Notes: a model not told the origin generated them from the sequence alone. 64,000 nt of DNA from Actinomycetales bacterium (GCA_038243055.1 JBBSRM010000002.1:3380-67379), one strand, 5' to 3'. Numbered from the stretch's first letter, positions 1 to 64,000 are shown. Program-made: numbers and translations.

Positions 1-1287
1 CTTACCCACCGAGCGCGGCAACGACTCGGGGTCCACCACATCGATCCGGCAGCTAGAGCCCACGTGGATCTTGATGAGCTTCTGCAGTTCACGGCTGGCC
101 TCGACGGCCCGGTCGGAGGTGCAGTCGATCTGGCGTTCGATCTTCACGGCGAGCTCGTCCATCCGGTTCGGACGGGTGATTTCGAGCTGAAAATGTGGTG
201 ATAGCCCGTCGACCTTCAGGGCGATCTCCTCGATCTGGCTGGGGAAGAGATTCACGCCACGCAGGATGATCATGTCATCGCTCCGTCCGGTGATGCGGCC
301 CATGCGGCGGTGGCCCGGGCGGGCGGTGCCCGGCATCAGGCGGGACAGGTCGTGGGTGCGGTAGCGGATGATCGGCAGGGCCTGTTTGGTCAGCGAGGTG
401 AAGACCAGCTCGCCGTGTTCGCCGTCGCGCAGGACCTGTGAGGGGTCGAAGGCGTCGATGATTTCCGGGCGGAAGTGGTCCTCCCAGATGTGGTTGCCGT
501 CCTTGGTCTGATTCGATTCGCCGGCCATGCCCGGGCCCATGACCTCGGAGAGGCCGTAGATGTCGCAGGCGTGGATATCGAACATGACCTCGAGTTCGTG
601 GCGCATCTCCTCGGTCCACGGCTCGGCGCCGAGGACGCCGACCTTCAAGGAAGTGGAGCGGGGATCGATGCCCTTGCGCTGCATGGCGTCGCCGATGGTC
701 AGCAGGTAGGTCGGGGTGCACAGGATGGCGTCAGGGGCGAAGTCGGTGATCAGCTGGATCTGCTTCTCGGTCTGGCCGCCGGACATCGGGATGACGGTGG
801 TGCCCAGCCGTTCGGCAGCCGCGTGGGCGCCGAGTCCTCCGGTGAACAGACCGTAACCGTAGGCGTTGTGAACCTTCCAGCCCGGTTTGATTCCTGACAG
901 GCGCATGCAGCGGGCGCCGAGCTTGGCCCAGTCGTCCAGGTCGGACCGGGTGTAGCCGACCACGGTGGCCCGGCCGGTGGTGCCGGAGGATGCGTGGATT
1001 CGTGCGACCTCGTGCTGCGGCACGGCGAACATGCCGAACGGGTAGGTCTTGCGCAGGTCCTCCTTATCGGTGAAGGGGAACTTGGCGAGATCGGAGAGTT
1101 CCTTCAGATCCGTCGGGTGGACCCCCGCGGCGTCGTACTTCTCCTTATAGAGCGGGACACGGTCATAGGCGTAGGCGATGGTGTCCTGTAACCGGGTGAG
1201 CTGAAGGGACTCGATCTGGTCCCGGCTCATCGTCTCTTCGGGATCGAGCGGGTTGGAGAGTTCGGTTTCTGGGACTGTGTGCGTCAT
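1..1287 (-). CDS. paaK: Phenylacetate-CoA ligase (3' end runs off the window)
   Basis: Manual translation from ATG 1287: MTHTVPETELSNPLDPEETMSRDQIESLQLTRLQDTIAYAYDRVPLY...HASSGTTGRATVVGYT...YGYGLFTGGLG...DIYGLSEVMGPG...ESLPRSVGK. Open to the window edge, so absent from the ORF track. Confidence 0.93.
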   Translation of the reverse strand, partial: MTHTVPETELSNPLDPEETMSRDQIESLQLTRLQDTIAYAYDRVPLYKEKYDAAGVHPTDLKELSDLAKFPFTDKEDLRKTYPFGMFAVPQHEVARIHASSGTTGRATVVGYTRSDLDDWAKLGARCMRLSGIKPGWKVHNAYGYGLFTGGLGAHAAAERLGTTVIPMSGGQTEKQIQLITDFAPDAILCTPTYLLTIGDAMQRKGIDPRSTSLKVGVLGAEPWTEEMRHELEVMFDIHACDIYGLSEVMGPGMAGESNQTKDGNHIWEDHFRPEIIDAFDPSQVLRDGEHGELVFTSLTKQALPIIRYRTHDLSRLMPGTARPGHRRMGRITGRSDDMIILRGVNLFPSQIEEIALKVDGLSPHFQLEITRPNRMDELAVKIERQIDCTSDRAVEASRELQKLIKIHVGSSCRIDVVDPESLPRSVGK

Positions 1288-1359
1288 TGCTGGCCCTTTG
1301 GTGATAGCTGGGTGGGGTGGAAGAGGCGTGACGTCGGTGGCTTGACCGACGTCGGGCAT

Positions 1360-1812
1360 CTAGCGCTTGGGGACGGTGCGCGAACGACCCCGGAATTCCG
1401 CAACGATTTCCTCGCCGCCCTCCGGTGTGGTCTGACGGATCTGGATGTCGTACAGGCCGCTACGCCCGGACTGATGCCGGCGGGTGGCCTCAGCGGTGAG
1501 CAGGCGGCCCGGCAGCCCCGGCTTCATGAAGTTGATGTCCACGCCCGAGGCGACGGTGACGGTGTCCTCGGAGCCTTCAGCGGGGTTGCACGCCATCGCG
1601 AAGGCGGTGTCGGCCAAGGCGAAGATCATTCCGCCGTGTCCGATGCCGAAGCCGTTGAGCATTTCACGACGCAGGGTCATGGTGATCGTGGCCTCGCCCT
1701 CGTCGACGTGGACGACCTTGATCCCGAGCCATTCCGAGGCGTGGTCGTTGGTGAGCACGGCATGCTGCGGGGCGGTTTCCGCTGCCGCCGCGTCGATGTC
1801 GGTTTCGGTCAT
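1360..1812 (-). CDS. paaI: PaaI-family hotdog-fold acyl-CoA thioesterase
   Basis: MLNGFGIGHGGMIFALADTAFAMACN motif; directly upstream of paaK. Confidence 0.9.
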   Translation of the reverse strand: MTETDIDAAAAETAPQHAVLTNDHASEWLGIKVVHVDEGEATITMTLRREMLNGFGIGHGGMIFALADTAFAMACNPAEGSEDTVTVASGVDINFMKPGLPGRLLTAEATRRHQSGRSGLYDIQIRQTTPEGGEEIVAEFRGRSRTVPKR

Positions 1813-1829
1813 GCTGGGACTCCATCCAC

Positions 1830-1848
1830 GAATTACTGAACGTTCATT
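1830..1848. promoter_or_regulatory. Putative PaaR (TetR) operator upstream of paaI-paaK
   Basis: GAATTACTGAACGTTCATT; near-identical reverse-complement copy upstream of paaA; resembles the actinobacterial PaaR ACCGA-N4-TCGGT pattern. Confidence 0.65.
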
Positions 1849-1938
1849 AGGTAATCCTGAATTGTGATTCAAGTCAAGCCATGGATATCGGCAGGGGACA
1901 CTATGACGCAGTCACGTTGTCGATTGTAGAATCGCCGG

Positions 1939-2386
1939 ATGCAGCGTTACCGCCGATTCCAAAGCGCCGTACCGAACCGGCGTGGCGCCTACCCGGGTGT
2001 TTTTCGCGATGGCGAACGGGCTCTCGGGGGAGGGGCTGCTTTCCGCCGCTGACGAGCGCTGGCTCCGCGGCGCGAACGATCGGGCCAACGCGGCACATCC
2101 GAACCCGACGGAAGCATCACCTGAATGCTACGACCGGGAGGCGAACCCCGGTGCCTGTTCCTGGTTCAAGGAATCGGCAAGGCACCTGTCGGAACTCGCC
2201 GCCCCGTATCTGGAGCTACTGGATCATTACGGAATTCCGTGGACCGAACTGGTCACGGCATCGCCGGGGCGCATCGCCCATGAGGACGAAGTTCAAGTGG
2301 TTGCGGTGCCGTGGACGCATCACCAGGACTGGCCGTTCAGCCCGGAGCCAGCCCTACAGGCCGGCCCCGGGCTGCTACAGGACTAG
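1939..2386 (+). pseudogene. Hypothetical protein with a +1 frameshift in a T-run (2000-2004)
   Basis: TAGAAT -10 at 1927-1932, then ATG 1939: MQRYRRFQSAVPNRRGAYPGVF. Removing one T joins it to AMANGLSGEGLL...EDEVQVVAVPW of ORF 1982..2386. Confidence 0.6.
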
Positions 2387-4545
2387 ATGCGTTCGGTGGC
2401 ACCGAGCGCGTCGAGGGCGAAGGCGTAATCCCAAGCCCGGTCCTTCCACGCCTCATAGCGGCCCGAGGCGCCGCCGTGTCCGCCATCCATTTCGATCTTC
2501 AGCACAATCGGTTCGCTGCCGGTGCTGATGTCACGCAACCGCTGCACCCATTTCGCCGGTTCGACGTAGAGCACCCGGGTGTCGTTCAGGCTCGTGACGG
2601 CGGCGATCTTCGGGTATTGCACCGCGGCGATGTTCTCGTACGGGGTGTAGGACTTCATGTACGCGTAGACGTCCGCGTCGGTGATCGGGTTGCCCCATTC
2701 CTCCCACTCCAGGGCCGACAACGGCAGCTCCGGGTCCAGGATGCTGGTCAGGGCGTCGACGAACGGCACCTGCGCCACGATCGCGGAATACAGCTGCGGT
2801 GCAAGGTTGGCGATGGCGCCCATGAGCAGGCCGCCGGCCGATCCGCCCATCGCCACGACACGGCGCGGGTGGGCCCACCCGGTGGCCACCACGTGTTCGG
2901 TCGCGGTGATGAAGTCGGTGAAGGAGTTCTTCTTCTCCAGCTTCTTGCCGTCGTCGTACCAGTGACGCCCCAACTCGCCACCCCCGCGCACATGGGCGAT
3001 GACGAAGACAACGCCACGATCCAGCAGGGAAAGCCTCGGGATCGAGAAACCGGGGTCCATGCTCATCTCGTAGCTGCCGTAGCCATAGACCAGCGCCGGA
3101 TTGGAGCCATTCCGGGAGATTTCGCGACGGCGGATGACCGAGAGGGGGATCCGGGTCCCGTCGGCGGCGGTGGCCCATTCGCGCTCGGCCACGTAGTCAC
3201 CGGCGTTGTACCCGCCCTTCACGGGGGTCTCCTTGCGCAGGGACAGCTCCCCGGAATCCAGCGTGTAGTCGTAGATGCGCGGCGGGACCAGGAAGCTGGT
3301 GTAGACCAGACGGATGACCGGGGAGTCGTATTCGGCTCCGGCCAGTGAGCAGGTGTAGAGCTCCTCGTCGAAGTCCGGTTCGGTGACAGCGGTCTGGGCC
3401 TCGGTGCCCAGTCCGGCCAGCGGCAGGACCTGGATCCGTTCGATGGTGTCTTGGCGGACGGAAACCATGGCATGCGTGGCGGTGACCGCGGTGCCCTCGA
3501 TCTTCACGTCCTCGCGGTGGGCGAAGACCGTGGCCCACTCCTGGTCGGCCAACGGCTTGGAGAACTCGTCGGCGGCGACCAGGGAGACCATGTTGTTCTC
3601 GGCGTCGAGGTTGTGCGTGAGCAGATAGGCGCGCTCGCCATCGACCGTCACCGGATCCATGCCATGCAGGATGTGTGCCTCGCGGCCCAGCAATAGGCGG
3701 GGAGCGGCGAGCGGGTCGACCAGGTCCAGCGAATGGGTCTCGGCATATTCGGAGTTGCCGATGGAAATCAGCAGTTCCTGCTGGTCGGGGGAGAGGTCGA
3801 ACCCCATCCACATGCCCGGATCGTCCTCCTGGAGCACGACGACGTCGCCGGAGGGATCCTGGCCCAGGGTGTGGGCCTTGATCTGGTTCGGGCGCCAGGA
3901 ATCGTCGACCACCGTGTAGTAGACCCGGGTGCCGTCGGGGGAGAAGGCCAGCCCGTAGAAGACGTTCTCGATGACGTCGGGAAGTAGCTCGCCGGTGGTC
4001 AGGTTCTTGATGCGCAGGGTGAATCGTTCGTCACCGGCGTTGTCCTGGGCGTAGGCGAGCAGGTTGCCGTCCTCGGTGACGGCCAGCCCGCCGAGCGCGA
4101 AGAACGGCTGGCCTGCCGCCTCGGCATTGCCGTCGATCAGCACCTGTTCGCCGCCGAACGGTTTCCCGGCTTCGATGACCGGCGGGGTCCAGTCCGCGGC
4201 GGGGTCCCCGGTATCGGTGGCGGCGACGCGGCAGTGCACAGCATACTGCTGGCCCTCGGCGGTCCGGGTGAAATACCACCAGCCGCGTTTGCGGGCAGGA
4301 ACCGAAAGATCCGTCTCCTCGGTGCGCTCCTTGATCTCGGCGAAGATCGAATCGCGCAGCTCCTGCTGCCCGGCGGTGACCGCCTCGGCGTAGGAGTTCT
4401 CGGCCTCGAGGTGGGCGATGACCTCCGGCTTCTCCTTCTCGCGCAACCATTCGTAGTCATCGACGAACGTGTCGCCGTGATGTGTGCGATGGACGGGGAC
4501 CTTGGCAGCGACAGGAGGCTGCGGTTCGATGGGGGATTCGCTCAT
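2383..4545 (-). CDS. ptrB: Oligopeptidase B (S9A prolyl oligopeptidase family)
   Basis: HHGDTFVDDYEWLR N-terminus, GGSAGG nucleophile motif, SLNDTRV, GHGG. Confidence 0.93.
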   Translation of the reverse strand: MSESPIEPQPPVAAKVPVHRTHHGDTFVDDYEWLREKEKPEVIAHLEAENSYAEAVTAGQQELRDSIFAEIKERTEETDLSVPARKRGWWYFTRTAEGQQYAVHCRVAATDTGDPAADWTPPVIEAGKPFGGEQVLIDGNAEAAGQPFFALGGLAVTEDGNLLAYAQDNAGDERFTLRIKNLTTGELLPDVIENVFYGLAFSPDGTRVYYTVVDDSWRPNQIKAHTLGQDPSGDVVVLQEDDPGMWMGFDLSPDQQELLISIGNSEYAETHSLDLVDPLAAPRLLLGREAHILHGMDPVTVDGERAYLLTHNLDAENNMVSLVAADEFSKPLADQEWATVFAHREDVKIEGTAVTATHAMVSVRQDTIERIQVLPLAGLGTEAQTAVTEPDFDEELYTCSLAGAEYDSPVIRLVYTSFLVPPRIYDYTLDSGELSLRKETPVKGGYNAGDYVAEREWATAADGTRIPLSVIRRREISRNGSNPALVYGYGSYEMSMDPGFSIPRLSLLDRGVVFVIAHVRGGGELGRHWYDDGKKLEKKNSFTDFITATEHVVATGWAHPRRVVAMGGSAGGLLMGAIANLAPQLYSAIVAQVPFVDALTSILDPELPLSALEWEEWGNPITDADVYAYMKSYTPYENIAAVQYPKIAAVTSLNDTRVLYVEPAKWVQRLRDISTGSEPIVLKIEMDGGHGGASGRYEAWKDRAWDYAFALDALGATERI

Positions 4546-4908
4546 GCGTCCCATTCAACGCCATGGTGCTGGCGCCCCGCAGGCTGTTCGCCAGCGGCGT
4601 GTTGTTCTGACGTCAGTCCCGATATGGGCCCTACTCCACGTCGCTACGTGGGAGACAAGCCATCAAGACAGAGGACTCGTGCCCAGGGGATGGGTTCTGT
4701 ATTCACCATTTCCCGGCCACCTCCGGGCGGGGCCGGTGGCTTCTCTCGCCGGAGGAGTCATGGCTCATGAGCAATTTTCAAGCACACCACTTATGGCACA
4801 TCGGGTTCCGGTTGACGAGGATGTTTTTGGGCGTAGTGTGTCGAGTCCGTTCCTAGTTCTAGGGATGCGGTCGAGCGATCGGTTTCGTGCAAGAGAATGG
4901 AGCAGACC

Positions 4909-5373
4909 ATGTCGGAAAAGGAAATCACTGCATCGAGGACCATTGATGCCCCGGCGGACACCATCTTCAGTGTCCTTTCCAACCCGGAGAGGCACGCCGA
5001 GCTCGATGGTTCGGGATTGGTCCAGTCCGATGACAAGTCTGACCGCATCACTGCGGTGGGCCAGATCTTTACGATGAACATGAGCTGGGAAAAAATGGGT
5101 GGGGACTATAAGACGGACAACCATGTCGTTGGTTTCGACGAAAACAAGCTTCTCGCTTGGGAAACCGCCCCGCAGGGACAGCAGCCCCCAGGGTGGCAAT
5201 GGATCTGGGAACTTGAACCCCAGGGACCGGATTCCACCAAGGTTTCGGTCACGTACGACTGGAGCTCGGTCACGGATAAGGACGTCTTGAAGCAGATTAG
5301 CTTTCCGGCTATCCCGCAGGAAGACCTCGAGTCCTCACTGGGCAATCTGGCCTCTGCGGTCTCGCAGGTATAA
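4909..5373 (+). CDS. SRPBCC/polyketide-cyclase-like protein
   Basis: ASRTIDAPADTIFSVLSNPERHAELDGSG...W.WELEP...TKVSVTYDWS pattern. Confidence 0.8.
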   Translation: MSEKEITASRTIDAPADTIFSVLSNPERHAELDGSGLVQSDDKSDRITAVGQIFTMNMSWEKMGGDYKTDNHVVGFDENKLLAWETAPQGQQPPGWQWIWELEPQGPDSTKVSVTYDWSSVTDKDVLKQISFPAIPQEDLESSLGNLASAVSQV

Positions 5374-5467
5374 CGAGTTTCGGACGCCAGCGGGACTTCT
5401 GATGGCAGATTCTGGTCTTCGGTTCCACAGCCGTCAGCCGGACGGCTGACCGGTTCCGCCTTGACGG

Positions 5468-5515
5468 TGAATCGCACCGGATTTTGGGCTTCTCCATCAA
5501 ACCCGGTGCGATTCA
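5468..5515. terminator. 13-bp stem-loop between convergent genes
   Basis: TGAATCGCACCGG ... CCGGTGCGATTCA. Confidence 0.5.
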
Positions 5516-5682
5516 TCGACGCTTGGACTGAACATCATCTCGTCGCGTGAACCCCTGCTGTCTCGGTAAACGATCGTTGGATGAGACGGCTGTGGGCTAG
5601 CTATTTGCCACACGTCAAAGGGGCACGACTGAAAATGTCGTCGCCTAACCCATCGGTTGGCAGAGTCCGGCCCAGACAGTGG

Positions 5683-6306
5683 CTACGCGCGGATGTCCTT
5701 CCGGATCCTTTTGGTGAGGTTGTCGCAGAAGTCAATAACTGGATCGGCGCCAAGGATACGTTCGGCAATCGTCTTTCGGGCGGCTTCATCCTTCACGCTG
5801 ACCAGATTGATTTCCAGAGTTGCCTGGGCGATCGTCACTGCAGCCCGCGTGGCCGCCATGGCTGCCACGATATCGCTGAGGATATTCCGATTAGCGCATT
5901 CGAGTGTCTGTTCACCGAGGCCTGAGATTCTCCGTCCCAGTTCGATCAAACGCTGCGGAGGCTCTGTTGCGCCGACCAATGCAGTCTGGATCTCCACGGT
6001 CCGGGTCTTCTTCTCTTCGTCGGAATCGTGTGGCAAAGCATAAGCGTCGGCAACTTTCGCGAAAGCCGCTGCATCGGCGTCGCCGGTGTCAAGGCATTCG
6101 CCGATCAGCGGCTGGGTATCGGCGAGAACGCGTTCGACCATTGGGGCGTGTTCGGCGAACGTGGCCCCTGTGCTGAAGCGGGCGGACATGACGATCAACG
6201 CGGCAGCCTGTGCCAACTGCAGCGCGGCAGCGGCACCGCCGCCGGGGGCGGGCGCACGTGAAGCCGTGCGATCCAGGTATTCCTTGATGCTTTCCTCGGG
6301 GAACAT
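5683..6306 (-). CDS. Formiminotetrahydrofolate cyclodeaminase / methenyl-THF cyclohydrolase family protein
   Basis: YLDRTASRAPAPGGGAAAAL, DAAAFAKVADAYALP, NRNILSD, TLEINL; GGAGG RBS before ATG 6306. Confidence 0.85.
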   Translation of the reverse strand: MFPEESIKEYLDRTASRAPAPGGGAAAALQLAQAAALIVMSARFSTGATFAEHAPMVERVLADTQPLIGECLDTGDADAAAFAKVADAYALPHDSDEEKKTRTVEIQTALVGATEPPQRLIELGRRISGLGEQTLECANRNILSDIVAAMAATRAAVTIAQATLEINLVSVKDEAARKTIAERILGADPVIDFCDNLTKRIRKDIRA

Positions 6307-6564
6307 TTCTACCTCCAGGCACACTCTATCGGCTTCCCGTCGACGGACGGATCGGCACCCGGTGACCGCAGCGAAGACGAGTGGTCAAACCCATTCCCGG
6401 GTTGGCCCAACCCGTTTTCGTCTGACGACGAGCAGCGGTTCTCGAAGTCGACCGCGCGGCATGCCCAGAGCAGGCTGCCAACGGAAGTAGACAAACACCC
6501 GGCCACTCAAAAATGTTCGAATGCCCGCCGCACGCCAGACATGACTTCGCCCTAGACTGGCGGA

Positions 6565-7563
6565 ATGGACACCACCAGCCAGGCCTCGCCCGTCACGATC
6601 ACCGTCACCGGCGCCGCCGGACAAATCGGCTACTCCCTCCTCTTCCGTATCGCCTCCGGCGCCCTCCTGGGCCCCGACGTTCCGGTCAGACTGAACCTCC
6701 TGGAGGTCCCACAGGCCACCCGAGCCGCCGAGGGCACCGCCATGGAACTCACCGACTGCGCGTTCGGACTTCTGGCCGGCGTCGAGGTCTTCGACGATCC
6801 AAACCGCGGATTCGAGGGAACCAGCCTCGCGCTGCTGGTGGGAGCACGCCCCCGCGGCCCCGGCATGGAACGGGCCGACCTGCTGACCGCCAACGGCGGC
6901 ATCTTCTCGGTCCAAGGCAAGGCACTGAATGCCCACGCCGCGGATGACCTGCGGGTGGTCGTGGTCGGTAATCCGGCGAACACCAACGCGCTGATCACCG
7001 CTGCCCACGCCCCCGACATCCCCTCGGATCGTTTCACCGCCATGACGCGGCTGGACCACAACCGGGCTGTCGCCCAGCTGGCCGCCAAGGCCGGTGCCCC
7101 CGTCGATTCCGTCCGCAACCTAGCCATTTGGGGCAACCATTCGGCGTCGCAGTACCCGGACCTCACACACGCCGACATCGACGGCCGCCCGGCTACCGAG
7201 ATCGTGGAGCAGGCCTGGGCACGGGAGGAATTCATCCCCCGTGTGGCCAACCGTGGCGCCGAGGTCATTGAGGTCCGTGGTGGTTCCTCGGCAGCGTCGG
7301 CAGCAAATGCCGCGATCGAGCACATGCGCCTCTGGTGCACGCAGACCGGTGAGACCGGATGGACGAGCATGGCCGTGGTCTCCGATGGGTCCTACGGGGT
7401 ACCCGAAGGTCTGGTCTCATCCTTCCCGGTCACCACTGCCGGCGGCGAGTACTCCATTGTCCAGGGGCTGGACATCGACGCGTTCTCGCGGGAGCGGATC
7501 GACGCCTCGGTGGCCGAACTGGTTTCCGAGCGCGAGGCGGTCACCTCACTGGGCCTGCTCTGA
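6565..7563 (+). CDS. mdh: Malate dehydrogenase
   Basis: [50 protein letters not shown]. Confidence 0.96.
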
Positions 7564-7623
7564 GCCTTACGGACCAGCGGGCAGTAGTTGCCCGCATGGT
7601 GCCCAAAACCTCCATCCGCCGGA

Positions 7624-9255
7624 TTACCGTTCCGGCACCAGGGTCTTGGTGTACTGCACCCTGCCGTTCGCGTTGATGAGTTTGACCGTGAATTCGGAAC
7701 CGTCGCCGGACACATCGACGTGACCGAAGTATTGGTGTTCACCCGAGCGGGGGGATCCCAAGGGCGGGCCGGCCTGCTGGAAGTCGACCTTCGGGCCGAA
7801 GGTCATATCCAGTTCGTTGGGTCCGAAGGATCCGGCATTGATGGGCCCGGCGACGAACTCCCAGAAGGGGGTGAAGTCGCGGAAGGCGGCGCGCTCGGGT
7901 GAGTAGTGGTGGGCAGCGCAGTAGTGGACGTCTCCGGTGAGGAACACGACGTTCTTGATCCGGTGCTTCTTGATCGCGGAGAGCAGGTGGGCGAGTTCGA
8001 GTTCCCGGCCCAGGGGAGCACCATGGTCGGCGTTGGCAATCGATTCCTGGCCCTCGCCATCGGGCACGATGAGTCCCAGTGGCAGGTCGTTGCCGATGAC
8101 CTTCCACGTCGCCGTCGAATGACGCAGGGAACGGATCAGCCACTGTAGCTGCTCCTCACCGAGGATGCTGGTTGCGTGTGGTTCCTTCCCCGCGGTGTTC
8201 GGACTTTTATGCGACCTCATGTCCAGTGCGAACAGATCCAGGTGGGGACCGCGTTGGACCTCGCGGTAGATGCGTGCCGGTTCGAATCCCGTCCCGGGGC
8301 GGAGGGCCCGCGCATCGGCGATGGGCATGTACTCCTGCCAGGCACGACGGGCGCGTGCGGCGAGGGTGTCGACCTGGCGGACGGTGTAGCGCGGATCATC
8401 GATGATCTCCCCGGGGTACCAGTTGTTCATGGTCTCGTGGTCATCCCACTGGGCGATGACGGGAACGTCGGCATACATGGCTCGCAGATTCACGTCCATC
8501 ATGTTGTAGCGGTGGCGGCCCCGGTACTCGTTCAAGGTCTCAGCGACCTTGGAGACCTCTTCCGTCACGACGTTGCGCCACAACCTTCCATCGGGCTCCT
8601 CCATCTCGGCGGAGAGGGGGCCGTCGGCGTAGATGGTGTCGCCTGCGTGCAGGAAGAAGTCGGGACGTGTGGCATGCATGGCCGCATAGCCACGCATTCC
8701 GCCGATCTCCTCATTGATGCCGTACCCCTGCCCGGCGGTATCCGCGGTCCAGACAAAACTCTGTGCCTCGGCTTCGTGCCGATGCCGATGGCCGCGGGAG
8801 GGAGCCGTGGCGAAGGAACCGCGACCGGTCTCACCGCGGCGGCCATGGTCGTCTTCGAAATAGAGCTCGACGGCGAAGCGCATCCCCGCCGGGAGTCGCC
8901 GTGCGTGCAGCTTGGCGGTGAAATCGGTGCCCGCCCGGGCCTGCGAACCCGACAGGTGGAACGTGCGGGCATGGCGTCCGCGGAGCGCCTCGCCATCCTG
9001 ACCGGCGGCACGGAGCACCGCGTGCAGACGGCCCGGGCCCGAGGCGCGGGACCATAAGACCGCCGAATGCGTCGAGACGTCCCCGGTGGAGATGCCGGAG
9101 GGCAGGGCCAGGCGTCGGGCCGCCAAGGGGATGGCTGAGGGAGGCTTCATGGCGGAAGCGGGGGGAACGATCAGCGAGGCGGCGGCAAACGCCGAAACGG
9201 AAGCCGCGCCTTTGAGCAGTGAACGGCGCGAGGTGCCGGGCAGGGGGGATTCCAT
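7624..9255 (-). CDS. phoD: Alkaline phosphatase D family, Tat-exported
   Basis: SRRSLLKG twin-arginine signal; GDTIYADGP, WDDHE, LTGDVH motifs; start trimmed to MESPL at 9255. Confidence 0.92.
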   Translation of the reverse strand: MESPLPGTSRRSLLKGAASVSAFAAASLIVPPASAMKPPSAIPLAARRLALPSGISTGDVSTHSAVLWSRASGPGRLHAVLRAAGQDGEALRGRHARTFHLSGSQARAGTDFTAKLHARRLPAGMRFAVELYFEDDHGRRGETGRGSFATAPSRGHRHRHEAEAQSFVWTADTAGQGYGINEEIGGMRGYAAMHATRPDFFLHAGDTIYADGPLSAEMEEPDGRLWRNVVTEEVSKVAETLNEYRGRHRYNMMDVNLRAMYADVPVIAQWDDHETMNNWYPGEIIDDPRYTVRQVDTLAARARRAWQEYMPIADARALRPGTGFEPARIYREVQRGPHLDLFALDMRSHKSPNTAGKEPHATSILGEEQLQWLIRSLRHSTATWKVIGNDLPLGLIVPDGEGQESIANADHGAPLGRELELAHLLSAIKKHRIKNVVFLTGDVHYCAAHHYSPERAAFRDFTPFWEFVAGPINAGSFGPNELDMTFGPKVDFQQAGPPLGSPRSGEHQYFGHVDVSGDGSEFTVKLINANGRVQYTKTLVPER

Positions 9256-9339
9256 ATCTTCGAGCCAACCGCAGGCAGAAGACCAGTAGGTTGCCGCACG
9301 ATGAACGGCAGCAGAAACCCCTAGTGGCAGGATGGTTCC

Positions 9340-10788
9340 ATGGCCACTGAAGAACCGACAGTTGAAACCAATCCCGCGCTCGCCGCCTGGGAATCCGTCC
9401 TCGCCTACGCCCCCCGCTATCTGGAGCAGCGGCGCTCCTTCGACCGGCAACCCGGCTACCAGGTGGCCGTCGCCGTCGACGGTACGGTCATCGGGGAGGT
9501 GAGCGGCGGCTACGCCGATGTCGCCGCCGGCACCGAGCTGACGGAGGCGCACCAGTTCCGCATCGCCTCGCATTCGAAGATGTTCACGGCCACCGCCATC
9601 CTCCAACTGGCCGAACAGGGCTCGCTGACCCTTGAGGACGCGCTCGCCGACCATCTGCCCGAACTTGTGGGAACGGACGCGGGGCAGATCACCGTGGGCG
9701 AGCTGCTCTCCCACTCCTCGGGGTTGACCCGCGATGGCACGGATTCGGACTTCTGGGCCCTGTCCCGGCCCTTCCCCGGGCGCGGGGCCCTGCTCGAAAC
9801 CGCCGCCGGTGGTCGGGTCATCGGGCGCCATACCCACTTCAAGTACACGAACATCGGCTACGGCCTGCTGGGGCTGGTCATCGAGGCCGCCAGCGGACAG
9901 GACTACCGCGGGTACGTTCGGGAAAAGCTGATCGAGCCGTTGGCTCTGCCCCATACCGGGCCGGATCTGGACGATGGGGCCACCGAGCTGGCTACCGGGT
10001 ACGGGGCGCTGGCCGTCATGGGGGAGCCCTATACGCTCGAGCACCGATGCACGATCGACCATGTGGATACCGGGGCGCTGAGTGCCGCGACCGGCTTCTA
10101 CTCCACCGCCGGCGACGTCGTGCGTTTCCTCTCGGCCCATCTACCGCAGCGTCCGGGACGGCCGAACGCGGTGTCTCCGGTCTCCGAGCACTCCAAACGC
10201 CGCATGCAACGGAAACTCGAACCGGCAGGGGTGCCCGGCCGGGACTACGGGTTGGGGATGATCCTGCAGAAGGTCCACGGACACGAAACCTTCGGCCATA
10301 GCGGCGGCTACCCAGGACACATCAGCCGCAGCTGGGCGTTGCCCCAAACCGGTGTTGCCCTCAGCGTCCTGACCAACGCCATCGACGGACCAGCCACGAC
10401 CTGGGGTGAGCAGCTCATCGCCCTGGCGACCTTGGCAGCCGCAGAAACACCGGCGTCGTACGCCGATGTCCCCCCTGGACAGCTGGACCGGTTCACCGGG
10501 CGGTTCGCGGGACTGTGGGGTGTGCAGGACATCGTCGAACTCGGCGGCAAGCTGTATTGCCTGTCCCTGGGCGCAGCCCCTGACCCGGCGCTCACCGAAC
10601 CGTTGGAGTATGTGGACGCCCGGACGCTGCGCTCGCGCGACCCCAACGGTTTCGGCGGGTACGGCGAGGATTTCGTGTTTGAATTCGATACCGCCGGGGC
10701 CGCAGTCATCCGCGGCCCCGGTGGCATGAAACTGGTCCGGCAGTCCGATTTTCGTGTTCCGTCGCGGGTGGTCAACCCAGCAGGCTGA
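9340..10788 (+). CDS. Serine hydrolase, beta-lactamase/AmpC family
   Basis: FRIASHSK (SxxK), LLSHSSG, FKYTN (YxN), GHSGG. Confidence 0.88.
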   Translation: MATEEPTVETNPALAAWESVLAYAPRYLEQRRSFDRQPGYQVAVAVDGTVIGEVSGGYADVAAGTELTEAHQFRIASHSKMFTATAILQLAEQGSLTLEDALADHLPELVGTDAGQITVGELLSHSSGLTRDGTDSDFWALSRPFPGRGALLETAAGGRVIGRHTHFKYTNIGYGLLGLVIEAASGQDYRGYVREKLIEPLALPHTGPDLDDGATELATGYGALAVMGEPYTLEHRCTIDHVDTGALSAATGFYSTAGDVVRFLSAHLPQRPGRPNAVSPVSEHSKRRMQRKLEPAGVPGRDYGLGMILQKVHGHETFGHSGGYPGHISRSWALPQTGVALSVLTNAIDGPATTWGEQLIALATLAAAETPASYADVPPGQLDRFTGRFAGLWGVQDIVELGGKLYCLSLGAAPDPALTEPLEYVDARTLRSRDPNGFGGYGEDFVFEFDTAGAAVIRGPGGMKLVRQSDFRVPSRVVNPAG

Positions 10789-10940
10789 TCCCGGCCACGC
10801 CGTAGCGGTCGTAGGGAGCAGGGGGGATCTAGCACGCGCCGCTGAAGATTCCCTGTGAGCCGAGTCACCATGCTCTATTGTCTAAGGGAGTCCAAGACCC
10901 GTGAAGGCGGGCCGCACCACGAGCGAACGGGGTACAGAAC

Positions 10941-12431
10941 TTGCGACATCACATGGGGGCGGCCCGCACCGGGCGCCGTCGAACAGGGCTGGTGGTCGCG
11001 GCGTTCCTGGCCGTGGCCTCGCTTTTGTTCGGAGCGACGGGCGCAGCCGCCGATACCTCAGCGGCTGACTCCGGGAATTCAGCGGTCGAAGGCAAGACGT
11101 TCGTCATCGGTACGGACACCACGTTCGCGCCGTTCGAATTCCGTGGTTCCGACGGCGAACTGACCGGCATTGACATGGATATTGTCCGCGCGGTGGCAGA
11201 GGACCAGGGCTTCAAGGTCGAGATCCGGTCGCTCGGCTTCAACGCGGCACTGCAGGCTTTGACTTCCAACCAGGTCGATGGCGTCATCGCCGGCATGTCC
11301 ATCACCGATGAACGCAAGGAGGTCTACGACTTCTCCGAGCCCTACTTCGAGTCGGGCGTCCAGATGGCAGTTGCCAAGGACAACGACGACATCAAGGGAT
11401 ACGAGGACCTCAAGGGCAAGACGGTCACCGCGAAGACCGGTGCCGAAGGCGAGACCTACGCCAAGTCGATTGCCAAGAAGTACGACTTCAAGGTCAAGTC
11501 GTTGGACCAGTCGGCGAGCATGTACGAACTGGTGAAGTCAGGCAACGCCGTCGGCGTCTTTGACGACTACCCGGTTCTTGCCTACGGCATCGCGCAGAAC
11601 AATGGTCTGAAGACCGTCACCGACAAGGTACCCGGCGGCTCCTATGGTTTCGCCGTGAACAAGGGCAAGAACGCCGACCTGTTGGCGGCCTTCAACGACG
11701 GGCTGGCCAAGCTCAAGGCCGACGGGGAATACGACAAGATCCTGGACGAGTACCTCGGGGATCCGACGGCGGCCCAGCCCACGACCTTCTGGGAACTGTT
11801 GGAAAGCTCGCTACCAGCACTGCTCAAGGGCCTGAAGAACACCATGGTCGTCACCGGGATCTCCTTCGTGGTCGCCATGATCGTCGGCCTGGCCGCAGGG
11901 TTCATGAAGATCGCGCGGAACATCATCGTGCGCGGGATCTCCACCACGTACGTGAACGTCTTCCGCGGGACCCCGCTGCTGCTCTGGGCCTTCATGTTCT
12001 ACTTCGGCATCCCGCAGTTGACGGGCGTGGGCATCAACATATGGGTCGCCGCCGTGCTGACCTTGTCACTGAACTCGGGGGCGTACGTAGCGGAAATCGT
12101 GCGTGGTGGCATCCAATCAGTGGACCCGGGCCAAATGGAGGCCAGTCGGTCCCTGGGCCTGGGCTACGGAAAGTCGATGCAGAAGGTCGTCGTTCCGCAG
12201 GCGTTCAAGATGATGACCCCGTCGCTGATCAACCAGCTGATCATCATGCTCAAGGACTCCTCCCTGCTGCTGGCCATCGGCTTCGCCGAACTGCTCTATC
12301 AGGGCCAACAGATCTACGCGGCGAACTTCCGCGTCACCGAGACGCTGCTGATCGTCGGCGTCATCTACTTCGTCGCGGTCATGCTGCTGACGAAGCTGGC
12401 CAACTTCGCTGACAGGAGGTTCAACAAATGA
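10941..12431 (+). CDS. Polar amino-acid (glutamine-type) ABC transporter, fused substrate-binding protein and permease
   Basis: Signal peptide, [12 protein letters not shown] domain, FRGTPLL and [23 protein letters not shown] (EAA loop); start may be ATG 10953. Confidence 0.9.
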
Positions 12432-13186
12432 GCGCGTCGACAACGGATACGGACCGCAAGTTGATGATCGAGGTGCGCGGTCTGCGCAAGTCGTTCGGTT
12501 CCAATGAGGTCCTGCAGGGGATCGACGCCGAGGTGGCGGAGGGGGAAGTCGTCTGTGTGATCGGCCCCTCCGGCTCGGGCAAGTCGACTTTCCTGCGCTG
12601 CCTGAACAAACTCGAAGACATCTCCGGGGGCACGGTGGTGGTCGACGGGTTCGACCTCACCGACCCGAAGGTGGACATCAACGACGTCCGTCGCCACATC
12701 GGTATGGTGTTCCAGCACTTCAACCTCTTCCCGCATATGACAGTGGCGGAGAATGTGATGTTGGCGCCGGTCGAACTGAAGAAGGCGTCCAAGACCGAAG
12801 GGCGCGAGAAGGCGATGGAACTGCTGACCCGCGTCGGTTTGGCCGAGAAGGCCAATGCCCGGCCGGCTGCGCTCTCGGGAGGTCAGAAGCAACGTGTGGC
12901 GATCGCCCGTGCGTTGGCCATGAACCCGGGGATCATGCTCTTCGACGAGGCCACCAGTGCCCTGGATCCGGAGATGGTCGGCGAGGTCCTGCAAGTCATC
13001 CGCGATCTGGCCAACTCAGGGATGACGCTGGTCCTGGTCACCCACGAGATGGGCTTCGCCCGTGAGGTGGGGGACCGGGTCATCTTCATGGCAGACGGCG
13101 TCGTCTGCGAGGAGGGGACCCCCGAACAGCTCTTCAACAACCCACAACAGGAGCGCACCAGGGAGTTCCTCTCGAAGGTCCTCTGA
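12428..13186 (+). CDS. glnQ: Amino-acid ABC transporter ATP-binding protein (GlnQ family)
   Basis: [28 protein letters not shown]. Confidence 0.9.
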
Positions 13187-13213
13187 GCCCGAAGGGATCC
13201 TGCCGCACGACGA

Positions 13214-13243
13214 CTGTGGGCCGGCTTGGATGCCGGCCCACAG
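13214..13243 (+). terminator. 12-bp stem-loop after the ABC operon
   Basis: CTGTGGGCCGGC-TTGGAT-GCCGGCCCACAG. Confidence 0.55.
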
Positions 13244-13410
13244 CCGTTGCTGTCGCATGGGCACCGGGAATGGTGCCTCTCCGTGGGTCGGGCTCCTTGT
13301 CCGGGAGGCCCTCGCGTGCCTACGGTGAAGGCGGACGTTCCCGGAGCAGAGACTCGGGAACGGCGAGGCGGCATCCGCCGTCACGCAGGCAACCAGCGAA
13401 GGAGCGTGTC

Positions 13411-13812
13411 ATGAGTTCCGAAACGCCAGAACGAGACCCCAACATGGAAGCGGACCCAGGATCGGACTTCGCCCCGGACCCCGAGGAGGCAACCGGTGAT
13501 CCATTGGATCCCGTGCCCACCGACGGCCGGGGAGGACAGCCGGCCGAGGGGTCGTCCGACGACGCCGCCATGATGGAAGAGGGCGACCCGCTGCATGAAG
13601 CTGGTTACGCCGAAGCGGACGAGCTGCCGTTCGTCGAGGACGAAGTGGAAGACCTGCAAGACGACGGGGACTTGTCCGACCCTGAAGCCGACCGCCTGGT
13701 CAACGCCTCGATCGACGAGGAAGAAGACCAGGGGCTGGACCGTGCTCTGGCCGAGGACGCGGGTGATGACCTGACCGCTGACATCAAGGAGGACCTGGGC
13801 GACGTCGAGTAG
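13411..13812 (+). CDS. Highly acidic hypothetical protein (133 aa)
   Basis: AAGGAG RBS before ATG 13411; 48 D/E versus 5 K/R. Confidence 0.75.
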   Translation: MSSETPERDPNMEADPGSDFAPDPEEATGDPLDPVPTDGRGGQPAEGSSDDAAMMEEGDPLHEAGYAEADELPFVEDEVEDLQDDGDLSDPEADRLVNASIDEEEDQGLDRALAEDAGDDLTADIKEDLGDVE

Positions 13813-13837
13813 CTTCCTAGGACCGTCCAACACACTG

Positions 13838-13871
13838 CCCGGAGCCCATGGTCTCCACCATGGGCTCCGGG
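13838..13871. terminator. 15-bp perfect stem-loop between convergent genes
   Basis: CCCGGAGCCCATGGT-CTCC-ACCATGGGCTCCGGG. Confidence 0.7.
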
Positions 13872-13893
13872 TGGTGTCGCGCGGTCCCGGTGC

Positions 13894-14605
13894 CTACAGG
13901 GCGAGCCAGGGTACGGCCAGGACGATGAGTGCCCCGGCCGGTATGAACAACGCCGGCAGCACGGCTGCGAGCCTCTCGCGGCGTTCAGGCGCCGGAGACG
14001 GCTGCAGCGGATCCACCACCGGATCCATGTCATCGGTCAGCGCTCGGCGGAACTGCCAGGCGGTCATGAGCACGATGGCCGCTGCGGCCACGGCGAACAC
14101 CCATCCCGGTTCCAGGGCCATGATGGCCGGCGTGCCGTACTGCGGGGCGAAAAAGCCTCCTAGGGTTGCTGCGCCGATGCCCAGAACGAAGACCAGCGAC
14201 AGGATCCACAGGTGCCGCACCGCATAGCCGATGTAGTAGGGCACGGCGAGCATGAGCACCAACGGGATGAGGAAAGAGGCCCAACTGTGGCAGCGAAAAC
14301 CTGAGCAGCGACCCGCCGAAGACCGCGGAAGCGGCGGGTCCGAGAACAAGGATCGCCACGAGGGACACCGCCGGAGCCATGACGCCTGCGCTCGACCAGT
14401 CGACGCTCTGGACCCTGGGCAGGTCGAGTTCTTCGGCGTAGGTGCGCGGGTCCCCGAAGGCCTCATGGGCGGACTCGCCGGAGTCGGCAACGTGGCCCCG
14501 CACCACTGCCACCGCATCGCCGATGGCATCTCCCCGGGCCTCGCGCAGGCGCAGGGTGAGGATGAAGTCGTCGATCCAGGACTCGGTGGTTTGGGTGGAG
14601 CTCAT
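13894..14605 (-). pseudogene. PadR-associated HAAS-like membrane protein, frameshifted paralog of 14676..15380
   Basis: N-half in ORF 14030..14605 (…FSLPQLGLF) and C-half in ORF 13894..14529 (LIPLVL…RHLW). One extra base at 14273-14275 separates them; the paralog reads VSLPQLLLFVIP…RHLW. Confidence 0.8.
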
Positions 14606-14675
14606 GGTTTGGTCCGCCTTTCGCGATCGGTTGAGGTGGGGACGTGGTCTTCGCTGTTTCTCGAAGCCATGGTGT

Positions 14676-15380
14676 TTAAAGTTCCGAGATCAGGTAAGTC
14701 AGGGCTATGAGGGGGATCAAGAGGTACGGGATCAACCCGATGAGCCGTTGGACCCGACCGGCCGGGCTGGGAGGTGTACTCGTCGGATCGATTAATGGAT
14801 CAGGAGCCCTGCGCCACACGTCTGCTGCTGCCCAACTGCTGGCCGCCAGTATCACGGCACCTGACCCGAGGACGAGCCACAATGGATCCCACGCTGCCAT
14901 CGCGGGGAGCCCGCGTTCCGGGGCGAGTAGCCCGGCACTCGTGCTGGCCAGAACCGCTAAACAAAGGACCGCAGCAAAGACCCAGAGATGGCGTAGGGCG
15001 AAATCGAAGTAGGCCGGCAGGGCCACTACCAGCGCGACGGGAATCACGAACAGGAGCAGCTGCGGGAGTGACACCTCCATGGTGGCGCCGGCAAATAGTG
15101 CAGCGACGGCCGGCGCGAAGGCCAGAAGTCCCGCCAGGGACAACGCCGTGCCCAGAACCGGTGGATCGGTCCAGCGGGCGGTCGGTACGGTGGGCAGGTC
15201 CAGCTGTCCCGCGTAGTCATCAGCTTTGCCGAAGGCATCGTGGGCATGCTGTCCGGAATCGGCGATATGCCCGCGCACGACGGCCACGGCATCGCCGATG
15301 GCATCGCCGCGGACGTCGCGCAGGCGCAAGGCGAAGGTGAAGGCTTCGATCCAGGACTCGTCGGTTTGCGTGGAGCTCAT
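14676..15380 (-). CDS. PadR-associated membrane protein with HAAS-like N-terminal domain
   Basis: W..AF..ALRLRDVRGDAIGDAVAVVRGH…AFG…YA..L followed by several TM helices; overlaps padR stop. Confidence 0.75.
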   Translation of the reverse strand: MSSTQTDESWIEAFTFALRLRDVRGDAIGDAVAVVRGHIADSGQHAHDAFGKADDYAGQLDLPTVPTARWTDPPVLGTALSLAGLLAFAPAVAALFAGATMEVSLPQLLLFVIPVALVVALPAYFDFALRHLWVFAAVLCLAVLASTSAGLLAPERGLPAMAAWDPLWLVLGSGAVILAASSWAAADVWRRAPDPLIDPTSTPPSPAGRVQRLIGLIPYLLIPLIALTYLISEL

Positions 15381-15796
15381 GGCCCGGACAGCCTTTCAGA
15401 AGTGTTTGACAGGGTGAAGCCGGTATCGGCCGGCTCGGGGTTCAGGAAGCGGCAGGTCACGGTCGCGAATTCCTGCCAGCGCCGACGGTGGCGTTCGAGT
15501 TCGGCCCGACCGTCGGCGGTGAGAGAGAAGTACTTCCGGCCCGGACCCGAGGTTCCGGCCCGCCATTCGGTTTCGACCCAGCCGGCACCTTCGTACCGCG
15601 TCAACAGCGGATAGAGGGTTCCGCCCTTGACCACCCCCAGCCCGGCCTGCTCCAGTTCGGCGATGATCGCGTACCCGTAGGATGGCCCGCCTTCCAGCGC
15701 CCGCAACGTACACAGCCCCAAAAGAGCGCGCATCCAGTCACTGGGCCACTGGGTGCCCGGGGGCCCGCCGTCGTGCGGTGTCTGGTGAATCGACAT
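15377..15796 (-). CDS. PadR-family transcriptional regulator
   Basis: SYGYAI, GGTLYPLLTR, GPGRKYFSLTADGR. Confidence 0.92.
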   Translation of the reverse strand: MSIHQTPHDGGPPGTQWPSDWMRALLGLCTLRALEGGPSYGYAIIAELEQAGLGVVKGGTLYPLLTRYEGAGWVETEWRAGTSGPGRKYFSLTADGRAELERHRRRWQEFATVTCRFLNPEPADTGFTLSNTSERLSGP

Positions 15797-15831
15797 AAGT
15801 AGATTGTCTGTCTAACTAGTATGCCTGTCAA
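15797..15831 (-). promoter_or_regulatory. SigA-type leaderless promoter of padR
   Basis: TTGACA-17 bp-GACAAT-6 bp-ATG on the minus strand. Confidence 0.6.
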
Positions 15832-15857
15832 TATCTCGTGAGAGAGAAAGCCATCAA

Positions 15858-15907
15858 TTGACGGATAGGTGATCTGCCCCATATCCTGAACGAACGGTCA
15901 GTAATTC
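15858..15907 (+). promoter_or_regulatory. paaA promoter with overlapping putative PaaR operator
   Basis: TTGACG (15858)-18 bp-TATCCT (15882), then AACGAACGGTCAGTAATTC (15889-15907), whose reverse complement GAATTACTGACCGTTCGTT matches 1830-1848. Confidence 0.65.
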
Positions 15908-15934
15908 GAAACTTGTCACAGTGAGGTGAGCCCC

Positions 15935-16924
15935 TTGGCTGCACAGAACGACCCGAAAGGGCCCCTGTCCGCGGTGCTGACGCCCGAGGAAGAGGCGGCG
16001 CAGGAGCATTTCGACGCGGTTATCGCCGACGACTCGCGCATCGAGCCGCGCGACTGGATGCCGGAGGGCTACCGCAAGACCCTCACACGGCAGATTTCCC
16101 AGCATGCCCACTCCGAGATCATCGGCATGCAGCCCGAGGCCAACTGGATCACCCGCGCCCCGAGCCTGAAGCGCAAATCCATCCTCATGGCGAAGGTCCA
16201 GGACGAGGCGGGCCACGGGCTCTACCTCTATTCGGCCGCCGAGACCCTGGGCACCCCCCGGGACGTGCTCACTGAGCAGCTGCTCTCCGGCAAGGCGAAG
16301 TACTCCTCGATCTTCAACTACCCGGCCCGCTCCTGGGCAGACATGGGCGCCATCGGCTGGCTGGTCGACGGTGCGGCCATCGTGAACCAGGTTCCGTTGT
16401 GCCGCGCCTCCTACGGGCCCTACGGCCGGGCCATGGTCCGGGTGTGCAAGGAGGAATCCTTCCACCAGCGCCAGGGCTTCGAGATCCTCATGGAACTCGC
16501 CGCCGGCACCGAGGCCCAGAAGCAGATGGCGCAGGACGCCATCAACCGCTTCTACGAGCCCTCGTTGATGATGTTCGGTCCGCCGGACGGCGATTCGCCG
16601 AACTCGCAGCAGACGATGAAGTGGAAGATCAAGCGCTTCACCAATGACGATCTGCGCCAGCGCTTCGTGGGCATGATCGCCGAGCAGGTCAAGGTCCTGG
16701 GGCTGACCCTGCCAGATCCCGAGCTGCGTTTCGACGAGGAAACCGGCAAGTGGAACCACAAGGACCTGGACTGGGCCGAATTCAAGGCAGTGATTGCCGG
16801 TAGCGGGCCGTGCAACGCCCAACGCCTGCAGCGCCGCCGCGACGCGCACCACGAAGGCGACTGGGTCCGCGAGGCCGCCGCAGCATATGCCGAGAAGATG
16901 CAACAGGAAGCCGAGGTGGCCTAG
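15935..16924 (+). CDS. paaA: 1,2-phenylacetyl-CoA epoxidase subunit A
   Basis: [43 protein letters not shown]; TTG 15935 after GAGGTG (alternative GTG 15926). Confidence 0.96.
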
Positions 16925-17248
16925 GTGGCCCAGGAAAAGAACCAGCACGACGCCGGTGCCCCCGCCACGCGCGAATGGCCCCTCTGGGAGGTCTTCGTGC
17001 GCTCCGCCCGCGGTCTGTCGCATGTGCACGCAGGATCGCTGCACGCACCGGATTCGGAAATGGCAGTGCGCAATGCCCGGGACCTGTACACCCGCCGCAA
17101 CGAGGGCGTCTCCCTGTGGGTCGTGGCCTCCACCGACATCGTCGCTTCCGACCCGGATTCCAAGGGCCAGTTCTTCGAATCACCGCAGGGCAAGGACTAC
17201 CGGCACGCCACGTACTACAAGAAGAGCGAAGGTGTGAAGCACCTGTGA
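16925..17248 (+). CDS. paaB: 1,2-phenylacetyl-CoA epoxidase subunit B
   Basis: WPLWEVFVR, HAGSLHAPD, ARDLYTRRNEGVSLWVV. Confidence 0.95.
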   Translation: MAQEKNQHDAGAPATREWPLWEVFVRSARGLSHVHAGSLHAPDSEMAVRNARDLYTRRNEGVSLWVVASTDIVASDPDSKGQFFESPQGKDYRHATYYKKSEGVKHL

Positions 17249-18096
17249 GCGCCACCGAGACCACCGAGAGCTACGGCGACTCCACTGCCTCGGCCACCCG
17301 CATCACCCCCGGCAACGCCCTGCGCCCGGAGGACATCCAGTTGCAGAAGGGGGCGCCGGCCGAAGCGGTTGCGCAGTATGCCCTGCGCCTGGGCGACGAC
17401 GCCTTGGTGCTGGCCCAGCGCCTCTCGAACTGGATTTCGCGCGGCCCGGAAATCGAAGAGGACATCGCCCTGGGCAACATCGCCCTGGACCAGCTGGGCC
17501 ATGCCCGGTCCTTCCTGTCCTATGCCGGGCTGGCGTGGGATCAGAGCGAAGACGATCTGGCCTATTGGCGCGAGGAGTCCGAATACCGTTCGCTGCACCT
17601 GTTCGAGCAGCCCAACGGCGACTTCGGTGTCACCATCGTGCGCCAGCTGATGATCTCGATCTACCAGCACCTGCTCTACACCGAGCTGCTTGATTCCTCC
17701 GACGAGACCATCTCGGCGATCTGCGCCAAGGCGGTCAAGGAGGTCGACTACCACCGCGACCACGCCATCATGTGGACGCGCCGGCTGGGCATCGGCACCG
17801 AGGAATCGGCCCGCCGCATGCGCCATGCCCTCGAGGTCCTCTGGCCGTACGTGGGGGAACTCTTCCAGGACGAGGACCTGTACGAGGAGCTAGGTGATGC
17901 CGGGGTCAAGCCCTCGAGCCTGCGCGAACGGTGGGAATCCGAATTCGCGGCCATTCTCGAATCGGCCGAACTCGAGGTCCCGACCGGCCCGTTCGCACTC
18001 TGCCGCGGCCGCCACGGCGAGCACTCCGAACATCTGGGCATCCTGTTGGCGGAAATGCAGGTCCTGGCGCGCAAGCACCCCGGCGCCAGCTGGTAA
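17245..18096 (+). CDS. paaC: 1,2-phenylacetyl-CoA epoxidase subunit C
   Basis: LRLGDDALVLAQRLS, EEDIALGNIALD, KEVDYH, HPGASW; GTGA overlap with paaB. Confidence 0.94.
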   Translation: MSATETTESYGDSTASATRITPGNALRPEDIQLQKGAPAEAVAQYALRLGDDALVLAQRLSNWISRGPEIEEDIALGNIALDQLGHARSFLSYAGLAWDQSEDDLAYWREESEYRSLHLFEQPNGDFGVTIVRQLMISIYQHLLYTELLDSSDETISAICAKAVKEVDYHRDHAIMWTRRLGIGTEESARRMRHALEVLWPYVGELFQDEDLYEELGDAGVKPSSLRERWESEFAAILESAELEVPTGPFALCRGRHGEHSEHLGILLAEMQVLARKHPGASW

Positions 18097-18106
18097 GGAG
18101 CAAGCC

Positions 18107-18595
18107 ATGAGCACGAGCACGACGACCCTGCGGGCCATCGCCGCGCAGGTCTGCGATCCGGAGATCCCCGTGTTGACCATCGAGGACCTGGGCATCCTGC
18201 GCGATGTCCAGCTCGACGACGACGGAGGAGTACGGGTGGTCATCACCCCGACCTATTCGGGGTGCCCGGCCATGGACGCCATTCGTGAGGACCTGCAGAT
18301 GGCGTTCCACGCCGAGGGCTACGGGGACGTCACCGTCGACCTGGTGCTCTCACCGGCATGGACCACCGACTGGATGAGCGAATCCGGCAAGATAAAGCTC
18401 CAGGAATACGGAATCGCCCCACCGACCGGAACCGGTCACCGCGGCCCAGTCACCCTCGGGATGGCCGTCAAATGTCCACTGTGCCACAGCCTGAAAACCA
18501 AAGAACTCTCCCGCTTCGGGTCCACTTCCTGCAAGGCGCTCTACCAGTGCCGGGAGTGCCTGGAACCCTTCGACTACTTCAAGGTGCTTTCATGA
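18107..18595 (+). CDS. paaD: 1,2-phenylacetyl-CoA epoxidase subunit D
   Basis: DPEIPVLTIEDLG, TPTYSGCPAM, CPLC, FGSTSCKALYQC..C.EPFDYFK. Confidence 0.94.
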   Translation: MSTSTTTLRAIAAQVCDPEIPVLTIEDLGILRDVQLDDDGGVRVVITPTYSGCPAMDAIREDLQMAFHAEGYGDVTVDLVLSPAWTTDWMSESGKIKLQEYGIAPPTGTGHRGPVTLGMAVKCPLCHSLKTKELSRFGSTSCKALYQCRECLEPFDYFKVLS

Positions 18596-19803
18596 CTGAA
18601 ACGACCCCCATGCCCGAGGCCGACGAAGCCGAAACGGCGGATGGTTCCGAGGCCGGGGCGACGTCCCGCCGTCGGGCCGTGTTCCATACGCTCGAGGTGA
18701 GCGAGGTCCGCCGCCTGACGGCTGCGGCCATCGAGGTCACCTTCGCTGTCCCCGAGGACCTGATCGGGGAGTACGACTACCTCCCGGGCCAGTACGTCGC
18801 CCTGCGCAAGGACATGCCCGACGAGGAAGGCAACGTCTCCGAGGTCCGGCGTAGCTACTCCATCTGCGCCGAGCCGAAGCCGGGGGAGATCAAGGTGGCG
18901 ATCAAACGCGACCTGGGCGGCCTGTTCTCTTCCTGGGCCAACGAATCACTGCGTGCCGGCGACACGATGGAGGTGATGAGCCCCTCGGGTGCCTTCATCT
19001 CCAAGCACAAGATGACCGCGCTGAACGACCCTGCATCGATCGACACGACGGTCAGCCACAACTTCGTCGCCGTCGCCGCCGGGTCGGGGATCACCCCGGT
19101 CATGGCCATCGCCCGGACCGTTTTGGCGGCCAACGAGAACGTCCATTTCGACCTCATCTACGCCAACCGGGCAGCCATGGACGTGATGTTCCTGGAGGAA
19201 CTGGCGGATCTGAAGGACAGGTACCCTTCACGCTTCGCACTGCACCACGTGCTCTCGCGTGAACAGCGCATCTCCCCGCTGCTTTCGGGGCGGCTCGACG
19301 CCGAGAAGCTCACCTCGTTGTTGGGCTCGGTCATCCGCACGAACCAGATCGACGAGTGGTTCCTGTGTGGACCCTTCGAACTGGTGCAGCTGGTCCGCGA
19401 CCACCTGACCGAACAGGACGTATCGCCCGAAAAGGTGCGGTACGAGCTCTTCACCACCGGCCGGCCCAACCGTCCCGAAGGCCAGACCGGGCGGGCGGTG
19501 GAGGTCGATGACTCCGGTGAGAACTACGATATCGAGTTCCGTCTCGACGGGCTCCAGGGTCAGGTGAAGTCTCCCATGTCGGCCCGCGAGACGATCCTCA
19601 ACGCAGCCTTGCGCGTGCGGCCCGACGTGCCCTTCGCCTGTGCCGGCGGCGTCTGCGGCACCTGCCGCGCCAAACTGGTCACGGGGACGGTGGAGATGGA
19701 AGAGAACTATGCGCTGGAGCCCGAGGAGATCGAGGCCGGCTACATCCTGACCTGCCAATCCCACCCGACCTCGGACGCCGTGTCCGTGAACTACGACGCC
19801 TAG
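18592..19803 (+). CDS. paaE: 1,2-phenylacetyl-CoA epoxidase reductase subunit E
   Basis: RRSYSIC, AAGSGITP, FLCGP, C-terminal 2Fe-2S CAGGVCGTC…C. Confidence 0.94.
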   Translation: MTETTPMPEADEAETADGSEAGATSRRRAVFHTLEVSEVRRLTAAAIEVTFAVPEDLIGEYDYLPGQYVALRKDMPDEEGNVSEVRRSYSICAEPKPGEIKVAIKRDLGGLFSSWANESLRAGDTMEVMSPSGAFISKHKMTALNDPASIDTTVSHNFVAVAAGSGITPVMAIARTVLAANENVHFDLIYANRAAMDVMFLEELADLKDRYPSRFALHHVLSREQRISPLLSGRLDAEKLTSLLGSVIRTNQIDEWFLCGPFELVQLVRDHLTEQDVSPEKVRYELFTTGRPNRPEGQTGRAVEVDDSGENYDIEFRLDGLQGQVKSPMSARETILNAALRVRPDVPFACAGGVCGTCRAKLVTGTVEMEENYALEPEEIEAGYILTCQSHPTSDAVSVNYDA

Positions 19804-19813
19804 GAGGCACCGC

Positions 19814-20593
19814 ATGATCGAACTGCAGATCTCCAACGGCATCGCCGAAGTCGTGCTCAACGCACCTCAGAAGATGAACGCCCTCAATGAGGACGCGCTG
19901 CGCGAACTCTCCGACGCCTATGATCGTGCCGCCCATGCCGTGGGCTCCGGTGAGGCACGGGCCCTGCTGCTGCGTGGTGAAGGACGGGGATTCTGCGCCG
20001 GACGCGATATCTCCGACGTCGACCCGGCGGAGGATGACGTCCAGGGCTACCTGGGCGGGCTGGTGCAACCGTTGCTGCGTCAGATGTCGGAGTTCCCGGC
20101 CCCGACCTTCGCCTCGGTGCAGGGCGCCTGCCTCGGCGTCGGGCTGGGCCTGGCCATCGCCACCGACGTCGTCTACGTGGCGGAGAACGCCAAGATCGGT
20201 TCCCCCTTCGCGAACCTCGGGGCCACGCTGGACTCGGGCGGCCATTGGCTGTTCACCGAACGACTCGGCGCCCACCGGACGCTGGACATGATCTACACAG
20301 CCGAGCTGATCTCGGGCGCCGAAGCAGTGCGCTCGGGCCTGTTCAGTCGGTCCATGCCCGCCGATGAATTGCTGGAGGCCACGCGCGGGATCGTCGGCAA
20401 GGTCGCCCAGGGTGCCACCCGGGCATTCGTGGCCTCCAAGCAGCTGGTGGCCGAAGTGCGTGACCAGCGGCTCGGGCTCTGGGAATCCATGGCCAACGAG
20501 AACCGGGCCCAGGACGGACTCTGCGCCACTGCCGACTACGCCGAGGGATTCAAGGCCTTCCAGGAGAAGCGCAAGCCGAACTTCAAGGGCTGA
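19814..20593 (+). CDS. Enoyl-CoA hydratase/isomerase (PaaG-like)
   Basis: GFCAGRD, GACLGVGLGLA, DYAEGFKAFQEKRKP; last gene of the paa operon. Confidence 0.85.
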   Translation: MIELQISNGIAEVVLNAPQKMNALNEDALRELSDAYDRAAHAVGSGEARALLLRGEGRGFCAGRDISDVDPAEDDVQGYLGGLVQPLLRQMSEFPAPTFASVQGACLGVGLGLAIATDVVYVAENAKIGSPFANLGATLDSGGHWLFTERLGAHRTLDMIYTAELISGAEAVRSGLFSRSMPADELLEATRGIVGKVAQGATRAFVASKQLVAEVRDQRLGLWESMANENRAQDGLCATADYAEGFKAFQEKRKPNFKG

Positions 20594-20630
20594 GCCGGGC
20601 CGGGCGGCACTCCGCCCGGCGCCAGGACGA

Positions 20631-21080
20631 CTAGCGGGTATCGACGTCCTCGAAGACCAGGAAAGTCTGGGTGTCCAGGACACCGGGCATCGACTGGATG
20701 TTATCGAACACCACGCGTCGCAGATCCACGTTGTCCTTGGCCCTGACCAGCAGGATGACATCGAAGTTCCCGCCCACCAGTCCGATGTGGTGGACCTCCG
20801 GGAGGGCTGCGAGCCGGTCGCGCAGTTCTCGCCACGAATGCTGGCGCAGCTTCAAGGTGACGTAGGCCGAGGAGCGCAGTCCCGCCCGCACCGGGTCGAC
20901 GACGGCCATGTACCGGGTGATGACCCCTTCGTCCTGCAACCGGTTGATGCGCGAGTAGGCATGGGCGCGGGAGACGTGGACGTTCTGGGCCACGGTTGTC
21001 ACCGATTGCCGGCCATCGCGGGTCAGTTCGGCAATGATGCGGTGGTCGACGTCGTCGAGTTTGACGGGAATCGAGTCCAT
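20631..21080 (-). CDS. Lrp/AsnC-family regulator (BkdR-like)
   Basis: LDDVDHRIIAELTRDGR HTH and AsnC C-terminal domain; divergent from the E1-alpha gene. Confidence 0.92.
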   Translation of the reverse strand: MDSIPVKLDDVDHRIIAELTRDGRQSVTTVAQNVHVSRAHAYSRINRLQDEGVITRYMAVVDPVRAGLRSSAYVTLKLRQHSWRELRDRLAALPEVHHIGLVGGNFDVILLVRAKDNVDLRRVVFDNIQSMPGVLDTQTFLVFEDVDTR

Positions 21081-21299
21081 GTTCTCCTCCGGGACTGACG
21101 TCTACGAAAGACGATGTAACGTCACTCACAGTGACGATCTGTCTTCTAGAATAGGGTATTCGTTCTAGAAATTCTAGGCATTTGTCCTTAACTGGATACG
21201 ATCCGTTGCTACTTCGCATACTTGAGTCACGAAGTGCTTTCGATGTCGCCGTCCAGCCACGGTTCGTCGGGCGCCCGGGATTCTACGAAGGAGTACATC

Positions 21300-22487
21300 A
21301 TGAGCGCCGTGCCAGGTGAGTCGCAAACCGCCGAAGCCGCCGACCTCGACAGCGTCTGCCGCCACTTCGGCATTTCCGTGGAGGACTATCTGCTGCCCTC
21401 ACGCGGCCAGATCCAGATCGTCGACGAGGGCGGTTCGCTGCGCCCCGTCGAGGACCAGGGGACCGAGCCGGGCCATGAATACCCGCTTCCAGACGACGAG
21501 ACCCTGATGAAGGCCTACGAGCAGCTGGTGATCGGCCGGCGTGCCAACGACCAGAACTCCGCCCTGGTCCGCCAGGGCCGTATGGCCGTCTACCCCTCCA
21601 GCCACGGCCAGGAAGCCTGCCAAGTCGCAGCGGCCCTCTGCCTGGGGGAGAACGATTGGATGTTCCCCACCTACCGCGACTCCGTGGCCGTGATGGCCAA
21701 GGGAGTGGATCCGGTGGAGACGATGGTGCTCTTCCGCGGAGACTGGCACGGCGGCTACGATCCGCGCCAGTACAAGGTCGGCATCCAGTCCACCCCGTTG
21801 ACCACCCAGTTGCTGCATGGTGTCGGCGTCGCCCATGCCGCCAAGTTGCGCGGCGAGGACACCGTCGTGTTGGCGATGTGTGGCGACGGTGCCACCAGCG
21901 AAGGCGACTTCCACGAAGCCCTGAACTTCGCCGCCGTGTTCAACCTGCCGGTGATCTTCTTCGTGCAGAACAACCAGTACGCCATTTCCGTTCCGCTGGC
22001 CCAGCAGTCCGTGGCCCCATCGCTGGCCCATAAGGCCGTCGGCTACGGCATGGCCGGCGAACGCGTGGACGGCAACGACCTGGTCGCACTCATGGCCGTC
22101 CTGGGACGTGCCGTGGAACTGGCCCGCACCGGATCCGGCCCGCTGCTCGTGGAAGCCCATACCTACCGGATGCAGGCCCACACCAACGCCGATGACGCCA
22201 CCCGCTACCGCGAGGACGAGGAAGTCCAGGCCTGGCAGGCGAAGGACCCGTTGAACCGGATGACCACCTACCTGCAGGACAAGGGCCTGCTCGACGATGC
22301 GGTCACCGAACGCATTGCCGCCCACGCCGAACAAACGGCGCAGGCCCTGCGTGACGGACTGAACCAGGACCCGGAGATCGATCCGCTGGAACTCTTCGAT
22401 CACGTCTACGCCACCCAGACCCCGCAGCTGGCCGAACAGCGTGCCCTGCTCGCGGATGAACTCTCCCGGGAAGGGGACGCCAAGTGA
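21300..22487 (+). CDS. 2-oxoacid (branched-chain/pyruvate-type) dehydrogenase E1 alpha
   Basis: RQGRMAVYPSSHGQEA, GDGATSEGD…QNN TPP motif, HTNADD. Confidence 0.92.
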   Translation: MSAVPGESQTAEAADLDSVCRHFGISVEDYLLPSRGQIQIVDEGGSLRPVEDQGTEPGHEYPLPDDETLMKAYEQLVIGRRANDQNSALVRQGRMAVYPSSHGQEACQVAAALCLGENDWMFPTYRDSVAVMAKGVDPVETMVLFRGDWHGGYDPRQYKVGIQSTPLTTQLLHGVGVAHAAKLRGEDTVVLAMCGDGATSEGDFHEALNFAAVFNLPVIFFVQNNQYAISVPLAQQSVAPSLAHKAVGYGMAGERVDGNDLVALMAVLGRAVELARTGSGPLLVEAHTYRMQAHTNADDATRYREDEEVQAWQAKDPLNRMTTYLQDKGLLDDAVTERIAAHAEQTAQALRDGLNQDPEIDPLELFDHVYATQTPQLAEQRALLADELSREGDAK

Positions 22488-23599
22488 GCCCGCACATCAC
22501 CACCTCATCCGAGGCCAACGGCAACGTCAGTGCCGCCACGGCCCGAGCGACCGAGCGCGCCGCCGAACGTGCCGAAGCCGCAGGCCCCCGGCCGGTCACC
22601 TTCGCCAAGGCCCTGAACACGGCCCTGGCCGACGCGATGGAAGCCGATACCGGCGTCGTGCTCTTCGGCGAGGACATCGGCACCCTGGGTGGGGTCTTCC
22701 GCATCACCGACGGGTTGACCTCACGTTTCGGCGTCGAACGCTGTTTCGACACCCCGCTGGCCGAATCCGGCATCGTCGGCATGGCGATCGGCATGGCCAT
22801 GAACGGCATGCGCCCGGTCATCGAGATGCAGTTCGACGCCTTCGCCTACCCGGCGTTCGAGCAGATCGCCTCGCACCTGGCCAAGATGCGCAACCGCACC
22901 CGCGGCGCCGTGGACATGCCGGTGGTCGTGCGTATCCCCTATGCCGGTGGGATCGGCGGCGTCGAGCACCACTGCGACTCCTCCGAGGCCTACTACGCGC
23001 ACACCCCCGGGTTGAAGGTCATGACCCCATCGACGGTGTCCGACGCCTACCGGATGATGCGTGAGGCCATCGCCTCCAACGATCCCGTCGTGTTCCTGGA
23101 GCCGAAGAAGCTCTACTTCTCCAAGGACCCGGTGGATCTGGAGGCATTGCGCACCGAGTACGAAACCTCTGCAGCCGCCGGGGAACACCCCACCGAAGGA
23201 CATGCCGCCGTCGCCCGTGCCGGAACGGACGCCACATTGATTGCCTATGGCCCCTCGGTTTCCACGGCATTGGCTGCTGCTGCGGCCGCCGCCGAGGAAG
23301 GACGCTCTCTGGAGGTCATCGACGTCCGCAGCATCGTGCCCTTCGACGATGAGACCGTCTGCGCTTCCGTGCGCAAGACCGGCCGCGCCGTCGTCATCTC
23401 CGAAGCCCCGGGGTTCGCCTCCGTGGCCTCGGAAATCACTGCCCGGGTGCAGGAACGCTGCTTCCACTCCCTGGCCGCCCCGGTGTTGCGGGTGACCGGA
23501 TTCGACATCCCGTTCCCGGCGCCGAAGCTGGAAGGTTTCTTCCTGCCCAGCGTGGACCGCATTCTGGACACCGTCGACTCGCTGCAGTGGGAGGACTAG
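22484..23599 (+). CDS. 2-oxoacid dehydrogenase E1 beta
   Basis: GEDIG..GGVFR.TDGL, DTPLAESGI, EMQF, EHH. Confidence 0.92.
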   Translation: MSPHITTSSEANGNVSAATARATERAAERAEAAGPRPVTFAKALNTALADAMEADTGVVLFGEDIGTLGGVFRITDGLTSRFGVERCFDTPLAESGIVGMAIGMAMNGMRPVIEMQFDAFAYPAFEQIASHLAKMRNRTRGAVDMPVVVRIPYAGGIGGVEHHCDSSEAYYAHTPGLKVMTPSTVSDAYRMMREAIASNDPVVFLEPKKLYFSKDPVDLEALRTEYETSAAAGEHPTEGHAAVARAGTDATLIAYGPSVSTALAAAAAAAEEGRSLEVIDVRSIVPFDDETVCASVRKTGRAVVISEAPGFASVASEITARVQERCFHSLAAPVLRVTGFDIPFPAPKLEGFFLPSVDRILDTVDSLQWED

Positions 23600-23601
23600 A
23601 C

Positions 23602-25065
23602 ATGAGCATCAAGGTATTCCTGCTGCCCGACCTGGGCGAGGGGCTGACCGAGGCGGACCTGGTGAACTGGCTCGTGGCCGAAGGCGACACGATTGTCGTG
23701 GACCAGCCGATCGCCGAAGTCGAGACCGCCAAATCCCTGGTCGAGGTGCCTAGCCCGTTCGGCGGCACCGTGCACCAGCTCCACGGTGCCGCCGGCGACA
23801 CCATGGACGTCGGCAAACCGCTGCTCTCCGTCGATGACGGCGAGGGGGTGACCGGCGGCGACGCGCAGCCGCAAGGTCCGGCCGCCACCGAGCCAGCACC
23901 GGTTGAAACGGCCCAGTCCTACCGCGAGGAGGAACGGGCCGGAGTCGGGGAAGGCTCGGGCAACGTGCTGGTCGGCTACGGCACCCCCGGCGGCGCCGGT
24001 GCGACCAAGCGGACCCGCCGTCCTCGCTCCTCGGTTTCCTCCGAGGCGAAGTCGTCACCAGCCGGTGCTTCGGTGGCAGCCGGGGTCCCGGCCGAAGCAC
24101 CGGCGCAGTCCCGCGCCGCGGCACCGACCGTGATCTCGCCGCTGGTGCGCAAACTGGCCCGGAACCACGGGATCGACGTCGCCACGCTGACTGGTTCGGG
24201 CCGGAGTGGGCTGATCATCCGCGCCGACGTCCAGGGGGCCATCGACGCCTCGACGGACGGGGCGCCGGCAGCATCGTCGACCTCCCCGGCTGCCGGAGCC
24301 TCCTCCTCAGGAACGGCTTCGGCCAACGGCACGGTGGGAGCCGACGCCCGTTCGGGGCTGGGCATTGCCGAACGCACCCCGCTGAAGGGCGTGCGCAAGA
24401 CCATTGCCCAGGCCATGAGCACTTCGCGCCGTGAAATCCCCGAGGCCACGGTGTGGGTCGATGTCGACGCGACCGAACTGGTCCGGATGCGGGCGAAGCT
24501 CAAGGCGGCAGATCCGCAGAACACCCCCGGTCTGCTGGCGTTCATCGCCCGCTTCACCGTCGCCGGTCTGGCCCGGTACCCGGAGCTGAACACCCGGATC
24601 CAGGATGCCTCTGATGGTGGACAGGAAATCATCGGCTTCGACGGGATCAACCTGGGCATCGCCGCACAGACGGATCGCGGTCTGATGGTGCCGAGTATTG
24701 CCAATGCCCAGGACCTTAGTGCCCGGCAGATCGATACCGAGGTCCGTCGTCTGGCGGGGGTCGCCCGTGAGGGCAAATGCACACCCGCCGAGCTCACCCG
24801 TGGGACGTTCACGCTGAACAACTACGGCGTCTTCGGAGTGGATGGATCCGCAGCGATCATCAACCATCCGGAAGTCGCCATCCTCGGCGTCGGGCGCATC
24901 ATCGACCGTCCATGGGTCGTGGACGGCGAGCTGGCCGTTCGCAAGGTCACCGAACTGACCTTGACGTTCGACCACAGGGTCTGCGACGGCGGCACCGCAG
25001 GTGGTTTCCTGCGTTATGTCGCCGACGCCATCGAGAACCCCGGCTCGGTGCTCTCCGACCTGTAG
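23602..25065 (+). CDS. Dihydrolipoamide acyltransferase E2
   Basis: LPDLGEGL, lipoyl ETAK, SPLVRKLAR binding domain, FDHRVCDG. Confidence 0.93.
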   Translation: MSIKVFLLPDLGEGLTEADLVNWLVAEGDTIVVDQPIAEVETAKSLVEVPSPFGGTVHQLHGAAGDTMDVGKPLLSVDDGEGVTGGDAQPQGPAATEPAPVETAQSYREEERAGVGEGSGNVLVGYGTPGGAGATKRTRRPRSSVSSEAKSSPAGASVAAGVPAEAPAQSRAAAPTVISPLVRKLARNHGIDVATLTGSGRSGLIIRADVQGAIDASTDGAPAASSTSPAAGASSSGTASANGTVGADARSGLGIAERTPLKGVRKTIAQAMSTSRREIPEATVWVDVDATELVRMRAKLKAADPQNTPGLLAFIARFTVAGLARYPELNTRIQDASDGGQEIIGFDGINLGIAAQTDRGLMVPSIANAQDLSARQIDTEVRRLAGVAREGKCTPAELTRGTFTLNNYGVFGVDGSAAIINHPEVAILGVGRIIDRPWVVDGELAVRKVTELTLTFDHRVCDGGTAGGFLRYVADAIENPGSVLSDL

Positions 25066-25091
25066 GGCGGGAGGCCTAGCAGGACACGAGG

Positions 25092-25403
25092 CTAGGAATC
25101 GGCGCGGTGGTCACCAACCGCCGCGCCGTCGTCGTCTCCGACGGACTCCGACGCGTCGATCCGGATGCGTCCGCCGAGCATGCGCAGGGCGATCGAAATA
25201 GCGATCATGGCCGTGCCTAGCGGGACCACGCAACTGGCGATGACTGTCGCGATGAATTCGATGATCACCAAGCCTGCGGGCTCCTGCTGCGGAAGGGACG
25301 AAACGAAGGCTCCGAGGATCTTCGTGGATGCCATCTGGAAGGCGATGCCTGCCAGGCAGAGCACGATCCCGTAGCCGAGCAGCCGATTCCTGGTTTTCCT
25401 CAT
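25092..25403 (-). CDS. Small two-TM hypothetical membrane protein
   Basis: MRKTRNRLLGYGIVLCLAG…; paralog of 27257..27637. Confidence 0.7.
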   Translation of the reverse strand: MRKTRNRLLGYGIVLCLAGIAFQMASTKILGAFVSSLPQQEPAGLVIIEFIATVIASCVVPLGTAMIAISIALRMLGGRIRIDASESVGDDDGAAVGDHRADS

Positions 25404-25443
25404 GCCGTCCCCCTGGTGAAGATCTTGATCCCGTGCGAAGGCT

Positions 25444-26382
25444 TCAGGCAAGAGCCATCCGGGAATGCCGCCACCAGTCTACGGTCGCTGCCGCGGCGGC
25501 CGGCAGTGGCGTGGGGTCGAGTCCGAGCTCTTCCTGGCTGGCCCGGGAGTCCATGATGAACGGGTGATCGAATTGGTAGACCATTTCAGTCATTTCGCCG
25601 AGACCGGGGGCGGCGATGCCGAGGAGGCGCAACAACCAACCCGGCAGCCCCGAAACCGGGGATGGCTTCACCCCGCCTGCCCGCGCATACGCGGCGGCCA
25701 GGGCCTGTTGCGTCGTGGGAGCCGCGGTGGGGGCATGGAGGACCCGATTCCACAGCTCCGGCCGTTCGCTGGCGCGGATCATCGCCGCAGCGAGATCCGG
25801 CACGAAAGTGAAAGAGTGGGGCTGACCCGGATGACCGATCGCGAAGAGGCGTTTGCCAGAGAACACGGCCTCCAACATGCGCGACCCGGCATGGGCGTTC
25901 TCGACCAACGGGCCGAAGAAATCCGAAGCGACAACGCTCACCGTCGCGGTCGCCGAGGCCTCGCGGGCAGTCAACAACTCGGTTCTGATCCCCCGTTTTC
26001 CCCCTGTCGCCCCGCGGGGGGAATCTTCGTCCATGACTTCTCCCGGCTTGGAATATGAGTACAGGCTCTCGGGGAAGATCACGGGAATCCCCTGTTTGCC
26101 GGCGACCTTCAGGACCACCTCTTCGGCGTGCGGCAGGACCTCGCGCCAGGCGGCAAACCGGTAGGCGGCGTGGACGCAGTGGAAGATCGCCGAGGCGTTG
26201 GCGGAGGCATCGGCCAGCTGGGCCGGATCCGTCGCGTCGGCGCGGACCCTGCGGATCAGCTGATGGGTCGGCCCGCTGCCTGACCGGGTGGCCAACACCA
26301 CGGTGTGGCCGGCGTTGGCCAGCTGGAGGGCGACCGTGGAGCCGACGGGGCCGGAACCGGTGACGAGGAAATGCTGGGACAT
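25444..26382 (-). CDS. NAD-dependent epimerase/dehydratase (atypical SDR)
   Basis: LVTGSGPVG Rossmann motif, SDFFGP, HSFTFVPDLA. Confidence 0.88.
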   Translation of the reverse strand: MSQHFLVTGSGPVGSTVALQLANAGHTVVLATRSGSGPTHQLIRRVRADATDPAQLADASANASAIFHCVHAAYRFAAWREVLPHAEEVVLKVAGKQGIPVIFPESLYSYSKPGEVMDEDSPRGATGGKRGIRTELLTAREASATATVSVVASDFFGPLVENAHAGSRMLEAVFSGKRLFAIGHPGQPHSFTFVPDLAAAMIRASERPELWNRVLHAPTAAPTTQQALAAAYARAGGVKPSPVSGLPGWLLRLLGIAAPGLGEMTEMVYQFDHPFIMDSRASQEELGLDPTPLPAAAAATVDWWRHSRMALA

Positions 26383-26408
26383 GGCACGTTCTTTCACTCA
26401 GAGGAAGT

Positions 26409-26490
26409 GAGAGCAGTGCTCTCTGGTGCAAAGCTACAGTTTGGCGAAGATGCGGTCAAGAGCAGTGCACTCTTAAGTTGACAGTGCTCC
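26409..26490. promoter_or_regulatory. Repeated TetR-type operator
   Basis: Perfect palindrome GAGAGCA-G-TGCTCTC at 26409-26423; degenerate copies AAGAGCAGTGCAC (~26458) and ACAGTGCTC (~26481) between divergent genes. Confidence 0.7.
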
Positions 26491-26513
26491 GAAATGTAAC
26501 GTTTGATGAGGGC

Positions 26514-27260
26514 ATGATCAGGACGTTGACGCCACGCGAGCAGGCCAGGGAACGGACCATGGCCGAGATCATGCGTATTGCCCGCGAACAACTGGCCACC
26601 GATGGACCTGCCGCCTTGTCGCTACGGGCCGTGGCGCGAGAGCTGGGAATCGTCTCCTCGGCGATCTACCGCTATGTTTCCAGCCGCGACGAGCTGTTGA
26701 CCCTGCTGATCGTGGAGGCCTATTCCGATCTGGGAGCGCGGGTCGAAGCGGCAGTCTCCGATGCTCCGACGCATCCGCTGGAACGCTTCACGGTGCTGGC
26801 GCGGGCGGTTCGCAGCTGGGCACTGGGCGATGCCGCTCGGTACGCCCTGCTGTTCGGGACCCCCGTCCCCGGGTATGCGGCCCCGGCTGGGCTCACGAAC
26901 GAAGCAGGTACCCGGGTGGTGGTTGCGCTCTTCACGATTCTCGACGAGGCCTGGAACAACGGCGCGATCACGACGGCGGCCAGTGGTTCCGACGGGCAGG
27001 AAGGGACCCAGATCCCGGTGCGCCTCGGCAAGGACCTCGAGGCGATCAGACAAGAGCATGGAATCGCCATGCCCGCAGAACTGGTGGCCCGGGGCTTCAG
27101 CTGTTGGTCGGGTCTGTTCGGAGCGGTCACCTTCGAAGTGTTCGGCCACTACGGGCCAGCGACCTTCGGCGACCCCGGGGAGATCTTCGAACAGACCGTC
27201 CGGCTCCTGGCCACGCAGGTGGGTCTGAACCCCGGATCAAAGGCGGGCGGACGGTCCTAG
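26514..27260 (+). CDS. TetR-family regulator (WHG-type C-terminal domain)
   Basis: ALSLRAVARELGIVSSAIYRYVSSRDELL HTH; YALLFGTPVPGY. Confidence 0.9.
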   Translation: MIRTLTPREQARERTMAEIMRIAREQLATDGPAALSLRAVARELGIVSSAIYRYVSSRDELLTLLIVEAYSDLGARVEAAVSDAPTHPLERFTVLARAVRSWALGDAARYALLFGTPVPGYAAPAGLTNEAGTRVVVALFTILDEAWNNGAITTAASGSDGQEGTQIPVRLGKDLEAIRQEHGIAMPAELVARGFSCWSGLFGAVTFEVFGHYGPATFGDPGEIFEQTVRLLATQVGLNPGSKAGGRS

Positions 27261-27637
27261 CGGCGGTAGAAGTCGTCGGTGAAGGTCTCCACCGAGTCGT
27301 CGTCGCCCTCGGGGATGGGCGCGACGCCGAGGATTTCGGCTTCTTCGGCCCCGGCGGCGGTGCTCGCCTCGGAGGGTGTCCTGGGCTCGTCCAGCCGCAG
27401 ATGATTCTCCAGCATGCGCACCACCACCGAAGCGGCAATGAAGGTCATCCCCAGGGGGATGACCGAGGTGCTGAAAATCGTGCTCAGTGTACCCAAGGCG
27501 TTGGCGGTAAACATGTCCCCGGGCTCCACCCTGTCGTAGAGGAGCTGCAGGAATAGCATCGAAAATACCTGCAGCGCCACGCCGGCGAGGAAGATGACGA
27601 TGCCGTAGATCATGAGTTTGTTCGAGATGCGTTTCAT
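27257..27637 (-). CDS. Small two-TM hypothetical membrane protein
   Basis: MKRISNKLMIYGIVIFLAG…VIPLGMTFIA…RML; paralog of 25092..25403. Confidence 0.72.
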   Translation of the reverse strand: MKRISNKLMIYGIVIFLAGVALQVFSMLFLQLLYDRVEPGDMFTANALGTLSTIFSTSVIPLGMTFIAASVVVRMLENHLRLDEPRTPSEASTAAGAEEAEILGVAPIPEGDDDSVETFTDDFYRR

Positions 27638-27836
27638 CGGTGGTTCCCCCTGGTCCGCTGGATGGCCCGACGGATCCTCGCCGGTGCTTTGTTCCCCACG
27701 AGCCTACCCACCCGGACCGGGTCGTGACCGGTGTGAGGGTTTCCGCTCCCCGCTCTGCAGGGGAATAGAGTCGGAGCATCGACAGCCACTTCGACGAACT
27801 GCGGCCTGTGTGCGGACGCCGGGACAAGGACGGACC

Positions 27837-28676
27837 ATGAGCGGGAAAGCCACGACGGCGGCGTGGAGGCGGGCAGGGGAGCGCACCCACGCTCTCCGTC
27901 TGGACGGCTTCGCCGTCAATGCCGGACTGGTGATCGGCGACGAGCAGGCAGCCGTCATCGATTCCGGGGCCGGGCCGACCGAGGCCGCCGAGTTGTACAC
28001 AGCGGTCCGCATCTTGACCGATCTGCCGCTGGTGCTGATCAATACGCACGCACACGGTGACCACTTCTTCGGTAATGCCTACTTCCGCGCCCAGGGGGTC
28101 GTCGATATCTGGGCCCACGCCGGGGCCGCCACGACGATCGCCTCCCATGGCGCCGAACAGCGCGACCTGGTGCTTGACGTGGACCCGGCCATGGCCGCGG
28201 CAAAAGGTCCACACACCGACATCGTGGCCCCGACCCGTACCGTCGGGAACGAACCGGTGGAACTGGATCTTGGAGGTTGTTCCATCAGGCTCTTCCATCT
28301 CGGACCCGCCCATACCGATGGGGATCTGCTCATCGCCTCCGGGCAGGTGCTCTTCGCCGGCGACCTCGTCGAAGAGGGGGCGAAGCCCCAATTCGGGGGC
28401 TCCTTCCCCCGCCCATGGGTCGCGGCGCTGGGACGGCTCCTTGCCCTGGGCGGAAGCCACCCGGTGGTCGTGCCTGGGCACGGGGAATTCGTGGATATGG
28501 ATTTCGTGCGGGCCCAGCGCGACGAGCTACGTGCGGCCATCGAGATGTGCCGTGTCGCGCTTGAAGACCCCTCCACCGATCCCGCCCGCGTCATACCCTC
28601 CCTGCCCTATGACCCGATACAGTCCCGGCACCTGCTCCTGCGGGTGAGGGACACCGCCGGGCCGCAACAGGAGTAG
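27837..28676 (+). CDS. MBL-fold metallo-hydrolase
   Basis: NTHAHGDHFFGN, AHTDGD, FAGDL, PGHG. Confidence 0.9.
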   Translation: MSGKATTAAWRRAGERTHALRLDGFAVNAGLVIGDEQAAVIDSGAGPTEAAELYTAVRILTDLPLVLINTHAHGDHFFGNAYFRAQGVVDIWAHAGAATTIASHGAEQRDLVLDVDPAMAAAKGPHTDIVAPTRTVGNEPVELDLGGCSIRLFHLGPAHTDGDLLIASGQVLFAGDLVEEGAKPQFGGSFPRPWVAALGRLLALGGSHPVVVPGHGEFVDMDFVRAQRDELRAAIEMCRVALEDPSTDPARVIPSLPYDPIQSRHLLLRVRDTAGPQQE

Positions 28677-28680
28677 CGCC

Positions 28681-29949
28681 ATCACCCCGGCGCCCCTCCC
28701 CGGCGAGGGGACCCCTCTGCGCAGGCTGATCTTCCGCATCTACGCACCGTCACTGCTCTATGCGGTGGGCCAGGGCAGCATCCTGCCGGTCATTGCGCTG
28801 AGCGCCCGTGGCCTTGGCTCAACGATCGCCGAAGCAGCATTGGTCATCACGCTCATCGGCGTCGGCTCGTTGATCACCAACCTCCCCGCGTCCCTGTTCA
28901 TCGCCCGGCTCGGCGAGCGCACCGCCATGATTGGTGCAGCGCTCTGGGCCAGCGCCGGCATGGCCGCCTGCCTGAGCGCCGGAAACCTGCCGCTCTATGC
29001 TGCCGGTGTGCTGATGATCGGCATGGCCGGCTCCGTCTTCAACCTCGCCCGGCAGAGCTACCTGACGGATGCCGTGCCGATCACCTACCGGGCCAGGGCC
29101 ATGTCGGGACTGGGCGGAACCCTCCGCATCGGACTGTTCATCGGCCCGTTCGTCGGGGCAGCCGCCATGCATTTCCTCGACTTGCAGGGGGCCTACTGGG
29201 CCGGACTGGTAGCCATGGTTGCCGCCGCCGGTGTCTGCATCGGCATCCCCGAACTCCAGACCCCCGCCGGGACGGGGTCAGAGGAAACCACCGATACCGG
29301 TGCCGTCTCGGCGCCGCAGACCGCGACGGTCACCCTGGGGGCGATCCTGGCCGCGCACTGGCGCACCTATGCCACGATCGGCACGGCCATCGTAGTGATC
29401 TCCGCCGTGCGGGCCACCCGCCAGGCAGTCATTCCGCTCTGGGCCGAGCACCTGGGCATGGACGCCTCCGCCATCTCGCTGGTTTATGGCATCTCCGGTG
29501 CGGTGGACATGCTGGTGTTCTACCCGGCCGGCGCGATGATGGACCGGCGCGGTCGGACGTGGATCGCGGTGCCGTGCATGGTGGTCATGGGTGTTGCCCT
29601 GGCCCTGATGCCATTCACCAACCAGCCAGGGACCCTGCTGCTGGTGGCCATGCTGTTGGGGCTGGGCAACGGCATCGGTTCGGGCCTGGTCATGACCTTG
29701 GGCGCCGATCATTCGCCGTCGGTGGGCAGGCCGCAGTTCCTGGGCTTCTGGCGGCTCATCGCCGATGTGGGCGTGATGTCAGGGCCCGTCCTCTTGTCGG
29801 CGGTGACCGCCGTGGTTAGCCTGGGGGCCGGAGTCCTCGCCATCGCGGTGCTTTCCTTCGCCGGGGGTGGGCTCTTCGCCTGGTTCATCCCGCGCCAAGC
29901 ACCACCGGGAAGCCTCGATGCCCGCAGGGCGCGCACACCCGGACGGTAG
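28681..29949 (+). CDS. MFS transporter (start uncertain, probably non-canonical)
   Basis: About 12 TM helices, ARLGER and DRRGR loop motifs; the reading frame extends upstream of GTG 28765 through TM1 to a TGA at 28645. Confidence 0.85.
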   Translation: MTPAPLPGEGTPLRRLIFRIYAPSLLYAVGQGSILPVIALSARGLGSTIAEAALVITLIGVGSLITNLPASLFIARLGERTAMIGAALWASAGMAACLSAGNLPLYAAGVLMIGMAGSVFNLARQSYLTDAVPITYRARAMSGLGGTLRIGLFIGPFVGAAAMHFLDLQGAYWAGLVAMVAAAGVCIGIPELQTPAGTGSEETTDTGAVSAPQTATVTLGAILAAHWRTYATIGTAIVVISAVRATRQAVIPLWAEHLGMDASAISLVYGISGAVDMLVFYPAGAMMDRRGRTWIAVPCMVVMGVALALMPFTNQPGTLLLVAMLLGLGNGIGSGLVMTLGADHSPSVGRPQFLGFWRLIADVGVMSGPVLLSAVTAVVSLGAGVLAIAVLSFAGGGLFAWFIPRQAPPGSLDARRARTPGR

Positions 29950-29958
29950 CAACCCGGA

Positions 29959-30879
29959 TCAGGACAGGGGCGCCCGCCCCCGGGTCTGATGGGAAAAGAC
30001 CCCACATAACAACCCGAACAGGCAGCCCGAGGCACCGATGATGAGCAGTGCCCCGGCGACGAGGAACCAACTGCGTGCCGAGGTCCCCGCCGTCGGGCCC
30101 AAATGCGTGACGAACAGATACACCGCAGCCGAACCAATGAACCCCAGGATCCCCGGGAACCACAACAGCGTGGGCCAGATGCCGGAGGACGACCAGGAGG
30201 AATCCGGTCCCCTCCACCGGTTCCAGCCGGGCTGCTTGCGCAGGATGATCAGCCCGGCCAGCAACCCCCAGAACCCGGCGACCAGATAGGCGGCGACCAC
30301 ATCGGAAGGCCGATGCCAGCCCAGCGCGAACGTGGAGATGCCGGTCACCGCCGCATAGAGCCCGCCGCAGGTCGCGATCAGCGGTCGCCAACGCGGGGAC
30401 GTGACCAGGAAGACGGCGATCAGCGCGGATGTGGCCACCGTGGTGTGTCCGGAGGGGAAGGAATTGCCGGTGGCTTCCGAAATGCCCAGGTTCGGACGCA
30501 CCAGCACGAGGTGCTTGAGTAGCTGGGTGCTGCCGATGGCCGCACCGAAGGCCAGAGCGGCCACGATCGGCGCCTGCAGGTCGCGCCGGAGGATCGCTGC
30601 AGCCAGCAACGCCACCAACGCCACGATGCCGGAGATCAGGGGCAGTTGGTTCAAGAACGAGAGTGCCGCGGCCCGGGCCGTATCGCTATCGAGGAAGGCC
30701 GTCGCCCCCCGCAGGGCATCCTCGTCGGCCTGCTGTCCCGTGGCGGTGAGGACGAACGCCCAGTAGGCCACGCCGAACAGCCCGACGACCAACAGCATCG
30801 CCAGAATCCACAACCCCGGATTGCGGGCTGCGCGGTGGGGCGGTCCGCCCGGAACGGGGATTTCCCTGGTGTCGTTCAT
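29959..30879 (-). CDS. PAP2-family phosphatase (membrane)
   Basis: K……RP, NSFPSGH, GWHRPSDV motifs. Confidence 0.88.
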   Translation of the reverse strand: MNDTREIPVPGGPPHRAARNPGLWILAMLLVVGLFGVAYWAFVLTATGQQADEDALRGATAFLDSDTARAAALSFLNQLPLISGIVALVALLAAAILRRDLQAPIVAALAFGAAIGSTQLLKHLVLVRPNLGISEATGNSFPSGHTTVATSALIAVFLVTSPRWRPLIATCGGLYAAVTGISTFALGWHRPSDVVAAYLVAGFWGLLAGLIILRKQPGWNRWRGPDSSWSSSGIWPTLLWFPGILGFIGSAAVYLFVTHLGPTAGTSARSWFLVAGALLIIGASGCLFGLLCGVFSHQTRGRAPLS

Positions 30880-30943
30880 GTTGCTCCTAGCATCCCATGA
30901 GCGGGGCGGGTTCGAGCGGACCCGCCGCCGATACGATGGTGTG

Positions 30944-32011
30944 ATGGCTAATCCGGACAACGCACTACCCGCTTCCGAGGTTCCCGTGCAGGCACCCGGC
31001 GACAGGAACGCCACCTGGGACCCGCCCTCGCTCGAGGAAATGATTGCCTCGGCCCATATCGTGTCGCTGCCGTTGCGGGTGCGCTTTCGTGGGGTGGACC
31101 ACCGCGAGGTCATGCTCCTGGACGGGCCAGCGGGGTGGGCGGAATTCTCCCCGTTCCTCGAATACGACGACGCAGAGGCAGCACCCTGGTTGCGCTGCGC
31201 CCTCGAAGCCGGGTGGCAGGGATTTCCCACGCCGGTACGGACCAGCATCCCGGTCAACGCGACCGTCCCCGCCGTCCCGGCCTCCGGCGTCGAAGCGGTG
31301 CTTGCCTCCTTCGACGCCACCCACACGGTCAAGATCAAGGTCGCCGAAAGAGGTCAGGACCTGCACGACGACGTGGCCCGGGTCGCCGAGGTCCGTCGTC
31401 TGCTGCCCGGGGCGGCCCTGCGGGTCGATGCCAATGCGGGATGGACCCACGAACAAGCCCTGGAAGGCCTCGAGGCGCTCGCCGATTTCGACCTGCAATA
31501 CGCGGAACAGCCAGTCGCCGGCATCGACGGGCTGCGTCGCCTGCGCCTGGAGGTCCTCCGCCGGGGTCTGGGGGTGAGGATCGCCGCGGATGAATCGGTG
31601 CGCAAGGAATCGGACCCGCTGGCGGTGGCCCGGGCGGGTGCCGCCGACCTGATCATCGTCAAGGCCCAGCCCTTGGGCGGGGTCCGTGCCGCCCTGCGGA
31701 TCGTGGCGGAAGCCGGGCTTCCCGCCGTCGTCTCCTCGGCTTTGGATTCCTCCATCGGGATCCGCACCGGGGTGGCCCTGGCAGCAGCATTGCCCGAGCT
31801 GCCCCATGCCTGCGGACTCGGGACGGTGTCGTTGTTTGCCGATGATGTCTGCGCCGACCGGTATGAAGCCCACGACGGCTCACTCCAGGTCCGCGACGTG
31901 GTGGCCGATCCGGATCTGCTGCGCCGGCATGCCGCGGCCCCGGAACGGCAACGCTGGTGGATGGAACGCCTGCGGCGCTGTGCCGGGCTCTTGGAGCCCC
32001 GCCAGCCATAG
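30944..32011 (+). CDS. menC: o-succinylbenzoate synthase
   Basis: GWAEFSPF, PVNATVP, KIKV, RVDAN, EQP, AADES, VVSSALD. Confidence 0.93.
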   Translation: MANPDNALPASEVPVQAPGDRNATWDPPSLEEMIASAHIVSLPLRVRFRGVDHREVMLLDGPAGWAEFSPFLEYDDAEAAPWLRCALEAGWQGFPTPVRTSIPVNATVPAVPASGVEAVLASFDATHTVKIKVAERGQDLHDDVARVAEVRRLLPGAALRVDANAGWTHEQALEGLEALADFDLQYAEQPVAGIDGLRRLRLEVLRRGLGVRIAADESVRKESDPLAVARAGAADLIIVKAQPLGGVRAALRIVAEAGLPAVVSSALDSSIGIRTGVALAAALPELPHACGLGTVSLFADDVCADRYEAHDGSLQVRDVVADPDLLRRHAAAPERQRWWMERLRRCAGLLEPRQP

Positions 32012-32020
32012 GATGGGGAC

Positions 32021-33829
32021 ATGACGTTGTCGGAAAGCCTCCTGACCTCCATGGAAGCGGCACGGTTCGCCGTAGGGACCCTGACCGAGGACGGGGTCCG
32101 TGAAGTCGTCCTCTGTCCCGGCTCCCGCAGTGCCCCGCTGGCCTATGCGCTGGCCGAGGCCGAAACCCGGGGGAAGGTCCGCGTCCATATCCGCATCGAC
32201 GAACGCGACGCCGGCTTCACCGCCCTGGGGCTGTCGCTGGCCACGAGCCGCCCGGTGGCCATCGTCACCACCTCCGGCACCGCAGTGGGAGAGTTGCTGC
32301 CTGCCGTGATGGAAGCCAACCACGCAGCCGTGCCGTTGGTGGTCGTTTCGGCTGACCGTCCGGAGGAGCTGCGTGGGACCGGGGCCAACCAGACCACCGA
32401 CCAGGCAGGCCTGTTCGGGGTGCATGTGCGCTACTGCGTGGACATCCCCGCAGGTCAGGATCCGGTGCCGGAGGTCAGACGTGCCCTGCTGGCCGGAGAG
32501 GGCCTAGCCCTCGCTGGTTCCAAAAACGGTGTGCACGCAGTGGACGTCAGTACCCCCACGCCGGCTGCGAGGTTGCTGCGCCCCGCCGTCCAGCTCTCGG
32601 CCCGTGGCCCGATCCACATCAACCTCGCCTTCCGGGACCCGCTGATTCCGGACATGGAGGAGAACCGTGAAGAACGGATGGATGCCCCCGGGCACGGTGC
32701 AGTACCGGAGCAGGACATCGCGGGTGCCGAGACCCTGCCATCCGGCGAAGTGCTGGAACAGTTGCGGGAGGTGGAGCTGGAGAGTCGACGCACGGTGGTC
32801 ATCGCCGGACACGAAGCCACAGCGGTCGCCGAACGCTTCGCCCGGATGCTGGGCCTGCCGCTCTTGGCCGAGCCGAGTTCCAACGCCCGGTTCGGCCCCA
32901 ACGCGATCGGCCCTTATCGGGTACTGATCCCGGAGTTCGAGGCCCGGATCGAACGGGTCGTGGTCTTCGGCAGGCCGACGTTGAACCGCCAGGTGGGACG
33001 GCTGCTGGCCCATCGTGAGCTGCCGCCGGCGCTCTACGTCCCCGAACCGGTGGCCTGGTTCGACGCCGGACACCGCGGAGACCGGGTCATCACCGAATTG
33101 ACCGAACTGGCGGGCTTCGCGGGTCGGGGACCGGCGCCCTGGCTCGACGAATGGACCGCGGCGGCTCAACGGGCCACCGGCATCATCGAGGAGGCGACGT
33201 CCACGACGGCGCTGACCGGATTGGAGCTGGCGAACATGGTCTGGAGCGCCGACGCCGGTCCGCTGGTCCTGGGCTCCTCCAATGCGATCCGCGATGTCGA
33301 CCTCGCCGCCACGCCAGGGAGTACGGGGCGGGCCGTCTACGCCAACCGCGGGCTCGCAGGAATCGACGGGACCCTGGCCACCGCCACGGGCATCGCCCTG
33401 GGCACACCGGAAGGCACCGGGGAGCGCACCACGGTCCTGCTGGGGGATGTGACCTTCCTGCATGACGTCGGAGGGTTGTTCGTCGGCGCCGGGGAAACGG
33501 TGCCGGTCATGGACCTGGTGGTCCTCAATGATGGCGGTGGTGCGATCTTCTCCACGCTCGAACATGGTGCCCTGGCCGAGCAGCCGGCTTATGCGCGAAC
33601 CGTGGAACGCTATTTCGGCACACCACACAGCGTGGACCTGCGCGCCCTGGCCGCCGCCTATGGGTTGGACTACGTCCGCGTCGAGGACCGCCGGGCCCTG
33701 GAAGCCGTCCTGGCTGCCGGACCGACGACTGGTTCGGAAACGCGCCGTCGCATCGTTGACGTGCGGATGGACCGCGCCGGGGTGCGCGGACTGCACCAGG
33801 GCATCATGGCCTCGGTCGCCGGAAGCTGA
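32021..33829 (+). CDS. menD: SEPHCHC synthase
   Basis: CPGSRSAPL, DERDAGF, TSGTA, ADRP, GANQT, NRGLAGIDG, GD…HD, NDGGGAIF. Confidence 0.95.
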   Translation: MTLSESLLTSMEAARFAVGTLTEDGVREVVLCPGSRSAPLAYALAEAETRGKVRVHIRIDERDAGFTALGLSLATSRPVAIVTTSGTAVGELLPAVMEANHAAVPLVVVSADRPEELRGTGANQTTDQAGLFGVHVRYCVDIPAGQDPVPEVRRALLAGEGLALAGSKNGVHAVDVSTPTPAARLLRPAVQLSARGPIHINLAFRDPLIPDMEENREERMDAPGHGAVPEQDIAGAETLPSGEVLEQLREVELESRRTVVIAGHEATAVAERFARMLGLPLLAEPSSNARFGPNAIGPYRVLIPEFEARIERVVVFGRPTLNRQVGRLLAHRELPPALYVPEPVAWFDAGHRGDRVITELTELAGFAGRGPAPWLDEWTAAAQRATGIIEEATSTTALTGLELANMVWSADAGPLVLGSSNAIRDVDLAATPGSTGRAVYANRGLAGIDGTLATATGIALGTPEGTGERTTVLLGDVTFLHDVGGLFVGAGETVPVMDLVVLNDGGGAIFSTLEHGALAEQPAYARTVERYFGTPHSVDLRALAAAYGLDYVRVEDRRALEAVLAAGPTTGSETRRRIVDVRMDRAGVRGLHQGIMASVAGS

Positions 33830-33916
33830 GGCCGGCAGGTCCGCAGAGTCCTCTCGGGAAGCGGGAAGCGTGGCCCCCGCCGAAGCAGGGGCCACGCCGT
33901 CGTACCGTTTATGGGG

Positions 33917-34672
33917 TCAGAGGACCTTGGAGAGGAACCCCCGAGTGCGTTCGTGCTGAGGGTTGCCCAGCACGTCTTCGGGCCTGCCCTGTTCGACGAC
34001 GACTCCGCCGTCCATGAACACCACACGGTCGCCGACTTCGCGGGCGAACCCCATCTCGTGGGTCACCACCATCATGGTCATGCCCTCGTCGACCAGTCGT
34101 CGCATGACGGCCAGCACGTCGCCCACCAACTCGGGGTCCAGCGCCGAGGTCGGCTCGTCGAAGAGCATCATATCCGGGTCCATCGACAGGGCGCGGGCGA
34201 TCGCCACGCGCTGCTGTTGGCCACCCGAGAGCTGGTTGGGGAAGGCATCGGCGCGATCGGCCAGACCGACCTTCTCCAGGTTCACGCGGGCGATCCGGCG
34301 GGCTTCGGTCTTGCCGCGCTTCTTGGCGCGGCGCTGGGCCAGGACCAGGTTGTCCAACACGTTCAGGTGGGGGAAGAGGTTGAACTGCTGGAAGACCATC
34401 CCGATCCGGGTACGGATCTTGTTCAGGTCCGTCTCCGGATCGGTGATGTCGATCCCCTCGACCAGGATGGTTCCCGAGGTGGGTTCCTCGAGCCGGTTCA
34501 CGCAGCGCAGTAGCGTCGACTTGCCCGAGCCGGAGGGCCCGATCACGCAAACCACCTCGCCCTGGCCGACGTGGAAGTCGATGCCGGTGAGGACCTCGTT
34601 GTCGCCGAAGCTCTTATGCAGGCCGCGGACCTCGATGGCCGGATGGGCCGGCGCGGATTCCTGTGCGTTCAT
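33917..34672 (-). CDS. Amino-acid ABC transporter ATP-binding protein
   Basis: [28 protein letters not shown]. Confidence 0.92.
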
Positions 34673-34677
34673 GGGCC

Positions 34678-35463
34678 TTACCGTCCTCTGTTTTGGTGGC
34701 GTTCGAGCTTGGCCACGAGCTGGGTCAGTGGCAGCGTGATGACCAGGTACATCAGTCCCGCCATGATCAGCGGGGTGGAGTTGCCGTACTCCGACAGCGC
34801 ATCGCGGGCAAAGGTCGTCAGCTCCCGGTCGGCCAGTGCCATGCCGGCGATGAACAGCAGTGAGGTGTCCTTGATGATGATGACCAGTTCGTTGGTCAGC
34901 GGCGGGGTGATGATGCGGAAGGCCTGCGGCAGCACCACGGAGACCATGGTCCAGCCCGGCGCCATGCCCAGAGAACTGGCCGCCTCACGCTGCCCCGGAG
35001 GGACGGCCTGGATGCCAGCACGGATGGTCTCGGCAATGTAGGCGCCGGAGACCAGGATCAAGCCGATCAAACCCGCGCTGGCGCTGCCCCCTGGTGGGTT
35101 CCATGCAAAGGCCAAGGGGACGGCGTACGCCATGCCGAAGATGACCAGCAGGGCCGGCAGCCCGCGGAAGAGTTCGATGTAGCCGGTGGCGATCCATCGG
35201 TAGGGGCCAACCGGAGCGAGCTTCATCAGGGCGAGCAGCAGGCCCAGGAACAGGCCACCAACGAAGGCAACGGCCGTGTAGACCACGGTGTTCTTCGCCG
35301 CCACGATGATGATCTCCGGGAAGAGCTGCTTGGCGATCTCGACGTCGAGGAAGTTGTACTTGATTTCCTTCCAGTCCGCGATGAACAGCAGGGACACCAC
35401 GACGAGCAGCAGGACGATGTAGAGGCTGCCACGGAAGAGGCGCCTGCGGGTGGAGGGTTTCAA
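34678..35463 (-). CDS. Amino-acid ABC transporter permease
   Basis: [30 protein letters not shown]; TTG start 35463. Confidence 0.9.
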
Positions 35464-35489
35464 CGGTGTTGCCTTCCGACTGGTGTCAG

Positions 35490-35525
35490 GGGTTCGCCCC
35501 GGGGAAGGATCCCCGGGGCGAACCC
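35490..35525 (-). terminator. 16-bp stem-loop between SBP and permease genes
   Basis: GGGTTCGCCCCGGGGA-AGGA-TCCCCGGGGCGAACCC. Confidence 0.6.
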
Positions 35526-35541
35526 GCATGGGCTACTACTA

Positions 35542-36354
35542 CTACTTCGTGGAGAAGTACTTGTCGTAGAGCTCGTCGTACTTGCCGTTGTCCCTGAGCT
35601 CGGCGAGCTTGGCGTCGAGTTCCTTGAGCAGGGCCTCGCCGCCGTCCTTCTTCACCGCGAAGCCGTACTGCTCATCCGTCTTGAACTTGGCGACGATCTC
35701 GAACTTACCGCCCTGGGTGTGCTCGAGGTTGACCGGGAGGTCCTGCAGCACTGCGGCGACACCCTTGGACTGCAACGCCGGGAAGATCTCGGCATCCGAG
35801 GGGTAGGCCTTGATCTTCGCATCCTTGGGTGCGTTCTCGCGGGTGTACTTCTCGCCCGTGGTGCCCTGCTGGACACCCACCGTTTTGCCGGCCAGGTCAT
35901 CGATGGACTTGATGTCCGAACCCTTGGGCACCAACAGCGACTGCTCGGAGTCGTAGTAGCCATCGGTGAACGCGAGCTTCTTCTCTCGCTCCGGGGTGAT
36001 GGTCATGGCGCTGGCTCCCATATCGCACTTTCCCGAAGCGAGGACGACGCCGGACTGCAAGCCGTCGAAGCCCACGTCCTTGACCTCGAGCTTCAGGTCC
36101 ATGGCCTTGGCGATCTCGCCCACCATGTCCATGTCGAAGCCGGTGTATTCCCCGTTTTCCTCATACTCGAAGGGCTTATAGGGGATGTCCGAGCAGACCG
36201 TCAGAGTGCCCGCGTTCACGAGCCCCAGATCATCGCCGCCGGCCGAGGAGGAGGATTTTTCGCTCCCGCCGTCCGAGCCGCCGCAAGCCGTCAATGACAT
36301 CAAGGCAACGGCCGAAACGGCCAGTGCTTTAGTGAAGCTGGAGTGAATCCGCAT
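35542..36354 (-). CDS. Amino-acid ABC substrate-binding lipoprotein
   Basis: Lipobox LTAC, YKPFEY, GFDMD, ITPERE. Confidence 0.9.
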   Translation of the reverse strand: MRIHSSFTKALAVSAVALMSLTACGGSDGGSEKSSSSAGGDDLGLVNAGTLTVCSDIPYKPFEYEENGEYTGFDMDMVGEIAKAMDLKLEVKDVGFDGLQSGVVLASGKCDMGASAMTITPEREKKLAFTDGYYDSEQSLLVPKGSDIKSIDDLAGKTVGVQQGTTGEKYTRENAPKDAKIKAYPSDAEIFPALQSKGVAAVLQDLPVNLEHTQGGKFEIVAKFKTDEQYGFAVKKDGGEALLKELDAKLAELRDNGKYDELYDKYFSTK

Positions 36355-36493
36355 GTATATGTCCTTCTCGAGTGAACCGACGGACATCCTCGCCGGGATG
36401 GCCAGTGTAGCCCGGGAACGGGCTGAATGAGATGTTCATCACAAGCTACAGTGGTAGCGCACCGGTAAACAAGTTGTTTAGGTGACAAAAAGA

Positions 36494-37849
36494 TTACAAA
36501 TTAAGCGCTTCACGCATTGGGCGCATTTTCGCCCAGGATTCGGCCAGCTCGGCCGCCGGATCGGAGGCCGCCACGATGCCGCAGCCGGCATAGAGGCGCA
36601 CGGTCGTCGGGGACTCGATGACCCCGCCGCGCAAGGCGATCCCGAATTCCCCATTGCCGGCGGCATCGACCCATCCGACCGGTCCGGCATAGGGGCCGCG
36701 GTCCATGTTCTCCAGCCGGAGAATGAGATCATCCGCCGTGGCCGTCGGTGTGCCGCAGACCGCGGCGGTGGGGTGGAGGACCTCGGCCAGATCCAGCGCC
36801 GAAGGGCAGGTCCCGTCCTCGTGTACGCGCAGCTGGGCTTCGACGTCGGAGGCCAGATGCCAGACATTGGGCAGTTCGAGGACGAAGGGCTCCTCGGGGG
36901 CGACCATCCCGGTCACCAGCGGGCCGAGCTCCACCGTCAACGAATCAATGGCCAACCGATGTTCGTGGCGCTGTTTCTCGTTGCCCGAGAGCATCCGTTC
37001 GGCGTACCCGTCGTCGTCGGCAGGGGCCGTGGCCCGGTCCAGGGTTCCGGCGAGCACGCGGGCCCGCGCCGTGTTCCCGGAGACCTTGACCAGCATCTCG
37101 GGGGTCGAGCCGATGAGTCCGTCGACCGAATAGGTCCAGCAATCGGCATAGCGAAGGGCCAGCTCCCGCAGCACCTGGGAGACGGCCAGCGGAGAGCCCA
37201 GCTCGGCCACCGCATCGCGGGCGAGAACGAGCTTGGTCAGTTCCCCGGCAGCGATGGCCCGGACGCCGGCGCGCACCGACTCCTCATACTGGTCCTCCGA
37301 GACCCGGCCCGGTACCAGATGGTCCCCACCGGGGGAGAGGTCGCGTTCGGCGGAGGCCTCCTCGAGCAACCCGGCCAGCTCCGCCTCGGCCGCAGCAGCG
37401 CTGAGTTCGGCCTCGGGGTCGTCGGTGATCAGGGTCAACCAGCCGTTGTCGCCCGATCGTCCCACGAGCACGCGCGGGATGATCAGCCGTGAAGCATGGG
37501 TGCTGGTGCCGGAGAAGGCGATGGAAGAGAAGGCGACCGGCCCGGTTCCGGGCAGGTCGACGTCGTCCCGGACCGAGGCGGCGGCCGAGACGTCGGACCA
37601 CCATCGCCGGAGCCGGCGGAAGCGATCCGGCCCGTCGGCGATGAAGCGGACCGCCTCCCCGAAACCGACCAGGCCCTCGCCGCGCCGACCCCAGACGAGG
37701 GAGTCATCCCGAACGAGCAGGTCCAGCAGCGAGCTCTCCTGCCCCGGGGCGCGAGGGATGGTGATGCTGCGCAGCCAGGGCAAGGACGCGTCCTGTGCCT
37801 GCGCGCTACCGGTTTCCGGCGCGACGGAACCGGGAAGATCAATGTTCAT
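36494..37849 (-). CDS. menF: Isochorismate synthase
   Basis: KLVLAR, GSTPE, LAGT, K..EH, LHPTAAVCG.P, RGPYAGPVGW, YAGCGIV..S…E..ES.AK. Confidence 0.9.
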   Translation of the reverse strand: MNIDLPGSVAPETGSAQAQDASLPWLRSITIPRAPGQESSLLDLLVRDDSLVWGRRGEGLVGFGEAVRFIADGPDRFRRLRRWWSDVSAAASVRDDVDLPGTGPVAFSSIAFSGTSTHASRLIIPRVLVGRSGDNGWLTLITDDPEAELSAAAAEAELAGLLEEASAERDLSPGGDHLVPGRVSEDQYEESVRAGVRAIAAGELTKLVLARDAVAELGSPLAVSQVLRELALRYADCWTYSVDGLIGSTPEMLVKVSGNTARARVLAGTLDRATAPADDDGYAERMLSGNEKQRHEHRLAIDSLTVELGPLVTGMVAPEEPFVLELPNVWHLASDVEAQLRVHEDGTCPSALDLAEVLHPTAAVCGTPTATADDLILRLENMDRGPYAGPVGWVDAAGNGEFGIALRGGVIESPTTVRLYAGCGIVAASDPAAELAESWAKMRPMREALNL

Positions 37850-37919
37850 GATGGTTCCAGCCTACCCGTGGGCGCCGGGCCCTTTTCGCCCTGACGTCGA
37901 ATTTTGAGATACTTGGATC

Positions 37920-38645
37920 ATGAGCCGTGCATCGCTGGAAAAGCGTCCCGAAGAAGTCCAAGCCATGTTCGATGACGTTGCACCGCGTTATGACCTGGCC
38001 AATGACATTCTCTCGTTGGGACAGGCACGGCTGTGGCGCAAGATCGTCGTGGACGCCGTCGGCGCGGAGCCCGGTCAACGGGTGCTGGATCTGGCGGCCG
38101 GGACCGGCACGTCATCGGAACCCTACGCCGATGCGGGAATCGAGGTCGTGGCCTGCGACTTCTCACTGGGCATGCTCCAGGTCGGCAAACGTCGCCGCCC
38201 GGACATCGATTTCGTTGCCGGGGACGCGACGAACCTGCCGTTCGCCGATAACAGCTTCGACGCCGTGACCATCAGTTTCGGCCTGCGCAACGTCAGCGAA
38301 CCGAAGAAGGCCCTGGCAGAGATGCTGCGGGTGACCAAACCGGGCGGCCGCCTGGTGCTCTGCGAGTTCTCCCACCCCACCTTCGCGCCCTTCCGGACCA
38401 TCTACACCGAATACCTGATGCGCGCGCTGCCGGCCGTTGCCCGGAAGGTCACGTCCAACCCCGCCGCCTACGTGTACCTCGCCGAATCGATCCGTGTCTG
38501 GCCGAACCAGGAAGGCCTGGCCGGCTGGGTTGCCGAAACCGGGTGGGAAAACTGCAGGTACCGCAACCTCAGCGGCGGGATCGTCGCCGTGCACCGGGCC
38601 ACCAAGCCGGTGGACCCCCAGACCGTCGCACGTCCGCTCCGCTAG
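37920..38645 (+). CDS. menG: Demethylmenaquinone methyltransferase
   Basis: [32 protein letters not shown]. Confidence 0.95.
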
Positions 38646-38670
38646 CCATCTTGTCGACAAAGGAACACCC

Positions 38671-40002
38671 GTGTCTGTATTGATCGTCGGGGCCGGGCCT
38701 GCCGGCTCGACCGCAGCCAGCTACCTGGCCCGTGCCGGTATCGAGGTCACCGTCTTGGAGAAGACCTCCTTCCCCCGGGAGAAGGTCTGCGGTGATGCGT
38801 TGACCCCGCGCGCCGTCCGCGAACTCGCCCGCCTCGGCGTCGACCATTCCGAAAACGGCATCTGGCGCCGGAACCAGGGGCTGCGTCTGGTCGCCGGCGG
38901 ACGTTCGTTGGAGATCCCCTGGCCCGAACTCAGCGACTTCCCCGACTACGGGCTGATCCGTACCCGTGAGGGATTCGACGAAACACTCGCCCGTCACGCC
39001 CAGGCCGGTGGCGCCCGCGTGCTGGAACGCCACGGCGTTTCCGAAGTGGTCCGGGACGCGACCGGCCGTGTCACCGGGGTCATCGCGAACATCCTGGACG
39101 AGCGGGGCCGCAAGACGGGCCAGACCCGTGAGTTCCGTGCCGACATCGTCCTGGCCGCCGACGGGAACTCGACGCGTACAGCGGTCAGTAGCGGACTACA
39201 TAAACGGGATGACCGTCCAATGGGCGTGGCCTACAGGACGTACTTCACCTCGCCCCGACACGACGACGACTGGATGGAAGGTTGGCTCGAACTGCCGGAT
39301 AAGTCGGGGCGCCCGCTGCCCGGCTACGGATGGGTGTTCGGGGTCGGCGACGGAACCTCCAACGTCGGACTGGGCATCCTGAACTCCACGCGCGAGTTCG
39401 GCAAGATGGACTACCGCCAGGTGCTGCGCGATTGGACCGCCGGCATGCCCGGGGAGTGGGGGTTCACCCCGGAGAATCAGGTCGGTCCGATCCGCGGCGC
39501 CGCACTTCCGATGGGGTTCAACCGCACCCCGCACTACACCCCGGGGCTGATGCTGCTCGGCGATGCCGGCGGCATGGTCTCTCCGTTCAACGGCGAAGGG
39601 ATCAGCTACGCGATGGAATCGGCCCGGATGGCGGCCGAACTGATCATCGACGCCCGTTCGGGTCTACACGGTACGACGCCGGGATCCCGTGAGACGCTGT
39701 TGGCTTCCTACCCTGACGTGGTGAGGAACGCCTGGGGCAGCCACTTCACCCTCGGCCGCATGTTTGCGCGGCTCATCGGCAACCCGAAGATCATGAAACT
39801 GGCCCTGCGCACCGGCATGAGTACACCGGTGCTGATGCGGTTCGTCGTGCGGATGCTCGCCAACCTCACCGACGACGGCGGACGCTCTTTTGAGGATAGA
39901 GTGATCCATGTGCTGGAACGGTTGGCCCCGCCCACGGGCAACCGGCAGGCTCAAAGGGCACGGCCCGAGAAACGACCCACCCAGATGACAAGCAGGTCCT
40001 AG
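38671..40002 (+). CDS. menJ: Geranylgeranyl reductase family, menaquinone reductase (MenJ-like)
   Basis: GAGPAG, FPREKVCGD, GYGWVF, GDAGGMVSPFNGEGISYA; lies between menG and the polyprenyl synthase. Confidence 0.8.
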   Translation: MSVLIVGAGPAGSTAASYLARAGIEVTVLEKTSFPREKVCGDALTPRAVRELARLGVDHSENGIWRRNQGLRLVAGGRSLEIPWPELSDFPDYGLIRTREGFDETLARHAQAGGARVLERHGVSEVVRDATGRVTGVIANILDERGRKTGQTREFRADIVLAADGNSTRTAVSSGLHKRDDRPMGVAYRTYFTSPRHDDDWMEGWLELPDKSGRPLPGYGWVFGVGDGTSNVGLGILNSTREFGKMDYRQVLRDWTAGMPGEWGFTPENQVGPIRGAALPMGFNRTPHYTPGLMLLGDAGGMVSPFNGEGISYAMESARMAAELIIDARSGLHGTTPGSRETLLASYPDVVRNAWGSHFTLGRMFARLIGNPKIMKLALRTGMSTPVLMRFVVRMLANLTDDGGRSFEDRVIHVLERLAPPTGNRQAQRARPEKRPTQMTSRS

Positions 40003-40006
40003 AACC

Positions 40007-41104
40007 GTGAATGATTCCCCGACCAATTGGACGACCGCCGGACACGGTGTGCACGAATCCGTTGACTTGTTCGCGGATACCTCGGCGATCGCCGCGGGCA
40101 TCAACCTGCCTCCGGGATTCCGTGCCGTCGCCGAAGACGCCGATTTCGGCCCCGCCATCTCCCAGGGCATGGCCAAGGTCGAGAAGGCGCTGCGCGCAGC
40201 CGTCGCCAATTCCGATCCCCTCATCGATGCCACGAGCAGCCACCTGGTCGAAGCCGGCGGCAAACGCGTGCGCCCGCTGCTGGTCATCCTGACCTCGCTA
40301 CTGGGCGAGGGCGTGACCGCCGAGACCATCAAGGCGGCCACCATCGTCGAGCTCACCCACCTGGCGACGCTCTACCATGACGATGTCATGGACTCGGCCT
40401 CCTACCGCCGAGGGGCCCCCACCGCCCACGAGGTCTGGGGTAACTCCACCGCCATCCTCACCGGCGACCTGATCTTCGCTCGTGCATCGGTCATCGGCTC
40501 CGAACTCGGGGCGAAGGCCGTCGAGCTACAGGCCAAAACGTTCGAGCGTCTCTGCCTGGGACAACTGCACGAAACGGTGGGACCCCGCGACGGGGAGGAC
40601 CCGGTGGCGCACTACCTCGACGTGATCGGGGACAAGACGGCATCGCTGATCTCCACCTCGGGTGTCTTCGGTGCCCTCTACGGCGGGGCCAGCGAGCATG
40701 TTGACGTCATGCGCGACTACGGCGAAAAGGTCGGCGTGGCCTTCCAGCTGGCCGACGACGTCATCGACGTCACCGGCGCGCAGGTGCGTTCGGGCAAGAC
40801 CCCCGGAACCGACCTGCGTGAAGGCGTCCCCACGCTTCCGGTGCTGTTGTTGCGTGACGCCTCCGCGGCGGGGGACACCTCCGCGACCGACGTGTTGAGC
40901 CTGGTCGACGGAGATCTGTCCAGTGACGAGGATCTGGCCCGGACCGTGGCGGCCCTGGCTGCCCATGAAGTCACACAGAAGTCCTGGGCGGTGGCCCGCC
41001 AATGGTCCGCCGACGCCATCGAGGCGCTGGCCCCCTTGCCCGAAGGACCGGTGAAGTCCTCACTGGCCGCCTTCGCCCATGCCGTGGTCTCGCGGGAGAA
41101 CTAG
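40007..41104 (+). CDS. Polyprenyl (heptaprenyl-type) diphosphate synthase
   Basis: GGKRVRP, HDDVMD…RRG, FQLADDVID. Confidence 0.92.
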   Translation: MNDSPTNWTTAGHGVHESVDLFADTSAIAAGINLPPGFRAVAEDADFGPAISQGMAKVEKALRAAVANSDPLIDATSSHLVEAGGKRVRPLLVILTSLLGEGVTAETIKAATIVELTHLATLYHDDVMDSASYRRGAPTAHEVWGNSTAILTGDLIFARASVIGSELGAKAVELQAKTFERLCLGQLHETVGPRDGEDPVAHYLDVIGDKTASLISTSGVFGALYGGASEHVDVMRDYGEKVGVAFQLADDVIDVTGAQVRSGKTPGTDLREGVPTLPVLLLRDASAAGDTSATDVLSLVDGDLSSDEDLARTVAALAAHEVTQKSWAVARQWSADAIEALAPLPEGPVKSSLAAFAHAVVSREN

Positions 41105-41136
41105 CTCGACGGTCCGGCTCGCACCGAACCCGGGAT

Positions 41137-41622
41137 TCAACCGAGTTTCGCGAGGGCTGCAGAGAGTTCCCGGGCCTTGCGGGCCCTGATGCCAGCGGGC
41201 ACCCGGTGGCGTAGCTGGCGGTACAGGTTGTCGTCCGAATAGCGCGGAAAAACATGCTGGTGGTAATGCCAGACATGCTGGTTTCCGGCCGGCTCATTAT
41301 GTTGCCGCGTCGAGGTCCCCTCGGGATTCCACGCCAGTTTCATGGCCAACGCAAGTTTGCGTGTCATGGTCATGATGGCGGACCCCACGGCATCGTCCAG
41401 ATCGTAGAGGGACTCCAGATGGGCTGCGGGAATGACCATCGCATGCCCGCCGTAGTCACCGAATCCGTCGCAGGCCATGATGACGGCGACCGTCTGGTCG
41501 CTGTACACCAGATCGGTCGACACGCACAGGTTGTCTTCCGAGAGCGGCCCGCCGGCCAGTAGCTCGCAGAAGGGGCAGTTGTACCCAGGCGGCTCATGAC
41601 TTCCATGGGGGTGCACCGGCAC
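41137..41622 (-). CDS. HIT-family hydrolase
   Basis: CPFC, GHAMVIP, QHVWHYHQHVFPRY histidine triad. Confidence 0.88.
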   Translation of the reverse strand: MPVHPHGSHEPPGYNCPFCELLAGGPLSEDNLCVSTDLVYSDQTVAVIMACDGFGDYGGHAMVIPAAHLESLYDLDDAVGSAIMTMTRKLALAMKLAWNPEGTSTRQHNEPAGNQHVWHYHQHVFPRYSDDNLYRQLRHRVPAGIRARKARELSAALAKLG

Positions 41623-41627
41623 GTGCG

Positions 41628-42062
41628 CTAGACCTCCAGTTCGGGTTCCAGCTCCTCGAAGACCCACTCGAACATATCGAGTACGTATTCGCTGAAGGTC
41701 CCCTCCTCGCTGTCCCATGATCCGTTGGAATTACGACGACGGTGGACGATCGGGTCCGGGATGTCCAACTGGTCCGCGCGGAAGCCCCAGACATACTGTT
41801 CGTCCTCGTCTTCCATGAACAGCAGGTACCCGTCCTCGATCTCCAGTTCGTCCGGGTCGAAGAAGAAGTAGTAGGCCTCCATGATGTCGTCGCAGGCGCC
41901 GACCGCCAGATAGAACTCCTCGAGTACCTGGGGGATCTCGACGCCGGCGTCCGAGAGCTCGTCACCCAGCTCTTCGGAGGTCAACCCGTCCTGTGAAACC
42001 CACTGGTCATCAAGGTATTTGGGAATCAGGGAACGGAACTTCTCCACGAACATTTCAGCCAT
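41628..42062 (-). CDS. Acidic SMI1/KNR4 (SUKH)-like protein
   Basis: GL..EEL…GVEIPQVLEEFY, YLLFMED, WGF….DP.V, W….TFSEY pattern; TAGTAT -10 six nt before ATG. Confidence 0.6.
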   Translation of the reverse strand: MAEMFVEKFRSLIPKYLDDQWVSQDGLTSEELGDELSDAGVEIPQVLEEFYLAVGACDDIMEAYYFFFDPDELEIEDGYLLFMEDEDEQYVWGFRADQLDIPDPIVHRRRNSNGSWDSEEGTFSEYVLDMFEWVFEELEPELEV

Positions 42063-42087
42063 GCCTAAATACTATCCGTCCCGGGAC

Positions 42088-43494
42088 TCAGTAGACGTCG
42101 CGGGCCGAGAGAGCCAGCCACAACTGGACCCGATCCGGGGTGTTCGACGGGTCATAACCACTGAGATCGGCGATCTGCTGTAGTCGGTACCGGACGGTGT
42201 TGCGGTGCAGGCCCAGCGCTTCGGCGACGGTGCCGACGCTGCCATTGAGCTCCAGGAACCGTCGCAGCGTGAGCATCAGGTCGGAGCCGTGCGCAGCATC
42301 GAAATCCGTCAACGGTTCCAGCGCCTCGGCCGCCAGGGCCTGCAACGGCACGTCATGGGCGGCCAAAAGCAGCGACGTCAACGAAATCCTCGACGGGTGG
42401 TTGATCCGGGCCCCATGGCGAAGCGCCTCGATGGCTTCAAAATAGCTCCACCGCAGGCCCGTCACCTGGGCATAGGAACCGCCGTAGGACACCCTGGCCG
42501 GGATGCCCGCACCCGAGAGGTAGGCGGCGAACTCCGTGGCAGCCGCCTCACCGTCCCCGGCATCCAGGACCACTGCGAGCCGGTCCTCCACCATCGCAGA
42601 AACCCCCTTCTCCCGTCCGGGCGGCAGCGGCAAGGTGGACAGCGCGCGGCTGTTCGGCCTGACCGCCTCGACCAGCAGTAGGGTGTGGGCGGTGTGGGGG
42701 GTGATGCCGATCGATTGCAGCCGCAGAGCGGCATCCTGGCCCTCGACCGTTCCGCGGGTGAGGTCGGTGAGGACCTGCCCGCTGGTGGTTCGGCGGGATT
42801 CACGTAGCCGGGCCCTGCCGGCCAGTTCGACGCTGATCAACGACTGGGCGTATTCGATGAGACCCCCACCGGCGTCCTGGCCTTCCAGGAACAAGGTGCA
42901 GCGATCCTGCAGTCCGGTGGAAACAGGTATGCTCTGCCAGCCCTCGGCAGCGGGGGCCGGACCGTGGATCCGGGCACCGTATTGGGTGAGTGAAACGGGG
43001 CGCTGGAGTTGGCGACATAGTTCTCGCAGCAGTGGGTGCAGGCCGCCGCCCAGGAGTGCGGAGGCCAGCCGTTGGTGGCCCTGCAGCAGTCGTTCCATGC
43101 GGGCGACGTTCTCAGCGGCCAGTGCTTCGGCCACGAGCCGGGTGATGGCCACGAATGGTGTCTCGTAGGGCACCTCGAACAGCGGCAGGCCCACCTCCAT
43201 GGCACGCCGGATGACAGCTGCAGGAACCTTGGTGTGGGTCAGCCCCGTGCCGTACCCCAAGGCCAGGACACCGGCCCGGACGGCATGGTCGACGAACTCG
43301 GTCTGGGAGGCGACGGTCTTCTGACGGACGCCGGTGGTCAGCAGGACCTCGCCGCCGGCCAGGAACGGTGTGGGGTCCACCAATTCGGTGACGGCGGCCC
43401 AGGAGAGGGGGCTGTCTCCGGTGTCGTCGGCCCCGGTGAGGGGTCTCAGATTCAGGGTGGGGGAGGACAGGAGTCCGAAAAGCGTCATCGCCAT
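42088..43494 (-). CDS. PucR-family transcriptional regulator
   Basis: WAAVTELVDPTPFLAGGEVLLTTG N-domain; LHRNTVRYRL C-terminal HTH. Confidence 0.92.
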   Translation of the reverse strand: MAMTLFGLLSSPTLNLRPLTGADDTGDSPLSWAAVTELVDPTPFLAGGEVLLTTGVRQKTVASQTEFVDHAVRAGVLALGYGTGLTHTKVPAAVIRRAMEVGLPLFEVPYETPFVAITRLVAEALAAENVARMERLLQGHQRLASALLGGGLHPLLRELCRQLQRPVSLTQYGARIHGPAPAAEGWQSIPVSTGLQDRCTLFLEGQDAGGGLIEYAQSLISVELAGRARLRESRRTTSGQVLTDLTRGTVEGQDAALRLQSIGITPHTAHTLLLVEAVRPNSRALSTLPLPPGREKGVSAMVEDRLAVVLDAGDGEAAATEFAAYLSGAGIPARVSYGGSYAQVTGLRWSYFEAIEALRHGARINHPSRISLTSLLLAAHDVPLQALAAEALEPLTDFDAAHGSDLMLTLRRFLELNGSVGTVAEALGLHRNTVRYRLQQIADLSGYDPSNTPDRVQLWLALSARDVY

Positions 43495-43614
43495 GCCGGC
43501 CAGTCTAGTCGGTGGTTGTGCATTGGCCTCACGAGTGCGGTGTTCTTTGGGTGTTGTGACGAACGCGACCCGGGGTAATTGTGACGAGCGCAACAGCGGC
43601 TTACGGTGTATGAC

Positions 43615-45216
43615 ATGACCACTCCATCTCAGGCCGGGGCAGCGACAGCCAAGAGCCACAAACGAGAAACGTTCTCCTCGCGCAAGTTGTTCATCATTTC
43701 GGCCATCGGTTCCGCCGTTGGCTTGGGCAACATCTGGCGCTTCCCCTACGTTGCCTACGAAAACGGTGGCGGTGCCTTCCTGATCCCGTATTTGGTGGCC
43801 TTGCTGACGGCAGGCATCCCCCTGCTCTTCCTGGACTACGCAGTGGGACATAAGTACCGTGGGTCCGCCCCGCTGGCCTACCGGCGCATGCACCGCGCCG
43901 CCGAACCGCTGGGCTGGTGGCAGGTACTGATCTGCTTCGTCATCGCCATCTACTATGCGGTCATCATCGCGTGGGCGGCGATGTACACGATCTTCTCCTT
44001 CAACAAGGCCTGGGGCGACGACGCGGACGCCTTCTTCTCCAGCGACTTCCTCAAGGTCGCCGAAGTCCCCGGCCTCAGCTTCGACTACGTTCCCGGCGTC
44101 CTGATCCCGCTGTTCGTGGTGTGGGCGGTGATCATCGCCATCATGGTGCTGGGTGTCCGGCGCGGAATCTCGAAAGCCAACAGCATCTTCCTGCCGTTGC
44201 TCGTGGTCATGTTCATCATCCTGGTCGTCCAGGCGCTCTTCCTGCCCGGTGCCATGGAAGGTCTGAACGCCTTCTTCACCCCGAACTGGGGCGCACTGGC
44301 CGACCCCGGAGTGTGGGCTGCGGCCTACGGGCAGATCTTCTTCTCCCTCTCCGTCGCCTTCGGCATCATGATCACGTACTCCTCCTACCTCAAGCGCAAG
44401 ACCGACCTGACAGGATCCGGATCCGTTGTGGCGTTCGCCAACTCGGGCTTCGAACTGCTCGCCGGCATCGGCGTCTTCGCGGTGCTGGGATTCATGGCGC
44501 AGGCCCAAAACGTCGCTATCGACGAAGTTGTCGACGGCGGCATCGGCCTGGCCTTCGTGGCCTTCCCGACGATCGTCTCGCAGGCACCATTTGGGTCGGT
44601 CCTGGGCGTGCTGTTCTTCGGGGCACTGGTCTTCGCCGGCATCACGTCGCTGATCTCCATCCTGGAGGTGATCGTCGCGGCCATCCAGGACAAGCTGGCC
44701 TGGGGGCGGGTTGCGTCGACGCTGGTGGTGACCGTGCCCATCGCCATGATCTCGCTGCTGCTCTTCCCCACCACCACGGGGCTGCAGCTGCTGGATACCA
44801 CCGATGCTTTCGTGAACAGCTTCGGCATCATGGCCGTCGCCTTGGCCGCGGTCGTCGTCGTGTCGGTCGGGGTCAATAAGCTGCCGGTCCTGCACGCACA
44901 CCTCAACCGCACGTCCAGCCTGAAAATGGGCGGGCTCTGGCGGGTGCTTCTCGGTGGCCTGACGCCCATCGTGCTCGGCTACATCCTGATCTCCGAGCTG
45001 CAGGCCAAGGCCACGGAGCAGTACAGCGGGTACCCGGCATGGTTCAACGGGGTCTTCGGCTGGGGCATGGCCGGCTCCCTGATCGTGCTGGCCCTGCTGC
45101 TCACGCTCATTCCCTGGAGCCGCAACTCCAAGGCCAATAACGACCCGGAATACGATGCAGTCAAGGCCGCCGAGGATCAACAGGCGGCCGCGGAAAACGA
45201 GGAGACCCTGCGATGA
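43615..45216 (+). CDS. Sodium-dependent NSS-family transporter (MetP-like)
   Basis: GSAVGLGNIWRFPY…GGGAFLIPY, QIFFSLS. Confidence 0.93.
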   Translation: MTTPSQAGAATAKSHKRETFSSRKLFIISAIGSAVGLGNIWRFPYVAYENGGGAFLIPYLVALLTAGIPLLFLDYAVGHKYRGSAPLAYRRMHRAAEPLGWWQVLICFVIAIYYAVIIAWAAMYTIFSFNKAWGDDADAFFSSDFLKVAEVPGLSFDYVPGVLIPLFVVWAVIIAIMVLGVRRGISKANSIFLPLLVVMFIILVVQALFLPGAMEGLNAFFTPNWGALADPGVWAAAYGQIFFSLSVAFGIMITYSSYLKRKTDLTGSGSVVAFANSGFELLAGIGVFAVLGFMAQAQNVAIDEVVDGGIGLAFVAFPTIVSQAPFGSVLGVLFFGALVFAGITSLISILEVIVAAIQDKLAWGRVASTLVVTVPIAMISLLLFPTTTGLQLLDTTDAFVNSFGIMAVALAAVVVVSVGVNKLPVLHAHLNRTSSLKMGGLWRVLLGGLTPIVLGYILISELQAKATEQYSGYPAWFNGVFGWGMAGSLIVLALLLTLIPWSRNSKANNDPEYDAVKAAEDQQAAAENEETLR

Positions 45217-45353
45217 CACCCATTGCGATCACCATGCTCATCATTGCCATCGTGACGGTCTGGGGCGGTCTGGCGCTAGCGCTGATCAACCTGTCCCGGC
45301 ACCCCGAGGAGCCGGAGGACGACCTGCCCGAGACCATCGCGCCCGAACTATAG
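45213..45353 (+). CDS. NSS transporter small subunit (MetS-like), 46 aa
   Basis: MTPIAITMLIIAIVTVWGGLALALINLSRHPEEPEDDLPETIAPEL; ATGA overlap with the transporter; below the ORF-track size cutoff. Confidence 0.85.
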   Translation: MTPIAITMLIIAIVTVWGGLALALINLSRHPEEPEDDLPETIAPEL

Positions 45354-45364
45354 CGTCTTCCCGC

Positions 45365-45414
45365 GACGGCGGCGCTCCTCATCCCTTCCGGGGAAACGGA
45401 GCGCCGCCGTCTTT
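45365..45414 (+). terminator. Stem-loop terminator
   Basis: GACGGCGGCGCTCC … GGAGCGCCGCCGTC followed by TTT. Confidence 0.65.
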
Positions 45415-45544
45415 GTGCTGTGCGGATGCATAACGCATCACAGGCAGCCCTGTGCCAAGCACCCTAGCTTCCGTCGAACGGCTGACCGTAGGCTCGATGC
45501 CGATGCATGACCCCAGACGCAGTACCGAATGGAAGGAAGCCGCC

Positions 45545-46885
45545 GTGGAGATCGAATACCGGCTCGAACAAAAGCGCAACATCACCGGGACGTTCCCCGG
45601 TCCCGCCTCCCTGGCCCTGGCCGAACGTCGCGCCGCGACCGTGGCGGCCGGCGTCGCCTCCTCCGTGCCGGTCTATGCCGCCGACGCCGATGGCGGGGTC
45701 ATCGTGGACGTCGACGGGAACTCGTTCATCGATTTGGGCTCCGGCATCGCGGTGACGACCGTGGGCGCCTCCAACCAGAAGGTCGCTGCCGCGGTCAGCG
45801 AGCAGACGGCGCGCTTCAACCACACCTGTTTCATGGTCACCCCCTACGAGGGCTATGTGGAACTGGCCGAGAAGCTGGCCGAGCTGACCCCCGGCGAGCA
45901 CGCCAAGAAGAGCGTGTTCTTCAACTCCGGCGCCGAGGCCGTGGAGAACGCCGTGAAGATCGCCCGGGTCGCCACCGGCCGGACCGCCGTGGTCGCCTTC
46001 GACCACGCCTACCATGGCCGTACCAACCTCACCATGGGCCTGACCGCCAAGGCGGCCCCCTATAAGCGTGGTTTCGGGCCGTTGGCTTCGGAGATCTACC
46101 GGATGCCGATGAGCTACCCGTTCCGTGAGGAAAACCCGAACATCTCCGGCAAGGAAGCCGCCGAACGGGCCATTCTGTCGATGGAAAAGCAGATCGGTGG
46201 CGACCAGATCGCCGCGATCATCATCGAACCGATCCAAGGTGAAGGCGGTTTCATCGTCCCCGCCGCAGGATTCCTGCCGCGCATCGCCGAATGGGCGAAG
46301 GAACAAGGCGTCGTCTTCATCGCCGACGAGGTCCAGTCCGGCTTCTGCCGTACCGGTGACTGGTTCGCGGTGAACCACGAATCCGTGGTCCCCGACGTCA
46401 TCACCCTGGCCAAGGGCATCGCCGGTGGACTGCCGCTTTCGGCTGTCACCGGCCGGGCCGAACTACTCGATGCAGTGCACCCCGGCGGATTGGGCGGAAC
46501 CTATGGCGGCAACCCGGTGGCCGTCGCCGCGGGGCTGGCTGCCGTGGACTACATGGCGGAAGCGGACCTGAACGGCCGCGCCCGCGCCATCGAGGAGACC
46601 TTCTATACCCGTCTGCGCCCGCTGCAGAAGGAACTGCCGGCCATCGGCGACCTGCGTGGCCGTGGAGCCATGCTGGCCATCGAATTCGTCAAGGCCGGTG
46701 GGACGGAGCCGGATGCCGAGGTGACCCGGAAGATTGCCGCTGACTGCCTGGCCGCCGGGGTCATCATCCTGACCTGTGGCACCTACGGCAACGTGGTGCG
46801 CCTGTTGCCTCCGCTGGTGATTTCCGACGAGCTGTTGGCCGACGCATTCGACGTGCTGGAGGAAGCCATTCGCAAGCACGCCTGA
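45545..46885 (+). CDS. gabT: 4-aminobutyrate aminotransferase
   Basis: DVDGNSFIDLGSGIAV, HTCFMV, NSGAEAVENA, EPIQGEGG, DEVQSG, LAKGIAGG, GGTYGGNP. Confidence 0.92.
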   Translation: MEIEYRLEQKRNITGTFPGPASLALAERRAATVAAGVASSVPVYAADADGGVIVDVDGNSFIDLGSGIAVTTVGASNQKVAAAVSEQTARFNHTCFMVTPYEGYVELAEKLAELTPGEHAKKSVFFNSGAEAVENAVKIARVATGRTAVVAFDHAYHGRTNLTMGLTAKAAPYKRGFGPLASEIYRMPMSYPFREENPNISGKEAAERAILSMEKQIGGDQIAAIIIEPIQGEGGFIVPAAGFLPRIAEWAKEQGVVFIADEVQSGFCRTGDWFAVNHESVVPDVITLAKGIAGGLPLSAVTGRAELLDAVHPGGLGGTYGGNPVAVAAGLAAVDYMAEADLNGRARAIEETFYTRLRPLQKELPAIGDLRGRGAMLAIEFVKAGGTEPDAEVTRKIAADCLAAGVIILTCGTYGNVVRLLPPLVISDELLADAFDVLEEAIRKHA

Positions 46886-46912
46886 CGTACCGATGCGATG
46901 CCCGGCGCCGGA

Positions 46913-47920
46913 TCAGCCCTTGGCTGGTCCGGCGCCGTCGTGTTTTAGGACGGTAGCGGATGCGGCACGGCGGGCCATCCGGGGAGGACCCGGTCGGCGC
47001 AACATGTCGACAGCCACCAGGACGATGGCCACCCAGACGAGGGCGAACCCGGCGAGCCGTTCAGGTGGCATGGCCTCTCCGAAGATCGCCACGGCAATGA
47101 TGAACTGCATCACCGGGTTCAGGAACTGCAGCGTCCCCAGGGTGCTCAGCGGCAGTCGTCGGGCCGCGCCGCCGAAGAGCAGCAGGGGTACCGCGGTGAC
47201 GATGCCGCTGGCCGCCATGAGCCAGAAGTGTCCCGAACCGTTGCTCAGCACCGTGGACTCGCCCCGGGACATCAGCCACCCCAGATAAACCAGGGCCGGA
47301 ACCGTCAGGAAGGCCGTCTCGACGGTCAGGCTGGTCACGGCCGTGGCGGTGCGCCCCACGCGGTTCTTCACGAAGCCGTAGAGGCCGAAGGAGAAGGCCA
47401 GGGTCAACGCAATCACCGGCACCGAGCCGTAGGCGAAGGTCAGCACGAGTACCGCTGCGAGTCCGAAACCAAGGGCCGTCCATTGCAGACGGGTCAGTCG
47501 TTCCTTCAGGAAGACCACTCCCAGCCCGGCGGAGACCAGCGGGTTGATGAAGTAGCCCAGCGAGGCCTCCACCGCGTGCCCGTTGAGCACGGCAAAGGCG
47601 TAGGTAACCCAGTTCACGGTGATCAGCACCGCGGCGAGCGCGAGGCGTCGCAGGGCCGGGTGGTCGTGCGAAAGTACGCGCAGGTCGTTCCAACTGCGGG
47701 TGAAGGTGATGAGGATGAGGCAGAAGACCAGACTGAACACGATCCGGTTGGCGACGATCTCGGTGGGCGAGGCGATCGCGATGGTCATGAAGTACAGCGG
47801 CATCAGGCCCCACAGCCCGTAGGCGCCGAGCCCCTGGCCCAACCCGGCACGGCTCGGAAGTGGCGCAGTACTGGTCATCCCAGGGCGTACAGGGGCTTCG
47901 GAGGCGCTCTCATGGGACAT
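46913..47920 (-). CDS. rarD: RarD-family DMT permease
   Basis: AYGLWGLMPLYF, EASLGYFINPL, SFGLYG. Confidence 0.9.
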   Translation of the reverse strand: MSHESASEAPVRPGMTSTAPLPSRAGLGQGLGAYGLWGLMPLYFMTIAIASPTEIVANRIVFSLVFCLILITFTRSWNDLRVLSHDHPALRRLALAAVLITVNWVTYAFAVLNGHAVEASLGYFINPLVSAGLGVVFLKERLTRLQWTALGFGLAAVLVLTFAYGSVPVIALTLAFSFGLYGFVKNRVGRTATAVTSLTVETAFLTVPALVYLGWLMSRGESTVLSNGSGHFWLMAASGIVTAVPLLLFGGAARRLPLSTLGTLQFLNPVMQFIIAVAIFGEAMPPERLAGFALVWVAIVLVAVDMLRRPGPPRMARRAASATVLKHDGAGPAKG

Positions 47921-47966
47921 ACCCTTGGCAACCCGTGGCGCCTCCGGCCTATTCCGCATTCCGGGG

Positions 47967-50900
47967 TTATTCCGTGCCGGGGTTCAGATACGTCTGGACC
48001 GTCTGCACTGGTCGACCGGTCTGGACCAGCTGGGCCCGACCGGGGGAAAGCGGCCGGGCACGGATGTTGTTGATCAATCCGCCCTCGGACCGATCCCCGC
48101 TCATGATCAGCGCTGCCGTTCCGGCATCGCGCAGGGTGGAGAAGAACGATTCATACATGCCTCGGCTGGCGCTGCGGACCTTGCGGGTCAGGATGACATG
48201 CAGGTCCAGTTCATCGGCCATGGGCAGGTATTTGGTCAGGCGCGACAGCGGGGAGGAACCGCTGGCTGTCAACACGTCGTAGTCGTCGGCGATGATCACC
48301 AGCTTCGCCTTGCTGGGCTTGTTTTCCTCGTCGCCTCCCGTGCTGCGTAGCTCCAACTCGGCCGCCAGGGCCCCGGAGAGCTGTTCCCCGACGATGGCGC
48401 TGCCGGCGTAGCCACCCAGATAGTCGTCGGGCACGACGTCGTCGAGCCCCTTGCGGGGGTCGTAGACGCCGAAAAGCAAGTCATCCGGGGTGTGTTGAGC
48501 GACCAGGGTCGCGATGACGTTGCGCAGGATGTTGGATTTGCCCGATTCCTCGTCGCCGAGCATGATCAGGTGCCGGTCCTTGGCCTGCAGATCCAGGACA
48601 TGGGCGCCGAGGTCGACTTCGCGCAGGCCGAGCGGGAACTGGCCCTTGCCCGACGCTGCGGGGGCCTCATCCCAACCGACGCTGGCCGGCAGCACACGGA
48701 CCTTCATGGCGGTTTCGGTGGTGTGTTCGGCCACTTGGGCCACCAGATCCTTCAGGCCATCGGCGAGGTCCTCGGGATCGTCGACCCCGTCGATACGTGG
48801 CAGCGCCACATGGCCGATCAGCTTGCGGTCCGACAACGCCCGGCCGGGAGCCTCCGGGTTGATCCCGGGGGCAACCTTCCGATCGATCTGCGAGTCGGAG
48901 GGTTCGGCGAGGGCGGTCTCGATCTTGTTGCCGAAGAAGCCCTGTTGCGCCATGCGCAGTTCCGCATTGCGGTTCACGGTGGTCACGACATGGATGCCGT
49001 AGCCTCCACCGCGCATGATGAGCGCGAAGACGTTCTCCTGGATCTCCTCGAAGTCGTCGGCGATCTGTCCATAGCCGTCGATGACCAGGAAGATGTCGGC
49101 GCTGGGCAGTTCGGGGAGCCGGCCGGCGGCGTGCATGCGACGCATCGTGGTCAGGGAATCGATCTGGTGGTGTTCGAAGACCCGCTCACGGACCAGGAGC
49201 ATGCCCACCAGTTCCTCCACCGTGCGGCGGACGACCTCGCGGTTGGTACGGATCGCCGTTCCGCCGACATGGGGGAGCCCGCCCAGAGGCAGCAATGCGG
49301 AGCCGAGCAGGTCGATGCAGTAGATACCGATTTCATGGGGCGAGTGGGTCAACGCCATCGAAGCCACGACGGTACGCAATAAGGTGCTGCGGCCGGACTG
49401 TGGGCCTCCGGTGATCATCAGGTTCCCGCCGCCTGAGGTGAAATCGATCTGCCAGAGACCCTGCCACTGTTTGGCCGGGTCGTCGAGCAGGCCGATCGGT
49501 ACGCGCAACCCGCCTCCCGAACCCAGTTGGAGACCATGCTCGCCCGGATGGACGCCGCCGGCCGCGGCATCCAACGGGATGGCAGCCGGCAGTGGGGGCA
49601 ACCAGATCTCCTGGACCGAGCGCGGGAACGAACGCAGCGTGTCCATCAGCGTGGACATCACGGTCGGGCCGGTGGTGCGCTTGGCGGCCACATCCTTCCT
49701 CTTGGCGGCGCCCTCCCCCCCGTCAGCTTCCTCCCCCGCATAACGCGGGACCGTGAGCACGTCGGCGACCTCGGCCGGGGCCAGCTCATCCGCCTCGTCC
49801 TGCCGGACGTCCTCCACGGGGCCGGAGACGTAACCTGCCTTGAACCGCGTATAGACCGTGGTGTCGACCTTCAGGAAGCCGTAGCCGGGGACCGGGGGCA
49901 GGTGGAAGGCGTCGGGGCTGTCCAGCACTGTCCGCGATTCGGATTCGGACAGCGTTCGCAGGCCCAACCGGTAGGACAGATAGGTTTCCAGCCCCTTGAG
50001 CTTTCCGGATTCGACTCGCTGGCTACTCAGCAGCAGATGGACGCCGATGGAGCGGCCGATGCGCCCGATGGACAGGAACAGGTCGATGAAATCCGGGCGG
50101 GCCGTCAGTAGCTCGCCGAACTCGTCGATGATGACCACCAGATGCGGCAAGGGGGCCATATCCTCGCCACGGGCCAGGCGCTCATTGCGGTGGACCTGGT
50201 AGTCGGTGATGTTGGCGATGTTTCCCGCAGCCTTGAGGACTTCCTGACGACGCAGGATCTCGCCGTTGAGGCTGGCGTAGACGCGCTCGATCAGGGAAAG
50301 GTCATCCGAGAGGTTCGTGATGATGCCCGTGACCTGCGGCGCGCCTTCGAAGGGTGCGAAGGTGGCACCGCCCTTGAAATCCACCAGGACCATGGCCAAC
50401 ACGTCGGGGGAGTGGGTGGCCAGCAGCCCGAAGACGAGTGAACGCAGCATCTCCGATTTGCCCGAACCGGTGGCACCGACACATAAGCCGTGTGGGCCCA
50501 TGCCGAATTGGGCGGACTCCTTCAGATCCAGGACCGTGGGGCGACCGGCGTCGTCCGGCCCCAGGGGGATCCGCAGGAACTCGGCGTCGCCGCGCGGTTT
50601 CCAGGTGCGTTCTATATCGGACCGGTCCAGGTTGGCACTGAGCCCGAGCATGCCCAGGAAACTCTCGGCGCCTTGCCCCGAACCGCCATGCTCCAGTGAA
50701 TCGGCCGAGAGCCGCAGAGGGGCCAATTCATGGGCCAGCGCATCGGCCGTCGCGACGGATAGCGGGTCCAAGGAGCCCGAGGAAACTTCGGGGTGTACCG
50801 AGTCCGTCCGGTAGTCCTGGATCTGGAATCCCTGGCTGGTCTGGGTGATCCTGATGGTGATGTCGCTGGGTTCCTCGCTCCGATCGTGCACCAGGTGCAG

Positions 50901-51944
50901 AACCGTGAGGCCGAGATCGGCGGGGGAGAGGAAACGGTCGGCCAGGGGCAGCTCTTGTGCCCGGGTTCCGTGGGTATCCGAGACCACGACGAGTCGTGCC
51001 AGGGCCTGCCCGGCCCGACTATTCACCTTTTTTGCTTCCACGGCGATCTTGGCCCGTCGTCGCAGATCGGTATCCATGACGTCGGCCAACGATGCCAGGT
51101 CGGGGGAGATCCGGCGCTCCAGCTCCACCCCCGAACTTCTGCCCTGGTCTGCCAGATGCGGCAACCAGGTTGCCCACTGCCAGTCGTCCCTCAAATGTTC
51201 GGGGGTGCTGATGCCCAGGCCCAGGTCCTCGGGCGAATGGAAAGCGCTGGCCGAAATCAGGAGGTTCCGGGTGGCGGCGGTGACGAATTCGCGGTCGCCG
51301 ATGATGCTGACGTTCCCCACCGAATCGAGGGGAACCGTCACCGGCATGTCAGGGCTGGTGGAGAAGCGGCGTTTGAGGATTTCGGCTTCGGCGGCCATGA
51401 AGGAATCCGTTTGCTGGGTGGCGCCGGAGGCCTCGCTGACCGTGATGTCCCGGCAGGGGCGGTACCCGGAGCCGAGACGGACGTCCAGGAAGTCCTCGTT
51501 TCCGCGTCGGCGCTCCCAGAGCCGCATGGGCGTGCGGACGATATCGAAGAGGGCCTCGGGTGGCGGGGCACTTTGCCGGGCCACACCGAGCGCCTCGGTC
51601 TCGTCGGCGCGCATGTTCACGCGGGAGCGTTCCAGGTAGCGCATGTAGTTCTCGCGCAGCTGGGTGCGGGTCCTCACGGCCTTGCCTCGGTTGGAGAACA
51701 TCATGAAGATGGCGATCACCACGGTCACGATCATCATCATGGCGCCGATGGCCGCGAACGGGGAGTTGCGGAACATCATCATGGCTGTCATGGATACGGC
51801 GCCACCGAGCATGGGCACGATGGACATCAGGTTCAGGCCCGGGGCCTCGCCCTCGACCGGTGGGGGCCCATCGAGGAGGAAGGGGCGGAAGATACGCAGT
51901 GGTGCCGAGGTCCGCGCCGGGCGGTGGATGATTCGCTGGGCCAT
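47967..51944 (-). CDS. eccC: Type VII secretion FtsK/SpoIIIE ATPase EccC (fused EccCa-EccCb)
   Basis: Two N-terminal TMs, LWERR..DFL.VRLG, LDLKESAQFGMGPHGLCVGATGSGKSE, IIDEFGELL, three P-loop domains. Confidence 0.95.
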   Translation of the reverse strand: MAQRIIHRPARTSAPLRIFRPFLLDGPPPVEGEAPGLNLMSIVPMLGGAVSMTAMMMFRNSPFAAIGAMMMIVTVVIAIFMMFSNRGKAVRTRTQLRENYMRYLERSRVNMRADETEALGVARQSAPPPEALFDIVRTPMRLWERRRGNEDFLDVRLGSGYRPCRDITVSEASGATQQTDSFMAAEAEILKRRFSTSPDMPVTVPLDSVGNVSIIGDREFVTAATRNLLISASAFHSPEDLGLGISTPEHLRDDWQWATWLPHLADQGRSSGVELERRISPDLASLADVMDTDLRRRAKIAVEAKKVNSRAGQALARLVVVSDTHGTRAQELPLADRFLSPADLGLTVLHLVHDRSEEPSDITIRITQTSQGFQIQDYRTDSVHPEVSSGSLDPLSVATADALAHELAPLRLSADSLEHGGSGQGAESFLGMLGLSANLDRSDIERTWKPRGDAEFLRIPLGPDDAGRPTVLDLKESAQFGMGPHGLCVGATGSGKSEMLRSLVFGLLATHSPDVLAMVLVDFKGGATFAPFEGAPQVTGIITNLSDDLSLIERVYASLNGEILRRQEVLKAAGNIANITDYQVHRNERLARGEDMAPLPHLVVIIDEFGELLTARPDFIDLFLSIGRIGRSIGVHLLLSSQRVESGKLKGLETYLSYRLGLRTLSESESRTVLDSPDAFHLPPVPGYGFLKVDTTVYTRFKAGYVSGPVEDVRQDEADELAPAEVADVLTVPRYAGEEADGGEGAAKRKDVAAKRTTGPTVMSTLMDTLRSFPRSVQEIWLPPLPAAIPLDAAAGGVHPGEHGLQLGSGGGLRVPIGLLDDPAKQWQGLWQIDFTSGGGNLMITGGPQSGRSTLLRTVVASMALTHSPHEIGIYCIDLLGSALLPLGGLPHVGGTAIRTNREVVRRTVEELVGMLLVRERVFEHHQIDSLTTMRRMHAAGRLPELPSADIFLVIDGYGQIADDFEEIQENVFALIMRGGGYGIHVVTTVNRNAELRMAQQGFFGNKIETALAEPSDSQIDRKVAPGINPEAPGRALSDRKLIGHVALPRIDGVDDPEDLADGLKDLVAQVAEHTTETAMKVRVLPASVGWDEAPAASGKGQFPLGLREVDLGAHVLDLQAKDRHLIMLGDEESGKSNILRNVIATLVAQHTPDDLLFGVYDPRKGLDDVVPDDYLGGYAGSAIVGEQLSGALAAELELRSTGGDEENKPSKAKLVIIADDYDVLTASGSSPLSRLTKYLPMADELDLHVILTRKVRSASRGMYESFFSTLRDAGTAALIMSGDRSEGGLINNIRARPLSPGRAQLVQTGRPVQTVQTYLNPGTE

Positions 51945-51947
51945 CGG

Positions 51948-53009
51948 CTACCGGACCCCGTTGGCCAATTCGAGGGTGCGGGCGGCCAGGACGGTGCCCG
52001 CCTCCCGATGAGCCGGAAGCATCAACGGCAACGTGATACGTGCCCCCGCGGCTAGGTGGCGGTCGTAGCCGATGGCGTGGGCATCGAACCCGAGGCGGGA
52101 GAGCCGACCCGCCTGATCGAGAGCCTGCAAAGCCGACGAACGGTCCTGCTGCATCACGAGCACCGTCAGGGGCAAGGGGGCCAGAAGCGGGTTCGTCCGC
52201 CACACGGACAGGGCCGTGAGGGCGTCATCGAGGCCTGACAGCGTCGCCGGGACCACGAAGACGGCCCCATGGCAGTCAGCTAGTGCGGCCTGGGTTTCGG
52301 GCGCCTCCAGGCCGGTGGGGCAGTCGAGCAGGGTGATGGGAAAATAACGGGAAACCGTGGACGCGGCTTCCCGCAGCAAAGGGGCCGCAGTCCGCTGCGG
52401 TGAGCCCGAGCGTGGACCCGTTGCGTAGAGCCCCTCGGCAGCCGGGGCGAGCAACTCGGCCAGATGCGCGGCTCCGGGCTGGGCGCCGTTCGTGAGTTCG
52501 GGGACGATGGAGTCCAGGGCGGGAGCATCATCGAGCCCAAGGCGCAGTGCGAGGCTTCCGTGGCCCGGATCGAGGTCGAGGACGCACACGCTGTCGGGCC
52601 GTAGAGCCGAGAATGTGCGGGCCAGGAGTGCGGAGGCGGTCGTTTTACCGGCACCTCCACGCGTCGAGACCACGGCGATCCGTCGACCGGTGGTGACCGG
52701 TGCCTGCACGTCGGCAGCGAATTGGCTGACCTGCGTTGCCCGGTGCTTGCCGCCGAACAACATCCCGAGGGCGCGGGGGAGGGAGCCGCCGGTGGCCCGG
52801 ACACCGGACAGCCGGCGGCGGTCGTTCTCCAGCGGGGCACCCAGGGCATCGGCGGAGGACGGAACATGCGGGAGGGAGGGGGCGGGACCCCGGCCGGAGC
52901 TGGAACGCCGGCCACCCGGTGTGGGGGCCCAGGGATCGTTGACCCGCTGCCCCCACGGGTCGAGTTGTTGCTCGTTCGGCGGGTGGCCGGGATTCTGAGA
53001 TGCGGTCAT
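51948..53009 (-). CDS. MinD/ParA-like ATPase of the T7SS locus
   Basis: Pro-rich N-terminus; RIAVVSTRGGAGKTT, LDLDPG.GSL, LLDCP, YDRHL. Confidence 0.8.
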   Translation of the reverse strand: MTASQNPGHPPNEQQLDPWGQRVNDPWAPTPGGRRSSSGRGPAPSLPHVPSSADALGAPLENDRRRLSGVRATGGSLPRALGMLFGGKHRATQVSQFAADVQAPVTTGRRIAVVSTRGGAGKTTASALLARTFSALRPDSVCVLDLDPGHGSLALRLGLDDAPALDSIVPELTNGAQPGAAHLAELLAPAAEGLYATGPRSGSPQRTAAPLLREAASTVSRYFPITLLDCPTGLEAPETQAALADCHGAVFVVPATLSGLDDALTALSVWRTNPLLAPLPLTVLVMQQDRSSALQALDQAGRLSRLGFDAHAIGYDRHLAAGARITLPLMLPAHREAGTVLAARTLELANGVR

Positions 53010-53024
53010 GGAAGGTCCTTCGTG

Positions 53025-54371
53025 CTAGAACGTGTCCAGCATTTGGGCGTAGACGCCGAAGTAGCCGATGAGCAGGGGGATCGTGGCGAGTATGGCCAGG
53101 GTTTCGAGGCGTTCGCCGATCTGCCGGATCCGGGCCTCGATATGGACTGGCAGGTCCACAGCCAACCCCAGGCCGATCACCACGGCCAACACCAGGATGG
53201 ACAGGCCGACGATCCACACGGTGTCTTCGTTCAACCGGGTCAGTGCCCCGGTGCCTGCCAGGACTCCGATGGCAGTGGCCGCATAGAGCGAGTAGCGCTC
53301 CAGGGCCAGGGGGAAGGCCCGCGAGCGCAGCAGGGTTGCCAATGCGAGGGCCAGGAGCAGGGGAAGCGTCCACACGGGATGGCGATCGTCCGTGGCGACC
53401 AGCCACATCCCGGCGGCCGCGGAGACGGCCGCGGCCACGGTGGCCAGAGTGAGTCCGGCGTGGGCCGAACGGATGGCGGTGATGGCATCACGGCGCCAGA
53501 TGGAAGCACCATTGGCCCGCTGGTCGTCGAGGGTGGACAGTCCCGACAGGGACAGTGCCAGTGCCGGCAGCACGCCCATGATGAGTACGGAACAGATCGC
53601 CGCGATGGCGCCGACGCCGACGAGGAGGTCGGTATCGGTGCTGGTCGATGTCCAACGGGCCAGGGGCAGGGCCACGGCCCAGATGCCGGTCAGCGTCCCG
53701 AGGACACCGGCGCCGAGCAGCACGGCCCGTGGATGTTTGAGCACCGTCGCCAAGCAGGCGACGAAAACGGCACTGCCCGCCGCGGCGAGCAACAACCGCA
53801 ACGAGGGGTCCGCGGACCAATGGAGCAGGCCGATCATGCCCGCACCCCAGCCGGCACCCATCAGGGCAGAGGCCACCGGGCGGGAAGCAGCAGAGACCGA
53901 AGCGCCCAGCGTCAGCAGCCCGGCCCCCACGGCGAGCAGGATCCACCAGCGGGCATCCGGCAGGTACCTTCCCAACAGGAGGTCCAGTGCGAGCCAGAGT
54001 CCCAACGCGGCGAAGATCCCCGATGCGGTGACCAGATGTGTGCGATCCCAGGACCCCCGCACTTCACGGGATTGTTCGACGACGGTATCGGAGATGTCGT
54101 AGACGACGGCGGGCGGTGGGGCTTCGCTGTTGCTGACCAGGGTTAGTCGCGCACCGTCGAAAACCTGCGCCTGGGTCAACGTTTCCCGCGCGGGGATGGG
54201 CTCCCCGGTGGCGGTCAGGAGTACCTTGGTGGCGACGCCGTCGCCGGGGCTGTCGCCGAGCAGGTCGAGGATCTGCGGCATCAGCGTTCCCACGGACTCC
54301 GTGGCGGGCAGCAGCAGGTCGGCATTGCGGCGTTCTCCCACGAGGGTCACGCGTGTGTAGGGCTGGGCCAT
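53025..54371 (-). CDS. eccD: EccD-like T7SS membrane protein (ubiquitin-like YukD/EsaB domain plus about 11 TMs)
   Basis: TRVTLVGERRNADLLLP…TL.QA.VFDGARL.L, P.VYDISD.V, LRSRAFP, E…..ATIPL..G.FGVY. Confidence 0.85.
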   Translation of the reverse strand: MAQPYTRVTLVGERRNADLLLPATESVGTLMPQILDLLGDSPGDGVATKVLLTATGEPIPARETLTQAQVFDGARLTLVSNSEAPPPAVVYDISDTVVEQSREVRGSWDRTHLVTASGIFAALGLWLALDLLLGRYLPDARWWILLAVGAGLLTLGASVSAASRPVASALMGAGWGAGMIGLLHWSADPSLRLLLAAAGSAVFVACLATVLKHPRAVLLGAGVLGTLTGIWAVALPLARWTSTSTDTDLLVGVGAIAAICSVLIMGVLPALALSLSGLSTLDDQRANGASIWRRDAITAIRSAHAGLTLATVAAAVSAAAGMWLVATDDRHPVWTLPLLLALALATLLRSRAFPLALERYSLYAATAIGVLAGTGALTRLNEDTVWIVGLSILVLAVVIGLGLAVDLPVHIEARIRQIGERLETLAILATIPLLIGYFGVYAQMLDTF

Positions 54372-54377
54372 GACGGG

Positions 54378-54701
54378 CTAGTTCCCCATCCTTCCGGGGC
54401 TCGGGCTGGACAACGGCCACGCTGAGTGGTTCGGCACGATGAAGGCGGTGGCGGAGCTCTGCATCTGATCCTGTCGTTGCTTCTTCTCCTCGGCCCGGGT
54501 GGCGAGCATGTTGGAGACGAAGGAGACCCCGATGCAGATGGCGGTGATCAGGGCGGCGGCGACGAGGCTGAACAGGAACTGCTTCGTCGTCGCCTTCCAG
54601 CGACGCTCGGTCGGATTCTCACCGTAGAGGAGGGCATCGGTGACCCGGTTGCGGCGGACGGCGACCGACTCGATGAGCTGGCTGTCGAATTCAGTCGCCA
54701 C
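54378..54701 (-). CDS. 107-aa single-TM protein resembling the N-terminal segment of EccB
   Basis: DSQLIESVAVRRNRVTDALLYG…then one TM helix; first gene of the ecc operon. Confidence 0.6.
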   Translation of the reverse strand: MATEFDSQLIESVAVRRNRVTDALLYGENPTERRWKATTKQFLFSLVAAALITAICIGVSFVSNMLATRAEEKKQRQDQMQSSATAFIVPNHSAWPLSSPSPGRMGN

Positions 54702-54781
54702 GGGTCCCTCTCGGTCTAACGATGTGTTGGTGTGAGTCCATCATGTCAGGTCGATGGCTGAAAAATGGCAGAAAATCGGGG

Positions 54782-54803
54782 GCATGGGTAGTTCTCCCCA
54801 TGC
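54782..54803. promoter_or_regulatory. Imperfect 22-bp palindrome in the divergent T7SS promoter region
   Basis: GCATGGG-TAG-TT-CTC-CCCATGC, 7 bp upstream of TTGACC (54811). Confidence 0.6.
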
Positions 54804-54901
54804 AGAGCGCTTGACCCTGTTTATCGCCGTGCCGTTAGCTGATAACAAGCAAGGCACGGACAGCGCGGGCCCCGCCCCGCATCGACGAAAGGACGAGGGA
54901 T

Positions 54902-55246
54902 ATGAGCTTCAAAGGAAAAATGGACGTCAATGCCATCGGCAAGGCGGCGGAGGAGGCCAGCGGCTCCGGCGATGAGCTGGTGCGGTTGGTCGAGGAACTG
55001 GTTGACGGGGTCGAGGACCTGAAGACCACCTTCAAGGGCAACGGTGCGGTCTCCTACCAGAACTTCATGGCCGAGTCCCAGCGGGTCCAGCAGGACCTCA
55101 TCAAGGCCCTGTCGGGCATTTCACAAGGCCAGGCAGAGAGTGCCAAGCACTACGTCCAGATGGATGACGCCTTCGAAGCCGGCGGCAAAGAAGCAGAAGG
55201 CCAGGCTTCGGGAGCCAAGACCTCGGGCTTCAGCTTCTCCAAGTAG
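54902..55246 (+). CDS. WXG100-like T7SS substrate (FxG turn, YxxxD signal)
   Basis: 114 aa helical; central TFKGNGA; C-terminal HYVQMD. Confidence 0.8.
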   Translation: MSFKGKMDVNAIGKAAEEASGSGDELVRLVEELVDGVEDLKTTFKGNGAVSYQNFMAESQRVQQDLIKALSGISQGQAESAKHYVQMDDAFEAGGKEAEGQASGAKTSGFSFSK

Positions 55247-55338
55247 CCAGTACTCCACAGTGCCTTCGGGCGCCGTCGCCGGCGCCCCACCAGCCCGACA
55301 CACAGGTCCGGTACGGACCCGCAGAAAAGGATTTGAAC

Positions 55339-55635
55339 ATGCCAGAAGGACTCATCCAGTTCGACAGCGACGCCGCCTCACGCACCGAAGGCGACATCAT
55401 CCGCATTGCCGGACGCATTGAAAGCATCATCGGCGACCGCGAATCCCAGACGAAGTTCGTCAAGGACAACTGGGAAGACAACAACTCGGGAGACGCATAC
55501 TCCAGCGTCGAAAAGGATTGGCTCGACGCCGCCGGTGAAACCCTCCAGCTCGTGCACAAGGCGCGCAAGCTTTTGGGCGAAAACTCCGTGACTGCCAAGG
55601 ATGCCAGCGGGAAGGTCCAAGGCATCTGGGGCTGA
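55339..55635 (+). CDS. ESAT-6/WXG100-like protein (atypical, WED turn)
   Basis: 98 aa helical hairpin; FDSDAA…I…IE..IGDR…DNWED…Y…E..W; tandem with the preceding gene. Confidence 0.72.
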   Translation: MPEGLIQFDSDAASRTEGDIIRIAGRIESIIGDRESQTKFVKDNWEDNNSGDAYSSVEKDWLDAAGETLQLVHKARKLLGENSVTAKDASGKVQGIWG

Positions 55636-55834
55636 TCTTCGACGATTCGCGGTGGATTACACCGCGGTTGACGTCCGTCGTGGGGCGGGTGGCCGGCGCG
55701 GTCACCCGCCCCATTGGTGTGTGCGCTCCCACACAAATGCGCAAGGGGGACGTTAGTGCAATTAGACTAGGTGGCCGTGTGTTAATTCCTGACCGGAGTG
55801 ACGCATCCTAGGAGTACCGCCGAAAGGAAAAACA

Positions 55835-57277
55835 GTGTCCAACCCAGCTGCTGATCGTCCGCTGCGAGTCGCCATCATCGGCGCCGGCCCGGCTGGCGTC
55901 TACGCCGCGGACATCCTGACCAAGGCCGAACGCGAGTTCGAGGTCAGCATCGACCTCTTCGACCGGTACCCGACTCCCTACGGCTTGATCCGTTACGGCG
56001 TCGCGCCGGACCACCCGCGGATCAAAGGCATCGTCAAGGCGTTGCATAAGGTCCTGGACCGCGGCGACATCCGCTTCCTGGGAAACGTCAACTACGGCCA
56101 GGACATCACCCTGGCCGATATCCGTGACATGTACGACGCCGTTATCTTCGCCACCGGTGCGATCAAGGACGCTGACCTGAAGATCCCCGGTATGGAGCTT
56201 GAGGGCGCCTACGGGGCCGCTGACTTCGTGTCCTGGTACGACGGACACCCCGACGTGCCGCGGACCTGGCCTCTGAAGGCCAAGCAAATCGCCGTCATCG
56301 GCAATGGGAACGTCGCCCTCGATGTCGCCCGGGTGCTTTCCAAGCATGCGGAGGACATGCTGGTCACCGAGATCCCGGACAACGTCTATGCCGGTCTGGC
56401 GGGTTCGCCGGTCACTGACGTGCATATCTTTGGCCGTCGCGGTCCGGCCCAGGTGAAGTTCACCCCGCTGGAGCTGCGTGAACTCTCGCATTCGCGCGAC
56501 GTGGACATCGTCCTGTATCCGGAGGACTTCGAATTCGACGACGCCTCGGATGAGACGATCAAGAAGAACAATCAGGCCAAGACGATGGTCAACACCCTGA
56601 CGAACTGGCTGGTGGAGCAGGAGGACCGCGAGGAGGCCGAAGAGGCAGGGACCCGCGCGCCCGCCTCACGCCGGCTGCACCTGCACTTCCTGCATGCCCC
56701 GCTGGAGATCACCGGGACCAACGGAGCCGTGGAGGGCATCCAGTTCGAACGCCAGGAACTGGACGGAACCGGGAACGTCCGCGGGACCGGGGACATCGTG
56801 GACTACGACGTTCAAGCCGTCTACCGGGCCATCGGCTACTTCGGCTCGGAACTGGCCGAGGTCGGCTTCGACCCGGGCCGTGGCGTCATCCCGAACGATG
56901 GCGGCCGTGTCCTGGGTGATGACGGCCAGCAGTTGCCGGGGCTGTACGCCACCGGGTGGATCAAGCGTGGACCGGTGGGCCTGATCGGTAGCACCAAGGG
57001 CGATGCCTTGGAGACCATTGGCAACCTGCTGGAGGACCGGCTCGAACTTCCCGCGGCGGCGCACCCCGATGAGCAGGCGATCATCGACCTGCTCAACGAA
57101 CGCGAAGTGGCGTTCACGACGTGGGAGGGCTGGGTCGCCCTCGACGCGCATGAACACTCCTTGGGCGAGGCGGCAGGCACCGTGGAGACCAGTGCGGGGT
57201 TGGTGACCCGTGAGCGGGTCAAAGTCGTCGCCCGTGACGAGATGGTACGGCTCTCCAAACAGCAGCAAAAGCAGTAG
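55835..57277 (+). CDS. fprA: Ferredoxin-NADP+ reductase
   Basis: GAGPAG, PYGLIRYGVAPDH, FVSWYDGHP, IGNGNVALD, GRRGP, GWIKRGPVGLIG. Confidence 0.9.
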   Translation: MSNPAADRPLRVAIIGAGPAGVYAADILTKAEREFEVSIDLFDRYPTPYGLIRYGVAPDHPRIKGIVKALHKVLDRGDIRFLGNVNYGQDITLADIRDMYDAVIFATGAIKDADLKIPGMELEGAYGAADFVSWYDGHPDVPRTWPLKAKQIAVIGNGNVALDVARVLSKHAEDMLVTEIPDNVYAGLAGSPVTDVHIFGRRGPAQVKFTPLELRELSHSRDVDIVLYPEDFEFDDASDETIKKNNQAKTMVNTLTNWLVEQEDREEAEEAGTRAPASRRLHLHFLHAPLEITGTNGAVEGIQFERQELDGTGNVRGTGDIVDYDVQAVYRAIGYFGSELAEVGFDPGRGVIPNDGGRVLGDDGQQLPGLYATGWIKRGPVGLIGSTKGDALETIGNLLEDRLELPAAAHPDEQAIIDLLNEREVAFTTWEGWVALDAHEHSLGEAAGTVETSAGLVTRERVKVVARDEMVRLSKQQQKQ

Positions 57278-57292
57278 TTCCTAAATACCACG

Positions 57293-57334
57293 AGAAAAGC
57301 CCGGGAACCCCACGTGGGGATCCCGGGCTTTTCT
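57293..57334. terminator. Bidirectional intrinsic terminator
   Basis: AGAAAAGCCCGGGA … TCCCGGGCTTTTCT between convergent fprA and katA. Confidence 0.85.
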
Positions 57335-57367
57335 ACAGTTCACCGGCGTGTGCCGGTGAAAGGGCGA

Positions 57368-58864
57368 CTAGGCCTTGCCGGACTGCTCCGACGCGCCATC
57401 GGTCGTGCCCGGGTCGCCGGCTGCATAGCCGTCACGCAGGATCTTGCCGAGGTTCTCGTCGACGTTCGTCCAGTACTGGAAGAAGCGCTCGCGGATGTCA
57501 TCACGAGTGATGCCGCCGGCTTGTCCGAGCAGGTTGTCGTGGAAGCGTTCCTTGGACTCGGCGGTGAACACGTCGCGGTACAGCGTTCCGGCCTGACCGA
57601 AGTCGCTGTCCTCGCTGCGCAGGGTCGCCGCGGCACGAACCAGCTCACCGTCGGTCTCCCAGCTGCCTTCGCCGGCACGCTCCGGCTCAGCTGCCGCTCC
57701 ACCGAAGGAGTTCGGCGTGTAGGGGCGGGTCGTGGCGTCGTTGAAGTGGTACTGCATGTTGCCTTCGTGCATGTACGTGTTCACGTGGGCAGCATGCGGC
57801 TGGTTCACCGGCAACTGGTTGTAGTTCGTCCCGATGCGGTAGCGCTGGGCATCCGGGTAGGAGAACACACGGGCCATCAGCATCTTATCGGGGCTGATGT
57901 CGGTGCCCGGAACCATGTTCGACGGCGAGAATGCTGCCTGCTCGATCTCGGCGAAGAAGTTCTGCGGGTTGCGGTTCAGTGTGAAGTGGCCGACCTTCAC
58001 CAACGGGTAGTCCTCATGCGACCAAGTCTTGGTGATGTCGAAGGGGTTGAAGCGGTAGGTCTTCGCATCCTCATACGGCATGATCTGCACGGACACGTCC
58101 CAGGTCGGGAAGTTACCGGCCTCGATGTTGTCGTACAGGTCGCGGCGGTAGAAGTCCGCGTCGGAGCCGGCGAGCTTCTCGGCCTCGTCGTTGGTGATGG
58201 TGTGGACGCCCTGGCGGGAGTGGAAGTGGTACTGCACCCAGAAGCGCTCGCCCTCGGCGTTGATCCACTGGTAGGTGTGCGAACCGTAGCCGTTCATCTC
58301 GCGCCAGGAAGACGGCAGGCCACGGTCGCCCATGAGGTAGGTGACCTGGTGGGCGGACTCGGGGGAGAGGGTCCAGAAATCCCACTGCATGTCGGCGTCA
58401 CGCAGGGCGGAACCGTTCAGGCGCTTCTGGGAGTGGATGAAGTCCGGGAACTTGATGCCATCGCGGATGAAGAACACCGGGGTGTTGTTGCCGACGATGT
58501 CGAAGTTGCCTTCGGTGGTGTAGAAACGCAGTGCGAAACCGCGCACGTCACGCCAGGTATCGGGGGAACCCTGCTCGCCGGCGACGGTGGAGAAGCGCGC
58601 CAGGGTCTCGGACTTGGCACCGGGCTGGAAGACCGCGGCACGGGTGTACTTCGAAACGTCCTCGGTGATGGTGAGTTCACCGAATGCGCCGCCGCCCTTG
58701 GCGTGCGGGTTGCGCTCCGGGACGCGCTCGCGGTTGAACGAAGCCAGCTTCTCGACCAGGTAACGGTCATGCAGTGCAGTGACGCCGTCGGCCCCGGTGG
58801 TCAGCGAGTGTGCGTCGCTGGGGACGGGCGCACCACTTTGTGTCGTGGTGAAGTTCTCAGACAA
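57368..58864 (-). CDS. katA: Monofunctional heme catalase
   Basis: [44 protein letters not shown]; TTG start after AGGAG. Confidence 0.95.
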
Positions 58865-58911
58865 AAGGTTCTCCTTCAGGTGATGGTTTGCTGGTCGATG
58901 GCTGGGTGGTC

Positions 58912-59376
58912 TCAGGCGACGCTCGCCGGAGCCGGAGCCCCGGAGGCGGCGGCCTCGGTGGCATGCGCCGATTCCCTGCAGGAAGCGCATACCCCCTGGT
59001 AGACCACGTCAGCGATCTGGATGTTCATGCCATGCGTATCTGAGGGGGAAAGACAGGGGGCGTGGCCCACCGCGCACTCGACATCCTCGATCCGTCCACA
59101 GGTCATGCACACCGCGTGGTGGTGGTTGTCGTCCACGCGCGTCTCATGCAGGGCCGCGGAGCCGGGCGGAGTGAACCGTCGCAGCATCCCCAGCGCCGTG
59201 AGATCGTTCAGCACGTTGTAGACGGACTGCATGGACACCTCGGGCAACTCGTCACGCACTCCGGAGGCCACGGTATCGGCGGAGGAGTGCGGAGTCGTTT
59301 CCAGGAAGCGAAGCACGGCCAGGCGCTGGCGTGTCACGCGCAGCCCCAATTCGTGTAGTCGCTTCTTGTGATCCAT
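58912..59376 (-). CDS. furA: Fur-family regulator (FurA/PerR type)
   Basis: [23 protein letters not shown]……PCL, G.C..C; directly upstream of the catalase. Confidence 0.88.
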
Positions 59377-59390
59377 ACCCCTATTCAACT

Positions 59391-59417
59391 CCCTATTTTG
59401 ATGAAGTCAAGATAGGG
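59391..59417. promoter_or_regulatory. Putative FurA operator overlapping the furA-katA promoter
   Basis: CCCTATTTTGA-TGAAG-TCAAGATAGGG inverted repeat (10/11), containing a minus-strand TTGACT. Confidence 0.6.
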
Positions 59418-59623
59418 CAGGCTAAGTCGCCTGCTGCTGGCAGGGGTGGCTGCGTGATGCCCCGATAAGTGCCATAGGATCAGGGGCCGGTGCGCTCCGC
59501 GCCCCAGGCCCTCCTGCGGCGTGATCCGTGGCTCATTCGGAACACCGGGGGTAGGTGGAGCGTTAACCAGACATCCCGCCCGTCAACTCGGTGGGTGGAG
59601 GCACTATCTAGGAGTGGAACCCG

Positions 59624-60490
59624 GTGCACAACCATTTCAATGGTCTCAAGACTGCCGCCCTGCTCGGCGGCATGTTCGCCTTGCTACTGGTCATCGGATC
59701 GCTGATTGCCTCCGGGACGGGCAACTCGTCGTTCATTTGGATCTTCGCCCTGATCGGGTTGGGGACCACCGCCTACGGGTACTGGAACAGCGACAAGATC
59801 GCCATCCGCTCCATGCAGGCCTACCCGGTCACCGAGCAGGAACAACCGGCGATGTACCGGATCGTCAACCAGCTCTCCATTACAGCGGGTCAGCCCATGC
59901 CGCGGCTGTTCGTCTCCCCGACCGCGGCGCCGAATGCGTTCGCCACCGGACGGAACCCGCAGAACGCCGCCGTGTGCTGCACGGAGGGCATCCTGAACCT
60001 GCTTGACGAGCGCGAACTACGTGGAGTGCTGGGCCATGAGCTCATGCACGTCTACAACCGGGACATCCTCACCTCCTCCGTGGCCGCCGCCGTCGCCGGT
60101 GTCGTGACGTCGGTGGCCCAGTTCATGCTCTTCTTCGGTGGAGGGGACCGCCGCAACGCCAACCCGCTGGCGATGATCGCCATGGCATTGTTGGCGCCGC
60201 TGGCGGCCTCGCTGATCCAGCTGGCGATCAGCCGGACCCGTGAATACGATGCCGACGAGGACGGTGCCACGCTGACCAACGATCCACTGGCCCTGGCATC
60301 GGCGTTGCACAAGCTCGAAGCCGGAGTCCAGCGGGCCCCGTTGCCCGAGGATCAGCGCCTGGTCAACACCTCCCACCTGATGATCGCCAACCCGTTCCTC
60401 GGCGGCGCGAAGAAGCTCTTCGCCACCCATCCGCCCATGGCGGACCGGATCTCCCGTCTGGAGAAAATGGCGGGACGTCCGCTGGAATAA
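59624..60490 (+). CDS. htpX: Zinc metalloprotease HtpX
   Basis: PNAFATGRNP, GHELMH (HExxH), SRTREY.AD, ATHPP. Confidence 0.95.
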   Translation: MHNHFNGLKTAALLGGMFALLLVIGSLIASGTGNSSFIWIFALIGLGTTAYGYWNSDKIAIRSMQAYPVTEQEQPAMYRIVNQLSITAGQPMPRLFVSPTAAPNAFATGRNPQNAAVCCTEGILNLLDERELRGVLGHELMHVYNRDILTSSVAAAVAGVVTSVAQFMLFFGGGDRRNANPLAMIAMALLAPLAASLIQLAISRTREYDADEDGATLTNDPLALASALHKLEAGVQRAPLPEDQRLVNTSHLMIANPFLGGAKKLFATHPPMADRISRLEKMAGRPLE

Positions 60491-60594
60491 GAGGGGGGGT
60501 ACCACTTTCGCCAACGCCGGGTGGCCGTTGGTCGGTCGTTGGATCGCGGAATATCCATTTGGTCATTGCGCAAGGGTTGCGTATCGTCATCTGC

Positions 60595-60613
60595 ATAGGT
60601 AAGGCTTACCTAG
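60595..60613. promoter_or_regulatory. DtxR/IdeR iron box
   Basis: ATAGGTAAGGCTTACCTAG versus consensus TTAGGTTAGGCTAACCTAA, upstream of efeU. Confidence 0.85.
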
Positions 60614-60640
60614 ACACCTTGACGTCCACCCGGAAGCTCC

Positions 60641-61501
60641 ATGATGATCGCGAATTTCCTGATCGGCCTGCGGGAAGGGCTTGAAGCCGTCCTGATCGTG
60701 GTGCTCCTTCTGGCATACCTAGGCAAGACCGGACGGACCCATCTGGTGCCGCGGGTCATGGCCGGCGTCGGTGTCGCGGTTGCCGTGTCACTGGCCTTCG
60801 GAGCCCTCCTGACGTTCGGCCCACGCGGCCTGACCTTCGAAGCGCAAGAGGCCATTGGCGGAACCCTTTCCCTGGTCGCCGTCGGATTCGTGACGTGGAT
60901 GATCTTCTGGATGGCCCGGACATCGCGGTCCATGGCGACCGATCTGCGCCATAAAGTAGACGACGCAGCCGACGGGAAGGCCTGGGTGCTGGTCCTGGTT
61001 GCTGCCTTGGCCGTCGGCCGCGAGGGCCTGGAAACCGCCCTGTTCATCTGGGCCGCAGCCCGCGCCACGGGCGAGACCTGGGAACCGATTGCCGGTGCCG
61101 CCCTCGGCCTCGCCGTCGCCGTCGTCCTGGGCGCCCTGATCCACCGCGGTGCCGTCAGGATCAACTTCGCAAAGTTCTTCAGCTGGACCGGGGCGGCACT
61201 GATCATCGTTGCTGCAGGTGTCCTGGCCTATGGCATCCACGACCTGCAGGAAGCCGGCATCCTGCCGGGTCTGCACCGACTGGCCTTCGACGTCTCCCAC
61301 ATCATCCCTCCCTCGAGCTGGTACGGCACCGTACTCAAGGGGGTCTTCAACTTCTCCCCGGCCACCACGTGGCTCGAGGCCATCGCCTGGACCAGTTACG
61401 TCGTCCCGGTCTTCTACTTCTACTTCCGTGGCCTGCGCCGCGGGTCTCCGAAGTCCCGGACCGGTTCATCGGCCGGTACCGCCGTCGGCTCGAACGCCTG
61501 A
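60641..61501 (+). CDS. efeU: Iron permease FTR1 family
   Basis: Two REGLE motifs. Confidence 0.93.
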   Translation: MMIANFLIGLREGLEAVLIVVLLLAYLGKTGRTHLVPRVMAGVGVAVAVSLAFGALLTFGPRGLTFEAQEAIGGTLSLVAVGFVTWMIFWMARTSRSMATDLRHKVDDAADGKAWVLVLVAALAVGREGLETALFIWAAARATGETWEPIAGAALGLAVAVVLGALIHRGAVRINFAKFFSWTGAALIIVAAGVLAYGIHDLQEAGILPGLHRLAFDVSHIIPPSSWYGTVLKGVFNFSPATTWLEAIAWTSYVVPVFYFYFRGLRRGSPKSRTGSSAGTAVGSNA

Positions 61502-61547
61502 ATCCCCGTCGCCTCCGCGAATCCGCCCAGACCCTGCAAGGATCCCC

Positions 61548-62711
61548 ATGACCCCGAACCGCACCCTCCCCGCCGTCGCCGCCCTGGCGGTGGCCGCGCT
61601 CGCCCTGGCCGGTTGCACCGACAATAATGCGACCGCAGCCGGTGGGGACGGCGCCATTGCCGTGACCAGCACCGAAGACACCTGCGAGGTCAGCACCGAT
61701 ACCATCCCGGGCGGCACGCTCAAATTCTCGGTGAAGAACGAAGGAACCCAGGTCACCGAGTTCTACCTGCTGGCCGAAGACGGTCTGCGCATTGTCGGGG
61801 AGGTGGAGAACATCGGACCCGGTTTGAGTCGGGATCTGGTCGTTGTCGCTCCCGAAGGGAAGTATGCCACCGCCTGCAAACCAGGCATGGTCGGCGACGG
61901 CATCCGGGCGGACTTCGCCGTGGGCCCGGTGCCCGAGGGCCAGGAGATCAGCGCCGACCGGGCCGCCTTGCAGGACACCGCCACAACGCAGTACAGCGCC
62001 TACGTCAAGGACCAGACCGACCAGCTGCTGGCCGGCACCAAGAAGTTCGCCCGGGCCTTCGCCGATGGTGAGACGGATCAGGCCCAGAAGCTCTACGCCT
62101 CGACGCGCATGCATTGGGAGCGCATCGAACCGGTGGCCGAATCATTCGGTGACCTGGACCCGATCCTTGATGCCCGGGAAGCCGATCTGGAACCGGGCCA
62201 GGACTGGACCGGTTGGCACCGTGCGGAGAAGGACCTCTGGCCGCCGAAGAGCGACTACCAGGCCATGAGTTCCGCGCAGCGCCAGAAGATCGCCGATCAG
62301 ATGGTCGCCGATACCGAGGAGCTGCAGGCCCGCACGCTGGAGACCGAGTTCACCGCAGACGCGCTGGCCAACGGAGCCAAGGAGCTCCTTGATGAGGTGG
62401 CCACCGGGAAGGTCACCGGCGAAGAGGAGATCTGGTCCCACACGGACCTGTGGGACTTCCAGGCCAACGTCGACGGCGCCCGCATCGCCTACGAGGACCT
62501 CAAACCGTTGCTCGACCGCGACGACGCGAAGCTCGATGCCAGCCTCGAGAAGAACTTCACGGCGCTGCAGAAGCTCCTGGACCAGTACAAACGAGGAGAC
62601 GGGTTCGTGTACTTCGACGAATTGACCAAGGCCCAGACGCAGGAGCTCGCCTCAGGCGTCGACGCCTTGGCCGAACCGCTGTCCCGGCTGACCGCCGCGG
62701 TGGTGAAGTAG
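61548..62711 (+). CDS. efeO: Iron uptake lipoprotein (cupredoxin + M75/imelysin domains)
   Basis: Lipobox LAGC, EVENIGPG, ERIEPVAE, GWHRAE (HxxE), KVTGEEE.WSHTDL. Confidence 0.93.
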   Translation: MTPNRTLPAVAALAVAALALAGCTDNNATAAGGDGAIAVTSTEDTCEVSTDTIPGGTLKFSVKNEGTQVTEFYLLAEDGLRIVGEVENIGPGLSRDLVVVAPEGKYATACKPGMVGDGIRADFAVGPVPEGQEISADRAALQDTATTQYSAYVKDQTDQLLAGTKKFARAFADGETDQAQKLYASTRMHWERIEPVAESFGDLDPILDAREADLEPGQDWTGWHRAEKDLWPPKSDYQAMSSAQRQKIADQMVADTEELQARTLETEFTADALANGAKELLDEVATGKVTGEEEIWSHTDLWDFQANVDGARIAYEDLKPLLDRDDAKLDASLEKNFTALQKLLDQYKRGDGFVYFDELTKAQTQELASGVDALAEPLSRLTAAVVK

Positions 62712-62713
62712 CC

Positions 62714-64000
62714 GTGGAGGAACAACAGCCCGACGGCGGAACGGCGGAGGAGCAGGAGGGACCACGGCGCGGTCTGCGACGTCGGACCCTGTTCGCGGCG
62801 GCCGGCATAGGCGGGGTGGTCGGTGTCGCCGCGGGTGCCACGGGCGCCTCGGCCGTGGAACGTGCGTCTACTCCGGAAGCGGATCAGGACGTCGTTCCCT
62901 TCCGTGGGGAGCATCAGGCCGGAATCGAGACCGAAACGCAGGACCGGATGCATACGGCTGCCTTCGACGTCACGACCACTGACCGGGACGAGCTGATCTC
63001 GCTGTTGAAGGATTGGACGGCGGCCATCGAATCGATGACCGGTGGGCAGCCGGTCGGCGGACCCGATGGAGCCACCGGTGGCGCCTATGACGCCCCACCG
63101 GAGGACACGGGGGAGGCACTGGATCTGCCGGCGAGTCACCTGACGGTGACCATCGGTTTTGGCCGCACCCTCTTCACCCAAGACGGGAAGGACCGTTTCG
63201 GTCTGGCCGACCGGCTGCCCGAGGCACTGATCGACCTCCCGCACTTTCCCGGGGACGCGCTGGAGGAGAACCGCAGCGATGGCGACCTGGTGGTCCAGGC
63301 CTGCGCCGACGACCCGCAAATTGCGGTGCACGCCGTCCGCAACCTGGTGCGGATCGGCTTCGGTCGGGCTCGTGTGCGGTGGAGCCAGATCGGCTTCGGA
63401 CGCACCTCATCCACCTCGGCGGACCAGGTCACCGCGCGAAACCTTTTCGGTTTCAAGGACGGGACCGCGAACGTCAAGTCGCAGGAAACCCAGGCCCTGG
63501 CCGACCATGTGTGGGTCTCAGGGGCTACGGGCGGACAAGCTTGGATGAACGCCGGGACCTATATGGTGGCCCGCCGGATCCGGATGCACATCGAGACCTG
63601 GGACCGCACCTCGCTGCGCGAACAAGAACTGGATATCGGCCGGACCAAGCGCGAAGGTGCCCCCCTGTCCGGTGGTGCCGAGTTCGATGATCCTGACTTC
63701 GACATGAAGGGTTCCGCTGGCCCGCTGATTGCCGGGGACTCGCACGTTGCCCTGGCCCACCCGAGCCGGAATGGGGGTGTGAGGATGCTGCGCCGCGGAT
63801 TCAACTACACCGACGGCTCCGATGGACTGGGGCGGCTCGACGCCGGGTTGTTCTTCATTGCCTACGTGGTGGATCCACGCACCCATTACGTGCCGATGCA
63901 GATGGCCATGGCCAAGAACGATCTGCTGGTGGAGTATCTGAAACACACGGGGTCAGGGCTCTTTGCGGTTCCCCCCGGGGTCACCGAGCCGGACGGCTAC
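62714..64000 (+). CDS. efeB: Dyp-type peroxidase/deferrochelatase (3' end runs off the window)
   Basis: GTG 62714: MEEQQPDGG…RRRTLFAAAG Tat signal, HQAGI, RNLFGFKDGT, MLRRGFNY; open to the window edge. Confidence 0.92.
   Translation, partial: MEEQQPDGGTAEEQEGPRRGLRRRTLFAAAGIGGVVGVAAGATGASAVERASTPEADQDVVPFRGEHQAGIETETQDRMHTAAFDVTTTDRDELISLLKDWTAAIESMTGGQPVGGPDGATGGAYDAPPEDTGEALDLPASHLTVTIGFGRTLFTQDGKDRFGLADRLPEALIDLPHFPGDALEENRSDGDLVVQACADDPQIAVHAVRNLVRIGFGRARVRWSQIGFGRTSSTSADQVTARNLFGFKDGTANVKSQETQALADHVWVSGATGGQAWMNAGTYMVARRIRMHIETWDRTSLREQELDIGRTKREGAPLSGGAEFDDPDFDMKGSAGPLIAGDSHVALAHPSRNGGVRMLRRGFNYTDGSDGLGRLDAGLFFIAYVVDPRTHYVPMQMAMAKNDLLVEYLKHTGSGLFAVPPGVTEPDGY

Follow-up and report, generated by a model that had tools for sequence, protein, structure and literature searches.

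The segment between positions 47,967 and 55,635 of the window (the whole 64,000-nucleotide stretch of DNA analysed here) probably encodes an intact type VII secretion system (T7SS) belonging to a distinct actinobacterial lineage, here called p107-type, which lacks EccB and apparently also a dedicated mycosin. This Arthrobacter rhombi-type organism has no other T7SS. The initial annotation had proposed a real and conserved T7SS architecture without EccB, linked mycosin, EccA, EccE, PE/PPE or Ess proteins, and our analysis supports this. Its view of how the system arose and of the nature of the smallest membrane protein had to be revised.

Gene content and organization

The six genes previously placed in this segment were all recovered at their positions. 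Four of them lie on the minus strand, separated by only 6, 15 and 3 nt: p107 (54,378-54,701; 107 aa), the first gene of the operon, is followed by eccD (53,025-54,371; 448 aa), a MinD/ParA-like gene (51,948-53,009; 353 aa) and eccC (47,967-51,944; 1325 aa). EccC exceeds the cut-offs of both the EccCa model (TIGR03924, 725 bits) and the EccCb model (TIGR03925, 601 bits), indicating that the two parts are fused, as had been claimed. It carries two N-terminal TM helices (residues 39-57 and 65-83) and three FtsK_SpoIIIE stretches, with Walker A motifs GATGSGKS at residue 490 and GDEESGKS at residue 1130. EccD matches PF08817 (YukD) and PF19053 as well as TIGR03920 (124 bits, cut-off 95) and is composed of an N-terminal ubiquitin-like (YukD) domain and a polytopic membrane domain. 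These two proteins are the sole EccC-grade match and the sole EccD in the whole assembly.

The WXG100 pair is located on the plus strand and is divergent from the machine operon. Protein A (54,902-55,246; 114 aa) matches PF06013 with 37.6 bits (cut-off 27.3). It exhibits F-K-G at the hairpin turn, a YxxxD-type C-terminal motif (YVQMD) and a Gly/Ala/Ser-rich tail, and its homologues are named 'WXG100 family type VII secretion target' by PGAP. Protein B (55,333-55,635; 100 aa) has W-E-D at the turn and remains below the cut-offs of both PF06013 (17 bits) and NF035935/ESAT6_3 (50 bits); its homologue in a related Arthrobacter (L062) reaches 159 bits on NF035935, the pore-forming ESAT-6 family. 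A true W-x-G is absent from both proteins on inspection of their sequences. Protein A is the EsxB-like, signal-bearing partner and protein B the EsxA-like partner. The divergent intergenic region (54,702-54,901), defined by position only, presumably includes both promoters; a consensus sigma-70 scan of this region gave no match. Of the two flanking genes, rarD was confirmed (TIGR00688, 191 bits). The other encodes a 480-aa FAD/NAD(P) oxidoreductase for which the name fprA is plausible, although no specific model confirmed it.

A putative EspI-like ATPase

EspI (Rv3876) of the mycobacterial ESX-1 system is rich in Pro and ends in a MinD/ParA-like ATP-binding domain, and its gene adjoins eccD1. 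The MinD/ParA-superfamily protein of the locus can be likened to EspI both by domain layout, with a Pro-rich N-terminus of about 100 aa preceding a MinD/ParA-type P-loop domain, and by the position of its gene next to eccD. However, it is about half as long, its gene separates eccD from eccC in an operon of four genes, and the Walker A motif of its family is RGGxGK (RGGAGKTT in the window), with Arg in place of the signature Lys. The Asp of Walker B (LLDCP) is present. Matches to CbiA, ParA and Ssd/MinD profiles are below cut-off; a search against the PDB returned MinD (E = 1e-5). The P-loop Lys or the entire loop is missing in several relatives. The best matches in mycobacterium-like genomes adjoin eccD in ESX loci. 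One of them, only about 30% identical, is a 658-aa open frame beside eccD, and eccC is split in that locus.

The small membrane protein p107

The product of the first gene is annotated in databases as 'hypothetical protein [Arthrobacter rhombi]'. It has a single predicted TM helix (residues 44-62), preceded by a conserved segment of about 40 aa (D.QLIESV.VRR.R...L...NP..RRW) presumed to be cytoplasmic, and followed by a variable tail rich in Q/E/R and P. Searches against Pfam and NCBIfam identified no family, including the EccB models PF05108 and TIGR03919. The protein had been described as a mini-EccB, that is an EccB reduced to about 100 aa. Neither BLASTP against the EccB present in the assembly (E = 29) nor hhalign comparison of the p107 family with EccB N-termini (21.6% and 36.4% probability, covering the TM helix only) agrees with this description. 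The label 'EccB-like' was an interpretation rather than an observation and is not supported. The two proteins are alike in topology and in the length of the N-terminal segment but show no detectable homology, and p107 is, as far as profile comparison can tell, a family of its own, with no name.

This family includes 202 clusters in a search of 1.84 billion proteins. About 90% of the 150 representatives listed are short (65-190 aa) and domain-free. Nocardiopsis-type members of 326-367 aa carry a C-terminal TNT domain (E = 1e-19 to 1e-21); among the long representatives, three have TNT and one has weak nuclease-toxin-like matches. A conserved N-terminal module followed by highly variable C-termini, some of them toxin domains, would be consistent with p107 being a membrane-anchored T7SS-associated effector stub rather than a structural subunit, the N-terminus and TM helix serving for docking or trafficking and the short-tailed copy of the window being cargo-less. 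We consider this rather unlikely. In addition to the predominance of short members, the gene is always the first of the machine operon and is not found among the substrate genes; it directly precedes eccD in all 47 loci and also in those of other families. When compared to Saccharothrix, its N-terminus is conserved to a level (44% identity) similar to that of EccC (47%) and higher than those of EccD and the ATPase (32% each), whereas the WXG100 substrates diverge past detection between families. Moreover, p107 would be an N-in signal-anchor protein, while to our knowledge the known T7SS substrates are soluble helical hairpins and not proteins of this type.

Modelling is also slightly in favour of a structural subunit. 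A complex of EccD, EccC (residues 1-430) and p107 was predicted with a score of 0.48 (best control 0.01). Among solved complexes, 58 of 80 reached this mark, as did 2 of 110 mismatched pairs, but scores of 0.60 or less were observed in only 7 of the 80 solved complexes and in both mismatches; the job used three chains and its own alignments, unlike the calibration set. Replacing EccD brought the score to 0.00. Between runs, at least 85% of contacts were the same, and partner pLDDT was 69 or higher. This hints at a possible contact of p107 with EccD.

Distribution of the four-gene core and phylogeny of EccC

The same order of the four core genes is kept in 7 congeners and in 2 further genera. 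Within the genus, gene order is unchanged and the proteins of the locus are 64-96% identical. An EccD profile retrieved 47 loci: the core is colinear in all of them (47/47) and none has an EccB or mycosin (S8) gene within 10 kb. It is also present in Streptomyces ficellus, Nocardiopsis listeri, Cryobacterium and Saccharothrix, and is colinear in four other families. The p107-type lineage is apparently undescribed and widespread in actinobacteria; our literature search identified no published description of it.

The locus had been regarded as a stripped-down system. However, Streptomyces-like and Nocardiopsis-like genomes contain both this module and canonical EccB-linked loci; of 21 sampled genomes with p107, 14 have a canonical EccB at another place in the genome. 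In the EccC tree, one clade (SH-aLRT 100) unites the 23 p107-type rows and another (99) the 15 canonical rows; this tree results from a quick LG+G4 search with long-branched outgroups, and its split is robust while its root is not. EccC of the locus falls in the p107-type clade, outside that of the EccB-linked EccCs, and is thus not nested within canonical ESX-4, as had been anticipated. None of the canonical EccCs tested, mycobacterium-like ESX paralogues among them, groups with the p107-type EccCs, which score 656-754 bits on TIGR03924 versus 757-946 bits for the canonical ones. Coexistence with canonical loci and the separate EccC clade rule against a recent reduction of ESX-4 in a mycolate-free host and suggest that the p107-type is instead an old parallel T7SS lineage.

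EccB and mycosin-like genes elsewhere in the assembly

The assembly, a 433-contig bin with measured contamination, does include a full-length EccB on a contig of 1943 bp (C373; PF05108 472 bits, TIGR03919 427 bits). It also includes two S8 proteases (contigs C121 and C311) with mycosin as best NCBIfam match (240 and 232 bits). The locus could therefore be part of an ordinary ESX-4-type system with EccB and MycP encoded elsewhere in the genome, and the unremarkable codon usage of the EccB gene, indistinct from that of the rest of the genome, would be in line with this. Several observations make such a system very unlikely, among them the position of the locus EccC outside the canonical clade. 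The EccB of this contig is only 27% identical to EccBs of the same order compared to 37-39% for Mycobacteriales-like ones. Its best named relative is from Rhodococcus sp. X156 (64%), followed by Rhodococcus and Nocardia, and a 78%-identical homologue is found within a canonical rplQ-truA-eccE-eccB-mycP-eccD-eccC-esx locus, where it has its own eccC, eccD, mycP and eccE. Searches for EccB (PF05108) were negative in 7 of 7 congeners (six at 99-100% completeness, one at 68%) and in 5 further Micrococcaceae genomes carrying the same locus (3 closed chromosomes); A. rhombi JCM 11678 shows no EccB. Foreign contigs are demonstrably present in the assembly, since the ppx-S8 locus occurs again on C311, in a copy 75% identical. 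C373 is thus very probably a contamination, a verdict based on where its EccB groups and on the lack of EccB in relatives, since codon usage does not distinguish it. The full-length EccB of the assembly seemed at first to refute the initial annotation, but EccB is missing from the relatives and the one EccB found is foreign in its affinity.

The case of the proteases is different. The native copy adjoins ppx and the same synteny is observed in T7SS-less genomes. Of 31 relatives, 28 have mycosin-like S8 proteases, and at least 10 of these lack EccD; a membrane-anchored one is encoded in every congener. Their distribution is independent of T7SS, which also argues against an ESX-4-type system completed from elsewhere in the genome. 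On TIGR03921 (cut-off 279), the TM-anchored protease next to ppx reaches 238 bits, as high as genuinely linked mycosins of this order (217-235 bits). No mycosin is linked to the locus, as had been noted, but the genome is not devoid of mycosin-like proteases, which also occur in EccD-less relatives. Since they are encoded elsewhere in the genome, one of them may act in trans for the p107-type T7SS.

Finally, it is highly improbable that the locus is a decaying T7SS remnant in which EccB and MycP were lost and secretion has ended: components essential in mycobacterial ESX systems are indeed missing, protein B is below family cut-offs and neither WXG100 protein has the true motif, but every ORF is intact, spacing is 3-15 nt, Walker motifs are present, and these features together with the within-genus identity and the colinearity over 47 loci and four other families indicate long-term purifying selection.

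Comparison with known T7SS types

The ESX-4-type T7SSa of Actinomycetota includes EccB, which spans the membrane once and has a large extracytoplasmic domain, EccC, EccD, MycP, a dedicated subtilisin anchored in the membrane, and EsxA/B, with or without EccE. The locus shares with it an EccC that passes the equivalog cut-offs for EccCa and EccCb and combines a pair of N-terminal TM helices with three FtsK-type domains, an EccD with a YukD-like domain, and a WXG100 gene pair next to the machine genes, one member of which has a YxxxD-type C-terminal motif. It differs by the lack of EccB, linked mycosin and EccE, by the lack of EccB in the genomes of its relatives, and by the presence of p107 and the EspI-like ATPase instead. 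The hallmarks of T7SSb, an EssC with N-terminal FHA domains and the membrane proteins EsaA, EssA and EssB, were not observed in the locus either: EccC has no FHA match and scores 483 bits on the EssC model TIGR03928 (cut-off 778), and no protein of the locus matched an Ess family in Pfam or NCBIfam.

Subtypes T7SSb to T7SSj were described by Garrett, Higginson & Palmer 2024 (PMC11217815). The p107-type follows the same rule as these subtypes: the ATPase, WXG100 proteins and ubiquitin-like module are kept while the other membrane parts are swapped. Another trait in common is a conserved subunit that is small, crosses the membrane once and has a short cytoplasmic region, small single-TM subunits being known as TsdH, TseK and the EssA of T7SSb (PMC11217815). 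However, none of the published T7SSb-T7SSj subtypes combines a polytopic EccD-type protein with an EspI-like ATPase (PMC11217815). T7SSd, the only new actinobacterial subtype, includes an FHA-bearing ATPase (TsdC), a Ser/Thr kinase (TsdD), TsdH and the large TsdI, and is devoid of a ubiquitin-like protein (PMC11217815). In contrast, the locus has an EccD with YukD and lacks FHA, kinase and large Ig-like protein.

Proposed mechanism and biological role

In the conserved core, EccC would be the motor and channel and EccD the membrane scaffold carrying a ubiquitin-like domain, accompanied by the EspI-like protein and p107. By analogy with ESX, the YxxxD-bearing partner of a presumed WXG100 heterodimer would dock on the C-terminal ATPase domain of EccC, and EccC hexamers held by EccD would move the dimer across a single membrane. 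p107 may be placed next to EccD within the membrane, its conserved N-terminal helix facing the cytoplasm. The EspI-like protein, which in several relatives is without a functional P-loop, might act from the cytoplasm in regulation or assembly. As there is neither a mycomembrane nor a periplasmic dome, export would end at the cell wall.

In the related Arthrobacter L062, the locus is flanked by a toxin cassette composed of a WXG-like protein, a DUF6507 protein and an 1107-aa protein with Endonuclea_NS_2, named 'EssD-like' in UniRef. This resembles EsaD/EssD of T7SSb: the protein from related Arthrobacter loci has about 1100 aa and a C-terminal Endonuclea_NS_2 domain, and its gene follows WXG-like and small helper genes and precedes small ORFs. 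The cassette belongs to relatives and not to the window, and its toxin would be a putative cargo of a p107-type machine. The locus of the window includes the WXG100 pair only, and the L062-type nuclease toxin used as query gave no match in the window's genome. Since the same machine adjoins polymorphic nuclease-toxin cassettes in related Arthrobacter, the p107-type lineage probably serves competition between bacteria. It would represent a T7SS lineage without two of the parts held to be core, EccB and the mycosin, and with a small membrane protein and an EspI-like ATPase in their place.

Gene organization of the locus

The six genes proposed in the initial annotation were confirmed, at the same coordinates, by gene calls and family models. 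Four of them lie on the minus strand and form an operon with internal gaps of 6, 15 and 3 nt. It starts with an open reading frame of 107 aa (54378-54701, here p107) that carries one membrane helix and matched no family. This is followed by eccD (53025-54371), which includes a YukD ubiquitin-like domain and the EccD membrane domain, by a gene for a MinD/ParA-type protein of 353 aa (51948-53009) and by eccC (47967-51944). The eccC product passes both the EccCa and the EccCb equivalog models, and the two halves are therefore fused; it has 2 membrane helices near the N-terminus, and its P-loops, at residues 490 and 1130, are canonical. Two WXG100-type genes (54902-55246 and 55333-55635) are divergent from the operon. 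The locus is bounded by rarD (confirmed by TIGR00688) on one side and by a FAD/NAD(P) oxidoreductase gene on the other. A scan of the locus for promoter and terminator consensus sequences yielded no matches beyond those expected by chance.

Conservation and taxonomic distribution

All congeners compared have the same order p107-eccD-ATPase-eccC, the same opposite WXG100 pair and the same flanking genes, with protein identities of 64-96% over the locus and 87-96% for EccC. An EccD profile retrieved 47 related loci from a species-representative genome collection. Nearly all are from Micrococcaceae (many Arthrobacter species, Zafaria, Kocuria polaris, Micrococcus terreus, Zhihengliuella, Citricoccus and Crystallibacter), while those outside the named members of the family come from one Saccharothrix, one MAG contig labelled Acidobacteria and two entries labelled just Actinomycetota. 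The four-gene core is colinear in all of them except one, which is cut short by a contig end, and neither EccB nor a mycosin was found within 10 kb of any of the 47. The loci closest to ours place the organism in the Arthrobacter rhombi group, where PGAP names p107 a 'hypothetical protein'.

A wider survey covered 400 genomes sampled evenly across the class. EccD was detected in 106 and EccB in 90, and 16 genomes had EccD but no EccB at the thresholds used; one of the latter, G061, is unpublished and no other claim rests on it. Nine genomes (G045, G054, G061, G137, G138, G230, G246, G391 and G393) show EccD without an EccB or p107 match and may harbor further T7SS architectures.

A p107 profile gave strong matches in 22 sampled genomes, including that of the window; exact-sequence look-up identified Streptomyces ficellus, Nocardiopsis listeri and a Cryobacterium sp. 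among them. In all 12 p107 loci fetched, p107 is located closely upstream of an eccD unlinked to eccB, and these 18-kb stretches contain no EccB or mycosin. Eleven of the 12 continue with an EccC or ATPase match of the same type. Of the 21 p107 genomes other than the window's, 14 encode a canonical EccB elsewhere. The architecture is therefore no reduction specific to a mycolate-free host, and the locus, at first described as 'stripped-down', is better seen as a separate lineage that occurs alongside canonical T7SS in large actinomycete genomes. In these Micrococcaceae it is the sole T7SS.

Phylogeny of EccC

A maximum likelihood tree (LG+G4, quick search) was built from 40 EccC-type proteins over 1306 columns with two distant FtsK-like outgroups; the truncated EccC of locus L133 was excluded. 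All 23 EccCs from p107-type loci form one clade (SH-aLRT 100) and all 15 EccB-linked EccCs another (SH-aLRT 99). Among the latter are four paralogues of one mycobacterium-like genome, canonical copies of Streptomyces type and one canonical copy found in the window's own family. The window EccC shares 43-48% identity with p107-type EccCs of other families versus 34-37% with canonical ones. The split between the two types is robust, and the position of the root depends on the long-branched outgroups. In the tree this EccC falls outside canonical ESX-4; a place inside it had been named in the initial annotation as an outcome that would refute a distinct system.

An EccB gene on a probably foreign contig

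The window's assembly consists of 433 contigs (3.03 Mb, 88.9% complete). Full-length EccB and MycP encoded elsewhere in this genome had been named as evidence against a distinct minimal system, and the genome-wide search did find a full-length EccB (519 aa, 472 bits; L001:215-1774) on C373, a contig of 1943 bp, together with two mycosin-like S8 proteases. This does not overturn the reading, as C373 is very likely foreign.

PF05108 (EccB) was not found in any of the seven same-genus genomes searched (six 99-100% complete, one 68%), each of which carries the same eccD locus. A. rhombi JCM 11678 and Micrococcus terreus likewise gave no match, nor did three closed chromosomes (A. luteolus KNS-306, Arthrobacter sp. 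ATA002 and Arthrobacter sp. N1). With the EccBs of two canonical loci of the same order the C373 protein shares 27% identity, versus 37-39% with Mycobacteriales-like ones. In a collection of 5.8 billion proteins its named relatives are from Rhodococcus sp. X156 (64%), then Rhodococcus, Nocardia and Gordonia, with no Micrococcaceae among them. A homologue with 78% identity belongs to a textbook ESX-4 locus (rplQ-truA-x-eccE-eccB-mycP-eccD-eccC-x-esx-esx); this kind of EccB therefore brings its own EccC and EccD. A plasmid origin was rejected, the best plasmid matches being just 35% identical and mycobacterial.

The bin demonstrably contains foreign contigs, because C311 duplicates the ppx-S8 locus of the native contig C121 (L015 and L014; 75% identity for the S8 protease and 57% for ppx). 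The C121 copy is 95% identical to those of congeners, and C311 looks derived from a second Micrococcaceae organism, which makes the bin a mixed one. The overall GC of C373 is 0.697 versus 0.657, at about the 95th-99th percentile of contigs. Its codon usage and GC3 fall within the genome's range, a compositional test without power here, so the verdict rests on the affinity of the protein and its absence from relatives: C373 is very likely contamination, mis-binned from a co-sampled Mycobacteriales organism. Because of this one misplaced contig of 1.9 kb, the EccB-less finding would have been wrongly discarded.

Mycosin-like proteases and EccE

Both S8 proteases of the assembly have mycosin as their best family, just below cut-off. 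S8 proteases that reach 216-276 bits on the mycosin model were found in 28 of 31 relatives, and at least 10 of these lack any EccD. The native one carries a C-terminal membrane anchor and adjoins ppx, a synteny kept in T7SS-less genomes, and is only 25-29% identical to mycosins truly linked to eccB. This ppx-linked protease is probably not a dedicated T7SS part. The mycosin score was dropped as a discriminator as linked and unlinked S8 proteases score alike; help in trans to the p107-type system may therefore occur. A search for EccE (PF11203) gave no match in the assembly, nor in control genomes, so that it carries no information on EccE.

The p107 family

Members of the p107 family share a strongly conserved N-terminus of about 40 residues (D.QLIESV.VRR.R...L...NP..RRW), followed by a membrane helix with a conserved Cys and Ser-Phe and by a variable low-complexity tail. 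The positive charges preceding the helix suggest that the N-terminus is located inside the cell. The earlier designation of p107 as a 'mini-EccB' did not survive BLASTP and two hhalign runs: the two proteins are alike in topology and spacing alone. The profile recovered 202 clusters (154 at E <= 1e-10) among 1.84 billion representatives, and the module is N-terminal in nearly all of them. Most members are 65-190 aa long. A minority reach 266-443 aa, one representative of which shows weak nuclease-toxin-like matches.

Nocardiopsis-type members end in a TNT (tuberculosis necrotizing toxin) domain (PF14021, E = 1e-19 to 1e-21). These fusions of 326-367 aa (L132:11474-12577, L133:5032-6012, L136:11689-12681 and L137:11645-12652), which NCBI names 'TNT domain-containing protein', retain the N-terminal module and the membrane helix and are encoded by the first gene before eccD. 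p107 could also be read as a member of a family of anchored effectors, which we consider unlikely. We favour a structural subunit with a variable outer part because p107 shows EccC-level conservation, a fixed first position in the operon and a weak, EccD-dependent predicted contact. The prediction scored 0.48 versus 0.01 for the best control. Of 80 solved pairs 58 attain this value, as do 2 of 110 mismatched ones, but predictions scoring 0.60 or less are more often wrong than right; the contact is gone when EccD is replaced.

The EspI-like protein

The MinD/ParA-type protein has a Pro-rich and probably disordered N-terminal third ahead of its MinD/ParA-type domain. Among solved structures, those of MinD and Soj match it at E = 1e-5 to 1e-4. 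In mycobacterium-like genomes its best matches directly adjoin the eccD of ESX loci. One of them is a 658-aa open frame beside eccD in a locus with a split eccC; its position and size are those of EspI of ESX-1. A MinD-like domain is also found near the canonical locus of S. ficellus. The protein seems best described as EspI-like.

The Walker A motif of the family is RGGxGK[ST], with Arg replacing the signature Lys throughout. Several lineages have lost the P-loop Lys (GAGTTT, GAGATT, GAGR[ST]T) or the whole Walker A while the gene keeps its place in the operon (loci L059, L061, L069, L070, L095, L132, L136 and L137). ATP turnover can therefore not be universally required. In these lineages the losses suggest a pseudo-ATPase scaffold role. 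The EspI-like protein would regulate the system or help to assemble it from the cytoplasmic side.

Putative substrates and toxin cassettes

In the first WXG100 protein the turn reads F-K-G and the C-terminus carries YVQMD; the second has W-E-D and matches, below cut-off, the 'pore-forming ESAT-6' subfamily. A third, canonical gene (W-H-G) is truncated by the end of another contig (C240:3562-3750, L159). Upstream of it are an MtrAB-like response regulator and histidine kinase, and all five congeners tested have the gene; this orphan is likely a third substrate. A weak WXG100 match on contig C94 was discarded as spurious as it falls inside a YhgE/Pip-type ABC-2 membrane protein. The latter (772 aa, DUF3533 and ABC2_membrane_3; L158:2331-4649), followed by a TetR regulator, belongs to the same broad family as EsaA of T7SSb but is unlinked to T7SS here.

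In other Arthrobacter loci the substrate side is enlarged by an ESAT6_3 protein (159 bits), a DUF6507 protein, a protein of 1000-1100 aa and small downstream ORFs. Such cassettes are found in Arthrobacter sp. USHLN218 (L062:2859-9020) and A. luteolus (L070:3395-9402). The large protein of the former ends in an Endonuclea_NS_2 nuclease domain, and its homologue is called 'EssD-like' in UniRef; the small ORFs in both could be immunity genes. This layout is that of T7SS-exported polymorphic antibacterial toxins. The p107-type lineage probably serves competition between bacteria. The window's locus is a minimal form with no toxin nearby, and a query with the USHLN218 toxin found no counterpart in its assembly (88.9% complete).

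A proposed distinct T7SS architecture

In T7SSa models derived from the mycobacterial ESX-3 and ESX-5 structures, EccB and MycP are core parts. Both are defining markers in two studies of ESX evolution (PMC4779608, PMC5381665). Garrett, Higginson & Palmer (2024), whose survey of T7SS variants is the most complete and defines T7SSc-j, state that all ESX systems comprise EccB, EccC, EccD and MycP and that ESX-4 is the sole T7SS of non-mycobacterial Actinomycetota (PMC11217815). T7SSd, the sole new actinobacterial subtype of that survey, differs from the p107-type in having a kinase and an ATPase that bears FHA, and in lacking a ubiquitin-like protein.

A gene of a different kind is carried by contig C106 of the window's assembly. 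It encodes a 1288-aa FHA-domain FtsK/SpoIIIE-family protein (L016:3054-6920; EssC model 209 bits, well below cut-off), adjoins a PknB-type PASTA kinase gene and is divergent from a CpaF/T2SSE-type ATPase gene. This system may be related to kinase-linked T7SSd-like or to Tad-associated systems.

No description of the p107-type architecture was found in the open-access literature. The central proposal of the initial annotation, a distinct T7SS without EccB or MycP, is supported by the 47 loci, the EccB-less relatives and the EccC tree. EccC, EccD and WXG100 proteins are already annotated as such by PGAP in these genomes, so what is new is the architecture, its place in the phylogeny and the p107 family rather than the genes as such. 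The boldest reading is put forward tentatively, at slightly under even confidence. It is that of an undescribed subtype, apparently sister to all canonical T7SSa, composed of EccC, EccD, an EspI-like pseudo-/ATPase and p107 with no EccB/MycP extracytoplasmic assembly, and spread over Micrococcaceae, Microbacteriaceae, Streptomyces, Nocardiopsis and Saccharothrix. In this reading the N-terminal module of p107 would serve as an anchor docking to the machine and, in some lineages, would display TNT toxin domains on the cell surface.

A widespread lineage that keeps EccC and EccD and replaces EccB and MycP would show which contacts are truly indispensable, and would offer structural work a simpler monoderm T7SSa-like machine. 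It also provides a name and a setting for a family of some 200 clusters annotated as 'hypothetical'. With two T7SS lineages together in Streptomyces and Nocardiopsis, one may ask which substrates go to which system. The toxin cassettes suggest that the lineage takes part in competition among bacteria, cheese- and fish-associated Arthrobacter included.
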